A stretch of 64,000 bases of DNA from an uncultured delta proteobacterium (GCA_963765675.1 CAVXXK010000001.1:1536001-1600000), one strand, 5' to 3'. Shown: positions 1 through 64,000, counted from the first letter of the stretch. Notes: generated from the sequence alone by a model not told the origin. A program made the numbers and translations.

Positions 1-1479
1 GCTCTGCTCGAATGCGTACGCCATTTCGAGCAGCGTCGCATCCTCGAAGTGGCGCCCGATGAGCATCATCCCGACCGGCAGCCCCTTGGACATCGCGCAC
101 GGCACGCTTAATCCGGGATGGCCCGTCAGATCGAACGGCGCGGTATTGGTGATCATCGAATAAGGTGTGGCATCGTCCTGTCGGCGCGCTTTCATCGGCG
201 TCGAGGGCATCACCAACGCGTCGAACTTCGCGAGCGCCGCGTCGTAAGCGGCGGTCAGCGCGCGCCGCGCATTCTGCGCTCGCGAGTAGAGATTTCCGTG
301 GAAGCGCCGCGCCGTGAACTCGCCCAGCAGCGCCATGAACTTCACCGACGACGCCTCGAGGTTCGCGCGCTCGCCCCAGTGAGTGCCGAAAAACTCCGCG
401 AGCGAGGCGTTGTATGATCCGGTGTGATGCGCGCCGACGAGCCCGGTGCGCATAAGCTGCGTCATTCCTTCCGGTATGATCGCAAAGAGCAGGTCGCCGG
501 CGTCGACATGCTCGGGAACTGAAACCTCTTCGACCTTCGCGCCGAGCTTTTCCAGTTGCGCCGCCGCGGCGCGCACCGCGTGGTTAACGTCGTCCTCCGC
601 ACCGGGTTGAGCAAAACCCTCGCGCAGGAGACCCAGCCGCTTGCCCTTCACGCCACGGTCGAGACTCGCGGTGTATTGAGGAACCGGGAAGTCGCGCAGT
701 TGGCGATGATCGAGCGGGTCTCTGCCCGCGATCACTTCGAGCATCAGCGCTACGTCTTTGACCGTGCGCGCCATTGGACCGACATGATCGACCGACGGGT
801 CAATGCTCATCACCCCGGTATACGGAACCAGGCCGTAGGTCGGCATGAGGCCCACGACACCGCACCACGAAGAAGGAATTCGAATCGAGCCGCCCTGGTC
901 GGTGCCGATCGTGATGTCGATCCAGTCGTAATAGAGCGCCGCGCCCGAGCCGCTCGAAGAGCCGCCCGAGCAGTGCGCGGGATTGTGCGGATTATGCGTC
1001 GGTCCGTAAGCGCTGGTGAGGCCGTCGCCTGAAAGCGCGAAGTCGTCCATGTTGAGGGTCGCGACGATCTCCGCACCCGCGTCGAGCATTCGGGTCACGA
1101 TCGTCGCGTCGCTGTCGGCGACATAACCTTGCAGCACGTGCGAGCCGCCGCTTACGGGAATGCCGGCGACGCATACGCTGTCCTTCAGCCCGATTCTCTT
1201 GCCCGCAAGCTTTCCAGACGTTGCGCCAGCGATATGGCATCTCCGGACGACGGCATTCAGCGGATCGCCGACGCGATCGACACGAACACCCGGATCGCGT
1301 TTCGGATATCGCGCCACCGACGATTGCGGCTCCGGCGCGATCGCCATGATTCGCTCGAAGCCGCGCATCTGCGCGGCGATCGCGCCGCCCAGCGAGCGCA
1401 CTTCCGCGGGCGTGAGATCGATCTGATTAGCTCGCGCGAGTTCGCGCAGTTCATCGTCAGTCGGCGGTTTGATTGCCAT
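1..1479 (-). CDS. Amidase signature family protein (3' end runs off the window)
   Basis: Not in the ORF track. Manual translation from ATG 1479: MAIKPPTDDELRELA...GLKDSVCVAG...GGSSSGSGAA...GTDQGGSIRIPSSWCG...PFDLTGHPGLSVP; the frame is open to base 1. Confidence 0.92.
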   Translation of the reverse strand, partial: MAIKPPTDDELRELARANQIDLTPAEVRSLGGAIAAQMRGFERIMAIAPEPQSSVARYPKRDPGVRVDRVGDPLNAVVRRCHIAGATSGKLAGKRIGLKDSVCVAGIPVSGGSHVLQGYVADSDATIVTRMLDAGAEIVATLNMDDFALSGDGLTSAYGPTHNPHNPAHCSGGSSSGSGAALYYDWIDITIGTDQGGSIRIPSSWCGVVGLMPTYGLVPYTGVMSIDPSVDHVGPMARTVKDVALMLEVIAGRDPLDHRQLRDFPVPQYTASLDRGVKGKRLGLLREGFAQPGAEDDVNHAVRAAAAQLEKLGAKVEEVSVPEHVDAGDLLFAIIPEGMTQLMRTGLVGAHHTGSYNASLAEFFGTHWGERANLEASSVKFMALLGEFTARRFHGNLYSRAQNARRALTAAYDAALAKFDALVMPSTPMKARRQDDATPYSMITNTAPFDLTGHPGLSVPCAMSKGLPVGMMLIGRHFEDATLLEMAYAFEQS

Positions 1480-1505
1480 ATGAGTCACGAGGCCTCGCGT
1501 ATGTT

Positions 1506-2519
1506 CTACAAAAAATACGGCATCAAATGCACGTGGACGTCGCGGATCAGTTGCTCGGCCCCAATTCCCGGAACCTCGAAGAACACCGGGGAATCGAGTC
1601 CCGCGTCGACCAGTTTGGACAGGATCTCGCGGCATCGCGCAGGGCTGCCCGCGATCGTGAACGTATCGATCATCCAGTCGGTGACCATCGCGATCGGCAT
1701 CTCGCCGCGCGCAAGGCTCGCGCCGAACGCGCGGATCGTTTCGGGCTTGAGTCCCGCGGTGGCAAGGATAGGGACTTCCGGCTGCGGCGCCATCAGCGCT
1801 ACCAGCATCGCGATGAGTGGCTTCACGCGATCGCGCGCTTCCTGCTCGTTTTCCGAAATTGAAAGAATCTGGTAGCCGCCGACACGGAAATCCGCGCGCT
1901 TGCGGCCGGATTTGTCCAGTCCGCGGCGGATATGCTCGGTCGCGAAGTCAAGGTACGCGGGTGAGGTCATCACGCTCAGCAGCACGCCGTCGGCAGTTTC
2001 GCCCGCGAGTTCCAGATTCTTTGGGCCGAGCACTCCCAGATGGATTGGAATCTCGCTGCGATGCGGTGCGAAATTGAATTTGACGCCGTCAGTATTGAAC
2101 ACGCGTCCGTGGTGCGACACCGTCTCGCGCCGGAACATCGCGCGCACGATATCGATCGTCTCGCGCATCGCGGTCATCGGCCGCGTGTACGCGACGTGCA
2201 AACGGCCTTCCATCCAGTCCTTCACGCCCGCGCCAATCCCGAGAATCGCACGACCGTTCGAGATTTCATCGAGCGCGCCAAACTCCATAGCGATCATCGC
2301 CGGATGCCGCGTGTACGGATTCAGCACCCCGATCCCGATCTTGATTCGCGAGGTCGCCGCCGCAGCCGCTGCTGCCAGGCTGAACGCGCCGCGGAAGAAA
2401 TAATCCTCCGGCACCCACCAGGTGCCGAAGCCCAGCTCCTCGGCGAGCTTTGCGCTGCGAACGAATTCCCGCGCGTGCAGATTCTCGAATCCGACGCCGA
2501 ACTCTTTTACTTTGGTCAT
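1506..2519 (-). CDS. LLM-class (luciferase-like) flavin/F420-dependent oxidoreductase
   Basis: AEELGFGTWWVPED, TSRIKIGIGVLNPYTRHP, LDEISNGRAILGIGAG, GPKNLELAGETADG. Confidence 0.9.
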   Translation of the reverse strand: MTKVKEFGVGFENLHAREFVRSAKLAEELGFGTWWVPEDYFFRGAFSLAAAAAAATSRIKIGIGVLNPYTRHPAMIAMEFGALDEISNGRAILGIGAGVKDWMEGRLHVAYTRPMTAMRETIDIVRAMFRRETVSHHGRVFNTDGVKFNFAPHRSEIPIHLGVLGPKNLELAGETADGVLLSVMTSPAYLDFATEHIRRGLDKSGRKRADFRVGGYQILSISENEQEARDRVKPLIAMLVALMAPQPEVPILATAGLKPETIRAFGASLARGEMPIAMVTDWMIDTFTIAGSPARCREILSKLVDAGLDSPVFFEVPGIGAEQLIRDVHVHLMPYFL

Positions 2520-2528
2520 CGCGCTACC

Positions 2529-3026
2529 TCAGTCGCCGAACGCCGGACGCGGCTCGCCTGCCGGTGCGTGCGGTGAGTAGTGGCAATGCCACATTTTCCG
2601 TTTCTTCGCACCGGTTTCATCCTGCCGCACGTACACTTCGCTGCCACGAAAATGCATCGACATCGGCTCTGTCGGCAGGTGTTGTCCCGACTCGGTGGGC
2701 TTCGCGTTCTCGAGCGCCTTCGCGATCAGGTCGGCCTCGAACGAGACCCACGCCATGTCGCCGCGGATATTGACCCGCAAATCCTTTTCGTTGCGCACGT
2801 CGCCGATCACCATCACATTCTTAAGAAAGGTCCAGAGTTGAACCCACTCATCGCGCTTGCCGTAGGTATGCCCGTTGAGATTGAAACCGTGAAAACCATC
2901 TCCGCCGACGAATACTCCGACCGCGTCCGGAATATTGAAGTTGACGTTCGCGCGCATCCATTGATTGTGCAGCCGTACTATTTCCTTGCGGTCGGCTTCA
3001 GTGCCTTCGAAACCTGGAATTGCCAC
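2529..3026 (-). CDS. NTF2/SnoaL-like fold protein
   Basis: 165 aa; GDMAWV strand and C-terminal KMWHCHYS pattern typical of SnoaL-like proteins; lies inside the operon. Confidence 0.65.
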   Translation of the reverse strand: MAIPGFEGTEADRKEIVRLHNQWMRANVNFNIPDAVGVFVGGDGFHGFNLNGHTYGKRDEWVQLWTFLKNVMVIGDVRNEKDLRVNIRGDMAWVSFEADLIAKALENAKPTESGQHLPTEPMSMHFRGSEVYVRQDETGAKKRKMWHCHYSPHAPAGEPRPAFGD

Positions 3027-3062
3027 GACATGTCCTCCGTACCCGCATCGCGGGTTTAAATG

Positions 3063-5450
3063 TCATTTCGAGCTCCGCGTTTTCGCGATCATCGCCACCA
3101 CTCGCTCCGGCGTGAGCGGAATCTCGTTGACGCGGGCGCTGAACGGCGCCAGCGCGTCCGCCACCGCGTTGGCAATCGCGCCCGGCGGCGCGATCGCTCC
3201 GCCTTCACCCATCCCCTTTATGCCGCCCAGCGTATATGGAGACGGCGATTCGAGATGCGCAATCTCGACGCGCGGAACGTCAGTCGCTGTCGGCGCCAGG
3301 TAGTCCATCAAGGTGCCGGTGAGAATCTGGCCGTCGCTGTCATACACGATCTGCTCGAGCATCGCGCTGCCAATTCCCTGCGCTACGCCGCCTTGGATCT
3401 GTCCGTCAACTACCATCGGATTGATCATCGTCCCGCAATCTTCGACCACGATGTACCGATCCAGCCGCACCTGTCCGGTGCCGGTATCAACCTCGACGGT
3501 GGCGATATGGGTCGAGTTCGCATGCGTCATCAGCGGAGGTTCATAAGTCTCCGCAACTTCGAGGCCCGGCTGCTCGCCGGCAAAGTTTCCGGTCGGTGGA
3601 AGATAGGCCAGGCGCGCGACCTCGGCGAGAGGCATGACAATCTCGCCGCGGGACTTGCGCACTACGGCGCCATCGCGCAGTTCCAGATGGTCGGTAGGAA
3701 TCTCGGTTGCGCGCGACGCGATACGCAAAATCTTTTCGCGCATCACCGCTGAAGCTTTCATCGTCGCGCCTCCTCCGACCACCGCACTGCGGCTGCCGCC
3801 GGTGCCCCATCCGTAGGGAATCTTCGCGGTATCGCCGAACTCGATTCGCACGTCGTCGAGCGGAACTCCCAGTTCGTCCGCCGCGATCTGCGCGAAGGTT
3901 GTCTGATGGCTCTGGCCGTGCGAATGCGTCCCCACCAGCACGGTAACCTTGCCCGCGCGATCGACGCGCACGGTCGCGGTCTCGTAACCGCCCATCCGCA
4001 TGCCGAGCATCATCCATCCCGCCGTGCTGGGCGCGGTGGTTTCGATGTACGACGCGATTCCCACGCCGATATATCTCCCGCGGGTGCGTAGCTCTGCCTG
4101 CCGTGCGCGAAATTTTTCGTAGCCGAGCATCTCGAGTGCCTTGGCCAGCGCCTCGCGATGGCTGCCGCTTTCGATCTGGAAGCCGACGACGTTGGTATAA
4201 GGATGATCTTCGAGGCGGATCATGTTGCGCATCCGCAGTTCCGCCGGATCGATCGCCATGCGTTGCGCGGCGATGTCGATCAGCCTTTCCATCACGAACA
4301 CCGCGATCGGCATCCCGACTCCGCGATACGCGCCGACGGTCGCCTTGTTGGTCGCGATTGAGATCGCCTCGAACTGGTAGGCTGGAATCTTGTAAGGACC
4401 GGGCATCGCGGCCGCCGCGACTCCGGCTTCGAGCCCGGAGCTGAACGGGAACTCGGTGTACGCGCCGATATCGCTGAGGCATCGCGCGCGCAGGCCGAGA
4501 ATCATCCCGTCGCAGTCGAGCGCGAGGCTGGCGGTTACGATCTGATGCTTGGCGTGCAACGACGCGATTAGATTTTCGCGCCGGTCCTCGATCCACTTGA
4601 CCGGCCGGCCGATGATACGCGCCGCGTGCGCGGTGACGATCTCTTCAGGGAACACGTGAGCCTTGAGGCCGAAGCCTCCGCCGACGTCGGGCGCGATCAC
4701 ACGGACGCGATTTTCCGCCGCGCCGAGAATCGCCGCCAGGTTGGTGCGCAGGATATGCGGGATCTGCGTCGACGACCACATCGTCAGCGAATCCGCCGCT
4801 GAGTCATATGAGGCGAGGCATCCGCGCGGCTCGATCGGCAGCGCCGCATGCCGCCCGGTCAGGAACCGCTCCGAGATCACGACGTCAGCCGAATCGAACG
4901 CGCGCGCCACCGGTCCAAACTCCGCGCCCGCGGATTGCAGGATATTGTCGCCCCATTCCTGATGCACCAGCGGAGCGCCGGATTCGAGCGCGCGCTCCAT
5001 GTCGGCGACGGCCTCGAGCGGATCGTAATCGACCTCGACCAGTTCGGCCGCGTCTTCGGCCAAGTAGCGATCCTCGGCGATGATCGCCGCAACCGCCTCG
5101 CCGACAAAGCGGACTTTTTCATGCGTGAGGACCGGCCACTCGACCAGCTTATGCGGAGGCGACGGCATCGCAGGATCCCATTCGAGCCGCAGCGCGCGCG
5201 AAACCTCCGGCAGGTCTTCGTAAGTGAGAACTGCGAGCACGCCCGGACTCTCCCGCGCCGCCGTCGCGTCGATTTTGATTATGCTCGCGTGCGCGTATGG
5301 GCTGCGCACGAACGCGATTGAGACGGTTCCCGGCAGGCGCACATCATCGACGAATTGCGATTTTCCCAGCAGGACGCGCGCGTCCTCAACCCGGCGCACA
5401 CGCGCCCCCACCAGCTTGCCCGTTCCGGCCGGTGTCTGCACCGTTGCCAT
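3063..5450 (-). CDS. Xanthine dehydrogenase/CoxL-like molybdopterin-binding large subunit
   Basis: RSPYAHA, DVGGGFGLK, AYRGVG, GQSHQTTFAQI, GSRS, GQIQGGVAQGIG, KGMGEGG. Confidence 0.95.
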   Translation of the reverse strand: MATVQTPAGTGKLVGARVRRVEDARVLLGKSQFVDDVRLPGTVSIAFVRSPYAHASIIKIDATAARESPGVLAVLTYEDLPEVSRALRLEWDPAMPSPPHKLVEWPVLTHEKVRFVGEAVAAIIAEDRYLAEDAAELVEVDYDPLEAVADMERALESGAPLVHQEWGDNILQSAGAEFGPVARAFDSADVVISERFLTGRHAALPIEPRGCLASYDSAADSLTMWSSTQIPHILRTNLAAILGAAENRVRVIAPDVGGGFGLKAHVFPEEIVTAHAARIIGRPVKWIEDRRENLIASLHAKHQIVTASLALDCDGMILGLRARCLSDIGAYTEFPFSSGLEAGVAAAAMPGPYKIPAYQFEAISIATNKATVGAYRGVGMPIAVFVMERLIDIAAQRMAIDPAELRMRNMIRLEDHPYTNVVGFQIESGSHREALAKALEMLGYEKFRARQAELRTRGRYIGVGIASYIETTAPSTAGWMMLGMRMGGYETATVRVDRAGKVTVLVGTHSHGQSHQTTFAQIAADELGVPLDDVRIEFGDTAKIPYGWGTGGSRSAVVGGGATMKASAVMREKILRIASRATEIPTDHLELRDGAVVRKSRGEIVMPLAEVARLAYLPPTGNFAGEQPGLEVAETYEPPLMTHANSTHIATVEVDTGTGQVRLDRYIVVEDCGTMINPMVVDGQIQGGVAQGIGSAMLEQIVYDSDGQILTGTLMDYLAPTATDVPRVEIAHLESPSPYTLGGIKGMGEGGAIAPPGAIANAVADALAPFSARVNEIPLTPERVVAMIAKTRSSK

Positions 5451-5942
5451 CTATTTGGCTCCGCGCGTCGCGGCGGCGCGCCTGATCGCGGCAACGATAT
5501 TCGCGTACCCGGTGCATCGGCACAGGTTTCCCGAGATCGCCTCGCGCACCTGCTGCTCGTCGAGATTCGGTTCGTCCTTGAGCAACTCGCGCGCGGTCAT
5601 GAGGAAGCCCGAAGTGCAGAAGCCGCACTGCAGCGCATGCTCCTCTCGAAACGCTTCCTGCAGCGGACTCAGGTTGCCGTCGCACGCGAGGCCCTCAATC
5701 GTTTCAAGCGCGCAGCCTTCCGCCTGAACCGCAAGCATCAGGCATGACCGCACGCTCTGGCCGTCGAGCATCACGGTGCAAGCGCCGCATACGCCGTGCT
5801 CGCATCCAAGATGAGTTCCGGTGAGCCCCAAATCCTCCCGGATGAAATCGGCCAGTAGCGTGCGCACGCCGACTTCTCGCTCGACCTCGACGCCATTGAT
5901 GACGATGCGGATCGTGCGCCGCTCAGTGAAGGATTCAGGCAT
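5451..5942 (-). CDS. CoxS-like 2x[2Fe-2S] subunit
   Basis: GCEHGVCGACTV, QCGFCTSG, GNLCRCTGY; ATG 5942 follows GAGG. Confidence 0.95.
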   Translation of the reverse strand: MPESFTERRTIRIVINGVEVEREVGVRTLLADFIREDLGLTGTHLGCEHGVCGACTVMLDGQSVRSCLMLAVQAEGCALETIEGLACDGNLSPLQEAFREEHALQCGFCTSGFLMTARELLKDEPNLDEQQVREAISGNLCRCTGYANIVAAIRRAAATRGAK

Positions 5943-6819
5943 CGATCGCCTCTTCAACTTGCGCAGGACCGTAGCATTGCCGAAGCGCCCGCTCGGTCAG
6001 CACGCGAACCAGATGACGGCGAAATTCGGCGCTCGCGTGTAGATCTGAGGAGGGATCGGCCTCGGTTGCGGCCATTTCGGCGGCCTCGTCGATGGCGCGA
6101 TTCGCGTCGCTGGTCGATTTAAGCGCCACGCCGGCGCTCGCGGCGACAACCGGAGTAGGGTTCGCGCCACCGATGCTGATTTCTGCGGAGACGCAACGAT
6201 TGCGCGAATCAAAGCCAATCGCGCAGGCGACGGCGACAATCGCGAAATCGCCGCGGCGGCGGCAGACCTCTGCGAACCCGAATCGGGTTGTGGGCGGCGC
6301 AATCGGGAAACGAATTTCCGTCAGGATTTCGTCGGGCTCGATCGCGGAAGTCATAGGACCGGAAAAAAATTCGCGCGCACCGATCGTCCGCGCTCCACGC
6401 ATCGAACGCGCGACGAGTTTCGCGTCGAGCAGAATCGCGAGCAGCGGCCATTCTGCGGCGGGATCGGCGTGGACGAGCGAGCCGCCGATCGTTCCGCGGT
6501 TGCGAATTGCGAGATGCCCGATCTCCGCCGCCGCCCGCGCGAGTATCGGAAGCGCCGCGCGGATTGCTGGCGAGGTCTCGAGCGTGCGATGGCGCGTCAG
6601 CGCACCGATTCTTGTTTCGCCGCGTTCGATCGTGATGAAAGAGAGTTCCGCGATTCGGTTGATATCGATGAGCGCAGAGGGCGTAGTCACGCGCAGGTTC
6701 AGCATCGGCATCAGGCTCTGTCCGCCCGCCAGGAGCTTCGCGCCCGGCTCCTCGGCGAGCATCCGCATCGCTTCGTCGAGCGTCTGTGGACACGCGTATG
6801 TAAAGCGTGGAGGTTTCAG
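5935..6819 (-). CDS. CoxM-like FAD-binding subunit (probable CTG start)
   Basis: AGGQSLMPMLN, RNRGTIGGSLVHADPAAE, RRRGDFA; the conserved N-terminus KPPRFTYACPQTLDEA follows CTG at 6819, which has GGAG 7 nt upstream. Confidence 0.92.
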   Translation of the reverse strand: MKPPRFTYACPQTLDEAMRMLAEEPGAKLLAGGQSLMPMLNLRVTTPSALIDINRIAELSFITIERGETRIGALTRHRTLETSPAIRAALPILARAAAEIGHLAIRNRGTIGGSLVHADPAAEWPLLAILLDAKLVARSMRGARTIGAREFFSGPMTSAIEPDEILTEIRFPIAPPTTRFGFAEVCRRRGDFAIVAVACAIGFDSRNRCVSAEISIGGANPTPVVAASAGVALKSTSDANRAIDEAAEMAATEADPSSDLHASAEFRRHLVRVLTERALRQCYGPAQVEEAIDA

Positions 6820-6988
6820 CGAGATTCTCCGAACCAGAGCGTCAAATAAAATTAATTACCGACATACTGTCAATAGCGACAGCGGCGCTGACAGGAATAT
6901 AGTCCATCCTGGGCGCTTGGCGCGATGCGCCGAATCGCGGTAGATTCGCGACGAATTTCTAAGACGCCACCGCCGGAGGTTGGATGCG

Positions 6989-7840
6989 ATGAATTCCTGG
7001 AATATCGGAGACGTGAAGATAAGCCGCATTATCGAGAGCGAGTCGCCGTGGCCGGGCACTTTTGTGCTGCCCAACGCCACGCCCGAGAACATGCTCAAGT
7101 ATGCCGATTGGCTGCAACCGCATTTCATGGACGCCAAGGGCAAGCTCATCATGAGCATTCACGCGTTGGTGATCGAATCCAAAGGCAAACGGATCGTGGT
7201 CGATACCTGCATCGGCAACGACAAGGTTCGTTCCAATCCGGTATGGAGCAAGCTCAAGCTTCCGTTTCTGGACAACCTGGCGAAAGTGGGATGCACGCGC
7301 GAGAACGTTGACAACGTAGTCTGCACGCATCTGCATGTCGATCACGTCGGATGGAACACCACGCTCGAGAACGGCAAGTGGGTGCCGACCTTCGCCAAGG
7401 CGAAGTACATCATCGGCGGCACCGAGTGGGATTTCTGGTCGCATTTTGACGGCGCCGACATGCGCGACCCGGTCGAGGATTCGGTGCGTCCGATCGTCGA
7501 TTCCGGACACGCGCAACTGGTCGATTCGAACCACAAGATCACTGACGAGGTCTGGCTCGAACCCTCGCCCGGCCATACTCCCGGTCATCACAGCGTGCGG
7601 ATTTCATCCAAGGGGCATGAGGCGGTGATCACCGGCGACCTGATGCATCATCCGATTCAATGCATGTTCCCGGAATGGGACGACTCGTTTGATTCCGACG
7701 GCGCGCTGGCCAAGAAAACGCGCCGCGCGTTTTGCGAGCGCTACGCCGATACGGGAGTGCTCGTGTTCGGCACGCATTTCGGCACCCCGTCGGCCGGCAA
7801 GATCACCAAGTCGGGCGACTCATTCAGATTTGGAGTATGA
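6989..7840 (+). CDS. Metallo-beta-lactamase-fold hydrolase
   Basis: THLHVDHVGWN, PGHTPGH, TGDLMH, GTHF; GGAGG upstream of the start. Confidence 0.92.
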   Translation: MNSWNIGDVKISRIIESESPWPGTFVLPNATPENMLKYADWLQPHFMDAKGKLIMSIHALVIESKGKRIVVDTCIGNDKVRSNPVWSKLKLPFLDNLAKVGCTRENVDNVVCTHLHVDHVGWNTTLENGKWVPTFAKAKYIIGGTEWDFWSHFDGADMRDPVEDSVRPIVDSGHAQLVDSNHKITDEVWLEPSPGHTPGHHSVRISSKGHEAVITGDLMHHPIQCMFPEWDDSFDSDGALAKKTRRAFCERYADTGVLVFGTHFGTPSAGKITKSGDSFRFGV

Positions 7841-7849
7841 TCCAGGCGC

Positions 7850-7880
7850 GCGGCGGCGTGCGTACGACGCGCGCCGCCGC
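7850..7880. terminator. GC-rich hairpin between convergent genes
   Basis: GCGGCGGCGTGCGT-ACG-ACGCGCGCCGCCGC, 14-bp stem with one G-U pair; no clear U-tract. Confidence 0.5.
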
Positions 7881-7884
7881 ACAC

Positions 7885-8664
7885 TCACCGAATTTCTTCT
7901 GAGAAGCGCAGAGTTCCCTTCTTCAAACCTTCGAGGACAACTTCAACGCCCCCGCTGCGCATCATCCATTCGAGGCGATGGTCTCGGTACTGGCGCTTGA
8001 AAGCGCCCGATTCGAGCATCGCCGGGAGCGCGTCCATCGAGCCGGCGAATTGTTCGGCCGCCGCGACGGTTTTCTGCACACTCGGCCGCCGCTCGATTCG
8101 TTCGAGCGTTTTCGCGAGCGGCGAGCCCGCTTTCGGCGGTATTCCCCACACCGCGGAGCCGTGCAGGTAAGGATAAACGGACAGGTCGGCGCGGCCGAAC
8201 GATGCGCCGTTGAACCATTCGTGCGCACCGAGCTCGCGCTGCAGCCACGCGTGGATTCCCGCGGTCTGCTCGGTCGCGCGCGCTTCGAGCTTTGCCGCCG
8301 CCGCGCCGGTCACGCGCCGCCACGCGCGCACTTCCATCAGGCCCCAGTTGATCGCTTCGTAATAGGTGTCGCAAATCTCCTCGATCATTCTGATGCGAGC
8401 GCGCTCACGCGGCGCGGGCGGCATCAGGGGAGGCTGCGGCCATTTCTCGTCGATATAATCTAGGATTATCGTCGAGTCGAAAATCGCGAGTCCCTCGTCG
8501 ACCAGCGCCGGAACTTCCAGGCGCGGATTAGTCTCGCCGAATTTGGTTGGAGCGCCGCTGAACGCGTCGGGAATCTCGGTCTCGAACTCGAGGTTCTTTT
8601 CGTGCAGCGCGATTTTTACCTTCTGCACGTATGGGGAAAACGGATGCTCGTAGAGTTTAATCAT
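7885..8664 (-). CDS. Glutathione S-transferase family protein
   Basis: MIKLYEHPFSPYVQKVKIAL, NPRLEVPALVD, FDSTIILDYIDE; AAAGGAG upstream of ATG 8664 (the 411-aa ORF-track call is over-extended). Confidence 0.9.
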   Translation of the reverse strand: MIKLYEHPFSPYVQKVKIALHEKNLEFETEIPDAFSGAPTKFGETNPRLEVPALVDEGLAIFDSTIILDYIDEKWPQPPLMPPAPRERARIRMIEEICDTYYEAINWGLMEVRAWRRVTGAAAAKLEARATEQTAGIHAWLQRELGAHEWFNGASFGRADLSVYPYLHGSAVWGIPPKAGSPLAKTLERIERRPSVQKTVAAAEQFAGSMDALPAMLESGAFKRQYRDHRLEWMMRSGGVEVVLEGLKKGTLRFSEEIR

Positions 8665-8724
8665 GGACAGGACTCCTTTGATGGCGAGTGTTCTACCCGC
8701 GCGCGGTCTGCTAGCGTATTTCAA

Positions 8725-9243
8725 ATGAGCGGCCAAATGCACGTTTACCGGCGCGGTTTGATTGGTCTCATGGCGGCGATCGTGACGCTTGCGATCCCGT
8801 TCGCCGCACCCGTAGTCGCCGGCGATATCGGCAGCGTCATCAACAACCCTCCCGCCGCTCCGACCAACATTCACATCATCCACGTCAAGGATCTGGCCAA
8901 TCTGATCGCCGATCCGAATGCGCACGTGCGTATCTATGATGCCAACGTTCCGAGCGTCCGCAAAAGCGAGGGGATGATCCCCGGGGCCCGGCCGCTCACC
9001 TCGTCGGATCATTACGACGTCGCCGACGAGCTTCCCAGCAATCACAACGCCAAGCTGGTTTTCTACTGTCATAATCTGCAATGAACGGCGTCGGATGACG
9101 CCGCCCGGCGGGCGGCGCAAGCTGGTTACACGGACCTCAGCGAGATGAAGGACGGAATCTCAGGTTGGCGCGCGGCGGGGGAGCCGGTCCAGATGCCCAA
9201 CGGCAATATCGTGCGCGTGGCGACACCTCCGTCGGGTTCCTAA
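8725..9243 (+). CDS. Exported rhodanese-domain protein with in-frame TGA at 9082-9084 (probable selenocysteine)
   Basis: Signal-like N-terminus; YDAN...GMIPGA...LVFYCHNLQ*TASDDAARRAAQAGYTDLSEMKDGISGWRAAG: the rhodanese C-terminal signature continues in frame after TGA to TAA 9241-9243. Confidence 0.82.
9096..9119 (+). promoter_or_regulatory. Candidate bacterial SECIS hairpin
   Basis: CGCCGCCC-GGC-GGGCGGCG stem-loop (9099-9117); the G-first apical loop begins 22 nt after the TGA. Confidence 0.6.
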
Positions 9244-9294
9244 GCTCCGCGCCGTATAATTTTTCCCCCGCCTGCGATCGCATATAGTTGCGCG

Positions 9295-11106
9295 GTGCGA
9301 ACCGACACTCCTGCTGGCTCGTCCGCGCCCGAAGCCTCAGCTGCTCCAATACGCGAGCTGACGATTCGCGCGATCCTGCTCGGCGTTGTGCTCGCGCTGA
9401 TTCTCGGCGCCGCAAACGCGTACCTCGGGATGTACGCGGGGATGACCGTCTCTGCGAGTATTCCGGCTGCGGTCATCTCGATGGCGATCCTGCGTATCCT
9501 GGGTGGCGCCACGATTCTCGAAAACAACGTCGTGCAGACGATAGCGTCGGCAGGAGAGGCGGTCGCGGCGGGAGCGATCTTCACTTTTCCCGCGATCGTG
9601 ATCCTGGGCAATCACGGCGCGCTTCCTTACCTCGAAGTGACCGCGCTTAGCGCCGCGGGCGGCACGATGGGCGCGCTGCTGGTGGTCTTCTTGCGCCGCG
9701 CATATGTCGTCGATGAGCGCTTGCCGTTTCCCGAGGGCGTTGCCTGCGCAGAGGTCCTCCGCACCGGCCAGGACGCGGCGCAGGTCGCGCCGCTCGTGTG
9801 GGGCGGAATCCTCGCCGCGATTCTCAAATCCGCGCAGGACATGCTCGGGATCGTTCCCGCCTCGCTATCGGGTGCGAGATGGATCGGCGGCGCGGCGCTC
9901 TCGGGTTCGATCGATATGTCGGCGGCGCTGCTTGGCGTCGGCTATATCATCGGGCCGCGAATCGCGATTTTGGTCTTCGGCGGAGGCGCGTTCGCCTGGA
10001 TCGTCGCGATTCCCTTCCTGATGCTGACGCATCCGGGCGCCGCGACCTCGCACGATGCCGCGACCGCCGCGGCGCAGCTCTGGAGCGCGCAGGTGCGCTA
10101 CCTCGGCGTCGGCGCGATGCTGACCGGCGGAGTCGTCACGCTCTGGCGGCTGCGTACGCGGATCGGCGCGGCGCTTGCGGATAGCCTCACGGTGCTGCGG
10201 TCGCGCGAGGTGATTGTTCGCTCGCGCGAAGACACCGACCTATCGGCGCGCGCAATTCTTGCTGCGGTCGCCTTGGTCGTCCCGGTGATTTTCGCGTTGT
10301 GCCTGATTCTCTCCGGAAGCGTCTGGCTTAGCCTGTCGCTCGCGATCGTTCTGACGCTGGTCGGATTTTTTGCGACCGCCGTGGCTGGTTATCTGACTGG
10401 AATAGTCGGTGCGTCGAACAATCCGGTCTCGGGCGTGACGGTGATCGTGCTTTTGGGTATCGCTCTCTATCTGCGCGCGGTCGGAGTCGAGGGCGCAAGC
10501 GTCGGACCGCGGCTGGCGATTCTGGCCGGCGCCGTGGTCTGCACCGCGGCCGCGATGGCGGGTGATTCGCTGCACGATCTGGCGACGGGGTATCACGTCG
10601 GCGCGACTCCGCGCGCGCTCGAAATTGGCGTGCTGATCGGCGCGCTGGCGGCCTCGGTCGTGATGGCGCCGATTCTGAATTTGCTCATCGCAGGATACGG
10701 AATCGCCGGCACTGCTACTGCCAAAGCCGGCGCGCTCGCGGCGCCCCAGGCCTTCCTGATGGCGAAAGTCGCGCAGGGCGTCTTCAGCGGCGGACTGCCG
10801 TGGGGAACGATCGCGGCCGGCGCGGGACTCGCCGCGATCCTCGCGGTGAGCGACGCAGCCCTCGCGTCGGCGGGCTCTGCGTGGCGCACGCCGATCATGC
10901 CGGTGGCGATTGGACTCTACCTTCCGTTCGGATTGAGCGTCGCGATCTTGCTCGGCGCGCTGATCCGCGCACGCTTCGGCCATCAAGAAGGCGAACTCGG
11001 CGGCCCGGGCCTGCTCTTCGCCGCTGGAATGGTCGCGGGGGAAGCGCTGATGGGCGTCGCGACCGGCGCGATGGTGACCTCGGGCATCCGCCTGCCACTG
11101 TTCTGA
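9295..11106 (+). CDS. OPT family oligopeptide transporter
   Basis: ELTIRAILLG, NAYLGMYAGMTVSASIPAAVISM, ENNVVQTIASAG, LPFPEGVACAEVL, SNNPVSG, APQA. Confidence 0.95.
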   Translation: MRTDTPAGSSAPEASAAPIRELTIRAILLGVVLALILGAANAYLGMYAGMTVSASIPAAVISMAILRILGGATILENNVVQTIASAGEAVAAGAIFTFPAIVILGNHGALPYLEVTALSAAGGTMGALLVVFLRRAYVVDERLPFPEGVACAEVLRTGQDAAQVAPLVWGGILAAILKSAQDMLGIVPASLSGARWIGGAALSGSIDMSAALLGVGYIIGPRIAILVFGGGAFAWIVAIPFLMLTHPGAATSHDAATAAAQLWSAQVRYLGVGAMLTGGVVTLWRLRTRIGAALADSLTVLRSREVIVRSREDTDLSARAILAAVALVVPVIFALCLILSGSVWLSLSLAIVLTLVGFFATAVAGYLTGIVGASNNPVSGVTVIVLLGIALYLRAVGVEGASVGPRLAILAGAVVCTAAAMAGDSLHDLATGYHVGATPRALEIGVLIGALAASVVMAPILNLLIAGYGIAGTATAKAGALAAPQAFLMAKVAQGVFSGGLPWGTIAAGAGLAAILAVSDAALASAGSAWRTPIMPVAIGLYLPFGLSVAILLGALIRARFGHQEGELGGPGLLFAAGMVAGEALMGVATGAMVTSGIRLPLF

Positions 11107-11156
11107 TCGTGCGGGAGCCGGGTCGCTTGATATAAATGTTGCCGGGTAACCGAAAA

Positions 11157-11789
11157 ATGAAACCATTCGCAACCTTGATCGCATCAGGCGTGCTCCTCAT
11201 GGCAGTTGGCGTCGCGCCGCCCGCGCGCGCTGCGGATTCCACGGCGCTATCGCAGACGCAGGTCAGTTTCTTTACTCCTGCGATTCCCAAAGGGACGCCG
11301 CGCGCCGGATCGTGCTGGACCGAGTCGATCGCGGTGACGCGGCCCGGCGCCTGGCGATGCATGATCGGCAATGAGATCCACGATCCATGTTTCCAGGTGC
11401 CGCCGCTCCGGGGTGAAGTCGTATGCGCCGCGAATCCTGCGACCAGTCAAGCTGGGTTCGTTCTTAAGCTCACCAAGCCGTTACCTGAAACCACGCCGCC
11501 TACCGAAAATCCGGAGCCGTGGACGATGCTGCTGGCGGACGGATCGATTTGCCAGCCGTTCACCGGAACCATGCCGATGGTCGGCGGCGACGGCGCGCGA
11601 TGGTTCTGCTACGACCCGTCCGCTCCGATGGACAGCGCGGCGCGCAGCCGCGGCCTGGTCACGAAATTTCATCCAGCCAAAGTCTGGACGGTCGATCGCT
11701 ACGCCGAATCCGACGCGGGGCCACCGGGAGCGACCGGCAATCGTCGCGTGCAAGCGCAGAGCGTTAACGTAGTGAAGGTTTGGGAATAG
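11157..11789 (+). CDS. Secreted Cys-containing hypothetical protein
   Basis: Signal peptide ending ARA; CWTESIA..RPGAWRCMIGNEIHDPCF; six Cys. Confidence 0.7.
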   Translation: MKPFATLIASGVLLMAVGVAPPARAADSTALSQTQVSFFTPAIPKGTPRAGSCWTESIAVTRPGAWRCMIGNEIHDPCFQVPPLRGEVVCAANPATSQAGFVLKLTKPLPETTPPTENPEPWTMLLADGSICQPFTGTMPMVGGDGARWFCYDPSAPMDSAARSRGLVTKFHPAKVWTVDRYAESDAGPPGATGNRRVQAQSVNVVKVWE

Positions 11790-11818
11790 CCGTCGGTTTT
11801 CGAACCGCGCGTGCCACG

Positions 11819-12319
11819 CTATTTTCCGAGTTTCCGCAATTGGCGCGGCGTCAGCATCCACCGCAGTTGCGCGCTGCCGCGCTCGGAGGCCGCCGGAACT
11901 TCCAGCGCCATAAGGCCGCCTTTCTTGAGGGTGATGTTCGCGCCTTTTGGCGCCGATGTAAGCAGCGTCGAGGCGATCCCGCTGAGTTGCGGCTCGTGCC
12001 CGACGATCATCACGTGGCGATGCTTCGCAAACGGACGCAGCGCCGCGATCGCTTCTTGCGGGGCGACGCCGGTCGCTAACGCAGGAACCACTTGCGGCGG
12101 CGGATCGTTCGCGTAGACCGCAGCAACGATCTCTGCGGTTTCCGTGGCGCGCGCGAGTGGGCTGGTCAGAATTACGTCGAACTTGAGCTTCAGCGAGCGC
12201 ATTCCATCGGCGCTGTCGCGAAGTTTCTCGCGTCCGCGCGCGGTCAGCTTGCGTGCGCCGTCGTCGCCGCCCGGGGGCGCGTCTTCCGCGATTCCGTGTC
12301 TTAGAATGTACAAAATCAT
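11819..12319 (-). CDS. sixA: Phosphohistidine phosphatase SixA
   Basis: LYILRHGIAE, TSPLARATETA, VGHEPQLS, LKKGG. Confidence 0.92.
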   Translation of the reverse strand: MILYILRHGIAEDAPPGGDDGARKLTARGREKLRDSADGMRSLKLKFDVILTSPLARATETAEIVAAVYANDPPPQVVPALATGVAPQEAIAALRPFAKHRHVMIVGHEPQLSGIASTLLTSAPKGANITLKKGGLMALEVPAASERGSAQLRWMLTPRQLRKLGK

Positions 12320-13290
12320 TTTTCAGATTCCGTCTTTTCGAGGTTTGCCTTCGCGTGATGCGCCGAATGGCCATGGCGCCGCGTCTCTTCGATTGCATCT
12401 TTCATAGTCTCGCCGCGCTCGAATTTGTGCCATGCCTTGACGCATCGGCGCGCGAGCTTGCGCTCGCGCCGCCTGAGCGACTCGGCCATCGCTCCGGCCG
12501 CGAGCACCGCCTCGGCCGGCGCGCCCTCGGCGTTCGCGTACGCGATGAGCCATGCGATCGCGATGATCGTGTCGTTAAACGAACCCAGCAGGTCTTGCAG
12601 CGCCTCGAGCCGCGCGAGCGCCTTGCGATGACGCTTGCCCCCCAGAGCCGCCAGCATCTCGAGCGTGTATCGCGTCCGCTTGACCCGCACCCGCAGGCGA
12701 TGGACCACCTCGGGCATCGAGGATTCGGTAAGCAGCGCGCCCGCGCGTGACATCGCACGCACCATCCGCGCCAGAATTCCCGCTGCCGCCTGTCCGAGCG
12801 TTGCCGAAGCGGAAATCCGAATCCGCGGTTTCCGCAGCCGCGCCATCGTGGTGTTGAATCTCGCCGATTCCAGAACCTCGCCCAACGTGGCGAGCGCCAG
12901 CGTGCGCGATACTTCGAGCTCCGAATAGAGCGGCGGCAGCATCGCGGCGAGCTTCGGCTCGAGTTTCGGGGCGCGGGCGCGAATAGTATCGCCGATCACG
13001 TCGCATTCGCGAACCTTGCCCGCGCTCTGGGCCAGCCACGGCAAATCCCGGCGCAGAAGCGCGGCCTGTCCGGCGTGAATCACTCCAGAGAACATCTCGA
13101 TCGCCGCGCGCAAGCGGCGCGACGCGACGCGTAGCTGATGGATCGGTTCGATCTCGCCGGCGATCGCCGCGGCGCGCTCGCGTTCCAGCGCGTCCGCGCC
13201 AAACGCGAGCGCGAGCGTTGCGGCTGCTCCAAGGCTGTCCTCAGGCGCGAGCCGCAGCTTGCGCGATTCCGGCTGGACCTCAGCCTCCAC
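12316..13290 (-). CDS. CHAD domain (polyphosphate-binding) protein
   Basis: IHQLRVASRRLRA, GKVRECDV, VHRLRVRVKRTRYTLE, LQDLLGSFND. Confidence 0.9.
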   Translation of the reverse strand: MEAEVQPESRKLRLAPEDSLGAAATLALAFGADALERERAAAIAGEIEPIHQLRVASRRLRAAIEMFSGVIHAGQAALLRRDLPWLAQSAGKVRECDVIGDTIRARAPKLEPKLAAMLPPLYSELEVSRTLALATLGEVLESARFNTTMARLRKPRIRISASATLGQAAAGILARMVRAMSRAGALLTESSMPEVVHRLRVRVKRTRYTLEMLAALGGKRHRKALARLEALQDLLGSFNDTIIAIAWLIAYANAEGAPAEAVLAAGAMAESLRRRERKLARRCVKAWHKFERGETMKDAIEETRRHGHSAHHAKANLEKTESEK

Positions 13291-13293
13291 GCG

Positions 13294-14040
13294 TCATTCC
13301 TTGCGGAGGGAGTTCGATGAGGCCGCTGCGGAGCGTGCAGGTTCTGCGATTTTCAGATAGTCGGCGATATGCTTTTTGAGGTCGCTCTGAATTTCCTCAA
13401 TCGGCGCGCGCGCGTCGACCGAAACGAAGCCAAACTCCGCCGAGAGGTGCCGATATTCCTCGATCAGCCTGCTCTGGTAGCGCTTGAACGAGTCGAACAG
13501 ATCGGTGCCGAGCGCCAGATGCATCCCCGATTCCCAGTAATCCATACCCTTGCCGTGCACCACGCGCGGAATCAGCGTTTCGACATCGATATCGAGGTAG
13601 AGCACCAGGTCCGGCACCAGCGCGACGCCGAACAGCTCGCGGCTCCAGTCCGGATCGGCGCCCATCACGTTGTTGCGCGCAAACGCCGTGTACATGTACC
13701 GGTCCGCGATTACAATAAAGCCCGCCTGCAGCGCGGGCAGAATCTCGTGCTCGAGCCGATCGGCAAAGTCGGCGGCGTAAAGCAGGCTGAAGGTGTTGAC
13801 GGTGAGCTGATGCCCCGCCTTGGCTTCGTTTATGGTTTCAGAGAGCAGCGGCGAGCGCGTCCATCCGGTGTTGCTGACCGCGTAGCCTTCGAGCTCGAGC
13901 CACGGGCGCAGCAGATCGATCTGGGTCGAGCGGCCGACGCCGTCGGTCCCCTCGATCGCGATCAGATGGCCCGGCAGGCGCTTCTCCTTCAGATAGGGCA
14001 GCCCGTGCCCATACCAGGTCTTAGCGCGTTTTGATCGCAT
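13294..14040 (-). CDS. Thymidylate-kinase-like protein, degenerate P-loop copy
   Basis: IEGTDGVGRSTQ (K->R), DFADR, ADRYMYTAFAR, PDLVLYLD. Confidence 0.85.
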   Translation of the reverse strand: MRSKRAKTWYGHGLPYLKEKRLPGHLIAIEGTDGVGRSTQIDLLRPWLELEGYAVSNTGWTRSPLLSETINEAKAGHQLTVNTFSLLYAADFADRLEHEILPALQAGFIVIADRYMYTAFARNNVMGADPDWSRELFGVALVPDLVLYLDIDVETLIPRVVHGKGMDYWESGMHLALGTDLFDSFKRYQSRLIEEYRHLSAEFGFVSVDARAPIEEIQSDLKKHIADYLKIAEPARSAAASSNSLRKE

Positions 14041-14866
14041 GATTGTTGTTTGCCCGCTGGCGATCGTAATCGCGCAGCACGTCTTGCACCATCTTGCGGA
14101 ATCCGCGCTGCTGCAGAGGAATCTCGCCGGTCGCGTCGATTGTGCGCAGTTCGAACTCGTTGGTTAGCTGGTCGTAAATCTCGAGCACGCGGCTTTGAAA
14201 CAGGCGAAAGCTCTCGACCGGATCGGTGGACAGCCCCACGTCCATCCCGGCTTCATGATACTTGAGCTTGGCGCGGCCCGAGAGCAGGCGCTCGAGCGAT
14301 ATTTCGATCGGTACGCGGAAATACAGCGTCAGGTCGGGCTTGAGCGCGAACTTGTACACCGAACGAACCCAATCGGGATCGACTCCGCGCGCCACGTCGC
14401 GCGCGAACGCGGTGAACACATAGCGGTCCGCCAGCACCACCATCCCGGCCTTCAGCGGCGGCAGAATCTGGTAGGTCAGGCGATCGGCGAAATCGACTGC
14501 GTGCAGCAGGCTGAAGGTCGTGGGCGTCAGCAGATTTTTCTTCTTGCCCCGGCTCATCGACCGCCGCACCAGGCGCGACGAATTCCATTCGGTGAAGATG
14601 ACCGGATAGCCGCGCGCACGAAGCCATCGCTCGAGCAGCATGAGCTGGGTCGATTTTCCCGACCCGTCGATTCCTTCGACGGCGATGAGGCGGCCCGGAT
14701 ATCCGTGCGGTGCGCTCAGCAGGCTTTGCGCCGGTTCGGGTCGCGCGGACTGCGTCGGAGAGGACGCCGCGGCCTGCACTCCATTCTGCGCGGCGCTTAA
14801 CGCGCCAGCGTCACCTGGCGGTCCAGCAAGCGTGACAGCAGATCCGTCCTTCTCTCGCATGTCCAT
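14021..14866 (-). CDS. Thymidylate-kinase-like protein, intact P-loop copy (start uncertain)
   Basis: VEGIDGSGKSTQ, TEWNSS, DFADR, ADRYVFTAFARD, PDLTLYF. Confidence 0.88.
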   Translation of the reverse strand: MDMREKDGSAVTLAGPPGDAGALSAAQNGVQAAASSPTQSARPEPAQSLLSAPHGYPGRLIAVEGIDGSGKSTQLMLLERWLRARGYPVIFTEWNSSRLVRRSMSRGKKKNLLTPTTFSLLHAVDFADRLTYQILPPLKAGMVVLADRYVFTAFARDVARGVDPDWVRSVYKFALKPDLTLYFRVPIEISLERLLSGRAKLKYHEAGMDVGLSTDPVESFRLFQSRVLEIYDQLTNEFELRTIDATGEIPLQQRGFRKMVQDVLRDYDRQRANNNHAIKTR

Positions 14867-16311
14867 AGTTCGAGATCCGCTTTTTCCCTGTTTGAATCGA
14901 CCCCGATAATAAGCCGTCCGGGTGAGTAACGCACCTCGATATTTTTGACCACACCGAAGTGGCTGCGGTCCAGCGCGTCGGCGACGCGCAAAATCGCGGC
15001 GAACGCGCGCACCGTCTTGCGCTGCGCAGGAGCCAACGCGCTCAGCTCGGGAGAATCGAGCTTGGGCGCCTGTTTGCGATGCCCGCGCGCGGCCTGCGCT
15101 ACGACTTCGATCTCGTCTCTATCGAAGCCAAACAATTCCGCATTCTTTATTAGATAATAAGAGTGCCGGTTGTGTCGATCATGATCGATCGCGTGCCCGA
15201 TATCATGCAACAGCGCCGCGTACTCCAGCAACTCGCGGCTCTTACGCGACAGTCGCAAAACCGGCGCGGTCGCGTCGAACAGCTTGAGCGCGAGTTTCGC
15301 AACCTGTTTGCCATGCGCATTGGCTCCGGAAAACCGGGCGGCGAGCGCCTTCACCGAACGCCGCCGCGCGTCCTCGGCCGTATGGCGAAACGCGGTGCGC
15401 ATCTGGCTGAGAATCAGCCCCTCGCGCAGCGCCCAAGTACAGGCGACCAGCTCAGGCGCTCCCGAGCGCCGCACGATAAAATCCACCAGCGCTCCCGCCG
15501 CCGGCATCAGGTCAACGCGCTTCGCATCCATTCCCGGCAGTTCCGCACGCAGCGCCGCGTTGGCCGACGCGAGGTCGCGCGCGAGGCCCGAAATCTCCTC
15601 CGCCGACGCGCTCGCGCCGTGCAACCTGCCCAGCTCTTCGCCGCGCGCGGCGCGCGCCATCGCGACCAGAGTGTTGATCGTGCCCGAGGTTCCTACGGCG
15701 CGGACGATTTTCGCCTTGCGCGCCTGGTGCAGGAACACCCCGGCTTCGTGCTCGATATGCTTTTCCATGTGCCGAAGCTGCGCGCGGCTGGGTGGATCTT
15801 CGGTCAGATAGCGCTCCGCAAGCCGCGCCGCTCCCAGCTTCACGCTATGCATCCACAGCGGCTCGCCGTCTTGCACCAGCACCAGCTCGACGCTACCGCC
15901 GCCGACGTCGACCAGCAGATGCGGTCCGCCGTCAAGTCCGAGAGCGTGCCGTGCGGCGATAAAGATCAGGCGCGCCTCTTCGGTTCCGGAGATCACCTGC
16001 ACCGCGATCCCGGTCTCGCGCTTGATGCGCCGGATAAACGCGGTCCGGTTGCGCGCCTCACGCACCGCGCTGGTGGCGACCGCGCGCATCCTGTCCACCT
16101 TGCGCACGCGCGCGAGCCTTCCGAAGTTCGTAAGCGATCGCACGGCCAAGTCCATCGCTTCGTCGGTGAGCTTGCCGGTGGTGAAGGAGCGGCGCCCCAG
16201 GCGCACCATCTCCTTGACCCGATCGACCACCTCGACGCGGCCCTCGCGGGTGGCGTCGGCTACGATCATATGGACGGAGTTTGATCCGACGTCGATCGCG
16301 GCAAGCCGCAT
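14797..16311 (-). CDS. ppx: Ppx/GppA exopolyphosphatase with C-terminal HD domain
   Basis: MRLAAIDVGSNSVHM, ATSAVREARN, ISGTEEARL, DVGGGSVE, ALREG, LLHDIG; true start is ATG 16311. Confidence 0.95.
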   Translation of the reverse strand: MRLAAIDVGSNSVHMIVADATREGRVEVVDRVKEMVRLGRRSFTTGKLTDEAMDLAVRSLTNFGRLARVRKVDRMRAVATSAVREARNRTAFIRRIKRETGIAVQVISGTEEARLIFIAARHALGLDGGPHLLVDVGGGSVELVLVQDGEPLWMHSVKLGAARLAERYLTEDPPSRAQLRHMEKHIEHEAGVFLHQARKAKIVRAVGTSGTINTLVAMARAARGEELGRLHGASASAEEISGLARDLASANAALRAELPGMDAKRVDLMPAAGALVDFIVRRSGAPELVACTWALREGLILSQMRTAFRHTAEDARRRSVKALAARFSGANAHGKQVAKLALKLFDATAPVLRLSRKSRELLEYAALLHDIGHAIDHDRHNRHSYYLIKNAELFGFDRDEIEVVAQAARGHRKQAPKLDSPELSALAPAQRKTVRAFAAILRVADALDRSHFGVVKNIEVRYSPGRLIIGVDSNREKADLELWTCERRTDLLSRLLDRQVTLAR

Positions 16312-16505
16312 GAAAGGATCGTAGCCGCAAAAGTTCGCGAAGTCATCATCGTGCAAAGAAAAATGAAAAAAATTGCATGATAAAGATTTCGCGTCCGCGC
16401 GCGAAGCATCCGCGTAGGATGTTACGGTAGGGTTACACGATCGCGCGCCGATGCCTCGGCGAGCGCGCTTCGCTAGGATAGTCCGGTTACTCTTCTGGCA
16501 ATCAA

Positions 16506-18107
16506 TTGGGTGCGGCAAGCAAAGCGGTAATAGATCACGTCGAGTCCGGACCCGCGACGCACAAGTGGCTGATCGCGATCGCGGTGATGCTCGGCACCAC
16601 GCTCGAGGTGCTCGACACCTCGATCGTCAACGTCGCGTTGCCGCATATGCAGGGCACTTTCTCAGCCAGCGTCGACGAAATCGCGTGGGTGCTGACGAGC
16701 TACCTGGTTGCCAACGGGATCATGATTCCGATGACCGGGTGGATCTCCGCCCGCTTCGGCCGCAAGCGCTATTTCCTGACCTCGGTCACCGTATTCGTGG
16801 TCGCATCCGCGATGTGCGGCGCGGCGCAATCGCTCGATCAGATGGTTTTGTTCCGACTGATCCAGGGCGCGGCCGGCGCCGCGATGATCCCGTCATCGCA
16901 AGCGATCCTGATGGAGACCTTTCCGCCCAACGAGCAGCAACTCGCGATGGCGATGTGGGGAGTCGGCCTGATGGTCGCGCCGATCATGGGTCCAACGCTG
17001 GGCGGATGGATTACCGACAACTGGAACTGGCGCTGGAATTTCTACATCAACATCCCGGTCGGAACTCTCGCCTTCCTGATGGTCACGTGGTTCGTGCACG
17101 ATCCCGACTATCTGCGCGCCCATCGCGCGCGCGGCGGCAAAGTCGACTACCTCGGGATGCTGCTGCTGGTGGTCAGCCTCGGACTCATGCAGATCGTGCT
17201 CGATCGCGGCCAGCGCGCGGATTGGTTTAATTCGGCCTGGGTCGTGTACGCGACCGGAATTTCGGCCACCGCGGCGGTGTGGCTCGTGCTGCACGAGTTG
17301 CGCTTCTCGGAGCCGATCCTGGATTTGCGCATCCTTGCAATTCCGGTGTTCAGTTTTTCGGTTACGCTGATCGTTGCGATGAGCTTTGCGCTCTACGGCA
17401 CCGGACTGCTCAACCCGATCTTCCTGCAGGAACTCCTGGGCTACAACGCATGGAAGGCCGGACTGGTGCTCGCGCCGCGCGGACTCGGGACGATGGTCGC
17501 GATGCTGCTGGTCGGACAGCTCGCGCGCGCACGCCTGGACACTCGCCCGCTCATCGGCCTTGGCTTCGTCCTGATGGCTGCGGCGTTGTGGTCGATGTCG
17601 GGATGGAATCTGCAAGTCAGCATGTGGGTCGTCATATGGCCCAGCGTGGTGATGGGCCTGGGGATGGGCATGATCTTCCCGACCCTGTCGGCCACCACGC
17701 TGTCGTGTGTCACGCGCGAGCGCATCGGGTACGCGGCGAGCCTGTACAACCTGATGCGCAACGCCGGCGCCGCGATCGGCATCTCGTACATGACCACCGC
17801 GCTGGTCAATCACGAGCAGACGCATCAGTCGTACCTGGTCGAGCATTTCTCAGTTTTCGACGCCTGGAAGATGAGCGCCGCCGGAGCGCACACTCCGGGC
17901 GCGATTCCTTTCCACTACCTGCCCCAGATGATCACCGGCCAAAAGCAGGGCCTCGGGATGATTTATGGAATGATCCAGTCGCAAGCCGCGATGCTCTCCT
18001 TCAACGACATCTACCGCGTGCTGATGTTCATGATGATCATCCTGGTCCCGAGCTTCCTGCTGCTCCGCCGCCCTGATACTTCCAGCGGCACCTCGATGGC
18101 GCATTAG
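16506..18107 (+). CDS. DHA2 (EmrB/QacA) MFS efflux permease
   Basis: LEVLDTSIVNVALPHM, WVLTSYLVAN, FRLIQG, GPTLGGWITDNWNWRWNFYINIPVG. Confidence 0.95.
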   Translation: MGAASKAVIDHVESGPATHKWLIAIAVMLGTTLEVLDTSIVNVALPHMQGTFSASVDEIAWVLTSYLVANGIMIPMTGWISARFGRKRYFLTSVTVFVVASAMCGAAQSLDQMVLFRLIQGAAGAAMIPSSQAILMETFPPNEQQLAMAMWGVGLMVAPIMGPTLGGWITDNWNWRWNFYINIPVGTLAFLMVTWFVHDPDYLRAHRARGGKVDYLGMLLLVVSLGLMQIVLDRGQRADWFNSAWVVYATGISATAAVWLVLHELRFSEPILDLRILAIPVFSFSVTLIVAMSFALYGTGLLNPIFLQELLGYNAWKAGLVLAPRGLGTMVAMLLVGQLARARLDTRPLIGLGFVLMAAALWSMSGWNLQVSMWVVIWPSVVMGLGMGMIFPTLSATTLSCVTRERIGYAASLYNLMRNAGAAIGISYMTTALVNHEQTHQSYLVEHFSVFDAWKMSAAGAHTPGAIPFHYLPQMITGQKQGLGMIYGMIQSQAAMLSFNDIYRVLMFMMIILVPSFLLLRRPDTSSGTSMAH

Positions 18108-18118
18108 CGGCGTTTCGC

Positions 18119-18631
18119 CTATTTCAGCAGCTTCTTCAGGTCCTTGAGCAGGAGAAACAGGTGAAGCGGGTCGGTTGGGCTTGGCTCGAAATCGAATTGC
18201 TCGTACCAGCGGCGCGCATTCTCATCCTTTGCATGTACGACCAGACCGCGAATTCCTGCAATGTCCGCAGCCTGCGCCGTGCGCAGTAAGGCGTCCTTGA
18301 GAAGAGCTTTGCCTATGCCGGTTCCTTGCTCAGAGACATCCACGGCCAATCTGGCCAGTATCATCACGGGGATCGGATGCCGCGCGAGGCCCTTGACCGC
18401 GCGCGGAGGCGACTTCTCAGACTGAACGGAACCGACCGCGAGACTGTAGTAGCCGACGACGCGGCTCGCACGGCAGGTGACGTATGTCTGCGTGGCGTTG
18501 GCGGCCTGATTTGCCAGGGCGAATTTCTTTAGAAATCGGTCTAGCTCTTCTCGTCCGCAGTTGAACAGGTCGGCGATGTCTTGCGCGGTGAGCTTATGGA
18601 CCGGCGAGATCGCTTCGGAGGCACCGGTCAC
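18119..18631 (-). CDS. GNAT acetyltransferase toxin (AtaT/TacT-like)
   Basis: FNCGREELDRFL, VVGYYSL, PVMILARLAVD, QGTGIGKALL, VHAKDENARRWY. Confidence 0.9.
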   Translation of the reverse strand: MTGASEAISPVHKLTAQDIADLFNCGREELDRFLKKFALANQAANATQTYVTCRASRVVGYYSLAVGSVQSEKSPPRAVKGLARHPIPVMILARLAVDVSEQGTGIGKALLKDALLRTAQAADIAGIRGLVVHAKDENARRWYEQFDFEPSPTDPLHLFLLLKDLKKLLK

Positions 18632-18903
18632 TCAAGGGCACTCCGCTCGGCGAGCAATCGGGCAAGCCCGGGCTTTACTCGGGCAGGACGATCCAGGATT
18701 TTCACAAAAGCGTTCCATCGCCGTTTGTCGAGCACGAACGAGCGCCGGTCTTCCAGAGTCTCGGCCGCCGCAGTCAGGCCGGCGTCCAGGAGAAACTGAC
18801 TCACCGTCTTATTTGCCTGCGTCGCCGCCATCTGCAACGTGCCCTTGGCGGCGGAGCTGACCCGCACGTCGATACGCTCTGTTTTCGAAACTGCCGCTGG
18901 CAT
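18628..18903 (-). CDS. DUF1778/TacA-like ribbon-helix-helix antitoxin
   Basis: KTERIDVRV..LQMAA..TVSQFLL..AAETLEDRR..WNAFVKILDRP; 4-nt overlap with the toxin gene. Confidence 0.9.
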   Translation of the reverse strand: MPAAVSKTERIDVRVSSAAKGTLQMAATQANKTVSQFLLDAGLTAAAETLEDRRSFVLDKRRWNAFVKILDRPARVKPGLARLLAERSALE

Positions 18904-18923
18904 CGGAAAGCCACCTCGTAGTT

Positions 18924-18952
18924 TTTATAACATCCGGACATTGTCCGGACAA
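18924..18952 (-). promoter_or_regulatory. Sigma70 promoter with overlapping operator palindrome of the TA operon
   Basis: Minus strand TTGTCC-17 nt-TATAAA with a TG extension; perfect inverted repeat TCCGGACA-T-TGTCCGGA at 18933-18949. Confidence 0.75.
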
Positions 18953-18979
18953 GAACTTCTCAGGGCTCCGAGATGCACT

Positions 18980-19504
18980 TTAGTCGGGGATAGCCGCGCG
19001 GGTGCGCTCGAAGGCGGCGAGTCCGGCAGCGTCGAACAGGACGAATTCGACGCGCTCGATGCTTGTGAGGCCGCGAAGATGCTCGCGAACCTCGTCGAGC
19101 ATGACGCGGGCGCATCGATCGATCGGGAACCCGGCGATTCCCGTCCCGATTGCCGGAAACGCGATCGACTTGAGTCCCTTTTCGTTTGCGCGCTTGAGCG
19201 AATTGCGCGTCGCCGCGCGCAGGTGCGCTTCAGTCGTGCTGCCGCCCAGGCGCATGCTCGCGGCGTGAATCACGAATTTTGACGGCAGACGTCCGGCGCC
19301 GGTAATTGCCGCCTCGCCGATCGCGATCGGTCCGAGGCGGTCGCATTCCTCCTGAATCGCCGGACCGCCCTTGCTTCTGATCGCTCCCGCGACGCCGCCG
19401 CCAAGTAACAGATCGTTGTTGGCGGCGTTCACGATCGCGTCGGTCCTGGCTTCGGTCAGATCGCCCTGGCGGAGTTTCACCCTGCCGCGCCATCCTGTTC
19501 CCAT
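18980..19504 (-). CDS. Macro domain protein (ADP-ribose/O-acetyl-ADP-ribose hydrolase family)
   Basis: QGDLT, DAIVNAAN, GGGVAGAI, VIHA, SIAFPAIGTGIAGFP. Confidence 0.93.
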   Translation of the reverse strand: MGTGWRGRVKLRQGDLTEARTDAIVNAANNDLLLGGGVAGAIRSKGGPAIQEECDRLGPIAIGEAAITGAGRLPSKFVIHAASMRLGGSTTEAHLRAATRNSLKRANEKGLKSIAFPAIGTGIAGFPIDRCARVMLDEVREHLRGLTSIERVEFVLFDAAGLAAFERTRAAIPD

Positions 19505-19569
19505 CGGAAAACCTCCATCGCGATGCGCCGCGAGTGCGCACCACTTCTGCTATTATCTCGCCATCCGCG

Positions 19570-21162
19570 ATGATCCAAAGGCGGGCGGCGGTTTATGCGA
19601 TGAGGCGGGGCAGGGCGCGGTCGGGTGCGATTGCAGTTGCGCTATGCGCGATTGCTGCGAGCGCGTGCGCGCGGCCGGCGCAGGAGCGGATTCCCGGACG
19701 AATCCAGGTCGATATCGAAAGTTCGCCGACTTCCACCGACCCGCGCTTCGCGACCGACGCGATTTCATCGCGCGTGAACGAATTGGTCTTCGATTCCCTG
19801 GTCAAGATTTCGCGCGAGGGCGAGTTCGTCGGCGATCTTGCCGAAAGTATCGAGCGGCCCGACCCGACGACGCTCGTCTTTCATTTGAAGCACGGAGTTC
19901 GCTTCAGCAATGGCCGCGAGCTCACCGCGAGCGACGTAAAGTTCACCTACGATTCGATTCTCGCGCCGGCCTCGATGTCGGCCAAGCGCGCCGGGATGGT
20001 CGAGCTTGCGTCGGTCACCGCACCCGACGACTACACCCTCACGATGACGACGCGGCATCCGTACGCGCCGGCCCTGGAAATCGCGATGCAGGGAGTCGTG
20101 CCGGCCGGCACTCCTCTGCCGGCAAAAAGCGCCTCGGCAGGGCCGCCCGGGACCGGGCCGTTTGAGATGCGCTCGTACCGGCGCGACGAATCTGTGACGC
20201 TCGCGCGAAATCCCTACCGCGCCGCTGCGCCTGCCACCGCACGCGAAATTCTGTTCAAGGTGGTTCCCGATCCGACGGTGCGCGCGCTCGAACTGGCCGA
20301 AGGTATCTGCGACCTTTCCGAAAATAATCTCGAAGCTACCGTTCTGCCGTGGCTGGCGAGCCATAAGACGCTGGAAATCAGCAATACAGCCGGAACAACG
20401 TACAAATATCTGGCGTTCAATTTCCGCGATCCGCGCCTGCGCGATCTGCGTGTGCGGCGCGCGATCGCATACTCAATCGACCGCGCAGCAATAGTCAGTT
20501 CGATGCTGCATGGAACCGCGCGTATTGCGACTGGGATGCTCACGCCCGAGAGTTGGGCGTACGACGGCGACGTTGCGACCTATGGCTACGATCCTGCCGC
20601 CGCGCGCCGCCTGCTCGACGAGGCCGGCTACCGCGCCGACGCTCGCGGGATGCGCGATCTGCGCTTCGAGTACAAAACCACGCCCGAGGGCGCGCGCCTG
20701 GCCGAAGTTTTTCAAGCGATGCTCAAGCGGGTTGGAATCCGGCTCGACATTCGCACGCTCGAATGGGCGACGTACTACGGCGACATCCAGCGCGGCGAAT
20801 TCGAGTTGACCTCGCTGCAGTGGGTCGGAATTGAGGATCCGAATTATTACTACATGGTATTTGATTCCGCGATGGCACCGCCGCATGGCAGCACCAATCG
20901 CGGCTACTATTCGAATCCTGAAATGGATGCGCTGGTGGAGGCGGGCCAGCGGACGATCGATCCAACCGCGCGCAAGAAAATTTACGCGAGCGTGCAAAAG
21001 CTCGCCGCCGATGATTTGCCCTACGTCTCGCTGTGGTGGGTCAACACCGTTGCGGTTCTCAACCGGGACCTGAATGGTTTCGACCCCTATCCTAACGGAA
21101 GCTTGCGCTCGCTCGCGCGAATAACACTCGCCGAGCCCGGCGGCGCGGAGCCGGCGCAATGA
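19570..21162 (+). CDS. Peptide/nickel ABC transporter substrate-binding lipoprotein (family 5)
   Basis: Lipobox ASAC; FSNGRELTASDVKFT, GTGPF, DLRVRRAIAYSIDR; start uncertain. Confidence 0.92.
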   Translation: MIQRRAAVYAMRRGRARSGAIAVALCAIAASACARPAQERIPGRIQVDIESSPTSTDPRFATDAISSRVNELVFDSLVKISREGEFVGDLAESIERPDPTTLVFHLKHGVRFSNGRELTASDVKFTYDSILAPASMSAKRAGMVELASVTAPDDYTLTMTTRHPYAPALEIAMQGVVPAGTPLPAKSASAGPPGTGPFEMRSYRRDESVTLARNPYRAAAPATAREILFKVVPDPTVRALELAEGICDLSENNLEATVLPWLASHKTLEISNTAGTTYKYLAFNFRDPRLRDLRVRRAIAYSIDRAAIVSSMLHGTARIATGMLTPESWAYDGDVATYGYDPAAARRLLDEAGYRADARGMRDLRFEYKTTPEGARLAEVFQAMLKRVGIRLDIRTLEWATYYGDIQRGEFELTSLQWVGIEDPNYYYMVFDSAMAPPHGSTNRGYYSNPEMDALVEAGQRTIDPTARKKIYASVQKLAADDLPYVSLWWVNTVAVLNRDLNGFDPYPNGSLRSLARITLAEPGGAEPAQ

Positions 21163-22079
21163 TCCGTTACCTGGCTCGCAGGATGCTCGCGCTGATTCCG
21201 GTCGCGCTCGGCGTCGCGACGCTGACCTTTGCGCTGATCCATCTGGTACCCGGCGATCCGGTGGTCGCGATGCTTGGCGATACCGCCGCGCCCGCGGACC
21301 TCGCGGGGATGCGCCATCAGCTCGGCCTCGATCGCCCAATCGCCGCGCAGTACGCGTCGTTCATCACCGGCCTGGCGCACGGCGACCTTGGTGAATCGAT
21401 TTCCTATCACCAACCCGTAGCACGCCTGATCGCAGAGCGATTTCCGGCGACACTCGAGCTAGCGGGCGCGGGCCTGCTGGTCGCGATTCTGATTGCCTTT
21501 CCTCTCGGATTCATCGCCGGTGCGAAACCCGGCAGCGTCGGCGACGTCGGCGCGATGGGCTTCGCGATTCTCGGTATCTCGGTGCCGCACATCTACCTCG
21601 GCCCGCTGCTGATGATTCTGTTCTCGCTCGACCTGCGATGGTTCCCGCTGACCGGACGCGGCGGTCTTGCGCATCTGGTATTGCCCGCCGTTACGCTCGG
21701 GACCGCGCTCGCCGCGATCATCGCGCGGATGCTGCGCCAGAGCCTGATCGCGGTGGGCGCGAGCGACTATATGCGCACCGCGCTCAGCAAGGGGCTCAGT
21801 CCCACGGCCGCGCTTTTGCGCCACGGGCTTCGCAATGCGATGACCTCGGTAATCACGCTGCTCGGTCTCGAACTCGGAGGATTGCTCACCGGCGCACTGA
21901 TCGTCGAGATGATTTTTTCCTGGCCGGGGCTGGGCCGGATGCTGATAGCCGCGATCAGCGCGCGCGATTATCCGCTGGTCGAAGGGTGTGTTCTCACCTT
22001 CGCGCTGACCTACGTCGTGGTAAACATGGCGACTGACTTCGTCTATGCGCTGGTCGATCCGCGCGTGAGTCTCAAGTGA
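21159..22079 (+). CDS. ABC permease, DppB-like
   Basis: VPGDPV, GDLGES, RFPATLELA, DYMRTALSKGL, EMIFSWPGLG, RDYPLV. Confidence 0.93.
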   Translation: MIRYLARRMLALIPVALGVATLTFALIHLVPGDPVVAMLGDTAAPADLAGMRHQLGLDRPIAAQYASFITGLAHGDLGESISYHQPVARLIAERFPATLELAGAGLLVAILIAFPLGFIAGAKPGSVGDVGAMGFAILGISVPHIYLGPLLMILFSLDLRWFPLTGRGGLAHLVLPAVTLGTALAAIIARMLRQSLIAVGASDYMRTALSKGLSPTAALLRHGLRNAMTSVITLLGLELGGLLTGALIVEMIFSWPGLGRMLIAAISARDYPLVEGCVLTFALTYVVVNMATDFVYALVDPRVSLK

Positions 22080-22888
22080 AGGGCATGGGTAAAAGCCCAT
22101 CACTGGCGGTCGGCGGCGCGATCGTCGTGATACTCATTGGCGCCGCGCTATTCGGTCCAGCATTGGCGCATCGCGATCCGCTCGCGGTCGATCTCGCGAG
22201 TGCGCTCGCCGCCCCGAGCCTCGCGCATCCTTTTGGATGCGACGCCCTGGGGCGCGACGTCTTTGCGCGCGTGATGTGGGGAGCGCGGCTTTCGCTCGGA
22301 GTGTCGGTCTCGGTAGTTTTCTTTTCGCTGGTCGTTGGTGGATTGATCGGCGGCGCGGCGGGCCTGGCGGGCGGGCGTATCGACAACCTGGTGATGCGCG
22401 CGGTCGATATCGTGCTCGCATTTCCAGGAATCCTGCTCGCGATCGCGATGGCCGCGATTCTCGGCCCGGGTCTGATCGATCTCGTGATCGCGTTGACCGC
22501 GATGGGATGGACCGGATACGCGCGCGTGGTCCGCGGCGAAGTGCTCTCCCTGCGCGAGCGCGAATACGTCCACGCCGCCAACGCGCTCGGCGCCCGCCCG
22601 GCGCGCGTCCTCCTGCGTCACATGCTGCCGGCGGTTGCAGGCCCGGTTGCAGTTCAGGCGACATTTGGAATCGGCGGGATAATCGGCGCTGAAGCGGCGC
22701 TGTCGTTTCTTGGGCTCGGCGCGCTTCCTCCAACGCCAAGCTGGGGCAACATGCTCGACGCCGGCCGCGAGTTCCTGTTGATCGCCCCGCATCTGACGAC
22801 GGCGCCGGGCGTCGCAATCGGCCTCGCAATCCTCGGCTTCAACCTCCTCGGCGACGGATTAGCCGCTCTAGCCGGCCGCTCCGGCTGA
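22076..22888 (+). CDS. ABC permease, DppC-like
   Basis: HPFGCDALGRDVFAR, LAFPGILL, EAALSFLGLG, PSWGNML. Confidence 0.93.
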   Translation: MKGMGKSPSLAVGGAIVVILIGAALFGPALAHRDPLAVDLASALAAPSLAHPFGCDALGRDVFARVMWGARLSLGVSVSVVFFSLVVGGLIGGAAGLAGGRIDNLVMRAVDIVLAFPGILLAIAMAAILGPGLIDLVIALTAMGWTGYARVVRGEVLSLREREYVHAANALGARPARVLLRHMLPAVAGPVAVQATFGIGGIIGAEAALSFLGLGALPPTPSWGNMLDAGREFLLIAPHLTTAPGVAIGLAILGFNLLGDGLAALAGRSG

Positions 22889-22914
22889 TTCAGGCCCTGC
22901 TCGTTTCTGAGGGA

Positions 22915-23223
22915 TGACGCTTCGCGTCAGCGGGCGGGCCGCCCGCCACTACTATTGGAAAGAGGCAGTCGATAAAAAACAGACAGTCGATGGAGGAATT
23001 CTGTCCGTCATCCTGAGCCGCAGGCGAAGGATCTCCGCGAAGCGATTGGTGCGCACAGCCCGGGTTGGTTGCACTAATCGCTTCGCGGAGATCCTTCATG
23101 GAGCCTGCCCCGAGCAATGTCGAAGGGGCAACCTCCGTTCAGGACGACAACCAAGGGTTCTGTTGCTGAGAATCTTTTTCCGCCAGTAGCCACGGGCGGC
23201 CCGCCCGCCGACGCGGAGCGTCA
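22915..23223. repeat. Composite REP/MITE-like palindromic element
   Basis: About 50-bp imperfect inverted arms (GTAG plus CGGGCGG-C-CCGCCCG hairpin) flank an inner GTCATCCTGAG...TTCAGGACGAC unit with a 27-bp stem at 23026-23097. Confidence 0.8.
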
Positions 23224-23361
23224 ATCTTCGATCGCGCACGGCGTGGTTTGCAAAATTTCTGTGCGCGTCGCAGCCGCGCAATCGACAGCGTGCGCATATG
23301 TGAAACTTCGTGCTAGACGTTCATCGTGTGGGATATCTGAGAATCGGTAAGTAGCGAAACG

Positions 23362-24372
23362 ATGGAAAAGCAGGAACTGATAGAGCGCCTGGCGCGGTTC
23401 ATTTGCGACCAAGGCGGCTTCGCAAAAGTTGAAATCGAGAACTTCCTTCGCATGGCCGGCGGCGCGTCACGCGAGATTTGGTCATTCGACGCGGTGCTCG
23501 AAAAAAACGGCGCGAAGACGACTCGCGGACTGGTGCTGCGCCGCGACCCCGGCGAGCACAAGATCGACACGAACAGGAAGGCGGAATTCCTGGTGCTGCG
23601 CGCCGCGTTTCGCGAAGGTGTGCCAGTGCCGGAAGTGCTGTGGGTTAGCGATGATCCTGCCGTCCTCGGTGCTGCGTTCTTTGTCATGGAGCGCGTCGAA
23701 GGCGAGACCCTGGCGCGACGCTTACTACGCGACGCGGAGTACGCGCGGGCGCGCGAAGCGATGCCGGCGCAGCTAGCGCAGATTCTCGCGAAGATTCACC
23801 GCATCGATCCGAAAAAGCATCAACTCGACTTCCTGGCGCCGCCGGGCGAGAACGCGGCGCTTGCCGAAGTGCTCCGCTACGAGGAAAATTTTCGCCGGCT
23901 CGCGCTCGAACCGCATCCCGCGTTCGAGCTGGCATTCAGATGGCTACTCAGCCGGATTCCGAAGACGCCGCGCCAGACGCTGGTGCATGGCGACTATCGG
24001 ATCGGCAACGTGATCTTCGGACCCGACGGTGTCCGCTCGATCCTGGACTGGGAGCTGGCGCATCTGGGCGATCCGATGGAGGACGTAGGCTGGATGTGCG
24101 TGCGAGCGTGGCGTTTCGGCAACGATCGCAAACCGGTCGGTGGCCTCGGCTCGCGCGAGGATTTCTTTGCGGCATACGAAAAAGCCAGCGGCGCGCCGGT
24201 CGATCCGGAAGCGGCGCGCTTCTGGGAAGTGTTCGGCAACCTGCGCTGGGGGATTATCACGATCAGCCAGGCGCGCACGCATATCGACGGTTTCGTCAAG
24301 AGCGTCGAGCTTGCAAGTATCGGACGCCGGACCGCGGAAACCGAACTCGAGCTGCTCAACCTGATCGAATAA
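23362..24372 (+). CDS. APH/choline-kinase-like phosphotransferase (LvaA/ACAD10-11 kinase-like)
   Basis: GGASRE, VLRRDP, GVPVPEV, FFVMERVEG, LVHGDYRIGN, ILDWELAHLGDPMED. Confidence 0.9.
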   Translation: MEKQELIERLARFICDQGGFAKVEIENFLRMAGGASREIWSFDAVLEKNGAKTTRGLVLRRDPGEHKIDTNRKAEFLVLRAAFREGVPVPEVLWVSDDPAVLGAAFFVMERVEGETLARRLLRDAEYARAREAMPAQLAQILAKIHRIDPKKHQLDFLAPPGENAALAEVLRYEENFRRLALEPHPAFELAFRWLLSRIPKTPRQTLVHGDYRIGNVIFGPDGVRSILDWELAHLGDPMEDVGWMCVRAWRFGNDRKPVGGLGSREDFFAAYEKASGAPVDPEAARFWEVFGNLRWGIITISQARTHIDGFVKSVELASIGRRTAETELELLNLIE

Positions 24373-24393
24373 CCACTGCGGAAGTATACTTAG

Positions 24394-24816
24394 ATGCAGG
24401 ATCGACCGAGCGCAATTGAATTACTCGAAGCCGCGGCGGATTTCGTCGACGGCGAGATCGTAACTGCGACTTCTGGCCGCGTGCAGTTCCAAAGCCGCGT
24501 GGTGGCCAACGTGATGCGGATCGTCGCGCGCGAGATTCGCAACGAGGACCCGTTCGCGCGCGCCGAGATGCGCTCGCTCGCTGCGCTGCTCAAGTGCGAA
24601 TCGCCGCACGTGCACGGACTCGACGACGTCCGCCGGGCCGCGGTCAAGCTCAACGAGGATTTGAGCGCGAAGATTCGCGCCGGCGAGGCTGACAGCGGCC
24701 CGTGGCGTTGCGAAGTGCTGGCCGCGGTGCGGCAGATCGTCGAGAACAAGCTCAGGATTGCGAATCCGCGCTACCTGGAGGCTGACCTCGCGATTCGCGC
24801 AGAACGGCCCGCCTGA
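24394..24816 (+). CDS. DUF6285/LvaB-like small partner protein
   Basis: MQDRPSAIELLEAAADF, FQSRVVANV, KLRIANPRY; directly follows the APH gene. Confidence 0.7.
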   Translation: MQDRPSAIELLEAAADFVDGEIVTATSGRVQFQSRVVANVMRIVAREIRNEDPFARAEMRSLAALLKCESPHVHGLDDVRRAAVKLNEDLSAKIRAGEADSGPWRCEVLAAVRQIVENKLRIANPRYLEADLAIRAERPA

Positions 24817-24879
24817 ACGGCTGTTAGGCTGAGCGAGCAGCCGCGTGGTAAAGAAAAGAATATCCAATTATCCACGGAG

Positions 24880-25896
24880 ATGACTTCGATGGCCGAACGA
24901 AAAGTAGTCCTGCTGGTGCAGGACGATCTGATGCACCCGAACACGGGCGAATCCAACTACAACGAAAGTGCTTACTACAACTTCTATGATCGCGAGCGGC
25001 ACGTTGGCGGTTTCGCGCGATTGGGCAATCGGGCCAACGAAGGCTACGCCGAAATGACGGTATGCTTTTATCTGCCCGACCATACCGTGGGCTTCATGTT
25101 CGGGCGTCCGAAAATCGAAAACAATCTTGCGCACGACGCGGGGGGACTGAAGTTTCAGGTGGTTAAGCCGTTCGAGCATCACCGCGTCACCTACCAGGGC
25201 AAATTATGCATACTCAAGAATCCGCTCGAGATGGCCGACCCCGCGGCAGCATTCAAGAGTAATCCATACGCCAAGGCGAACCTGGAAATTGACTATCGTG
25301 CGACCGCGCCCGGATGGGGCGGCGAGCTGCGTGAGAAATCCGGCGACGCGTGGGTCTCGATCCGCAACGACGGGGATGCCGAGGCGCAGTTCGCCAAGGG
25401 CCATCTCGAACAGCTCGGCCATGCTACAGGCCGCCTGGTTATCGGCGAGAGTGAATACAAGATCGACGGACTCGGGCTACGCGATCATAGTTGGGGGCCG
25501 CGCTATTGGCAGGCGCCGAAATATTATCGCTGGCTCACGATGAACTTCGACGAAGGTTTGGGCGCGATGGCGACCATCACAGTCAATCGCGACGGCAGCG
25601 AGCGCCCGGGCGGATTCATCGCACGCAAAGGCCAGCCATTTGTGCATATCCACAAAGTTGACGTGCAAACCGAATTCACCGGCGAGCAGCAGCTTCATGA
25701 TCGATTGCGCGTCACCGCGTGGACGACGGAAAGCGCCGAGCCGATCGTGATCACCGGCAAAGTGATCGGGATGATCCCGCTGCGCAACCGGCGCGCCGGA
25801 ATGATCACGCGAATCGCCGAAGGCATGACCGAATGGCGCTGGGGCGACAAGGTCGGCTACGGCCTTGCTGAGTACCTCGACCACTTCGACGAATAG
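24880..25896 (+). CDS. Conserved hypothetical protein (beta-rich, AttH/tocopherol-cyclase-like repeat)
   Basis: NESAYYNFYD, GHLEQ, GLRDHSWGPRYW, GYGLAEY. Confidence 0.7.
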   Translation: MTSMAERKVVLLVQDDLMHPNTGESNYNESAYYNFYDRERHVGGFARLGNRANEGYAEMTVCFYLPDHTVGFMFGRPKIENNLAHDAGGLKFQVVKPFEHHRVTYQGKLCILKNPLEMADPAAAFKSNPYAKANLEIDYRATAPGWGGELREKSGDAWVSIRNDGDAEAQFAKGHLEQLGHATGRLVIGESEYKIDGLGLRDHSWGPRYWQAPKYYRWLTMNFDEGLGAMATITVNRDGSERPGGFIARKGQPFVHIHKVDVQTEFTGEQQLHDRLRVTAWTTESAEPIVITGKVIGMIPLRNRRAGMITRIAEGMTEWRWGDKVGYGLAEYLDHFDE

Positions 25897-25909
25897 CAGC
25901 TCGCACTGA

Positions 25910-26947
25910 TTAGTTGATTTTCTTCAGCGCGGCCAGGCTTTTGCGATAGGGCGCTCGCGCGATGCCGCGTTCGGTGATGATTGCGCTGACCAGCCCGGCG
26001 GGAGTGACATCGAACGCAGGATTGAAGGCGCCAACTCCTCCAGGTGCTACCCGCTTGCCGGCGAATTCGGTGACCTCGCTCTGCGCGCGCTCTTCGATCG
26101 GAATATCAGCGCCCGAGCGGCAATTCAGATCGATCGAAGAAAGCGGTGCGGCTACGTAAAACGGCACGCCGTGGCGCCGCGCCATCACCGCCAGAGGATA
26201 GGTTCCGATCTTGTTGGCGACGTCGCCATTAGCCGCCGTACGATCGGTGCCGACGATTACGCAGCTCACGCCGCCGCGCGACAAGACCGTCGCCGCCATG
26301 TTATCGGCGATGACGGTGACCGGGATGTGGTCCTTGTGCAGCTCCCACGCGGTCAAGCGCGAGCCTTGCAGAAACGGGCGAGTCTCGTCGGCGAACACCC
26401 GGATTTCCTTGCCCGAATCCCGCGCCGCCCTAATCACGCCCAGCGCGGTGCCGTAGCCCGCGGTGGCGAGCGCGCCTGCGTTGCAGTGAGTCAGGACCAC
26501 CGAGGGATCCTCGAGCAGCGCGGCGCCGTGGCGGCCGAGCGCGCGATTGACGGCCAGGTCTTCGTTGTAGATTGCGATTGCTTCGTCGCGCATCCGGCGA
26601 AAGAGTTTGTCGCTGTCGAGTGACAGATTAGCGTTCAGCACCGTGCGCATCCTCTCGATCGCCCAGGCGAGGTTGACCGCCGTGGGCCGCGTGGCCCGCA
26701 ACGTTTCCGAAACGCTCTCGAAGCGCTTGAGTGCGGCGCGCGCGCTTACTCCTTTCATTCCGAGCGCAATACCCATCGCCGCGGCAACACCGATCGCGGG
26801 AGCCCCGCGAATTACCATCGTGCGAATAGCTTCGGCGATTCCGCGATAGTCACGGTAAGTGCGTATCACTTCGCGCCCGGGAAGCAGGCGCTGGTCGATC
26901 ATGCGTACCGTATCAGCACGCCATTCAATCGTTTTTACGGTCATCAA
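25910..26947 (-). CDS. mtnA: S-methyl-5-thioribose-1-phosphate isomerase
   Basis: IDQRLLP, MVIRGAPAIG, TRPTAVNL, THCNAGALAT, ETRPFLQGSRLT, NKIGTY, NPAFDVTP. Confidence 0.96.
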   Translation of the reverse strand: MMTVKTIEWRADTVRMIDQRLLPGREVIRTYRDYRGIAEAIRTMVIRGAPAIGVAAAMGIALGMKGVSARAALKRFESVSETLRATRPTAVNLAWAIERMRTVLNANLSLDSDKLFRRMRDEAIAIYNEDLAVNRALGRHGAALLEDPSVVLTHCNAGALATAGYGTALGVIRAARDSGKEIRVFADETRPFLQGSRLTAWELHKDHIPVTVIADNMAATVLSRGGVSCVIVGTDRTAANGDVANKIGTYPLAVMARRHGVPFYVAAPLSSIDLNCRSGADIPIEERAQSEVTEFAGKRVAPGGVGAFNPAFDVTPAGLVSAIITERGIARAPYRKSLAALKKIN

Positions 26948-26956
26948 CCGCTACTC

Positions 26957-27000
26957 AAATAGAAAATACGTTTGCTGCCCGTTTTCCGGACAGCAAACGT
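26957..27000 (-). terminator. Probable intrinsic terminator after the 27042-27449 gene
   Basis: Minus strand ACGTTTGCTGTCCG-GAAAA-CGGGCAGCAAACGT followed by ATTTTCTATTT. Confidence 0.6.
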
Positions 27001-27041
27001 TTGCGAAGAACTGAGATGATGAAGGGTGCGGCCGCGAGTGG

Positions 27042-27449
27042 TTAGACGCGCTCGTAGACTCCGCGCGATTTGCGCTTGGCCACGCCGCCCTCGATCCATC
27101 GCGTAATCGCGGCGAAGATCTCCGACGGGCGTTTGCCTTTTAGTCCACGCACTCCGCGCACGTCTGCGGCTTTGAACTGTTTGGGCAACTGACCCAATAT
27201 CTCTTTCCAATTGATTCGGCCGCCGCGTCCGCCGCGGCGAGCAGGCGCTTTCGCCTGTGCCCGTGCGACACCCACTCCCGCGCCGCCGCCGATCAGGCGG
27301 CTCAAGTTGGATTCTTCTGCCTGGAGGCGTTTGAGTTCCGCCTCATGAACCTGGATCTGCCGGTGCAGATCGCCCAATAAAGTACGGGCCTGACGCTGCA
27401 CCTGCTTCAATGCTGACGTAATACCGTCAGCGCTCTTCTTCCTCGGCAT
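27042..27449 (-). CDS. Basic hypothetical protein: coiled coil, RGG linker, putative DNA-binding domain
   Basis: GAGGAG upstream; heptad-like LHRQIQVHEAELKRLQAEESNL; ARRGGRGGR; C-terminal RWIEGGVAKRKSRGVY. Confidence 0.75.
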   Translation of the reverse strand: MPRKKSADGITSALKQVQRQARTLLGDLHRQIQVHEAELKRLQAEESNLSRLIGGGAGVGVARAQAKAPARRGGRGGRINWKEILGQLPKQFKAADVRGVRGLKGKRPSEIFAAITRWIEGGVAKRKSRGVYERV

Positions 27450-28385
27450 CTTACTCGGCTCCTCTCATCACGGTCGTAACGATCACTACTGCTTATTCGA
27501 TCAACGTTACACAAATTTAATGCTACCACAAGATGAGGCATCGCATATCGCGAATAGATATGCACAGAAATTCTCATGGTATATTTCCCAGTACGGATCG
27601 TTGCTCTGACTTGAGTGAAGAACCACAAATCAACTGCAACTGAGATCGTCCGATACTTCGTTCGAGTTGCGCGTGCCGAGGTGTTGAGCGCGTCGCTCGC
27701 GAGATGATTCGCCGCCCGCAATCACAATTGAACGTGCGAGGATTGACGCTCAAATTTTTAAACGGCATCGGTCACGATTTTTGAGCTATTCCAATCGCGA
27801 CCCGGCCGGCAACGTGCCGGGAGTTTTTGCAATGCGCAACGCTGCATGCTGGAAGATTCGGCGCCGGTCCGATCAGTGATCATCGGCGGGAGGCGACGCG
27901 ATCGAGGACTATGAATGTCAGCGGTCTCCTAGCGCTTCCAACGATCGCGGGCTCGTCCGTAATGCTTTAAAACGTGGCAAAAGCCTCACAATTGGGCGGC
28001 AGTATCGGCAGGAAGAGAGTGCATCCACAGATGAACAATCGTTAACATTCGTTCGTCCGGCGCGTTAACGGCAGCTTCAGGGCGCGTACCAAAGGAAACC
28101 GCGTGGGCTGAGCACGCGGATTGCTATTGGAAATAACAATCCAAATGTGAATAGTCTTCGGTTACGAATTCCTGTGAACACTGAGTTAAGTCTCTCGGAC
28201 AAGAATGGCTCCGGAGCTATTTTTACAACTACCTCAATGGTAGAATTTTCGAAGCTTTCAGAGGTGCGCTGTCTAACCTGCCCGTCCGATTTATTCCCGC
28301 CGACACAATACGGAGTTAGTGCCACCGGAGCGTGCCGCGCGTTCGGAAGTCCAGGAAGACTTGGAGCAGCGCCGGGGAGAAGTTA

Positions 28386-28673
28386 ATGGGTCGCAGACTG
28401 TATGTTGGGAATCTAGCTTGGACGGTGACCGATCAGGATCTGCAGGAAGCGTTTTCGGAGGCGGGTGCAGTCGATAGTTCGCAGGTGATTATCGACCGCG
28501 CAACGAATCGCTCTCGCGGATTCGGCTTCGTTGAGATGGCTACGGATGAAGCGGCCGAAGCCGCGATCAAAAATCTCAACGGACGCGACATCAAGGGACG
28601 CCCGATTCGTGTGAACGAGGCGCAAGCGCGCAGCAACGATCGCGGCGCGCGGCCCAGCCAGCGCGATCGCTAG
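28386..28673 (+). CDS. RRM RNA-binding protein (Rbp-like)
   Basis: RNP2 LYVGNL, RNP1 RGFGFVEM, RVNEA; GGAG upstream of ATG 28386. Confidence 0.95.
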   Translation: MGRRLYVGNLAWTVTDQDLQEAFSEAGAVDSSQVIIDRATNRSRGFGFVEMATDEAAEAAIKNLNGRDIKGRPIRVNEAQARSNDRGARPSQRDR

Positions 28674-28856
28674 GAGCCGGCCGGCACGGCGCGACTGGCT
28701 ATCGCGCGCGTCCCGCAGACCTCGCCCGATTTGCGTATCGCGCCAAAGTTCAGGCTTTGGCGAATCGATGAGGCCGTGTCATAAGCCATTCATCCGCGGA
28801 ACTACGCGTACGATTCCCGATGGAGCAGCAGCGCGGCCTGGGTTAAGCTTTGATCT

Positions 28857-29792
28857 GTGGATTTTGTAACTATTGAAGCCCAGAGCGAACGCGTCGTCAT
28901 CGCCCCGGAACTCGGATGCCAATGCTTCGGCTACCGAGTCGGAGCGCTCGAGATAATCACCGTGCCGCCAAGCGTCGAAGCACTGCGAGAACATCCGTTT
29001 CGCAGCGGTATTCCGATCTTGTTTCCGTGGCCAGGCCGCGTCGCGCATGGCAAGTTCGACTTCGACGGACGCGAGCTCGTATTGCCGATCAATGAGCCCG
29101 CGCACGGCAGTGCGATTCATGGACTTACTTGGAATTGCGCATTTCGGGTGGCCAAGCGAGGGCCATACTACGCATTGATGGAGCTCGACTCCGCGTCCGA
29201 CGCGAATCTCTCGCGCCTGTGGCCGTACGCATTCGTATTCGAAATTGACTACGAGGTCGGCGACGGACTGCGCGTCAAATTCCGCGTGCGCAATTCCGGC
29301 AAGTCCGAGATGCCATTTGGATTCGGCGCGCATCCTTACTTCAATGCTCCGCTCGGCAAAGGCGGTGCGCGCGAGTCGCTAACCTTGCAGATGCCGGCCG
29401 CGCCGGCGCGCTGGCCGCTCGACGCCTCGTTGATTCCAACCGGCGCGCCGCAGCCAGTCGAGGGCAAGTTCGATCTGCGCCAGCCGCGCGTTCTGGGCGC
29501 CGAGACCTACGACGACGTATTCAAGCTCGATCCGGCGCGCGATCCGTCGGCACCGTGCGCACGGATGGTCGATCCTGCCGCGCGCCTCGCGATTGAGGTG
29601 CGGGCCGACGCGCCGTTCGAGGATTTTGTGATCTTCGCTCCGCCGGGAAATCCCGTGGTCGCGATGGAGCCGTACACCTGCGCGCCCGACACGTTCAATC
29701 TTTCGGCGCGCGGGGTCGAGTCGGGAATGCGCCGGCTCGCGCCCGGCGCCACTTTCGAGGCCGGTTTCGAGATTCGCGTCGCCGCCCCGTGA
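28857..29792 (+). CDS. Aldose 1-epimerase family protein
   Basis: GIPILFPWPGR, AIHG, MPFGFGAHPYF, YDD, AMEPYT. Confidence 0.9.
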   Translation: MDFVTIEAQSERVVIAPELGCQCFGYRVGALEIITVPPSVEALREHPFRSGIPILFPWPGRVAHGKFDFDGRELVLPINEPAHGSAIHGLTWNCAFRVAKRGPYYALMELDSASDANLSRLWPYAFVFEIDYEVGDGLRVKFRVRNSGKSEMPFGFGAHPYFNAPLGKGGARESLTLQMPAAPARWPLDASLIPTGAPQPVEGKFDLRQPRVLGAETYDDVFKLDPARDPSAPCARMVDPAARLAIEVRADAPFEDFVIFAPPGNPVVAMEPYTCAPDTFNLSARGVESGMRRLAPGATFEAGFEIRVAAP

Positions 29793-29796
29793 TTCG

Positions 29797-30993
29797 CTAA
29801 TTCAGCTTCTTTAAGAATTCCGCGATACGGTCGAACGCGCGATTTAGATTATCGCGCGACGCGGCATAGGAAATCCGCACGTGATTCGGCGCGCCGAAAT
29901 CGTTGCCGCCGACCATCGCGACCTTCGCCTCGTCCAGCGCGATCGTGGCGAATGAGTCACCATGCTCGATCTTTTTTCCGCCGCACGATTTTCCGATCAG
30001 ATTTGAGATGTTCGGAAAGGCATAGAACGCACCCTGCGGAACCTGCGGCAGCCGAAATCCCGGCAACGCGCGCACCCGCTCGACCACCAGCGAGCGCCGC
30101 GCGCGAAACTCTTCGGCCATCGCGCGCACGTCGTCCTGCGGACCGGTCAGCGCTTCAATCGCGGCGAACTGCGTGATCGAGTTTGGATTGCCGCTGTTCT
30201 GGCCCTGCAATCTTGCGGCGGCCGCGATCGCCTCTTTGGGGCCGGCGGCGAATCCGATGCGCCATCCGGTCATCGCGTAGGTCTTCGATAGCGAATTGAA
30301 GACAATCCCCTTTGAACGCAGGCGCGGCTCGACGGTAAAGATGTGCGCGGGCAGTCCGTCGTACGAGATGTGCTCGTACACGTCGTCCGAGAGCACCCAC
30401 ATGTCGGCGTCGAGCGCCACCTTCGCGATCTCGGCCAGATGGCTCGCGCTATAAACCGCGCCGGTCGGATTGGACGGCGAGTTCAGGATGATCGCGCGCG
30501 TGCGTGGCGTGATCGCTTTTTTCAGCTCGGCGGGACCGAGCAGAAATCCGTTACCCTCCGGGCACGGCACCAGCACCGGCGTCGCGCCCGACAGGCCAAC
30601 CATCGCGGCCAGGCTGACCCACGCCGGAGTCGGGATGATCACCTCGTCGCCCTCGTCGAACAGCGCGGCGATCACATTCGCCTCGGCCTGCTTGCATCCC
30701 GCGGTCGCGACGATTTCGCTGATTTCGTAGTCGAGCTGGTTGTCGCGCTTGAGCTTGAGCGCGATCGCCTTCTTTAAGTCGGTGATTCCGCTGACCGTGG
30801 TGTATTTCGTACGGCCCTGTTCCAGCGCGCGTCGCGCCGCGGCCTTGATCCGCTCGGGGGTGTCGAAGTCGGGCTCGCCCGCGGCGAGCGAGATAACGTC
30901 GATGCCCTTTTCCTTCATCTCGGTCGCGCGCGCCTCCGCGGCCATCGTGGCGGACGGTTTGAGCGCTGCGATTCTACGGTTGAGTTTGATCAT
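29797..30993 (-). CDS. PLP-dependent aminotransferase class I (aspartate aminotransferase-like)
   Basis: GEPDFDTP, NSPSNPTG, SDDVY, SLSKTYAMTGWRIG. Confidence 0.95.
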   Translation of the reverse strand: MIKLNRRIAALKPSATMAAEARATEMKEKGIDVISLAAGEPDFDTPERIKAAARRALEQGRTKYTTVSGITDLKKAIALKLKRDNQLDYEISEIVATAGCKQAEANVIAALFDEGDEVIIPTPAWVSLAAMVGLSGATPVLVPCPEGNGFLLGPAELKKAITPRTRAIILNSPSNPTGAVYSASHLAEIAKVALDADMWVLSDDVYEHISYDGLPAHIFTVEPRLRSKGIVFNSLSKTYAMTGWRIGFAAGPKEAIAAAARLQGQNSGNPNSITQFAAIEALTGPQDDVRAMAEEFRARRSLVVERVRALPGFRLPQVPQGAFYAFPNISNLIGKSCGGKKIEHGDSFATIALDEAKVAMVGGNDFGAPNHVRISYAASRDNLNRAFDRIAEFLKKLN

Positions 30994-31125
30994 GTTGGTT
31001 TGTCCGGACGAACCCGTCGCGGCGCACACGAGCGCCGCGACGCGAATGGATCACGATGATTGTAGCGATCACGCGAGCGCGAAAAAACCGCCGCGAGAGT
31101 TTTCCGTCTTCGCGTGTCGGCGAAA

Positions 31126-31641
31126 TTAGTCGACGCCCAACTTCTTGCGCAACCGCGCCATCACCATCTCCGGCACCAGTTCCGGAACGCGTTTGCCGTA
31201 CCCGGCGACTTCCTTGATCAGCCGCGACGCACTGAAGAACAGGCTCGGATTGGCGAACAGAAAAACCGTCTCGACCGCGGGATTCATCAGCCGGTTCATC
31301 TGCGCCATGTTCATTTCATAGTCGAAGTCGGTTACTGCGCGCAGGCTCCGGAGAATCGCGCGCGCGCCGATGCCCTGTGCGTAATCGACCACCGGGCCAC
31401 TGAACTTATCCACCCGCGCTCGCGGTTCGAGGTCGTGAATCACTCCGCGAATCATCTCGACTCTTTCGTCGGGATCGAACAGCGCCGAGTCCTTGTGCGG
31501 GTTATATGCGACCGCGACGATGACCTCGTCGAACAGCAGGACACTTCGCCGGATCACGTCGATATGCCCATTGTGAATCGGGTCAAAGGTGCCCGGATAT
31601 ACCGCGATTGAAGAGGCATGTCCCGCAGGTTTGCTACTCAT
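31126..31641 (-). CDS. coaD: Pantetheine-phosphate adenylyltransferase
   Basis: YPGTFDPIHNGHID, LRAVTDFDYE, VETVFL. Confidence 0.95.
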   Translation of the reverse strand: MSSKPAGHASSIAVYPGTFDPIHNGHIDVIRRSVLLFDEVIVAVAYNPHKDSALFDPDERVEMIRGVIHDLEPRARVDKFSGPVVDYAQGIGARAILRSLRAVTDFDYEMNMAQMNRLMNPAVETVFLFANPSLFFSASRLIKEVAGYGKRVPELVPEMVMARLRKKLGVD

Positions 31642-31647
31642 CGGAAA

Positions 31648-32232
31648 CTATCTGCTCCCACTCGGCGTCGCTTCGGATCGCCGGTAAAAGGCGATTCGAT
31701 GATCGCCCAGATTTGCGATATTGGCGCGCTCGAGACCCGCAGGTGCCTCGGGCGCCGCGGCCGCGCGCTTGGATTGTCCGATGACAATCCATCCGCCCTC
31801 GGCAGCAAGTCCGCGGCTGGCAATTCGTTCCAGCACCGGACCGCTAAGGTCGTTCTTGAATGGCGCGTCGATGAAGATGAGGTGGAAGCTCGCGCCGGCC
31901 GCGCCGAGGTCATCGAGGGCGCGAAACACGTCAGCGACGATGATGCGCGCCCGTTCCGCCAGTCCTAGCGCCGCTAAATTCGCGCTGATTGCGGCCACTG
32001 CCGCGCGCGAGGAATCGATCATCGTGGCGTGTGCGGCGCCGCGCGACAGCGCCTCGCACGAGAGCGATCCGCTGCCGGCGAAAATATCGAGCACGCGGAT
32101 TCCCGCGAAATCGATTCTGACCTGCAGCCGGGAAAAAATGGATTCCCGCGCCCGAGCCGAAGTCGGTCGCGTGGTAAGCCCGCGCGGCGCTTTGAGCCGC
32201 CGCCCGTGCGCCTGTCCTGCAATCACCCGCAT
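31648..32232 (-). CDS. rsmD: 16S rRNA m2G966 methyltransferase
   Basis: MRVIAG, TRPTS, LDIFAGSG, EALSRGA; rsmD-coaD synteny. Confidence 0.93.
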   Translation of the reverse strand: MRVIAGQAHGRRLKAPRGLTTRPTSARARESIFSRLQVRIDFAGIRVLDIFAGSGSLSCEALSRGAAHATMIDSSRAAVAAISANLAALGLAERARIIVADVFRALDDLGAAGASFHLIFIDAPFKNDLSGPVLERIASRGLAAEGGWIVIGQSKRAAAAPEAPAGLERANIANLGDHRIAFYRRSEATPSGSR

Positions 32233-32453
32233 CGCGCACCGCGGCGGGAGTTGCGCATCTGACAAAGCTTCGCTCGCGCTCTACCCCGGCCGCGCTCGAT
32301 AGATAGCCCGTATCGTGTCTGCGGAGCAAGTTGGCCGCTGGATCACCGATATAGTCTTGCGCCTCTGGAAGGATTGCGGGATTTTAGCTACTCATCATAA
32401 GATTCGCGAACGCAACGGCCCTGATTGTTGTAAGGAATTGTAATACCGCCGTC

Positions 32454-32954
32454 ATGTCTACATCGGCTGAGCTTAAGTTTTCCGACGCCACGATGCGGGA
32501 ATATCAGGAGATGCTGACGCATTATCCGACCCGCCGCGCCGCGTTGCTGCCTACGCTCTGGATGGCGCAGCGCGACTTCGGATGGGTCGGCGAGGACATC
32601 CAGCGCTACGTCGCGGAGCTGATGGAGCTGCCGCTGTCGCACGTCAAGGCGGTGGTCACCTTCTACCCGATGTTCCACCAGGAGCGGGTCGGTAAGTTTC
32701 TGATCGACGTATGCACCAATCTATCGTGCCGGCTGCGCGGCGCCGACCGAATTGTCGATTGTATCCGCGCCCGGCTCGGTATCGAGGTTGACCAGACCAC
32801 CCCCGATGGCAAGTTCACGCTCGGCACTGCCGAGTGCCTGGCTTCGTGCGGAACGGCGCCGATGCTCCAGCTCAACCAGGACCAGTACTACGAGAACCTG
32901 ACCGAAGAGAGCATGCTCAAGCTGCTCGACGAGCTCGCCGGACGTGATGGCTGA
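32454..32954 (+). CDS. nuoE: NADH-quinone oxidoreductase subunit E
   Basis: ALLPTLWMAQ, VVTFYPMF, CTNLSC, ECLASCGTAPM. Confidence 0.93.
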   Translation: MSTSAELKFSDATMREYQEMLTHYPTRRAALLPTLWMAQRDFGWVGEDIQRYVAELMELPLSHVKAVVTFYPMFHQERVGKFLIDVCTNLSCRLRGADRIVDCIRARLGIEVDQTTPDGKFTLGTAECLASCGTAPMLQLNQDQYYENLTEESMLKLLDELAGRDG

Positions 32955-34059
32955 ACTGATAGTCGGCGCAATCGAGGCAGTCCTGATGATTCTCATGGGG
33001 CTGCATCTCGCGATCTTCCTGCTCTACTTCGAGCGCAAGGGTAGCGCGCTGATCCAGGATCGCGTCGGCGCAAATCGCGCGTCTATCACCGGGCTCGGGC
33101 GCAAACTCGGGCTGCCGAATCTCGGCATCATCAACACTCTGATCGCGGATCCGATCAAGCTCTTCACCAAGGAAGATTTCGTACCCGCGGGCGCCGATCA
33201 CTTTTTGCACGGCCTTGCGCCGTTCATGGCGCTGTTCCCCGTGATGATCGCGTTTGTCGTGATTCCATTTGGCGACACGATCACGTTCGGCGGACGCACC
33301 TTCGGTCTGCAGGCCGCGCCAATCAACGCCGCCGCGCTATACCTGCTTGCGGTGATCGGGATCGGCGTCTACGGCGTCTCGCTCGGCGGATGGGCCTCGA
33401 ATAATCGCTGGGCGCTGCTCGGCGGAATCCGTGCGACGGCGCAGATGATCTCGTACGAAATCGCGATGGGGCTTGCGATTATCGCGATCGTGATCACCTA
33501 CGGTTCGCTCGACCTGCAGGAGATGGTCCGGATGCAGGGCGGAGTATGGTTCGGATGGCTCCCGCGATGGGGCATTTTCGTGCAGCCGCTTGCGTTCATC
33601 CTGCTTCTGACCGCGGGAATCGCGGAATCGAAACGAATTCCGTTCGATCTGCCCGAGGGCGAGTCCGAATTGATTCTCGGCTACATGCTCGAATACTCGG
33701 GCGGCAAGCAGGCCGCCTTCATGCTGACTGACTTGGCCGAGCAGGCTTTGATTGCGATGCTGCTCGTCACCTTCTTCTTCGGCGGATGGCAGGTGCCGTG
33801 GCTCTATCGCGACGGCTTTCATCTGCCGGGCGGCGGGATTATCGCGCTTGCGCCGATTCTCGTCTCGATCGCGGGAATCCTCGCGTTCCTGATCAAGGTC
33901 GTCATCCTGTGTCTGTTCATGGGCCTGGTCCGATGGACGCTGCCGCGGTTTCGCTACGATCAGTTAATGAAACTCGGGTGGAAGATCCTGGTGCCGCTTG
34001 GGCTGGTGAATATTCTGATCACAGCGTTTGTCGTGGTCGTGACCGGAGGGGCGCATTGA
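32947..34059 (+). CDS. nuoH: NADH-quinone oxidoreductase subunit H
   Basis: ERK..IQDRVG, ADPIKLFTKE, AQMISYE, PFDLPEGESEL, RWTLPRFRYDQLMKLGWK. Confidence 0.95.
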   Translation: MAELIVGAIEAVLMILMGLHLAIFLLYFERKGSALIQDRVGANRASITGLGRKLGLPNLGIINTLIADPIKLFTKEDFVPAGADHFLHGLAPFMALFPVMIAFVVIPFGDTITFGGRTFGLQAAPINAAALYLLAVIGIGVYGVSLGGWASNNRWALLGGIRATAQMISYEIAMGLAIIAIVITYGSLDLQEMVRMQGGVWFGWLPRWGIFVQPLAFILLLTAGIAESKRIPFDLPEGESELILGYMLEYSGGKQAAFMLTDLAEQALIAMLLVTFFFGGWQVPWLYRDGFHLPGGGIIALAPILVSIAGILAFLIKVVILCLFMGLVRWTLPRFRYDQLMKLGWKILVPLGLVNILITAFVVVVTGGAH

Positions 34060-34060
34060 C

Positions 34061-34615
34061 ATGCCGATAGCGCTGTTCTGGTTCCTGGCCGCGGTCTCCC
34101 TGATCTCGGCGTTCGGCGTGGTGCTGCAGCGTAATCCGCTGCACTGCCTGCTGGCGTTGATCGTGACGCTGCTCGCGATAGCTGTGATGTTTATCGGCGA
34201 AGACGCGGTCGTGGTCGGCTTTCTGCAGGCAATCGTGTATGGCGGCGCGATCATGGTGTTGTTCCTGTTCGTGATCTGGCTCTTGAACCTGCGCGTGGAG
34301 ATGGGCCCGACGGGGCATCTGGGGCTCAAGTTTGCGGGCACGATCGTGGTTGCCGCGATGTTCGCGGAGTTGATGGCGTTTCTGCTGCCGCCGCATCTGC
34401 AAGTAAAATTCTCCGGACACGCCGTCGGTTACGGAGCGATCGATAGCCTCTCGCAGACACTGTTTTCCGAATACCTGGTCGCGTTCGAAGTCACTTCGGT
34501 GCTGCTGCTGGTCGCGGTCATTGGAGCGGTCGCGCTCGCGCGGCGCAGCACCCCAACCGAAATTCGCGAGCACGTGGCCGAGAACGCGCGCAAGGAGCGG
34601 AGCGCAACCCTATGA
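34061..34615 (+). CDS. nuoJ: NADH-quinone oxidoreductase subunit J
   Basis: [28 protein letters not shown]. Confidence 0.93.
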
Positions 34616-34914
34616 TTCCGCTGCCTTACCTGATGGCGCTCAGCGGCGCGATCTTCGCGATCGGCGTGCTGGGCTTTCTCACCCGCAGGAACATCCTGGT
34701 GATGTTCATGTCGGTCGAGCTGATGCTCAACGCGGTCAATCTTGCGTTTATCGCGCTCGGCAGCCGGCTCGGCACGATGGACGGGCAGGTGATCGTGTTC
34801 TTCGTGATGACGGTCGCCGCGGCGGAGGCGGCGGTCGGCCTCGCGATTATCATCTCAATCTTCCGCGGCCGCGAAACCGTTCACGCCGACGACTTGACGC
34901 TGCTCCGATGGTGA
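34612..34914 (+). CDS. nuoK: NADH-quinone oxidoreductase subunit K
   Basis: [24 protein letters not shown]. Confidence 0.95.
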
Positions 34915-36845
34915 CCACGGTGGCTAATCTTCCGTCCTCCGCGCTGGCGCTGATACTGCTGTTCCCGGCGCTCGGCGTAATTTTCAATTTGTTCTTCGGG
35001 GCGCGGCTCGGCCGCCGCGCCGTGAGTATTGTCGGTCCGGGCGTGATGTTCCTGGCCCTCGCGGCCGCGACGTGGGTGTTCGTGCGGCTATTGATGCTTC
35101 CGCGCGGCGACGCGCTGACGTTCACGCTATGGCCGTGGATCGAGGCGGGACGCTTTCACGTCGAGTTCGCGCTGCGCGCCGATACGCTCTCGGGCGTGAT
35201 GATCATGATCGTCACGGGAGTCGGCGCTTTCATCCATTTGTACTCGGTCGGATACATGGCGCATGACGAAGACTTCGCGCGCTTCTTCACCTACATGAAC
35301 CTGTTCGCGCTCTCGATGCTGATCCTGGTGCTCGCGAGCAACCTGCTGATGATGTTCGTCGGATGGGAGGGCGTGGGGCTGTGCTCCTATCTGCTGATCG
35401 CGTTCTGGTACACGAATCCGCAATTCGCCTACAACGGGCGCAAGGCGTTCATCGTCAATCGGGTCGGCGACGCGGGCTTTATCCTCGGGATTCTGACGAT
35501 CATCTCGGTACTGTCGCGCGGCGGCGTGTGGACGCTCGATTTCCCGACTATCCAGGCCCACGTCGGCCTCTTCACGACCGGCACCGCCACGGCGGCTTGC
35601 CTGCTGCTCTTCATGGGTGCGACCGGAAAGTCCGCGCAGATTCCACTTTACGTATGGTTGCCGGACGCGATGGTCGGGCCGACTCCGGTGAGCGCGCTGA
35701 TCCACGCGGCGACGATGGTCACCGCGGGCGTGTACATGATCGCGCGGCTCAACTTCCTCTACATGCTCTCGCCCGACGCGATGACCGTGGTTGCGACGAT
35801 CGGCGCGCTGACCGCGTTCTTCGCCGGCACGATCGCGATCGTGCAGCCGGACATCAAGAAGGTTCTCGCCTACTCGACGATTAGCCAGCTCGGCTACATG
35901 TTCCTGGGAGTCGGCTCGGGCGCGTTTGCCGCGGGCATTTTTCATGTGATGACGCATGCCTTCTTCAAGGGCCTTCTGTTCCTGTGTGCGGGCTCCGTGA
36001 TTCACGCGATGGGCGGAGAGCAGGACATGACCAAGATGGGCGCGCTCAGAAAGCATCTGCCGATCACCTTCTGGACGATGCTCATCGCGACGCTCGCGAT
36101 CTCGGCGGTGCCCGGCTTCTCCGGCTATTTCTCCAAGGATCTGATTCTCGAGGGTGCGTACGAGTCGGGTCACGTATGGCTGTGGGGCCTCGGTGTTCTG
36201 ACCGCGGGCATAACCGGCTTCTACATGTTCCGGTTGATCTTTATGACATTTTTCGGCGACTCGCGGGTCGAGGCCGACAAGCTGCCGCATCTCCATGAAT
36301 CACCGCCCTCGATGACTATTCCGCTCGTGGTGCTGGCGATTGCGTCGGCGATCGGCGGATGGGTCGGGCTGCCCAAGGGACTTTTGTGGGGCGACGCGTT
36401 CGCGCGTTTCCTGTCGCCCGTTGTGGGAAATTTCAAACCGGGCGTCGAGGCTTCGGCCTTGGGGCTTTCGGCCGTGGCGACGGGCGTGGGCCTGCTCGGA
36501 ATCCTGCTCGCATACATCTGTTACATCCGGATGCCTGGCCTGCCGATGATCGTCGCGTGGCGCGCGAAGACTATCTACCAGGTGCTGCTCGATAAGTACG
36601 ATATCGACGAATTCTACAATCTGATCGTCACCCGCCCGCTGTTCTGGGTCTCGAACGTGATCCTGAACCGCGCGATCGACCACTTCGTAATCGACGGCAC
36701 GGTCAATGGCGTCGGAACCTCGGTGCAGTCGGGAAGCCGGCTCGCGCGGCGCTCTGAAACCGGCAACGTCCAGCACTATGCATTCGTTTACGTGCTCGGC
36801 GTGCTGGGTGTGGTGGCCTACTACCTCTACCTGGTGAGGCATTGA
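34908..36845 (+). CDS. nuoL: NADH-quinone oxidoreductase subunit L
   Basis: [49 protein letters not shown]; true start near ATG 34908. Confidence 0.95.
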
Positions 36846-38425
36846 TGAGCGGCGGATTGCTTACCGCGATCATATTCGTGCCGCTGCTCGGCGGATTTTT
36901 CGTGCTGATGCAGCGCGAGGATCGCGCGGCGTGGAATTCCGCGTTCATCTTTTCGCTGATCCCGCTCGCGCTCAGTTTCTACCTGTTTGCGAAGTTCAAC
37001 GTGCATTCGGCGGATTTCCAGTTCGTCGAGCAATACGATTGGATTCCGAAATTCGGAATCTCGTACCATCTCGGGGTTGACGGAATCAGCCTACTGCTCG
37101 TGCTGCTGACCACGATTCTGATTTCGCTGTCGCTGCTCTACTCGGGCGGCGGCGATATCGAAGAACGGCCGCGCGAGTTCTGCTTTTTCATGCTGGTGCT
37201 CGAGACCGGACTTCTGGGCACGCTGCTGTCGATCGACCTTTTCTTGTTCTACGTCTTCTGGGAGGTGATGTTGATCCCGATGTACTTCCTCATCGGGATT
37301 TGGGGCCACGGGCGCAAGGTTTACGCCGCAATCAAGTTTGTGCTGTTCACGATGACCGGATCGCTGCTGATGCTGGCGGCGATCATCTACCTGGTGCTGC
37401 AAGCCCGGCACGCGTTTGGCCGCCTGAGCTTCGACTTGCAACTGCTCTACCAGGTGCCGCTGTCCGAGACCCAGGCGCGATGGCTGTTCGCGGCATTCGC
37501 GCTTGCCTTCGCGATCAAGGTGCCGATGTGGCCGCTGCATACGTGGCTGCCCGACGCGCATACCGAGGCGCCCACGGCGGGTTCGGTGATTCTTGCGGGC
37601 GTGATGCTCAAGATGGGCGCGTACGGTTTTCTGCGTTTTGCGATTCCGCTGTTTCCGACCGTCGCGGTCGAGGCGGTGCCGCTGTTTCTCACTCTCGCAG
37701 TGATCGGGATCATCTATGGCGCGCTGGTCGCGATGGTCCAGCCCGACTTGAAGCGCCTGGTCGCATACTCCTCGGTCAGCCACTTGGGTTTCGTGATGCT
37801 CGGAATGTTTGCGCTCGATCCGCAGGGCGTCACCGGCTCGATCTACCAGATGCTCAATCACGGCATTTCCACCGGCGGATTGTTCCTGCTGGTCGGAATG
37901 CTCTATCTGCGCCGCCACACGCGCGAGATCAGCGAATTCGGCGGCTTGTGGAAGAGCGTGCCGGTTTACGCCGCGATCTTCATGGTTGTGATGCTCTCGT
38001 CGGTAGGCCTGCCGGGACTCAACGGATTCGTCGGCGAGTTCCTGATCCTGCTCGGAACCTTTCTGCGCGACTGGATCGCGGCGGCGTTCGCAGTCAGCGG
38101 CATCGTGCTCGGCGCGCTGTATCTTCTGTGGACCTATGAGCGCGTGATGTTCGGGCCGATCACTAAGGCGGTCAACGAGACGATTCGCGACCTGACCGGA
38201 CGAGAGATCGCCGTGATGATTCCGGTCCTGGCGCTGATGCTCTTCATGGGGCTTTACCCGAAGCCTTTGATCGATCGAATGGAACCGTCGGTCGAAAAAA
38301 TGCTCGCGCCGGTGCATATCGCGGAGGTTCGCCTCGAACAGAAGCGCCTTGATCGCGCGCTCGCGCAGCGCACCGCTCCGGCGCATGCGCCCAAACCTTC
38401 CGCGCTGACGGTGGCCGCAGAATGA
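36845..38425 (+). CDS. nuoM: NADH-quinone oxidoreductase subunit M
   Basis: GVDGIS, FWEVMLIP, HTWLPDAHTEAP, LKMGAYG, AYSSVSH, GFVGEF. Confidence 0.95.
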   Translation: MSGGLLTAIIFVPLLGGFFVLMQREDRAAWNSAFIFSLIPLALSFYLFAKFNVHSADFQFVEQYDWIPKFGISYHLGVDGISLLLVLLTTILISLSLLYSGGGDIEERPREFCFFMLVLETGLLGTLLSIDLFLFYVFWEVMLIPMYFLIGIWGHGRKVYAAIKFVLFTMTGSLLMLAAIIYLVLQARHAFGRLSFDLQLLYQVPLSETQARWLFAAFALAFAIKVPMWPLHTWLPDAHTEAPTAGSVILAGVMLKMGAYGFLRFAIPLFPTVAVEAVPLFLTLAVIGIIYGALVAMVQPDLKRLVAYSSVSHLGFVMLGMFALDPQGVTGSIYQMLNHGISTGGLFLLVGMLYLRRHTREISEFGGLWKSVPVYAAIFMVVMLSSVGLPGLNGFVGEFLILLGTFLRDWIAAAFAVSGIVLGALYLLWTYERVMFGPITKAVNETIRDLTGREIAVMIPVLALMLFMGLYPKPLIDRMEPSVEKMLAPVHIAEVRLEQKRLDRALAQRTAPAHAPKPSALTVAAE

Positions 38426-39921
38426 CGCCGCTCAACCTTGCCGCTATCAATTTCGCCTGGCTGCCGATCCTGCCACTGGTGATCGTCACGATCGCCGCGA
38501 TGGCGGTGCTGCTGGCTGGTCTCCGTGTCGATGAAGAAGAGAGCGAAGGGCTCGGATGGCTCACGCTTGCCGCGCTCGGGATCGCGTTTATCTTTGCGCT
38601 CGGACTGGTCGGCCGCACCGGGGTCGCGTTCGCGGGCGCGATTTCGATCGACGGCTTCTCAGCCTTCTTTCAGCTCGTGATTCTCATTACCGCCGCCTTC
38701 GTGGTGCTGATGTCGCTGGATTATGCCGGCGAGAATCGCCTGCCGGGCGCCGAATACTACTCGCTGGTGCTGTTCTCGACCCTCGGAATGATGCTGATGG
38801 CGACGGCCGGGGATTTGATCATCATCTTTCTCGGACTCGAAACCATGTCGCTCGCGGTCTATGTGCTGGTCGGCATGCGCCGGCGCGATCCGCGCTCGAA
38901 CGAAGCTGCGATGAAGTATTTCCTGCTCGGCGCGTTCTCGACCGGTTTCCTGCTCTACGGTATCGCACTCATCTATGGTGCAACGGGAACGATCAAGCTT
39001 GGACCGATCCACGCCGCACTCGCGAGCAACATGGCCTCGAACCATCTGCTGATGCTCGGCCTTGCGATGCTGGTGATAGGGTTCGGCTTCAAAATTGCGG
39101 CGGTCCCGTTCCACATGTGGACGCCCGACGTTTACGAAGGCGCGCCAACGCCGATCACGGCGTTTATGGCGGTCGGGGTAAAGCTCGGCGCGTTCGCCGC
39201 GTTCCTGCGCGTCTTTCTGATCAACTTCGGCCCGGTCAGCGCGCATTGGGCGATCGCGCTTTGGGTGCTGGCCGCCATTACGATGACCGCCGGCAACCTG
39301 ATCGCGGTTGTACAGACGAATATCAAGCGGATGCTCGCGTACTCGGCGATCGCGCATGCAGGTTACCTGCTGGTCGGAATGACTGCGGCCGGACCGCAAG
39401 CCGGCTCGGCAGTGCTGTACTATCTGCTCGCCTACGCGTTCACCAATCTGGGAGCGTTCGCCGTGGTGGTGGCGCTGGAGCATCGCGCGAGTATCAGCGA
39501 CGAGATCTCGGACTATCGCGGGCTTTCGCGCCGCGCGCCGGCTCTCGCCGCCGCGATGACGATCTTCCTGCTCTCGCTGACGGGTGTTCCGCCGCTGGCC
39601 GGCTTCGTGGGCAAGTTCTACATCTTCAGCGCGGCGCTAAGTGCGGGCTACGTCTGGCTGGTGGTGATTGCGGTGCTGAACAGCGTGACGTCCGCATATT
39701 ACTACTTATACGTGATCGTCGCGATGTACATGGAAGAGGGCGACGGCATCGAGGTCGCGCCCATGATCGCAAAGCCAGCACTTGTTGCCGCGATTGGCTT
39801 GGCGCTGATCGCGACGATTTTAGTCGGCATCTATCCCGAGCCGTACATGAGCGCCGCCGCAAATGCCTATCAATCAGCGCTCAGCGCCGGCACGATCCAC
39901 ACTGCCGCGCTGCTCCCCTGA
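38422..39921 (+). CDS. nuoN: NADH-quinone oxidoreductase subunit N
   Basis: EAAMKYF, FKIAAVPFHMWTPDVYEGAPTP, KRMLAYS, GFVGKF. Confidence 0.95.
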   Translation: MTPLNLAAINFAWLPILPLVIVTIAAMAVLLAGLRVDEEESEGLGWLTLAALGIAFIFALGLVGRTGVAFAGAISIDGFSAFFQLVILITAAFVVLMSLDYAGENRLPGAEYYSLVLFSTLGMMLMATAGDLIIIFLGLETMSLAVYVLVGMRRRDPRSNEAAMKYFLLGAFSTGFLLYGIALIYGATGTIKLGPIHAALASNMASNHLLMLGLAMLVIGFGFKIAAVPFHMWTPDVYEGAPTPITAFMAVGVKLGAFAAFLRVFLINFGPVSAHWAIALWVLAAITMTAGNLIAVVQTNIKRMLAYSAIAHAGYLLVGMTAAGPQAGSAVLYYLLAYAFTNLGAFAVVVALEHRASISDEISDYRGLSRRAPALAAAMTIFLLSLTGVPPLAGFVGKFYIFSAALSAGYVWLVVIAVLNSVTSAYYYLYVIVAMYMEEGDGIEVAPMIAKPALVAAIGLALIATILVGIYPEPYMSAAANAYQSALSAGTIHTAALLP

Positions 39922-39993
39922 TCGGGTCGCCCGGTATTATTCCACTTCCTTTCAGGGCGACGGATCAGACAGGGCGAGATCGACAACGTGGCG

Positions 39994-40497
39994 CTATCGC
40001 CGCTTGGGCTTCTTCGGCGCGGGACGCTTTACAGCCTTGCGCGACGGCGCGGCGGGCTTTTTCGCTACTGCTTTGGGTGCGGACACGGAGGTAGCGGCTC
40101 GCGCTGCTTCAGGTGCGTACGCGTCCGCCTCGATCTCGATCAGCATCCGCGGATCGACCAGTCGCCGCACCTCGACCATCGTGGTGGCCGGCGGCGATGC
40201 GGCAAAGAACTCGTGATGTGCTCGTGCGGCGTCGGCGAAACGTTCGATGTCGGTCACGAACATCCGCGTGCGCACCACGTTTTCGATCGTAAGTCCCATT
40301 CGCTCGAGCGCGGTGCGGATATTCGTCAGCGCCTGGCGCGTCTGGACATACATCTGGCCGGCGCCGGCGATGGTGCCGTGCCCGTCGGTCGCGGTAGTGC
40401 CGGAGACGGCGACCATATCGCCGAAGCGGACCGCACGCGAATATCCGACAATCGGTTCCCAAGTAGTGCCGCTCGAGATTCGCGCGAGTTGGCCCAT
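39994..40497 (-). CDS. Rid (YjgF/YER057c/UK114) family protein with basic C-terminal tail
   Basis: WEPIVGYSRAVR, VSGTT, VVRTRMFV, LIEIEADA. Confidence 0.88.
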   Translation of the reverse strand: MGQLARISSGTTWEPIVGYSRAVRFGDMVAVSGTTATDGHGTIAGAGQMYVQTRQALTNIRTALERMGLTIENVVRTRMFVTDIERFADAARAHHEFFAASPPATTMVEVRRLVDPRMLIEIEADAYAPEAARAATSVSAPKAVAKKPAAPSRKAVKRPAPKKPKRR

Positions 40498-40544
40498 CGC
40501 TGATGTCCTCCATACGCCCGCCGCGAGCCGGGCAGGCTGCGGAC

Positions 40545-40775
40545 TCAGTTATCGCGCGACGGAAAGCTCTCTTCAAGCTCGCGCGCGACCGAGCGCATCG
40601 GCGGCCCGACCTTGTGCGATTCGGGCAAGAGCCATCGTACGATTGCGGAAATTCGCGAGATCAATACTGGCGGCTGGCGCCGCTCGCGATTCATATCCAG
40701 CTCGGGTTCGACGATTCGGCCGCGCCCGTTCGCCCCTATCGCGCTCGAAGCGAAAGAAAAACGCCTCTCCTCCAC
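40545..40775 (-). CDS. Small hypothetical protein (76 aa)
   Basis: GTG start preceded by AGGGAGG and a strong promoter; no recognisable family. Confidence 0.4.
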   Translation of the reverse strand: MEERRFSFASSAIGANGRGRIVEPELDMNRERRQPPVLISRISAIVRWLLPESHKVGPPMRSVARELEESFPSRDN

Positions 40776-40837
40776 AACCTCATCCTCCCTGGTATTCCCA
40801 AATACCCTCCGGCCCGGCTGAGCCGTATCCGTATTTG

Positions 40838-40865
40838 ATAATACAGAAACAATACAAACTGTCAA
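40838..40865 (-). promoter_or_regulatory. Sigma70-like promoter containing a direct repeat
   Basis: Minus strand TTGACA-16 nt-TATTAT; TGTATT occurs twice at 11-bp spacing. Confidence 0.55.
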
Positions 40866-41056
40866 AATATGCGCCGCCTCAAGCCATCCAGCCGCGCAAG
40901 CCGCGCTCACTTTGGCCGCCCTTTCCACGCGCGCGGTGATGCCCTGACAGCGCACCGCGCGCGCCCGCGCTTGAAGTTGCGTTGCGCGTATCATATCCTT
41001 TGCGGCGCTTTCAGTTATTGCGCTATGGTTGAGCAAGGAATTTCAAGGAGGAAGCG

Positions 41057-41266
41057 ATGCGCAAAGTCCTGCTTCTAGCACTAGTCACGATGTTCATGGG
41101 CGCTGCGGTTTCGGCCTGCAACAAGACTGACGAATCGGCTCCGTCTGCTCCCGAGGCAGCGGCTTCCGCGGCTGCGTCGACGGCTGCGTCCGATGCCGCC
41201 AGTGCTGCGGCCAGCCCGGCTGATATGTCCAGCCCTGCGGCGGCTGCCAGCCCGGCCGCGCCGTAA
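41057..41266 (+). CDS. Small Ala/Ser/Pro-rich lipoprotein
   Basis: AAGGAGG RBS; signal peptide with lipobox VSAC; low-complexity mature part. Confidence 0.85.
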   Translation: MRKVLLLALVTMFMGAAVSACNKTDESAPSAPEAAASAAASTAASDAASAAASPADMSSPAAAASPAAP

Positions 41267-41475
41267 TTCTCTCGACTGCTTATGGCTAGTCGCCGCGCGC
41301 CGGCCCTCGGTCGGCGCGCGGCGCACAATCCATCGGCAGGACCGTCTGTGCGGCGAGCCATAGCCTGCGCCGTCGCGTAGCCGCTTGTTCCCGGCCATGA
41401 ATCAATTCTGTTGCCGCGCCGCCCTTTCGTGCTCCACGCGCCTTTGCTCTCGCGGACTGCTACGATGCCTCTGCC

Positions 41476-42921
41476 ATGTCAGCCGCCGCGCCTGATTCGA
41501 CCCGTCCCGAATCCAGAGAGCTGAAAGCCGGATTATCGCTGTTCGATTCCGCGACCATCGTCGCGGGCTCGATGATCGGCTCGGGAATCTTCATCGTCTC
41601 GGCGGATATCGTGCGCCACGTCGGGTCGCCGGCCGCGCTGCTCGCGGCCTGGATCGTCGCAGGCCTGATGACGATCGCGGGCGCGCTTGCTTATGGCGAG
41701 CTGGCCGCGATGATGCCGCAGGCCGGAGGACAGTACGTCTATCTGCGCGAGGCGTACGGCCAGCTTTGGGCGTTTCTTTTCGGATGGACGTTGCTGCTGG
41801 TGATCCAGACCGGCACTATCGCCGCCGTCGCAGTCGCGTTCGCGCGCTTCGGCGGTGTGATGTGGCCGGCACTGGGGGCGAACCTCTGGATTGGCGCGGG
41901 CAGCTTTGGAATTTCCGGCGAGCGATTGGGCGCGATCGCGGTTATCGCGCTGCTCACGGCCGCGAATCTGCGCGGTCTCGATCTCGGGAAGATGGTGCAG
42001 AATTCGTTCACGACCGCGAAGATCTTCTCGCTGCTGCTGATCGTCGTCGTCGGATGCATCCTGTTTCCGAACCCTGTCGCCGTGAAAGCGAATTTCGGCA
42101 GCGCGCATGCGTTCCTTTCCTCAGGAGTGATGAGCGCCGGTCTGTTGGCGGCGTTTGGCGCCGCGATGGTCGGGAGCCTGTTCTCCGCCGACGCCTGGGC
42201 CTCAGTCACGTTCACCGCCGCCGAGGTTCGCAACCCGCGGCGCGATTTGCCGCTGGCGCTCGCCCTCGGCACCGGCGTTGTGATCGTGCTCTACGTCCTG
42301 ACCAACATCGCCTATCTGTGCGAGCTGCCCGCGGCCGGAACCGCCGGCGCCTCGAGTGTGATTGCGCGGGGAATCTCGCACGCCACCAGCGACCGGGTCG
42401 CCTCGGCCGCGATGCAGGTAGTATGGGGCCGCGCAGGCGCCACTCTGACCGCGATCCTCGTGATGATCTCCGCGTTCGGATGCGCCAACGGGCTGATCCT
42501 GACCGGCGCGCGCGTGATCTATGCGATGGCCAATGATGGGGTGTTCTTTTCGGCGGCGCGGCGGCTGAATCGCAATCGTGTTCCCGCGTTTGCTCTGGTC
42601 ATCCAGGGTATCTGGGCAGGAGTCCTGACGCTTAGCGGCACTTACTCCGATCTTCTCGATTACGTTATTTTTGCGCAGCTTCTGTTCTACGTGCTGACTG
42701 TCGCCGCGGTGTTCGTGCTGCGCAGGACGCGCCCCGATACGCCGCGTCCGTACCGCGCGTGGGGATATCCTGTTGTTCCCGCCGCTTACATCGTCGCGGC
42801 CGTGGCGCTGATGCTGGATTTGCTGGTGGTCAAGCCGCGGTTTACATGGCCGGGGCTCGGAATCGTGATCGCGGGCGCGATTGTCTATTCGGCAATGCGG
42901 CGTCGTCCGACGGCCGCATAG
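41476..42921 (+). CDS. APC family amino acid permease
   Basis: GSMIGSGIF, YGELAAMMPQAGGQYVYL, EVRNPRRDLP, RPYRAWGYP. Confidence 0.95.
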   Translation: MSAAAPDSTRPESRELKAGLSLFDSATIVAGSMIGSGIFIVSADIVRHVGSPAALLAAWIVAGLMTIAGALAYGELAAMMPQAGGQYVYLREAYGQLWAFLFGWTLLLVIQTGTIAAVAVAFARFGGVMWPALGANLWIGAGSFGISGERLGAIAVIALLTAANLRGLDLGKMVQNSFTTAKIFSLLLIVVVGCILFPNPVAVKANFGSAHAFLSSGVMSAGLLAAFGAAMVGSLFSADAWASVTFTAAEVRNPRRDLPLALALGTGVVIVLYVLTNIAYLCELPAAGTAGASSVIARGISHATSDRVASAAMQVVWGRAGATLTAILVMISAFGCANGLILTGARVIYAMANDGVFFSAARRLNRNRVPAFALVIQGIWAGVLTLSGTYSDLLDYVIFAQLLFYVLTVAAVFVLRRTRPDTPRPYRAWGYPVVPAAYIVAAVALMLDLLVVKPRFTWPGLGIVIAGAIVYSAMRRRPTAA

Positions 42922-42925
42922 CGGG

Positions 42926-43447
42926 TTACGGGGTTTTGCCGGGCGATCCGGTGGTGACTCCGGGCGCCGGACCGGAGCTCTCGTCGGTCGAGACGGCCTG
43001 CACCGGCTGTCCGGCGGCCGCACAATCGCTGGCGGTGAGTTTTTTTGCGCTGAATTCGCGTGCGATTCGATCGAGAATCACGGCGCTGCGCGCAGGCGAT
43101 TGATTGCCAGCCAGTTTGAACAGCTCGGCCGCGTTTTTCGCGGCCGCGTCGGCGTCGGAATCCGTCTTCGGGATACCGTAAATCTGAAAGACGCGGCACA
43201 GCGATTGAAGCCCGTCATTGCGATCGGATGCGCTGAGCACCGCCGCGTCCTCGCCCGGCTCGGAAGGTCCTTGTACGCCGCGACTGCTCGAGAACATCCC
43301 GCTCACTCCGCGCAGCGCGGCCAGCACGACGATCACAATCACTGCGATCACGGCGCCGCGCCCAGCCTTCTGGCCGGGCGAAAGCTCGCTCCATGGGATG
43401 AGCTCGATTCCTTTGCGTTGTGGCGGTTGCGAGGCCGTATCGTTCAC
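42926..43447 (-). CDS. Hypothetical membrane-anchored protein
   Basis: Single hydrophobic segment AVIAVIVIVVLAAL followed by a soluble domain with 2 Cys. Confidence 0.6.
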   Translation of the reverse strand: MNDTASQPPQRKGIELIPWSELSPGQKAGRGAVIAVIVIVVLAALRGVSGMFSSSRGVQGPSEPGEDAAVLSASDRNDGLQSLCRVFQIYGIPKTDSDADAAAKNAAELFKLAGNQSPARSAVILDRIAREFSAKKLTASDCAAAGQPVQAVSTDESSGPAPGVTTGSPGKTP

Positions 43448-43602
43448 CCGCGGGCGCAGGAGCTCGCGCGATCGTAATGGAAGATCATGCTATCAGCGCG
43501 CTCCGAAATTCCAGCACGGTACCCAAGAAAGCTACATCGCACGGTATCAAAGTCAATACGACCCGCGAATTCCCCGTCTGGCCACGAATGATTCCAGTGC
43601 GC

Positions 43603-43998
43603 CTATTTCACCGCGTCGAGGAACCGCTGCGTGTCCACGTACTCGCGGATGCGGCGAATTTTTCCAGCCTCGATCTCGAAGATGAAGCAGTACTCGTTTT
43701 CGTAGTCTTTTCCGTTGCTGACCTTGCCGCGATTCGTCATCTCGACGATCACCGTGTCGCCGTCGCAATAGATTTTCCGGAACTCGCTCTTGAGTCCCTG
43801 CGGGAAAGTCGAGCCGATTCCCGACATGAAGCTCACGATCTCGTCCTTGCCCTTTTTGATTCCGGAAGTTCCCGGCAAATTTCCGGGGACCAGCCAGCTC
43901 ACGTTGTCGGCCATGTTTGCGAAGGCAGCCTTAAGGTCGCCCTTGCCGAACGCCGCCCAGGTCTGCTTGATGAGTTCCTTGTTCTGCTCCGGCGTCAT
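43603..43998 (-). CDS. SnoaL-like/NTF2 family protein
   Basis: NKELIK..F.KGDL, DGDTVIVE, YENEYCFIFEIEAGKIRRIREYVDT; AAGGAG RBS. Confidence 0.9.
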   Translation of the reverse strand: MTPEQNKELIKQTWAAFGKGDLKAAFANMADNVSWLVPGNLPGTSGIKKGKDEIVSFMSGIGSTFPQGLKSEFRKIYCDGDTVIVEMTNRGKVSNGKDYENEYCFIFEIEAGKIRRIREYVDTQRFLDAVK

Positions 43999-44162
43999 CG
44001 CTGATGCTCCTTGTCCGAAATCGGTCGATTCAATCGCATTCAACAAATATCGCGTTTCACCCGGCCGAGGCTATCAGGATGCGCGGGCGAAAAAATCGCG
44101 CCGCCGCCGTCGCTGACACTGGCGCGAACACCTGCCATACTTCAACGCGGAGCGGGCGACGG

Positions 44163-44516
44163 ATGCATTCACGGCATCTTCTCAGAGCTGCGATAAAGTC
44201 GGTGTCAGCCGTCGCGCTGATGCTGATACTTTCGATTGCGCTGGCAATTTTGGCGACGCCCGCGCGCGCGCAGGACGATTCGTCCCAGAGTTCAGATTCC
44301 GCGTATCAAGACGCCCAGACCGTCCCGAACACCGACATGTCCAGTCCGGATTCGGGCGACGACGGCCAGAGCGTCAGCATACCGATTCCGGGAGGCGGTG
44401 AGGTAACCGCTGACGGTCCCGCCTCCGATCAGCAGGAGTCGCCTCCCGGCCAGAACTGGAGCACAGACAGCGAGCAGCCCAACAGCGTCGGCGGCGGCGC
44501 GGGAAACCCGCAATAG
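44163..44516 (+). CDS. Secreted acidic low-complexity hypothetical protein
   Basis: Signal peptide ending ARA-Q; D/S/Q/P-rich mature region. Confidence 0.65.
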   Translation: MHSRHLLRAAIKSVSAVALMLILSIALAILATPARAQDDSSQSSDSAYQDAQTVPNTDMSSPDSGDDGQSVSIPIPGGGEVTADGPASDQQESPPGQNWSTDSEQPNSVGGGAGNPQ

Positions 44517-44598
44517 CGGCTGCTCGACAATCTCGCGTGAGAATTCGTTCCCTTTTTCTCCGACATCGCCCATCCCACTGAACTGCTTTCGCGAGTGA

Positions 44599-44787
44599 CG
44601 AGATTCCTCGCGATCCGCGCCGCGCGAGACGATCTGCGCGCGAGACGATCTGTATGACGCGAAACTCGCGGTAGACTCGCGCTCGGAATGACAGTTTCCG
44701 CGTATCTGGTGTCATTCCGAGCGCGAGCGGTCGGTTAGGTATCGCCGGGCGTGTCACGTCGAGTGGCAGGCGTCGCGAGGAATCTCG
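44599..44787. repeat. Inverted REP-like repeat pair between convergent genes
   Basis: CTCGCGCTCGGAATGACA (44676-93) / TGTCATTCCGAGCGCGAG (44710-27) perfect inverted repeat; CGAGATTCCTCGCGA / TCGCGAGGAATCTCG outer inverted repeat; 16-bp tandem duplication at 44621-44652. Confidence 0.8.
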
Positions 44788-44854
44788 CCACCCGCGAAAG
44801 CAGCCATCGCAATGAGCCGCGCAAAGTCGCGCGGACAAGAAAAGGGTCTAGCCG

Positions 44855-45493
44855 CTACATCCCGGAGGTGAAGACATAGCCGCCCAATTGCGCGGAATAG
44901 ACTCCCGACGCCTCGGTGGATTGCTCGCCGGCTTGCGGCGGTGTCACCGCCTGATCGTTCCAGGTGAATGACTTCGCGCCGGTCTGGCGCCTTATCGTTG
45001 TTATCTCCACGGTGCTGGCGGTGGCATCAAATGAGAACGATATATCGACCGAGTCGGTGATGATCGGCTCTCCCGCCGAGAACGCGGCCGCGTTGTCGAT
45101 CGAAATCGGCGCGCGATCCGGATGGAAATAGACCGTGCGCGTGCCGCGCGCACGACCGGGGAGGCGGGTATTGTCGCCCGCTCGCGAGGTCACGACAAAA
45201 TCGATTTGGTAGGTGAACAATCCTTCGCCGAAGTCGCCGCTCGGATCGGTGTGCGCGAAGGGCCATCCGTGGATTATCCCGCGAATCGTTCCGCGCTGGG
45301 CTCCTGCGTTCGAGTCCGCGAGCGTCATCACGGCGCTCGGCGCGTCCGCCTTGTAAACCTGACGCTCAATTATGGGAAAAGGGCCGCCGCTGACGATATC
45401 GCCCGATTCCGCCGGGATCATCCCGCCGCATCCCGCAATCAGCAGCGCCAGCCCCAACCCGAACATCCTGCACTCAAACGGTCGCATCACCAT
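44855..45493 (-). CDS. Hypothetical lipoprotein
   Basis: Lipobox IAGC after a hydrophobic stretch; beta-rich mature part; start uncertain. Confidence 0.65.
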   Translation of the reverse strand: MVMRPFECRMFGLGLALLIAGCGGMIPAESGDIVSGGPFPIIERQVYKADAPSAVMTLADSNAGAQRGTIRGIIHGWPFAHTDPSGDFGEGLFTYQIDFVVTSRAGDNTRLPGRARGTRTVYFHPDRAPISIDNAAAFSAGEPIITDSVDISFSFDATASTVEITTIRRQTGAKSFTWNDQAVTPPQAGEQSTEASGVYSAQLGGYVFTSGM

Positions 45494-45527
45494 CCACCCT
45501 TCCCCCTCCTCCGCGATCCCCGCGGTT

Positions 45528-46658
45528 TCAGTACGCCGCTTCGAGCAGTGCGACCAACTCGCGCTCGGTGACTTCGCGACCCACCACGTTCGAGGCCGCA
45601 ACCTCCGCCAGCACCGTGGCCGCGATCCGGCCAATCTCCTCGTGCGGAACGCCGACGTCGCGCAGGCGCGTTGGGACCTCGAACTGCTTGATGAATTGCG
45701 CCGCTCGATCCGCGCACTCAAGCGCGGCGGCGCGCGGCTTGGCGGCGTCGAAGCGCAGCCCGAAGCCTTGCGCGATCGCGCCGAAACGCTCGGGCGCGAT
45801 GCCCGCCATGAACCGCATTACATGCGGCAGCGTGATGCACGAGGTAATTCCGTGCGGCACGTTCCAGTAGGGTCCGATCTGATGGCCGAGCGCGTGGGAA
45901 ATTCCCGCACGCGTATTCGTCATCCCGAAGATCGAAAGCCACGCCGCGAGCTGGCATTGCATCCGATGCTCCGTCTGCTCGGGACCCGCCGTCGCCATCG
46001 AGGGCCGCAGATGCGCCACCAGCATCGCGATCGCTTTCGCGCACAGCGTGTCGGTTACGACCTGCCGCCGCGTCGAGTACGACGACTCGACGGCGTGGTC
46101 GAGCGCGCGCATCCCGGTGGAGGCCCACAGCCACGCGGGAGTCTCCGCGGTCAGGTCGGGATCGAGAATCACAGTGCGCGGCTGCACGCGCGGATCTCCG
46201 GTGCCGCCTTTGTGCCGCGTGGCCTCGTCGGTCATGCCACCGAACGCGGTGAACTCGGCGGCGGAGAGCGTAGTTGGAATCGCGATATGAACCGTTTCGC
46301 GCGCGAGACTGCCCTTCAGGAGCCGCACTCCCGCGATTTTCGCCATGTCGATCGGGCTGCCGCCGCCGAAGCTGACGAAGGCGTCGGCCTCGAGGCGAAC
46401 GGCGTCGGCGACCAGCGCGTCCACGGTTTTCGACGGCACGTGCTGCGCCGCTCCGGTGAAGGCTCCCGCCAGTGCGCTGCCCGCGGCGTGTTTGACGCTC
46501 TCGAGCAGGCGCGACGCGCCCAGAGATTTGCCGGTCACGATCAACGCGCGTCGGACGCCCCGCCGGGAGAGCTCCTCGCCTAGCGCCGCGATCTTCCCGG
46601 CGCCGAAGATCACGCTTTCAAGATTGCTGAACCGATAGACGCCTGCGGTTTGATCCAT
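45528..46658 (-). CDS. Iron-containing alcohol dehydrogenase / maleylacetate reductase family protein
   Basis: GGGSPIDMAK, IPTTLSAAE, ALDHAVE, HALGHQIG, PHG. Confidence 0.92.
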   Translation of the reverse strand: MDQTAGVYRFSNLESVIFGAGKIAALGEELSRRGVRRALIVTGKSLGASRLLESVKHAAGSALAGAFTGAAQHVPSKTVDALVADAVRLEADAFVSFGGGSPIDMAKIAGVRLLKGSLARETVHIAIPTTLSAAEFTAFGGMTDEATRHKGGTGDPRVQPRTVILDPDLTAETPAWLWASTGMRALDHAVESSYSTRRQVVTDTLCAKAIAMLVAHLRPSMATAGPEQTEHRMQCQLAAWLSIFGMTNTRAGISHALGHQIGPYWNVPHGITSCITLPHVMRFMAGIAPERFGAIAQGFGLRFDAAKPRAAALECADRAAQFIKQFEVPTRLRDVGVPHEEIGRIAATVLAEVAASNVVGREVTERELVALLEAAY

Positions 46659-46715
46659 CGCTGTTCCTTCGCGGCTCTTCAGCCTGCTGTTGGCTGAGAA
46701 TCCGATGGCAAAATC

Positions 46716-46760
46716 CTACGGCAAAACTCTACGGCAAAACTCTACGGCAAAACTCTACGG
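46716..46760. repeat. 13-bp tandem repeat (VNTR)
   Basis: CTACGGCAAAACT x3 plus CTACGG, with a degenerate copy just before; the last partial unit includes the stop codon of the adjacent gene. Confidence 0.9.
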
Positions 46761-47633
46761 ATTGATAATAACGACCGTACCAATTGGCAGTATCCGGTGA
46801 AGCTCCCCCACGTCGCGGTTGTCGATCGAGATGCACCCCGTAGTCCAGTTGATATCGCCCGCATTGAGCAGCGGCACGTCGGTGCCGTGGATTCCAATCG
46901 ACCCGCCCTCACCGACTACACGGCCGTCGCGGGCGCCCGGAGCCAGGTCGTCGGGGCGTAACGCAGCGTATCGCAATCGATCGATCGCGTTTGGGTAGTC
47001 GAGCGTCAAAAACCAGTGCCAGCGCGCGCTCGGATGCTTTCCGCTGATCACGTAAACGCCCTCGGGCGTGCGCCGGTCTCCTTCATAGAGTTTGGTCCCA
47101 TGCTCGCGCGAGCGGCCAAACACGGCGTGGTAATCCCTGAACAGCTCGCCCTTGTAATAGACGTCAAGCTGATGGCGCGATTTGAAGACCATCACCGCCC
47201 AATTCGCCGGATCCTGATACGATCCGTCGCGCGTATGATAGTAGGCACGCTCGCCCGCGCTGAGCGCCTGAGCCGGAACATGATGGTCTTGCGCCGGTGC
47301 TCCGGTTCCAGCGCAGCACCTCGCTGACGGCGCTGCTGGCGAGGGGTTCGCGGCCGGCGACTCGCCCGCGGATGGCGATGCCTGTGCGGCGGCGTGCTCG
47401 ACCTGGAAGGCTGCTGTGCCCGGCTGTGGCGCCCATTCCGTGGAGGTCGGGGGAGAAATTTCGGCCGCGGGCGACGGGATCGGAGAAGAAGCAGTGGTTA
47501 TCGCCGTCGTGGCCGCCGGCGAGGACTGTTGTTGCGCGGACAGGGAATTCGGCAATATCGCGAGGGCCGCGAGCATCAGGATCGCGATCGCGCCAGCGCG
47601 CATTCGTATCGCGAATCGGTTCACGCGTAGCAT
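46755..47633 (-). CDS. L,D-transpeptidase (YkuD) family protein
   Basis: Signal peptide, Ala/Pro/Ser linker, EGDRRTPEGVY, LDYPN, IGIHG, WTTGCI. Confidence 0.9.
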   Translation of the reverse strand: MLRVNRFAIRMRAGAIAILMLAALAILPNSLSAQQQSSPAATTAITTASSPIPSPAAEISPPTSTEWAPQPGTAAFQVEHAAAQASPSAGESPAANPSPAAPSARCCAGTGAPAQDHHVPAQALSAGERAYYHTRDGSYQDPANWAVMVFKSRHQLDVYYKGELFRDYHAVFGRSREHGTKLYEGDRRTPEGVYVISGKHPSARWHWFLTLDYPNAIDRLRYAALRPDDLAPGARDGRVVGEGGSIGIHGTDVPLLNAGDINWTTGCISIDNRDVGELHRILPIGTVVIINP

Positions 47634-47746
47634 ATCTTTGGCCGCATCATCCTCTCGAGGTCTATTTTGAAAACGCCATCGTCCCGCGTCAATTATAAGT
47701 GAAGCGCAAATCCTCGCGGATACTATGCGAGAGGAGAGAATACACG

Positions 47747-48262
47747 ATGGAGACCAATCTTGCGCGCGCGATGACGGCGCTTACGACCGGAATCTACGTG
47801 CTGACGGTGGCCGACGGCGCACGACGCCACGGGATGTCGTCGTCGTGGGTGACCCAGGTCTCGGGCGAACCGCCTCTGGTGATGGCGTCGGTCGATAGCA
47901 ACCACTTCACCGCCGGAATAATCGCCCGCACCGGAGCTTTCGGGTTGAACGTCGTCGGCGCACGCGGCCGCGAGCTCGAGGACTACTTCTACTCGGCGCG
48001 TTCGCGTCGCCCCGACAATCTGGAAGACCTCAACTACTCGCTCTCGCCGACGCTCGGCGTCCCATGGCTCGGCCTCGCGGCGATCTCGCTCGAAGCGCGG
48101 GTGATCCAGAGCGTCCTGGCGGGTGACCACACGCTGCACATTGCGGAACCGGTAAGAGTACGAATAGCCGCCGGCGATCGTCCGTTGACCTCGCTCGATC
48201 TCGACTACGTCTACGTCGGCGGCACGCAGGTAATAGCCCGCGACCGCACCGGCTGGGATTGA
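47747..48262 (+). CDS. Flavin reductase family protein
   Basis: GIYVLT, WVTQVSGEPP, AGDHTL. Confidence 0.88.
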   Translation: METNLARAMTALTTGIYVLTVADGARRHGMSSSWVTQVSGEPPLVMASVDSNHFTAGIIARTGAFGLNVVGARGRELEDYFYSARSRRPDNLEDLNYSLSPTLGVPWLGLAAISLEARVIQSVLAGDHTLHIAEPVRVRIAAGDRPLTSLDLDYVYVGGTQVIARDRTGWD

Positions 48263-48356
48263 GACGGCTATCTAGTCGTCCAGAGAAGATTCAGCGCTCT
48301 AAATTGACGCGCTTGGAAATCGTCTGATAGCATCCGCGCGCGGAGAGCTTTTTGCG

Positions 48357-48833
48357 ATGCCGATTGAAAAAAATGAACTGCGCCGCGTGATGGGTCATTT
48401 TGCCACCGGCGTTACCGTCATCACTTCCCTTCGCGCGTCAGGCGAGATGCACGGCCTGACCGCGAACGCATTCTCCTCGGTCTCGCTCGTGCCGCCGTTG
48501 CTGCTGATTTGCGTGGATAAGAAGGCCGAGAGCTATCCGTGCTTCGAAGAGAGCAAGGTTTTCACCGTCAATATCCTGTCGGCAGAGCAAGAGGCGCTGT
48601 CACGAAAATTCGCGGTCAGCGGAGGCAACAAGTTCGAGGGCGTCAGCTATCGGCTTGGCGCCAACGGCGCGCCGATTCTCGACGGCTCGATCGCGTATCT
48701 AGAATGCAGGCTCTCCGGCAGCATGGACGCCGGTGACCATACGGTCTATCTGGGCGAGATCGAGCAGGCCGAGACGCACGAGGCGAAGCCGCTGCTGTTC
48801 TTCCGGGGCGGCTATCGTGAACTCGGCGACTAG
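48357..48833 (+). CDS. Flavin reductase family protein (HpaC-like)
   Basis: RRVMGHFATGVTVIT, GLTANAFSSVSLVPP, AGDH, PLLFFRGGY. Confidence 0.93.
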   Translation: MPIEKNELRRVMGHFATGVTVITSLRASGEMHGLTANAFSSVSLVPPLLLICVDKKAESYPCFEESKVFTVNILSAEQEALSRKFAVSGGNKFEGVSYRLGANGAPILDGSIAYLECRLSGSMDAGDHTVYLGEIEQAETHEAKPLLFFRGGYRELGD

Positions 48834-48894
48834 TTGCACGCTGATTCCTGTGAGCGCCGGCGCCTACCACCCCCGCTCGCGCTGAAAATCCCTT

Positions 48895-49614
48895 GTGGCT
48901 GCATCACTTCCAGGACTGAGCGTCTTCCTGCCCTCGCATAACGAGGAGGAAAATGTCGAACGCGTAGTCCGTGGTTACCTGGTTGAGCTGCCAAACGTTG
49001 CCGCCGACTACGAGGTGATCGTCGTCAACGACGGCAGCCGCGATCGCACCGCCGAGGTCGCTGCCCGCCTTGCGGCAGAAAATCCTCACGTCAAGGTCGT
49101 CAATCACGAGGTTAATCGCGGCTATGGCGGCGCGGTTATCTCGGGAATCCGTGCGGCCTCGATGCCCTATGTAATGCTGTCGGACGGCGACGGCCAGTTC
49201 GATCCCAAAGATGTCGAAAAACTCGCGGCGTTCATGCCCGAATTCGACGTGGTCGTCGGCCGCCGAGCGCGTCGCGCCGACCACCTGATTCGCAGGATCA
49301 ACGGGAAGGCGTGGACGCTTCTGGTCCGCGTCGTGCTGGGCGTGACGATCACCGATATCGATTGCGGCTTCAAGATGTTCAAGCGCGAGTTGCTCGAGGG
49401 GATGGAGTTGCGGGCGCACGGCGCGATGATCTCGACCGAACTGATGGCGCGGCTTATGGGCCGCGGCGCGCGAATCAAGGAGGTCGATGTACAGCATCTG
49501 CCGCGTACCGCGGGCGAGCAGAGCGGGGCGAACCTTCGGGTCGTGATGCGTGCGTTTCGAGAGCTGTTCGTCCTATATGCAGAGCTTCGCGCCGAGCGCC
49601 GGCGTCAGCCTTAA
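48895..49614 (+). CDS. Glycosyltransferase family 2 (DPM1-like)
   Basis: PSHNEEEN, VVNDGSRD, NRGYGGA, DGDGQFD, DIDCGFK. Confidence 0.92.
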   Translation: MAASLPGLSVFLPSHNEEENVERVVRGYLVELPNVAADYEVIVVNDGSRDRTAEVAARLAAENPHVKVVNHEVNRGYGGAVISGIRAASMPYVMLSDGDGQFDPKDVEKLAAFMPEFDVVVGRRARRADHLIRRINGKAWTLLVRVVLGVTITDIDCGFKMFKRELLEGMELRAHGAMISTELMARLMGRGARIKEVDVQHLPRTAGEQSGANLRVVMRAFRELFVLYAELRAERRRQP

Positions 49615-49705
49615 ACGGGATATCGCGATAGACCGATTCGTTTAGCGTGGCCGCGCGGCCCAGGAAATCGCCACGATTCTCAAGTGCTTTACCCTATTGC
49701 GCCGA

Positions 49706-49721
49706 TGGCACGGCAATGGCT
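49706..49721 (+). promoter_or_regulatory. Candidate sigma54 (-24/-12) promoter
   Basis: TGGCACGGCAATGGCT has GG-N10-GC with a perfect TGGCACG; about 60 nt upstream of the ATG at 49783. Confidence 0.6.
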
Positions 49722-49782
49722 ATATGCTTTGCGAATATTGGCCCAATAAAGGGCCTCAAAGGTTCAAGGAGACCACAGTACC

Positions 49783-50037
49783 ATGAAGCGTACCCTTTCG
49801 ATTCTTTCCGCCGTCGTATTCGCTGCCTCGATGGCGGTACCAGCGTTCGCGCAAGCCCCGGCTGCGGCGGGCGCGGCTGATTCGGCGGCCCCTGCGGCGG
49901 CATCGAGCCCGTCTGCGACGAAGCATCATCATTCTCATCATCACAAGGCCAAGAAGAGCGGGACAGATTCGAGCTCGGGTTCCGGTGCGAGCAATGCGGG
50001 CGCTCCAGCCTCGGCAGCCAGCCCGGCGGCGAACTAA
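49783..50037 (+). CDS. Small secreted Ala/Ser-rich protein with His/Lys patch (Asr-like architecture)
   Basis: AAGGAG RBS; signal peptide AFA-Q; KHHHSHHHKAKK. Confidence 0.85.
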   Translation: MKRTLSILSAVVFAASMAVPAFAQAPAAAGAADSAAPAAASSPSATKHHHSHHHKAKKSGTDSSSGSGASNAGAPASAASPAAN

Positions 50038-50063
50038 TCGACTAGCGATCTTGATCCAATCCG

Positions 50064-50098
50064 CCGGAGGACGGCCCGACCGTCCTCCGGTTTTCTTT
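50064..50098 (+). terminator. Intrinsic terminator
   Basis: CCGGAGGACGG-CCCGA-CCGTCCTCCGG followed by TTTTCTTT. Confidence 0.85.
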
Positions 50099-50247
50099 GC
50101 GCGAGGTCCGGACCGACTCCGGCGGGGTGCCCAGCGACCGAATCGGCGCACGATAACGCGTCCAAACTCATTTCACTCGTTTTACTGCCTCAATTTTCCT
50201 GCTAAATTCATCATTGCGCCTGAATTCATACGGGAGCAGGCGCTTGC

Positions 50248-50961
50248 GTGTTGCCAAATCGCCGCGGCTGGGCCCTGATTCTTAGCTTGCTGATCGCGCT
50301 GGTTTTCCAGATGCGAACGGTGGCCCGCGCGAGCATTTCGCAACCCTCCTCGGACCCGCAGGTCTGCGATCCCCTCGCCGATTATTTCCTCGGTATGGAA
50401 GATTACCCCGAGGCAATTCGCCGCCATCGAGCCGTCATCCAGCAACATCCGGGGAACGCTCTGGCGCACTATCATCTCGGCTTCGCCTACGGCCTGATGG
50501 GGGAGCATCAACTCGAGCTCAGCGAGTATCAGAGGGCGATCAGTCTCGGACTTGATGACTGGCAGTTATTCTTGAACCTGGGCCTTCTCTATCTGGACAA
50601 CGGGCAGTTGCGCGACGCGACCGAGGTTCTGCGCCTGGCAACGCTGCTCGGCCCGGATCATCCGGAGCCGCATTTCAATCTTGGACTCGCCTATGAGAAG
50701 CGCGGGATGCTTGAGTCGGCGGAGCAGCAGATGCTGCTCTCGCTCGAAATCGATCCCGACCAGGTGGACGCGCACAACACTCTTGGCGCAATCTACGCGG
50801 AAGAGGGCAAGTACATGCGCGCCAGCCAGGAATGGAACGAGATCGTGCAGGCCAATCCCGATTACGCGCCCGCGCGCGCAAATTTGAACATCCTGGAGCG
50901 CGTCGAGCGCGGCCAGATTCGCAATACTTCCGCGCCCGACGGCTTTGCCGGTGAGCGCTAG
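50248..50961 (+). CDS. Exported TPR repeat protein
   Basis: Repeated AHYHLG, FLNLG, HFNLG, HNTLG TPR helices; N-terminal signal. Confidence 0.88.
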   Translation: MLPNRRGWALILSLLIALVFQMRTVARASISQPSSDPQVCDPLADYFLGMEDYPEAIRRHRAVIQQHPGNALAHYHLGFAYGLMGEHQLELSEYQRAISLGLDDWQLFLNLGLLYLDNGQLRDATEVLRLATLLGPDHPEPHFNLGLAYEKRGMLESAEQQMLLSLEIDPDQVDAHNTLGAIYAEEGKYMRASQEWNEIVQANPDYAPARANLNILERVERGQIRNTSAPDGFAGER

Positions 50962-51010
50962 CCCTCGCGGCAAAGACGATAGCGCGCTTTCGCGAAAGAA
51001 GAGGCAGGTG

Positions 51011-52273
51011 GTGGAACAGGTGGTGGCTTCAGATGGGTGGAAGAAAGTCTTTCGCGTGGCGGCGGCCGCCGCTTGCGTGATCGCGCTGGCGGCCTTGTCG
51101 CCGGGCAGCGCGCGTGCGTCGGTGCGGCATCATCATAGGCACGCGGTTACCAAACGCGCGCCAACGCATACCGCCGTCGAGCCATACAAGGGCGCGCTTT
51201 TAGAAGACGCCGACAGCGGCAAGGTCCTCTACGAAGACAACCCCGACATGGAATGGCCGCCGGCCTCGATGGCCAAGATGACGCTGCTGCTGGTCGCCGA
51301 AGATCAGATTAAAGCCGGCCGCGTGCATCTGACCGATCCGGTCCGAATTTCCGAACGTTCAGCGCATACGATGGGCTCAAGGCTGGGATTGGTCGAGGGA
51401 CAGGTGTATCCGCTCGGCGAACTGATGAAGGCGGCGCTGATCAAGTCGGCCAATGATGCTGCCGTAGCAGTGGCGGAGAAAATCGGCGGCTCGGTCGAGG
51501 CGACGGTGCGGATGATGAATCTGCGGGCCAAAAGCCTCGGGATGGATCACACGGAATATCACACGGTTGATGGCTTGCCGCCGCGTCCGGCCCACGACGT
51601 TGACCGTACCAGCGCGCGCGACCTGGCAACTGTCGCTCGCGCGATTATTCGCAGCACCAATCTTCTCCAGTGGTCGAGCCTCGAACAAACCGATTTCGAT
51701 GGCGGTGTCTGCATGCTGCATACCACCAACCATTTGATCGGACACTTCGAAGGATGCGACGGACTCAAGACCGGATTTACGTTTCAGGCGGGCTTCAACG
51801 TGACCGCGACCGCACGACGCGGCAATATGCGCCTGATTGCGGTGGTGCTGGGTGCGCCGTCCAACCCGCAGCGCTTCGCGCAGGCGGCCAAGCTGCTCGA
51901 ATGGGGTTTCGATCACTATACGGCGGTCTCGCTCCTGAAATCCGGCCAGCCGCTGCCGGTCCAGGTGCAAGCCGAGTCAGGGAAAATGATCCAGCCGATT
52001 GCCGCAACCGATCTGAGAGTCGTACTGCCCAAGGACGACGTCGGATCGCTCAAGGTCACCTATCAGGTGCCGAACGCGGTCAGCGGTCCGATTACCAGCG
52101 GCGAGACTTTGGGGCGTGTAGTTGCCCGCGATCGCGGCGAAGAGATCTCAGAAACCGCGGCGGTGAGCCCGATCGCGGTGGGCGCGCCAGTGGCGGCGCA
52201 GGACTCCGACGGCTGGAGTCCGCCACGTCCGACTGCATACAATGAGTCGGCTGGAATCCAGGAGTCCCAATGA
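51011..52273 (+). CDS. D-alanyl-D-alanine carboxypeptidase (PBP5/6, peptidase S11)
   Basis: PASMAK (SxxK), SAND (SxN), GLKTGFT (KTG); start uncertain. Confidence 0.93.
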   Translation: MEQVVASDGWKKVFRVAAAAACVIALAALSPGSARASVRHHHRHAVTKRAPTHTAVEPYKGALLEDADSGKVLYEDNPDMEWPPASMAKMTLLLVAEDQIKAGRVHLTDPVRISERSAHTMGSRLGLVEGQVYPLGELMKAALIKSANDAAVAVAEKIGGSVEATVRMMNLRAKSLGMDHTEYHTVDGLPPRPAHDVDRTSARDLATVARAIIRSTNLLQWSSLEQTDFDGGVCMLHTTNHLIGHFEGCDGLKTGFTFQAGFNVTATARRGNMRLIAVVLGAPSNPQRFAQAAKLLEWGFDHYTAVSLLKSGQPLPVQVQAESGKMIQPIAATDLRVVLPKDDVGSLKVTYQVPNAVSGPITSGETLGRVVARDRGEEISETAAVSPIAVGAPVAAQDSDGWSPPRPTAYNESAGIQESQ

Positions 52274-52395
52274 AAATAGCTTCCAAAATCCGCAATCGCC
52301 GCAATCGCAAACTCGCCCGCAAGCGGCGCACCAACCCGGTCCAGGCCAAGTCGCGCCTGCGCAGGATGCGCCGCAGCCGAATCCGCGGCAAGTAG
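52270..52395 (+). CDS. 41-aa extremely basic small protein
   Basis: AGGAG 5 nt upstream; ATGA overlap with the upstream stop; MKIASKIRNRRNRKLARKRRTNPVQAKSRLRRMRRSRIRGK followed by TAG TGA. Confidence 0.7.
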   Translation: MKIASKIRNRRNRKLARKRRTNPVQAKSRLRRMRRSRIRGK

Positions 52396-52410
52396 TGAAA
52401 AGAATTTCCG

Positions 52411-52640
52411 TGTCATGCCGGAGGGTGGCATCGATGGCACCGGCTTCGGCCGGTGCGGGAATCCACAGGCTAAAGCCTGTGCCATGAGGAATCTCGATCT
52501 TCCGCATCGTTTCTGATTGCCAAGCTGGCCGACGAGCCGTCGGCCACCACTGACAGAAGAACAGCGATTCGCCGGTGAGGACCGGGGGATCGTCCACCCA
52601 TTAGCGAATCGGCGGATACCGACCATTCATGGTCGGTTGT
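52411..52640. repeat. Cluster of REP-like hairpins
   Basis: ATGGCACCGGCTTCGGCCGGTG / CACAGGCTAAAGCCTGTGCCAT inverted doublet; further hairpins TGGCCGACG-AGC-CGTCGGCCA and ACCGACCA-TTCA-TGGTCGGT. Confidence 0.65.
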
Positions 52641-52732
52641 GGGAACTTGCGGGGTCCGTAAATTGACAGGCCCCCTGCGCGACAGATAGCTTTGATCGTG
52701 CACCGTTTAATTCCCTACATCGGAGATTCCAT

Positions 52733-53482
52733 CTGCACGACGCATCGGTAATTGCCGTCATCCCGGCGCGTTATGCGTCGACGCGTCTGCCCGCCAAGGC
52801 GTTGGCGGAGATCGACGCGGTGCCGATGATCGTCCGAGTATGGCGGCAAACTGCGATGGCGCGGCAGATCGCGCGCGCGATCGTCGCGACCGACGACGAG
52901 CGGATCGCCTCCGCGGTGCGGGCGGCAGGCGGCGACGCGATCATGACTTCGCCGGCGCATCCGAGCGGCACCGATCGTATCGCTGAGGTTGCCCGGAAAA
53001 TCGAAGCGGACGTCTACATCAACGTGCAGGGCGATCTGCCGTTCATCAGCCCCGCTGATCTCGACGCGCTCGCGGCGCCGATGCGCGCCGACGCTTCGCT
53101 CGCGATGGCAACACTGGCGACGCCGATTACAGGCGCGCATGAGTGGACTAATCCCAACGTCGTGAAGGTGGTGTGCGCGGCCAACGGTGACGCCCTGTAT
53201 TTCTCTCGCGCGCCGATCCCGTTTCCGCGCGATCGCGAGGAGATTCCCGCCGTCGCGATGCGCCATATCGGCGTGTATGCATACCGGCGCGGCTTCCTGT
53301 TGAAGTTTGCCTCGATGGCGCAAGGAGTTCTCGAGCGGATCGAAAAACTCGAGCAGTTGCGGGCGCTCGAAAATGGTCATGCGATTCGCGTGGTCGCCTC
53401 GGTGGCGCCCTCGCTTGAAGTTGACACAGCCGAGGACCTTGCGAGGGCCCGGGCTTTTGCGTCGTCCACACGGCGGACGTAG
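52733..53482 (+). CDS. kdsB: 3-deoxy-manno-octulosonate cytidylyltransferase (probable CTG start)
   Basis: VIPARYASTRLPAK lies upstream of the ORF-track TTG; VATDDERI, SGTDR, NVQGD, LYFSRAPIP, LEQLRALENG. Confidence 0.95.
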   Translation: MHDASVIAVIPARYASTRLPAKALAEIDAVPMIVRVWRQTAMARQIARAIVATDDERIASAVRAAGGDAIMTSPAHPSGTDRIAEVARKIEADVYINVQGDLPFISPADLDALAAPMRADASLAMATLATPITGAHEWTNPNVVKVVCAANGDALYFSRAPIPFPRDREEIPAVAMRHIGVYAYRRGFLLKFASMAQGVLERIEKLEQLRALENGHAIRVVASVAPSLEVDTAEDLARARAFASSTRRT

Positions 53483-55150
<1,668 letters not shown>

Positions 55151-55154
<4 letters not shown>

Positions 55155-55993
55155 AGGTGACGCCGGTAAAAGTGGGCGACGCGGTGTTCGGTGGCGAGGC
55201 GCTGGTTTTGATCGCGGGACCATGCGTGATCGAAAGCGCCGAGGCATGCATCCGCCACGCAGTGGCGATTTCGGAGATCGCGCGGCGGGCCGGATTTCCG
55301 TACGTGTTCAAAGCCTCGTTCGACAAGGCCAATCGCACCAGCCACAAATCCTTTCGTGGCCCGGGCATCGATGCGGGACTCGAGATTCTGTCGCGCGTGA
55401 AACGCGAGACGGGCGTCGCAATTCTAACCGACATCCACGAGGCTGCGCAGGCGAAACGCGCGGCCGAGGTCGTCGATATTCTCCAGATTCCCGCGTTGCT
55501 CTCGCGCCAGACCGATCTCATTCACGCCGCCGCCGAAACCGGATGCGCCGTGAATATCAAGAAGGGACAGTTTCTGGCGCCTTGGGATATGCGCGCTGCG
55601 CTTGAGAAAGTCACCGAGTGCGGCAATCGGCGTGTGATGCTGACCGAGCGCGGTTTCAGCTTCGGCTACAACAACCTGGTGACCGATCCACGCTCGCTCG
55701 TGATCATGCGCGGCTTCGGCTATCCGGTAATTTTTGACGCGACTCACTCCGCGCAGCTTCCCGGAGCGGGCGAGGGTGGCAAACAGTCCAGCGGCCAGCG
55801 CGAGTTCGTTGCGCCGCTGGCGCGCGCGGCGGTTGCGGTCGGAGTCGACGGCATTTTCATGGAGGTGCACGAGGATCCCGATCGCGCGCTCAGCGACGGT
55901 CCTAACTCCTATCGCCTCGACGAGCTCGCCACCCTGCTCGGTGATCTGAAACGGATCGATCAATGCGCGCGTGAGGCCGCCTCGCGCAATTGA
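55151..55993 (+). CDS. kdsA: KDO 8-phosphate synthase
   Basis: IAGPCVIE, KASFDKANRTS, NIKKGQF, ERG, DATHS, EVH, SDG; GTGA overlap with pyrG. Confidence 0.96.
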
Positions 55994-56120
55994 GGCTGGC
56001 TCCGATCACGTAGCGGCGTGCATAGCAAGACGCGTCTAACGGTGCCGTGAGGGCATTCAAACAGAGCTTTGGTTTACTTGAAAAAACCTGCTTGATACCT
56101 TGAACCTACGGGTATGATCG

Positions 56121-56723
56121 ATGAGTTTGAAGCTTATCGCCAAGGCACTTGCGGCGTTCGGTGCGGCCGCAATCGTAGTGCTTCTGGCAGTTACCATTTA
56201 CGTCGTGCGGCATCGCGAGGACGCGCAGGCGCTCACTAAAGTCGCCAGCGTGCTGCCCGACTCACTTCTCCACGCGAAGAATTTCCATTGGACCCAGATG
56301 AAGGGCAGCGAAATGCAATGGGTCCTCTCGGCGTCCGACGCGAGCTACTCCGCCGATCGCACCGGCGTCAAGCTTGTCAACGCGAACCTGGCGATGACCT
56401 CGAGTGACGGCAAGGAAGTTCACGTCACTGCCCCGCAGGCGCTGCTGTACATGGACGGGAATCATATCCATCGCGCGGACCTTAGCGGCGGTGCTGTGCT
56501 TCGCTACGGTGATTTCGTCCTGAGTACCGATGCGGTGAGCTTCGATCCCGACGCGGATACGGTCAACGCCAGTGGCTTGGTAACGGTCGAAGGAGAGGGC
56601 GTGAAAGTCACCGGAATTGGACTAACCGGCAGCCCCAAGACGCGAGTCTTCCAGTTGCATCAGCAGGTACGGACCGAGATTCAGCCGAAAAAGGACAGCG
56701 GTGCGAAGATCAAGAAGAGCTGA
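56121..56723 (+). CDS. lptC: LPS export periplasmic protein LptC
   Basis: N-terminal TM helix followed by beta-jellyroll-like strands; position between kdsA and lptA. Confidence 0.8.
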   Translation: MSLKLIAKALAAFGAAAIVVLLAVTIYVVRHREDAQALTKVASVLPDSLLHAKNFHWTQMKGSEMQWVLSASDASYSADRTGVKLVNANLAMTSSDGKEVHVTAPQALLYMDGNHIHRADLSGGAVLRYGDFVLSTDAVSFDPDADTVNASGLVTVEGEGVKVTGIGLTGSPKTRVFQLHQQVRTEIQPKKDSGAKIKKS

Positions 56724-58089
56724 ACGCTCGCCCCGTCCGGCGCGGATGTTCTGCGCCGCGGCGATTGCGGCGATCGCAATCGCGCTTGCTCCGTCGGCGT
56801 TCGCTCAGAGCGGCGGAGACTCCGGCGGCGCGCTCGGCGATTCGATTCGCGCCGGGAGCGGCGGTGCGCCATCGGCTCCGGCTGCTGCGGCGTCAGTTGC
56901 GCCCGACGTGGTTGATCAATTCAATTCCAACGGCGATTCGATCACGGTGGTCGGCGGTGCTCCCGACGCGGCTGCTTCACCCGCTGCGGATAGCGGCGCC
57001 GCTCCCGCGGTTGTGAGCGCACCTCCCGCGCAAGCCGCTCCGTCAGTTGCTGCGGCACCTTCTCCAGAGGCCGCGCCGTCTTTCGCAGCCGCACCTTCTC
57101 CAGAAGCTGCGCCATCGTTTGCTGCCGCAGCCTCTCCGGAGGCTGCACCCTCGGTTGCAAACGCGCCGGCCGCCGAGTCCTCACCGTCATTCGCTGCTGC
57201 GCCATCGCCGGAGGCTGCCCCTTCATTCGCTGCCGCACCATCGCCGGAAGCTGCGCCGTCGTTTGCAGCGGCACCCTCTCCTGAAGCAGCGCCATCTGTG
57301 GCAGCCGTATCGGTGCCGGAAGCTGCGCCTCCGGTTGCGAGCGCTCCCGTAGCTGACGCGTTTCCAACCGCCAGTATGCCGCCACCAGCGATCGTGAGCT
57401 CGCCCGCCGCCGAGGCATCGATCGCGGCAGTTCCGGCCGCAGAGCCCTCGACCAGCCTGGTCCCTGCAACTCCGGAGGCAGCCGTGACGCCTGCGGCGGC
57501 ATTCGCGGCGACGCCGGCAATCTCCGCAGTGGCGAGCGCGCCGAAGCCGCGCGCCGCGAAAAAAGAAAAAGAAGCGACTCAAGTCGCGTCGGCGGGTCCG
57601 TCAAATGGGCAGGATCAGGGCGGCGCTTTTGGCGGGCTTCAGTTCTCGAACAACAAGTCGCCGATCAATATCACCTCCGACACGATGGCGCTTGATTACA
57701 AAGGCAACTCGGTTCTGTTTACCGGCCATGTAAATGCCGTCCAGGCAACTGGCCATCTGACAAGCGATCGGTTGCGCGTGAATTACGGACAGGGTTTCAA
57801 AGACGTGCGAGAAATGATCGCCGACGGCAACGTGCGTATCAGCCAGGACACGCGCTGGGCCACCGGCGACCATGCGGTGCTGGATCAGACCAAACACACG
57901 GTGGTGCTCACTGGCAGCCCGGTCGTGCACGACGGCACCGATCAGATTACAGGGCGGCGGATAACGGTTTATCTCGACACGGGCAAGAGCGTGGTCGAGG
58001 GCGCGAGCGCCGTGATTTTCCCGAAATCGTCGTCGCCGGGCCAGACACAGGCTGAAAATTCCGGGGGCAACGCAGCCCACACGCCGTGA
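56701..58089 (+). CDS. lptA: LptA/OstA family protein with long Ala/Pro/Ser repeat linker
   Basis: C-terminal PINITSD, FTGHVNAVQ, ADGNVRISQ, VLTGSPVV, ITGRRIT; synteny with lptC and rpoN. Confidence 0.82.
   Translation: MRRSRRAERSPRPARMFCAAAIAAIAIALAPSAFAQSGGDSGGALGDSIRAGSGGAPSAPAAAASVAPDVVDQFNSNGDSITVVGGAPDAAASPAADSGAAPAVVSAPPAQAAPSVAAAPSPEAAPSFAAAPSPEAAPSFAAAASPEAAPSVANAPAAESSPSFAAAPSPEAAPSFAAAPSPEAAPSFAAAPSPEAAPSVAAVSVPEAAPPVASAPVADAFPTASMPPPAIVSSPAAEASIAAVPAAEPSTSLVPATPEAAVTPAAAFAATPAISAVASAPKPRAAKKEKEATQVASAGPSNGQDQGGAFGGLQFSNNKSPINITSDTMALDYKGNSVLFTGHVNAVQATGHLTSDRLRVNYGQGFKDVREMIADGNVRISQDTRWATGDHAVLDQTKHTVVLTGSPVVHDGTDQITGRRITVYLDTGKSVVEGASAVIFPKSSSPGQTQAENSGGNAAHTP
57034..57321 (+). 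repeat. Eight 36-bp (12-aa) coding tandem repeats
   Basis: Consensus AAPSFAAAPSPE; copies differ mainly at synonymous sites. Confidence 0.9.
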
Positions 58090-58102
58090 TATTGTTGAGT
58101 CA

Positions 58103-59665
58103 ATGGCGCTCGAGGTAAAGCTCGGACAGAATCTGCAGCTCCGCCAGCAACTGGTGATGACCCCCCAGTTGCAGCAGGCGATCAAGATTCTGCAACTCTC
58201 GCTCCCGGAACTTGAAACGATCGTGCAATCGGAACTCGAGCAGAATCCGATGCTCGAGCCGCTCGATCAGAGCCCGGCCGAAGCCGCCGGCGACACCCCG
58301 ATACCCGACGAAGACAGCGTTCCGCCCGAGCCCGATCGTGCGGAGGCCGAAGTCTCGCCCCCCGGCGACGAGCCAATCGACGACTGGGAGCCGGGTGCGG
58401 GCGCTCCTGAAGAGCCGATCCGGCCACTCGAGACCGAATCGCACGACGCCGCGATCGAGATGCGCGACAACGACGGACTCGAAAAGCTCGACTGGCGCGA
58501 ATACCTGGAGACCTACTCGAACAACTGGCAGGAAAGCGCGCCGCCCGACAACGACGACGACCATCGCAGCGCCCTCGAAAACACCGCCCTGCGCCGCGGA
58601 TCGATCGAAGACCATCTGATGTGGCAGCTTCGGATGTCCAACCTCTCCGAGCCCGACCAGCTAATCGGCGCCACGATCATCTACAACCTGAACGACGACG
58701 GCTATCTCGAAACCCCTCTCGAGGAGCTGGCCACGCAGCTCGAAACCACCGCTGCTGAGGTCGAGCGTGTACTGAAAGGCGTGCAGCGTTTCGATCCGCC
58801 GGGGGTAGCGGCGCGCAATCTCCGCGAATCCCTGCTCATCCAGCTCGCGAACCTGGGCATGGAGGATTCGCTGTCCGCAAAGATGGTCAGCGAGCATCTC
58901 GATCTGCTGGAAAAGCATCGCTACGGCGAAATCGCCAAGCAGCTCGGCGTCACAGTCGAGATGATCGGGCAGGCGCACAAGATTATCGCGCTGCTCGAAC
59001 CCAAGCCGGGGCGCGACTACGGCGGCGCGGAACCGACCTACGTCGTCCCCGACGTATATATCCACAAGCTCGGCGAAGACTACATGGTGACGCTAAATCG
59101 CGATGCGGTTCCGCGCCTGCGGATCGCAGGCTACTACCAGCGCGTGATGAACGACGTCAATTCGGCGCCGGAAACGCGCGAGTACCTGCAGGAGCGGCTG
59201 CGCTCGGCCAAGTGGCTGGTCAAGTCGATCTACCAGCGCCAGCAAACCATCTTCAAGGTCGCCAACTCGATCGTGAAGTTCCAGCGCGCATTCTTCGATC
59301 ACGGGGTTAGTCATCTAAAGCCCCTGGTGCTGAAGGACGTGGCCGAAGATATCGGGATGCACGAGTCGACCATCAGCAGGGCCACCGCGAACAAATATGC
59401 GCATACGCCGCAAGGCATCTTCGAGCTCAAGTTTTTCTTCACCTCGGGGGTCAAGGGTTCCTCCGGAGAAGACGTCAGCGCCGAAACTGTGAAGGAGAAA
59501 ATTCGCGAACTGGTCTCCGCCGAGGAACCGAATAATCCGCTTTCGGACCAGGCGATTGCCGAGATGCTGCGCGTGCGCCAGATCAATATCGCGCGGCGCA
59601 CGGTTGCCAAGTACCGGCAGGCGCTCGGAATCCTGCCCTCGGCGAACCGCAAACAGGTCGGATGA
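58103..59665 (+). CDS. rpoN: RNA polymerase sigma-54 factor
   Basis: MTPQLQQAIKILQL, HESTISRAT, PLSDQ, RpoN box ARRTVAKYR. Confidence 0.98.
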   Translation: MALEVKLGQNLQLRQQLVMTPQLQQAIKILQLSLPELETIVQSELEQNPMLEPLDQSPAEAAGDTPIPDEDSVPPEPDRAEAEVSPPGDEPIDDWEPGAGAPEEPIRPLETESHDAAIEMRDNDGLEKLDWREYLETYSNNWQESAPPDNDDDHRSALENTALRRGSIEDHLMWQLRMSNLSEPDQLIGATIIYNLNDDGYLETPLEELATQLETTAAEVERVLKGVQRFDPPGVAARNLRESLLIQLANLGMEDSLSAKMVSEHLDLLEKHRYGEIAKQLGVTVEMIGQAHKIIALLEPKPGRDYGGAEPTYVVPDVYIHKLGEDYMVTLNRDAVPRLRIAGYYQRVMNDVNSAPETREYLQERLRSAKWLVKSIYQRQQTIFKVANSIVKFQRAFFDHGVSHLKPLVLKDVAEDIGMHESTISRATANKYAHTPQGIFELKFFFTSGVKGSSGEDVSAETVKEKIRELVSAEEPNNPLSDQAIAEMLRVRQINIARRTVAKYRQALGILPSANRKQVG

Positions 59666-60123
59666 AAACTTCCGCCCAAACGCGAGGCCGTATGCAAGAT
59701 AAACAAACCCAAGGAAAGCGCAGCCGTGCCGCAGTTCGGAAAACCCGGCGTACCGCCCGAATTGGCAGAGCTGTACCGACGACCGTAACTGTGACCTTTC
59801 GTCACGTCGAACCCACCGATGCGCTCAGGCTCTATGCCGAACGCAAGCTGGCTCATCTCGGAAAATACGCCAAGCAGGCCTGCGCCGCGCATCTAATCCT
59901 GTCGGTTGACAAATATCGCCAGCACGGTGAAGTTACTGTCCAATCGGGGCGTATCTCCGTGACCGCCGAGCAGGAATCGAAGGATCTTTACTCGGTAATC
60001 GATCAGCTCGCGGACATCGCGGGGCGCCAGTTGAAGCGGCATATCGAAAAAAATACCGCGCGCAAAGTGCGTTCGCCCTCGACCGGCGAGGTCTTGAGCG
60101 CGGCCGAAGAGATAAAACCCTAG
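59662..60123 (+). CDS. hpf: Ribosome hibernation promoting factor (HPF/RaiA), short form with basic N-terminal extension
   Basis: VTFRHVEPTDALRLYAERKL, DLYSVID, RQLKRH; follows rpoN; start uncertain. Confidence 0.85.
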   Translation: MKTSAQTRGRMQDKQTQGKRSRAAVRKTRRTARIGRAVPTTVTVTFRHVEPTDALRLYAERKLAHLGKYAKQACAAHLILSVDKYRQHGEVTVQSGRISVTAEQESKDLYSVIDQLADIAGRQLKRHIEKNTARKVRSPSTGEVLSAAEEIKP

Positions 60124-60211
60124 GCGAGCGTAACCGCCGGCCGCGCATGAGGATCATTTCGCCGGAAAAGTCTGTCGATAGGAAGATTCGCTCCAAGAAA
60201 AAGACATCCTG

Positions 60212-60673
60212 ATGAAGATCACCGAAATTCTGAGCTCCGAGATGGTTCTGCCCGACCTTAAGGGAAACACCAAACCCGAAGTGCTGGGCGAGTTGGCGGC
60301 GGCGCTCTCCGCACAGTACTCGGAGATCAAACTGGCCGACCTGACTGCCGTGCTGCTCGAGCGCGAACGGCTGGGCTCGACCGCGATCGGCGACGGAATC
60401 GCGATCCCGCACGGCAAACTTCCGCGGGTCACGAAAATCCTGGGCGCCTTCGGGCGGCATCGCGCTGGGGTCGACTTCGAATCGCTCGACGGGAATCCAA
60501 CCCAGTTGTTTTTCGTGCTGGTCGCACCCGAAGACTCGGCGAGCCTGCACTTAAAAGCGCTGGCGCGGGTTTCGCGTCTGCTCAAGGACGATACCTTCCG
60601 CACCCATCTGATTTCGGCGGCCGGCGCGGCCGAGATCTTCAAATTGATTCGGGACGAGGACGCGAAGTACTGA
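60212..60673 (+). CDS. ptsN: PTS IIA(Ntr)-like protein
   Basis: RERLGSTAIGDGIAIPH, FESLDG, HLKALARVSR. Confidence 0.93.
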   Translation: MKITEILSSEMVLPDLKGNTKPEVLGELAAALSAQYSEIKLADLTAVLLERERLGSTAIGDGIAIPHGKLPRVTKILGAFGRHRAGVDFESLDGNPTQLFFVLVAPEDSASLHLKALARVSRLLKDDTFRTHLISAAGAAEIFKLIRDEDAKY

Positions 60674-60713
60674 CCCGAGCGCGTAAGTTTGCCCCGCGCC
60701 CGGTCGGAGCACG

Positions 60714-61595
60714 ATGGCGCAAAACCCATCTGGAAAACCGCGGCTAATCATCGTAACCGGAGTCTCGGGTTCTGGGCGCGCGTCCGCGATGCGCGTGCTC
60801 GAGGACTTGGATTTCTATTGCGTCGACAATCTGCCGGTTGCGCTCGTGCCGGAAGTGCTGCGTCTGGCCGCGGGACTCGACCCGAGCCTGGCTGGAGTGG
60901 CGCTCGGAATCGACGCGCGCGAGCGGCTGTTCTTTCCGCAGTGGCCGCGCGTGTTCTCCGAACTGGAAGCCGAGGGCGTGCATCCCGAGATTATTTTTCT
61001 CGACGCCTCCGACGAGGTGCTCGCGCGACGCTATTCCGAATCGCGCCGGCCGCATCCGCTGGCCGAGAGCGGCTCGACCGTCGCCGAGAGTATCGGGCGC
61101 GAGCGCCTCGCACTGGCCGAGATGCGCGATCGCTCGAGCCGGGTTATCGATACCACCACGCTCACGGTGCACGAACTGCGCGAAGTCGTGATGGCGATGG
61201 TGCTGGGCGCGGCGGCGGGCTCGCGAATGGCGATCTCGATCGTCTCGTTCGGTTACAAATACGGAGCGCCGGTCGGAATGGATATCATCCTCGACGTGCG
61301 CTTCATTCCGAATCCGTTTTTTGTGCCGGAGCTGCGCCCGCTCGATGGGACCGACCCGCGCGTTCGCGACTACGTGATGGCGCAAGCGGACGCGCAAAAG
61401 TTTATCGACGAGACCGCGCGCCTGCTCGACTTCCTGATTCCGCTCTACCGGCGCGAGGGCAAGAGCTATCTGACCGTGGCCCTGGGATGCACCGGCGGGC
61501 GGCATCGCTCGCCCGTGCTCGCCCGCGCAATCGCAGAGCGCCTGCGCCAAAACGGATTCGATGCGACCGTCCGCGACGCGCATATCGCGCGATAG
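60714..61595 (+). CDS. rapZ: RNase adapter RapZ family protein
   Basis: GVSGSGR, YCVDNLP, SRRPHPL, SFGYKYG, DVRFIPNPFF, GCTGGRHRS. Confidence 0.95.
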   Translation: MAQNPSGKPRLIIVTGVSGSGRASAMRVLEDLDFYCVDNLPVALVPEVLRLAAGLDPSLAGVALGIDARERLFFPQWPRVFSELEAEGVHPEIIFLDASDEVLARRYSESRRPHPLAESGSTVAESIGRERLALAEMRDRSSRVIDTTTLTVHELREVVMAMVLGAAAGSRMAISIVSFGYKYGAPVGMDIILDVRFIPNPFFVPELRPLDGTDPRVRDYVMAQADAQKFIDETARLLDFLIPLYRREGKSYLTVALGCTGGRHRSPVLARAIAERLRQNGFDATVRDAHIAR

Positions 61596-61607
61596 ATCCC
61601 GCGAGCG

Positions 61608-62393
61608 CTAGTTCATTATCGAGCCGGCATCGACGTTGAGCGTCTGCCCGGTCATTCCTGCGGCGGCGTCGGTCACCAGGAAGAGCGAGACGCGGGCTAC
61701 TTCCGCTTCGGTCGCCATCCTGTTCATCGCGGCTTGCGACAGGAACTGTCCGCGCACCTGCTCGTAGGGAACCTTGAGCGCTTCGGCGCGCGCGCGCATC
61801 ACGCGTTCGATCCGCTCGCCCTCGATCGCGCCCGGGCAGATACAGTTGCATCGGATTCCGCGCGCACCCCATTCCGCCGCGACGGTTTGCGTCAGTCCGA
61901 TCATTGCCCATTTCGCCGCCGCGTACGGCGAGCGCATCGGATAGCCGCGGCGTCCCGCACCCGACGAGATGTTGAGGATATTGCCGCCGCGCTGCGTGTC
62001 CATCGTGGGCAACACCGCGCGGGTCGCTAGCCACGTGCCGGTCAGGTCGATATCGATGGTTTCCTGCCATTCCGCTAGCGACATATCGGTGATGCGCTTG
62101 GTCGGCCCGGAGATGCCTGCATTATTAACCAGGATATCGATTCGTCCGCCGAACGCCTTGCGAGTTTCGTCAGCCATTCTGGCGCAGTGCGCTTCTTTGG
62201 AGACATCGGTCTCGACGAAGTTAGCGGCTGCGCCGAGTTTCTTTAGCGCCTCGACGGTGTCCTGCATCGGCTTTAGTGACCGCGCGGCGATCATGATCTT
62301 CGCTCCGGCTCGTGCGTATGCGAGCGCGATCTCCTTGCCGATCCCGTAACCGCCGCCGGTGATGATCGCGACCTTGTCTTTGAGTTCGTTCAT
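61608..62393 (-). CDS. SDR family oxidoreductase
   Basis: TGGGYGIG, NNAG, YAAAK, NCICPG. Confidence 0.95.
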   Translation of the reverse strand: MNELKDKVAIITGGGYGIGKEIALAYARAGAKIMIAARSLKPMQDTVEALKKLGAAANFVETDVSKEAHCARMADETRKAFGGRIDILVNNAGISGPTKRITDMSLAEWQETIDIDLTGTWLATRAVLPTMDTQRGGNILNISSGAGRRGYPMRSPYAAAKWAMIGLTQTVAAEWGARGIRCNCICPGAIEGERIERVMRARAEALKVPYEQVRGQFLSQAAMNRMATEAEVARVSLFLVTDAAAGMTGQTLNVDAGSIMN

Positions 62394-62547
62394 GGCGCTC
62401 CTCGATTGAATTGCTGATTGTTTTGCGGAATTTTTACGAGTTTAATTCGATCCGCGCCGCGCGACAACGATCGCGATACTACCGCGTGGCGCCGCATGTT
62501 CGCGCTTGTCTCAGCGCCGCAGCGCCTCGTATCATAGGCCTTACTTG

Positions 62548-63258
62548 ATGGCAGCAGTAAGCCCGATCGGAAATCCCTCGCAGAAGCCCAGCGGCCCAAG
62601 CTCGCTGTGGCTCAATCTCGTCAAGATCGCGATCCTCGTGATCCTGGTCGGCGGATCGGTGTGGCTGCTGCTCGAGCACATGGAATGGTTCCGCGATCCG
62701 GCGCAGATCAAGGTCGAGGTTCTGCAAACCGGCGTCTGGGCGCCGATCGTGTACATGCTGCTGTACGCGGTAGGGCCGTCGTTCCTTGTGCCGGGCGCGG
62801 TGATGACGATTGCGGGCGGGCTCGCGTTCGGAACCGCGTGGGGCTCTGTCTATTCACTGATCGGCGCCGACGTGGGCGCGGTGGTCGCGTTCGGTGCGGG
62901 TCGATTTCTGGGACGCTCGTTCGTCGAAAAATTTGTCGGCGACAGGTTTCAGACCACACTCGAGAAAATCGCGCGCAATGGTTTTCAGATCATCCTGTAC
63001 CTGCGGATCGTCCCGGTGATTCCGTACAACGCGCTCAACCTGATCGCGGGCGCCTCGCCGATCACTTTCAGGGATTACTTCTGGGCCAGCATGATCGGGA
63101 TGGTTCCGGGCACGATCCTGTTCGCGTTCCTGGGCGACGCGCTATGGCATCCACTGTCCTGGCGCTTTGTGCTGGCGCTCGCGCTGATCGCGGCGTCGGT
63201 AGGATGCGGCGAGCTCTGGCGGCGATGGTCGCAGAATAGAATCGCGCCGATAATTTAA
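62548..63258 (+). CDS. TVP38/TMEM64 (DedA/VTT) membrane protein
   Basis: VPGAVMTIAGGLAFG, RFLGR, LRIVPVIPYNALN, GMVPG. Confidence 0.9.
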   Translation: MAAVSPIGNPSQKPSGPSSLWLNLVKIAILVILVGGSVWLLLEHMEWFRDPAQIKVEVLQTGVWAPIVYMLLYAVGPSFLVPGAVMTIAGGLAFGTAWGSVYSLIGADVGAVVAFGAGRFLGRSFVEKFVGDRFQTTLEKIARNGFQIILYLRIVPVIPYNALNLIAGASPITFRDYFWASMIGMVPGTILFAFLGDALWHPLSWRFVLALALIAASVGCGELWRRWSQNRIAPII

Positions 63259-63280
63259 GAAGCGCGCTTAGCCTCGCGGC

Positions 63281-63448
63281 TTATCGGCACATTCCATCTG
63301 GCTGAAGGGTTGAACCCGCGGGGCACGAGGTGGTGGTCGTCGTTGTGGTCTGCTGCGAGGTTTGCGGCTCGGTTTCGAAAACTCCACATCCCGCCAGCAG
63401 GGTTGCCGCGAGAATCAACGCGCTAAGTAGTTTAATTTTGTCTCTCAC
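63281..63448 (-). CDS. Small lipoprotein with Thr linker and C-terminal Cys pair
   Basis: GAGAGG RBS, GTG start, lipobox LAGC, TTTTTTTSCPAGSTLQPDGMCR. Confidence 0.75.
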   Translation of the reverse strand: MRDKIKLLSALILAATLLAGCGVFETEPQTSQQTTTTTTTSCPAGSTLQPDGMCR

Positions 63449-63654
63449 GATCAACCTCTCGAGCTTGTTTGAGCTCTCGCCCGCTTCGGGCAACGCCCGC
63501 AGCGCAAAGCGCGCCGCTCTTTGACTTCTATCGCCTTCCCGAGATCGGTTGAATCAAGAACAGCGACAAAGCCTCGGTCCGGTTCTCCAGAGAACAGCAG
63601 GTGCGGTTATACTTGCCCGGCGAGAACTCTGCTGCGCCTCCACCGACGAGAGGA

Positions 63655-64000
63655 TCACGAGACGAAAGCTGATTGTGACGAGCCGCGCCCGCGACTGTTG
63701 CGCAACGGCCGTCCACGCCGATGCGATGTCGAGCGTGGGACGAAATCGATCTTTAGGCTCGCGCCTAGCGCTCGCGCGGTCCTTGCGAGCGTCTTTAGGG
63801 TCAGATTGTTGAGTTTGCCCGATTCGATTTGCGCGATCATCGGCTGACTGACGCCTGAACGCCGAGCCAGCGCGGCCTGAGTAAGTCCGCGGCGTTTGCG
63901 CAATGCGGCGATTTTGTGTTCGATCAGAATCTGAGCCAATTCGTCATCGACTTCACGACGAAGACCAAGCTCATTGACCTTTTTTTCGAGCAATGCCAGC
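63655..64000 (-). CDS. XRE/HigA-like HTH protein (5' end probably outside the window)
   Basis: LRKRRGLTQAALARRSGVSQPMIAQIESG..NLTLKTL..ALG. Confidence 0.85.
   Translation of the reverse strand, partial: LALLEKKVNELGLRREVDDELAQILIEHKIAALRKRRGLTQAALARRSGVSQPMIAQIESGKLNNLTLKTLARTARALGASLKIDFVPRSTSHRRGRPLRNSRGRGSSQSAFVS

Follow-up and report, generated by a model that had tools for sequence, protein, structure and literature searches.

A probable bacterial PPK3 polyphosphate operon in a soil Binataceae bacterium

Why should two divergent paralogues of the thymidylate kinase fold lie among genes of polyphosphate (polyP) metabolism, and what would their substrate be? The question is raised by five co-oriented minus-strand genes (ppx, the two kinase genes, CHAD and sixA) at positions 11819-16311 of the window, that is, the whole stretch of 64,000 nucleotides analysed here, from a soil Binataceae bacterium. 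Most likely, these genes make up a PPK3 polyphosphate operon of bacterial type: sequence comparison, fold, phylogeny and synteny all place the locus in the PPK3 family, of which it is an uncharacterised bacterial member. In the initial annotation, one kinase was taken as catalytic and the other as regulatory, the two together serving as a polyP kinase or a polyP-dependent nucleotide kinase and not as housekeeping Tmk, which agrees both with the biochemistry of the archaeal pair Saci_2019/Saci_2020 and with the family comparisons made for this locus. It had also called the system undescribed, which no longer stands, since family and operon architecture have been in print since a 2024 preprint by Hofmann et al. 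(bioRxiv, 10.1101/2024.08.28.610084), followed by a JBC article of February 2026 (PMC12995831).

In the accessible text of that article (PMC12995831), the Sulfolobus acidocaldarius operon runs sixA-ppx-cPPK3-rPPK3-CHAD, and its two “dTMP kinases” are Saci_2019 (cPPK3) and Saci_2020 (rPPK3). Saci_2019 forms polyP from ATP, and ATP from polyP plus ADP, with no dTMP kinase activity, and SaPPK3 strongly favours the direction from ADP and polyP to ATP. Saci_2020, the sole characterised r subunit, showed neither PPK nor dTMPK activity, formed only trace ADP, and it stimulates Saci_2019 about 10-fold; its inactivity is explained there by loss of the DRX arginine. The same text reports an α2-β2 heterotetramer, in place of the heterodimer first suggested for our locus, states that most PPK3 genomes lack both PPK1 and PPK2, and names STK_15430/ST1543 as a cPPK3 homologue. 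Our literature searches found no report on the activity of any bacterial PPK3.

Layout of the cluster and its genome

The five genes and their coordinates, overlaps, gap and quoted motifs, as initially annotated, were all confirmed in the translations and by family searches (Table 1). The two kinase ORFs overlap by 20 nt (14021-14040), a gap of 3 nt (13291-13293) separates kinase 2 from the GTG start of the CHAD gene, the CHAD and sixA ORFs overlap by 4 nt (12316-12319), and the 3' end of ppx is overlapped over 70 nt by kinase 1, given its ATG start at 14866. The start codon of kinase 1 is uncertain, with an in-frame GTG at 14779. These overlapping ends suggest translationally coupled, stoichiometric expression, and the operon structure is read from the overlaps only, because promoter and terminator scans of the cluster scored no better than shuffles.

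Table 1. Genes of the five-gene cluster, in window coordinates
Gene	Position	Strand	Product
ppx	14797-16311	-	Ppx/GppA-family exopolyphosphatase, 504 aa, C-terminal domain III/HD
kinase 1	14021-14866	-	cPPK3-type catalytic subunit (putative), 281 aa
kinase 2	13294-14040	-	rPPK3-type subunit (putative), 248 aa, P-loop Lys to Arg, DRY retained
CHAD-domain protein	12316-13290	-	324 aa, GTG start
sixA	11819-12319	-	SixA-type histidine-phosphatase-superfamily protein, 166 aa, N-terminal RHG motif

Two Ppx-GppA genes are encoded in this genome; the product of the one in the cluster, ppx, matches Ppx-GppA (PF02541, 198.7 bits), PF21447 (107.4 bits) and HD (40.2 bits). The CHAD protein (PF05235, 138.5 bits) is the sole CHAD match found in its genome, and SixA scores 87.1 bits on TIGR00249, above the cut-off of 74.5, and 39 bits on PF00300, its translation showing LRHG. 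A separate canonical tmk, whose presence was one of the checks proposed at the outset, was found at another locus adjoining a holB-like gene (PF02223, 169.5 bits; THEPGGT, TAYQG). Both ppk1 and ppk2 are present as well. The former lies about 14 kb from the cluster; the latter, located away from it, has at least one complete copy, and there are more PPK2-like matches besides. One or both of ppk1 and ppk2 likewise occur in 23 of 24 PPK3-bearing relatives, and the idea that the pair stands in place of ppk had to be given up.

The two kinases and the PPK3 family

With STK_15430, that is, ST1543 (2plr, 5h70), standing in for Saci_2019 as the PPK3 reference sequence, kinase 1 scored 198.9 bits, against at most 63.8 bits for canonical dTMP kinases. 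Its AlphaFold model (pLDDT 87.8) has ST1543 chains as top fold matches, with TMt of 0.90-0.94, above canonical TMKs. The translation carries TFSLLHAVDFADR, GIDGSGKST, DRYVFTAFAR, TEWNSS and the basic RRSMSRGKKK; among its residues are the P-loop K71, D147-R148-Y149, H122 and the basic R101, R106, K108-K110, R198 and K202, while the dTMP-site motifs of the genome's own tmk are replaced (TEWNSS for THEPGG and TAFARD for TAYQG). Residues 1-55 form an N-terminal extension modelled at low confidence.

Kinase 2 is a paralogue of kinase 1 (45% identity over 209 residues) with the same affinities: it scored 146.2 bits against ST1543 (37-39% identity) and at most 50.6 bits against canonical dTMP kinases, and its model (pLDDT 91.1) again has ST1543 as best fold match, with TMt of 0.88-0.92, above canonical TMKs. 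Its translation shows TFSLLYAADFADR, GTDGVGRST, DRYMYTAFAR and TGWTRS. In kinase 1 numbering, it bears the r-type marks P-loop Arg, TGWTRS, Y122, G110 and D202, and has S101, E106, A109, G110 and D202 where the c type has basic residues. The relation of PPK2 to thymidylate kinases, invoked in the initial annotation, proved only loosely relevant: both kinases do match the TMK fold, but neither matched PPK2 (PF03976) at E ≤ 0.01, and PPK2 chains were absent among the fold matches listed for the two models.

The assignment to the two subunit types is supported by setting 74 c-type against 66 r-type sequences, collected from 74 loci; in this contrast kinase 1 has every c state and kinase 2 every r state. 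The P-loop residue is Lys in 73/74 c-type and Arg in 65/66 r-type sequences, TEWNSS and H122 of the c type face TG[LW]xRS and Y122 of the r type, and positions 101, 106, 108-110, 198 and 202 carry conserved basic residues in the c type that the r type lacks, these c-only positions being defined by our contrast and not by the residue list of the paper. The D-R of DRX is kept in all c-type (74/74) and all r-type (66/66) sequences. In a tree of 138 rows, the nearest rows of kinase 1 are c-type, kinase 2 falls among the 60 rows that make up a clade of r sequences (SH-aLRT 99), and the five canonical tmk rows form a clade of their own (SH-aLRT 99).

Complex prediction for kinase 2 and residues 52-281 of kinase 1, run as a 1:1 pair only, scored 0.59, against 0.10 for the best of 3 controls, with contact agreement of at least 94% between runs and partner pLDDT of at least 82. 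The mark used is reached by 58/80 solved complexes and by 2/110 mismatched pairs, with passes at or below 0.60 made up of just 7 of the 80 solved complexes plus both passing mismatches; moreover, as TMKs are solved as homodimers, the score may mirror likeness only. The prediction thus lends weak support to a heteromer.

If the archaeal homologue is a guide, the pair would have the same enzyme activity. Kinase 1 would be the catalytic subunit, its P-loop binding ATP/ADP, the dTMP pocket of thymidylate kinases being probably rebuilt as a basic cleft that holds the end of the polyP chain, and the DRY arginine would position the transferred phosphate in the reversible reaction polyP(n) + ADP <-> polyP(n-1) + ATP. 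Kinase 2 would be a non-catalytic or regulatory subunit, oligomerising with kinase 1 (α2-β2 in Sulfolobus) and raising its activity, with Ppx presumably hydrolysing polyP to Pi and CHAD binding the polyP granule. Because PPK1 and PPK2 are also encoded in the genome, we infer that PPK3 here adds a route from polyP to ATP, as an energy buffer, and would not be the sole polyP synthase, with in vivo flux probably in that direction. Its physiological role may thus differ from the archaeal case, since ppk1/ppk2 are present here and in nearly all of the relatives, against the majority described in the paper.

Spread of the pair and alternative readings

The same arrangement recurs widely. Among relatives, kinase 1 is followed by an adjacent and co-oriented kinase 2 in 17 of 18 loci, the 18th being cut by a contig end, and ppx lies next to the pair in 13 of the 18; in other phyla, c and r are adjacent and co-oriented in 65 of 74 c-bearing loci, and the gene arrangement is therefore not due to chance. 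Linkage to polyP genes was one of the checks proposed at the outset: within about 6 kb of the 74 c-bearing loci we found ppx in 46, sixA in 28, CHAD in 26 and at least one of these genes in 50, and none of them, with home-made profiles, in the other 24. The pair occurs under at least 16 phylum labels, and 56/74 of the pair-bearing genomes also have ppk1 and/or ppk2. Fused c-r forms exist in metagenomes (P0121).

Could both kinases nevertheless be ordinary ATP-dependent (d)NMP kinases, a duplicated tmk lying beside polyP genes by chance? We hold this to be most improbable. Both match PF02223 (84.1 bits for kinase 1 and 74.5 bits for kinase 2), kinase 2 passes the TIGR00041 dTMP-kinase equivalog cut-off of 83.25 with 87.4 while kinase 1 narrowly misses it with 82.6, relatives are labelled “dTMP kinase” in public sources, and ST1543 itself was originally published as an unusual thymidylate kinase, although, in the part of the preprint available, ADP formation alone had been measured in that study (10.1101/2024.08.28.610084). 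Against this stand the canonical tmk elsewhere, the replaced motifs in both proteins (TEWNSS and TGWTRS for THEPGG, TAFAR for TAYQG), the missing P-loop Lys of kinase 2, the linkage of the pair to ppx across many phyla, and the reported absence of dTMPK activity in both Saci_2019 and Saci_2020. Scarcely more credible is a cluster whose main substrates would be guanosine penta/tetraphosphate or other nucleotides, with Ppx/GppA as a pppGpp phosphatase, the kinases serving nucleotide pools and polyP being incidental. The family of the ppx product does include GppA, and its score on the GppA equivalog NF008260 (179 bits, cut-off 624) is as weak as that on the long-PPX equivalog NF008108 (179.4 bits, cut-off 864), but of the NCBIfam models it matches TIGR03706, for exopolyphosphatase, best (271.9 bits, under the cut-off of 307). 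Furthermore, the only CHAD of the genome, a polyP-granule-associated domain according to the accessible text of PMC10892726, sits in this operon, and the homologous archaeal kinases are described as using polyP (PMC12995831).

The role of kinase 2 within a PPK3 operon is a finer question. Its “regulatory, inactive” status is for this locus an inferred and not an established one, because it retains D113-R114-Y115 and most other active-site residues, contrary to the DRX-arginine loss by which the paper accounts for r inactivity. A possible but doubtful reading is that, next to kinase 1 as PPK3 catalytic subunit, kinase 2 has a working ligand site built from its conserved Arg-bearing P-loop, the DRY motif and the lid residues it retains, either as an allosteric sensor of ATP/ADP or of the polyP end, or for a second phosphotransfer of a different kind. 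In line with it, the P-loop Arg and the D-R of DRY are all but universal among the r-type sequences counted above, D-R is also kept in 7/7 further archaeal sequences of this r type, and the invariant nucleotide-site positions in an alignment (A3) of 55 r sequences (G24, E30, G31, D33, G36, D113, R114, R122, R159 and E170 in kinase 2 numbering) speak for purifying selection and not decay. A second archaeal r type, found in ppx-c-r operons, differs, with Gly in place of the DRX Arg in 6/6 sequences and the P-loop Lys kept in 4/6; the two r types are thus “disabled” at different positions, P-loop Arg in one and lost DRX Arg in the other, and the DRX-loss criterion of the paper seems to describe only one of them. 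On the other side, r lacks the c-specific basic residues, and a Walker A Lys-to-Arg change usually cripples phosphotransfer in P-loop enzymes. The near-inactivity reported for Saci_2020 (PMC12995831) points the same way.

Going beyond the PPK3 account in the accessible published text are the spread over at least 16 phylum labels, the co-occurrence with ppk1/ppk2 in 56/74 genomes, and an r type that keeps the DRX Arg and has a nearly invariant P-loop Arg. We offer, as a speculation to which we give well under even chances, that in bacteria PPK3 occurs widely and as a rule operates together with PPK1 and/or PPK2 as a dedicated polyP-to-ATP buffer, in which r is a conserved ligand-sensing pseudokinase and no dead copy, whose P-loop Arg and DRY bind ATP/ADP or the polyP end, setting the direction or rate of c. 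If this were true, PPK3 would be a third arm of the polyP network and no stand-in for a missing PPK, and the two r types would have arrived separately at a way to silence catalysis yet preserve binding.

Comparison with known systems

The PPK3 operon proposed here shares with that of SaPPK3 the same five gene families in one co-oriented cluster, with ppx followed by c and then r, two kinases of the TMK fold with a canonical tmk elsewhere in the genome, and a c subunit with intact P-loop, DRX and basic patch beside an r subunit devoid of the basic patch. In contrast, the present host is a bacterium, the kinase genes are followed downstream by both CHAD and sixA, ppk1 and ppk2 are additionally present, and kinase 1 carries its 55-residue low-confidence N-terminal extension. 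Unlike the second archaeal r type, kinase 2 keeps the DRX arginine and has the P-loop Lys-to-Arg change.

The best match of both kinases in sequence and fold, ST1543/STK_15430 of Sulfurisphaera tokodaii (2plr, 4nzy, 4rzx, 5h70; deposited as dTMP kinase), has 44-48% identity to kinase 1; it is archaeal, has 213 residues and no N-terminal extension, and, having been solved without an r partner, is uninformative on the heteromer. Canonical Tmk (TIGR00041/PF02223) resembles both kinases in fold, P-loop position and DRY/DRH motif, but it forms a separate clade, its dTMP-binding motifs are replaced in both, their PF02223 scores of 84 and 75 bits lie far below the 169.5 of the tmk encoded elsewhere in this genome, and its neighbour is a holB-like gene instead of ppx, CHAD and sixA. 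The functional analogue of PPK3 named in the accessible text of PMC12995831 is the two-domain class II PPK2, e.g., PA3455, described as likewise combining an active P-loop kinase module with an inactive one for oligomerisation and catalysing polyP-dependent nucleotide phosphorylation; it belongs, however, to another family, and in the Binataceae cluster the two modules are separate genes.

Organization of the five-gene locus

The locus consists of five open reading frames in a window of about 62% G+C, and the family assignments that the initial annotation had proposed for them agree with the Pfam and NCBIfam matches collected in the table. Its account of the gene junctions also held: the two kinase genes overlap by 20 nt, a 3-nt gap separates kinase 2 from the CHAD gene, and CHAD and sixA share 4 nt in an ATGA overlap. 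In addition, the 3' end of ppx is overlapped by kinase 1 over 70 nt if the latter starts at the ATG at 14866. The kinases are 45% identical to each other over 209 residues, and every motif initially quoted for them is present in the translations.

Open reading frames of the five-gene locus (window positions) and their profile matches
Gene	Position	Strand	Evidence
ppx	14797-16311	-	ORF; Ppx-GppA, 198.7 bits, with domain III/HD (Pfam)
kinase 1	14021-14866	-	ORF; Thymidylate_kin, 84.1 bits (Pfam)
kinase 2	13294-14040	-	ORF; Thymidylate_kin, 74.5 bits (Pfam)
CHAD gene	12316-13290	-	ORF; CHAD, 138.5 bits (Pfam)
sixA	11819-12319	-	ORF; SixA, 87.1 bits, over the cut-off (NCBIfam)

A promoter and terminator scan of positions 11000-17000 returned 1 promoter-like site against a shuffle mean of 1.3 and 7 terminator-like sites against 5.7, neither standing out above the shuffles. 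A search of sequencing runs listed none of RNA, and the best DNA runs, which came from soil and peat metagenomes, had shares of 0.28 or less. The genes flanking the locus, encoding an OPT transporter, a protein without a family match and a divergently transcribed MFS transporter, have no polyphosphate (polyP) connection. A gene located between sixA and that of the OPT transporter (11136-11789, plus strand) converges on the operon and encodes a 217-aa protein whose N-terminus is hydrophobic and for which Pfam has no match. On the minus strand at 18119-18903, the genes of a TacA-like antitoxin (PF08681, 74.3 bits) and a GNAT acetyltransferase overlap and form a TacAT-type toxin-antitoxin pair, which is adjoined by a stand-alone macro-domain protein (18980-19504, minus strand; PF01661, 130.8 bits).

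Assignment of the kinase pair to the PPK3 family

On the sequence analysis through which we know it, this locus is a new bacterial member of PPK3, the polyP kinase family of Hofmann et al. (JBC 2026, PMC12995831), with kinase 1 of the catalytic (c) and kinase 2 of the regulatory (r) type. Across all PDB sequences, kinase 1 scored 198.9 bits and kinase 2 146.2 bits against ST1543/STK_15430 of Sulfurisphaera tokodaii (2plr, 5h70), called a cPPK3 homologue in that paper, while canonical dTMP kinases reached at most 63.8 and 50.6 bits, respectively. The AlphaFold2 models (pLDDT 87.8 for kinase 1 and 91.1 for kinase 2) also had the ST1543 chains as best fold matches (TMt of 0.90-0.94 and 0.88-0.92, respectively), with canonical TMKs next. 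Membership of the kinases in PPK2 was rejected, given that neither has a PF03976 (PPK2) match at E <= 0.01 and PPK2 is absent among the fold matches listed for both models. As for the housekeeping role, which the initial annotation had denied to the pair, the genome does carry a separate canonical tmk on contig C1 (C1:336488-337069; PF02223, 169.5 bits), having the THEPGGT and TAYQG motifs and adjoining a holB-like gene.

An alignment of 74 c-type with 66 r-type sequences tells the two subunits apart by their residues. At the P-loop position 73/74 c have Lys and 65/66 r have Arg, and the D-R of DRY is retained throughout (74/74 and 66/66). A set of basic residues conserved in c is missing in r, namely K/R101, R/K106, K108 (74/74), K109, K/R110, R198 (73/74) and K202 (66/74), the matching r positions typically being G/S101, G110 and D202; moreover, c has [TS]EWNSS with H122, and r has TG[LW]xRS with Y122. 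Kinase 1 presents all of the c states and kinase 2 all of the r states. ORFs of <200 or >320 residues were excluded from a quick tree (IQ-TREE, 138 rows), in which kinase 2 falls within a 60-row r clade (SH-aLRT 99), a separate clade (99) unites the five canonical tmk rows, and the c label takes 2 changes; three divergent rows classed as "odd", together with two long ones (L106, a locus from the wider sampling), leave the deep placement uncertain.

Kinase 2 exceeds the NCBI dTMP-kinase equivalog cut-off (87.4 vs. 83.25), and the public annotations of kinase 1 relatives read "dTMP kinase" or "thymidylate kinase", from which it follows that PPK3 subunits are systematically misnamed. Since "dTMP kinase" is the annotation-pipeline label for both genes of the pair, genomes with two "extra" tmk genes beside ppx need re-annotation, and metagenome surveys of the phosphorus cycle will overlook a polyP kinase if ppk1 and ppk2 are all they score.

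Several PPK3-like fusions were found among metagenome representative proteins (P0121, P0128, P0139, P0160, P0162, P0177, P0187 and P0194). They comprise a single c-r chain of 460 aa, c-r fusions with the Ppx domain III/HD (650-696 aa), an MFS transporter joined to a TMK-like domain and DUF2252 (~1200 aa), an SPX domain joined to the same two (794 aa), and giant proteins combining InPase with a TMK-like domain, one of them with an ART-PolyVal domain. As judged from these domain architectures, the SPX and Ppx fusions independently link this clade of PPK3-like kinases with the metabolism of phosphate and polyP.

Occurrence of the pair and its coexistence with PPK1 and PPK2

In a set of 41 related genomes, our own included, a kinase 1 orthologue was found in 24 (257-621 bits; 23/40 without G010, a genome flagged as unpublished), adjoined in 23 of them by a kinase 2 orthologue (155-193 bits; 22 without G010), the 24th being cut by a contig end. 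Canonical tmk genes elsewhere in these relatives, at ~28-63 bits, make up the third tier of this recurring pattern. Among 18 loci of relatives, the order kinase 1 to kinase 2 is kept in 17, ppx immediately precedes kinase 1 in the same orientation in 13, and the complete five-gene order is present in 7. More widely, a whole-library HMMER search gave 362 representative clusters (50% identity) at E <= 1e-30, and a profile scan of species-representative genomes gave 80 loci. The 74 of these with a c-type gene span 16 phylum labels plus four loci without a label, including Acidobacteriota (20), Verrucomicrobiota (11), Chloroflexota (10), Nitrospirota (5), Planctomycetota (4) and Nitrososphaerota (4), and c is followed by an adjacent r in 65. 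Within ~6 kb, ppx was found in 46 of the 74, CHAD in 26 and sixA in 28, with at least one of them in 50; ppk2 was near 2 and ppk1 near none, and the four canonical-tmk loci of the same set had none of these genes. These neighbour labels come from one-round home-made profiles trimmed to seed columns, which are less sensitive than Pfam, so that "not found" is weak; labels from an iterated CHAD profile were discarded because it drifted onto Ppx proteins via CHAD-Ppx fusion proteins. Uncultured soil and sediment bacteria thus commonly carry the c-r pair, usually accompanied by ppx, among them members of the Acidobacteriota, Verrucomicrobiota, Chloroflexota, Nitrospirota, Planctomycetota and Binatota.

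Some loci depart from the usual arrangement. CHAD-Ppx fusions adjoin PPK3 pairs in other phyla (L088:2822-6052, L073:5202-7406, L091:9796-11316 and L109:10813-12387), in L088 with the order r, CHAD-Ppx fusion, c. The c-r pair has a ppk2 gene as its immediate neighbour in one relative (G026:C128:75249-77373) and in L083 and L101. In three MAG loci (L090, L105 and L112) r is split into several short ORFs, as are c and ppx in L112.

The initial annotation had placed the pair in the genome instead of a ppk, and this part of its proposal failed. The genome has ppk1 (C1:1532811-1533341) just upstream of the window start, ~14 kb from sixA and on the same strand, together with at least one complete ppk2 and further PPK2-like matches. 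One of the PPK2 matches (C1:124907-125577) is broken into a piece covering profile positions 4-60 and an adjacent one covering 63-226, which suggests a frameshift or an assembly error. In the same-genus genomes G003, G005 and G009, and likewise in G010, ppk1 and kinase 1 share a contig and lie 17-18 kb apart. In the 24 PPK3-bearing relatives, ppk1 is present in 19 and ppk2 in 16 (18 and 16 of 23 without G010), and only G021 has neither. Therefore, we rejected replacement of PPK1/PPK2 by the pair for the Binataceae lineage. The 74 c-bearing genomes of other phyla include 30 with ppk1, 51 with ppk2, 25 with both and 18 with neither, the last being an upper bound given that genome completeness is not stated. 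According to PMC12995831, the majority of PPK3 genomes encode neither enzyme; our counts and that statement may not conflict, since our sample is biased towards bacteria close to the query. With PPK1 present, the usual polyP synthase according to the introduction of that paper, the most economical reading is that PPK3 serves here mainly to regenerate ATP from polyP at low energy charge.

Proposed mechanism and comparison with the archaeal PPK3

The text of PMC12995831 describes an S. acidocaldarius operon of sixA, ppx, two annotated dTMP kinases (saci_2019 and saci_2020) and CHAD, which encodes a heteromeric PPK3, and PPX, SixA and CHAD are among the PPK3 gene neighbours it reports. Saci_2019 (cPPK3) is given there as the catalytic subunit, and Saci_2020 (rPPK3) as inactive alone while boosting activity ~10-fold in an alpha2-beta2 complex; the reaction runs both ways but favours polyP + ADP -> ATP by ~50-fold, and the real dTMP kinase is saci_0893, neither Saci_2019 nor Saci_2020 being one. 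The initial proposal of a TMK-fold polyP kinase pair was therefore sound in substance, an archaeal homologue having already been tested, but the word "undescribed" has to be given up, as does the placement instead of a ppk. By its abstract, the published family, defined on one archaeal enzyme, is distributed mainly in Crenarchaeota and "a few bacteria". Our literature search found no bacterial PPK3 with experimental characterisation in print, "Binat" is absent from the main text of both versions of the paper (PMC12995831 and preprint 10.1101/2024.08.28.610084), and no title on a PPK3-type system was among the matches listed for Binatota and polyphosphate. The bacterial taxa, r residue patterns and PPK1/PPK2 co-occurrence may already be shown in the paper's supplements (Figs S15-S19, Data S1).

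Combining that work with our analysis, the P-loop of kinase 1 would hold ATP/ADP, and the end of the polyP chain would bind in the basic region found in place of its dTMP site and lid; kinase 2 would oligomerise with kinase 1 and activate it, and Ppx, CHAD and SixA would complete a polyP turnover module. Such pairing was weakly supported by a predicted 1:1 complex of both kinases, which scored 0.59 against 0.10 for the best control; the score possibly reflects likeness only, because TMK homodimers are in the PDB.

A further difference from the published system lies in the regulatory subunit, the inactivity of which both versions of the paper attribute to a lost DRX arginine, whereas this arginine is retained in kinase 2 and in 66/66 r of its type. 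Two pair types were found in 201 Thermoproteota genomes. Seven archaeal pairs have a kinase 2-like r, with P-loop Arg and a retained DRY in 7/7, and six ppx-c-r operons (L127-L132) have a second r that is short (208-212 aa) and divergent (scoring 68-95 bits against kinase 2); 6/6 have Gly in place of the DRX Arg, and at the P-loop 4 carry Lys and 2 carry Arg. This second type matches the paper's account of the Sulfolobus operon, although our "Sulfolobus type" stands for these six Thermoproteota genomes and not for Saci_2019/Saci_2020 themselves. The published inactivation signature thus seems confined to one of two r types, and the present locus has the other. The P-loop glycines, D33, R37, D113, R114, R122, R126, R159 and E170 show little or no variation across the aligned r sequences, and this conservation of the nucleotide site argues for a maintained ligand site rather than decay. 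Given its coexistence with PPK1/PPK2 and its different r signature, the Binataceae-type enzyme is well suited as a second model for the generality of the regulatory mechanism put forward for Sulfolobus.
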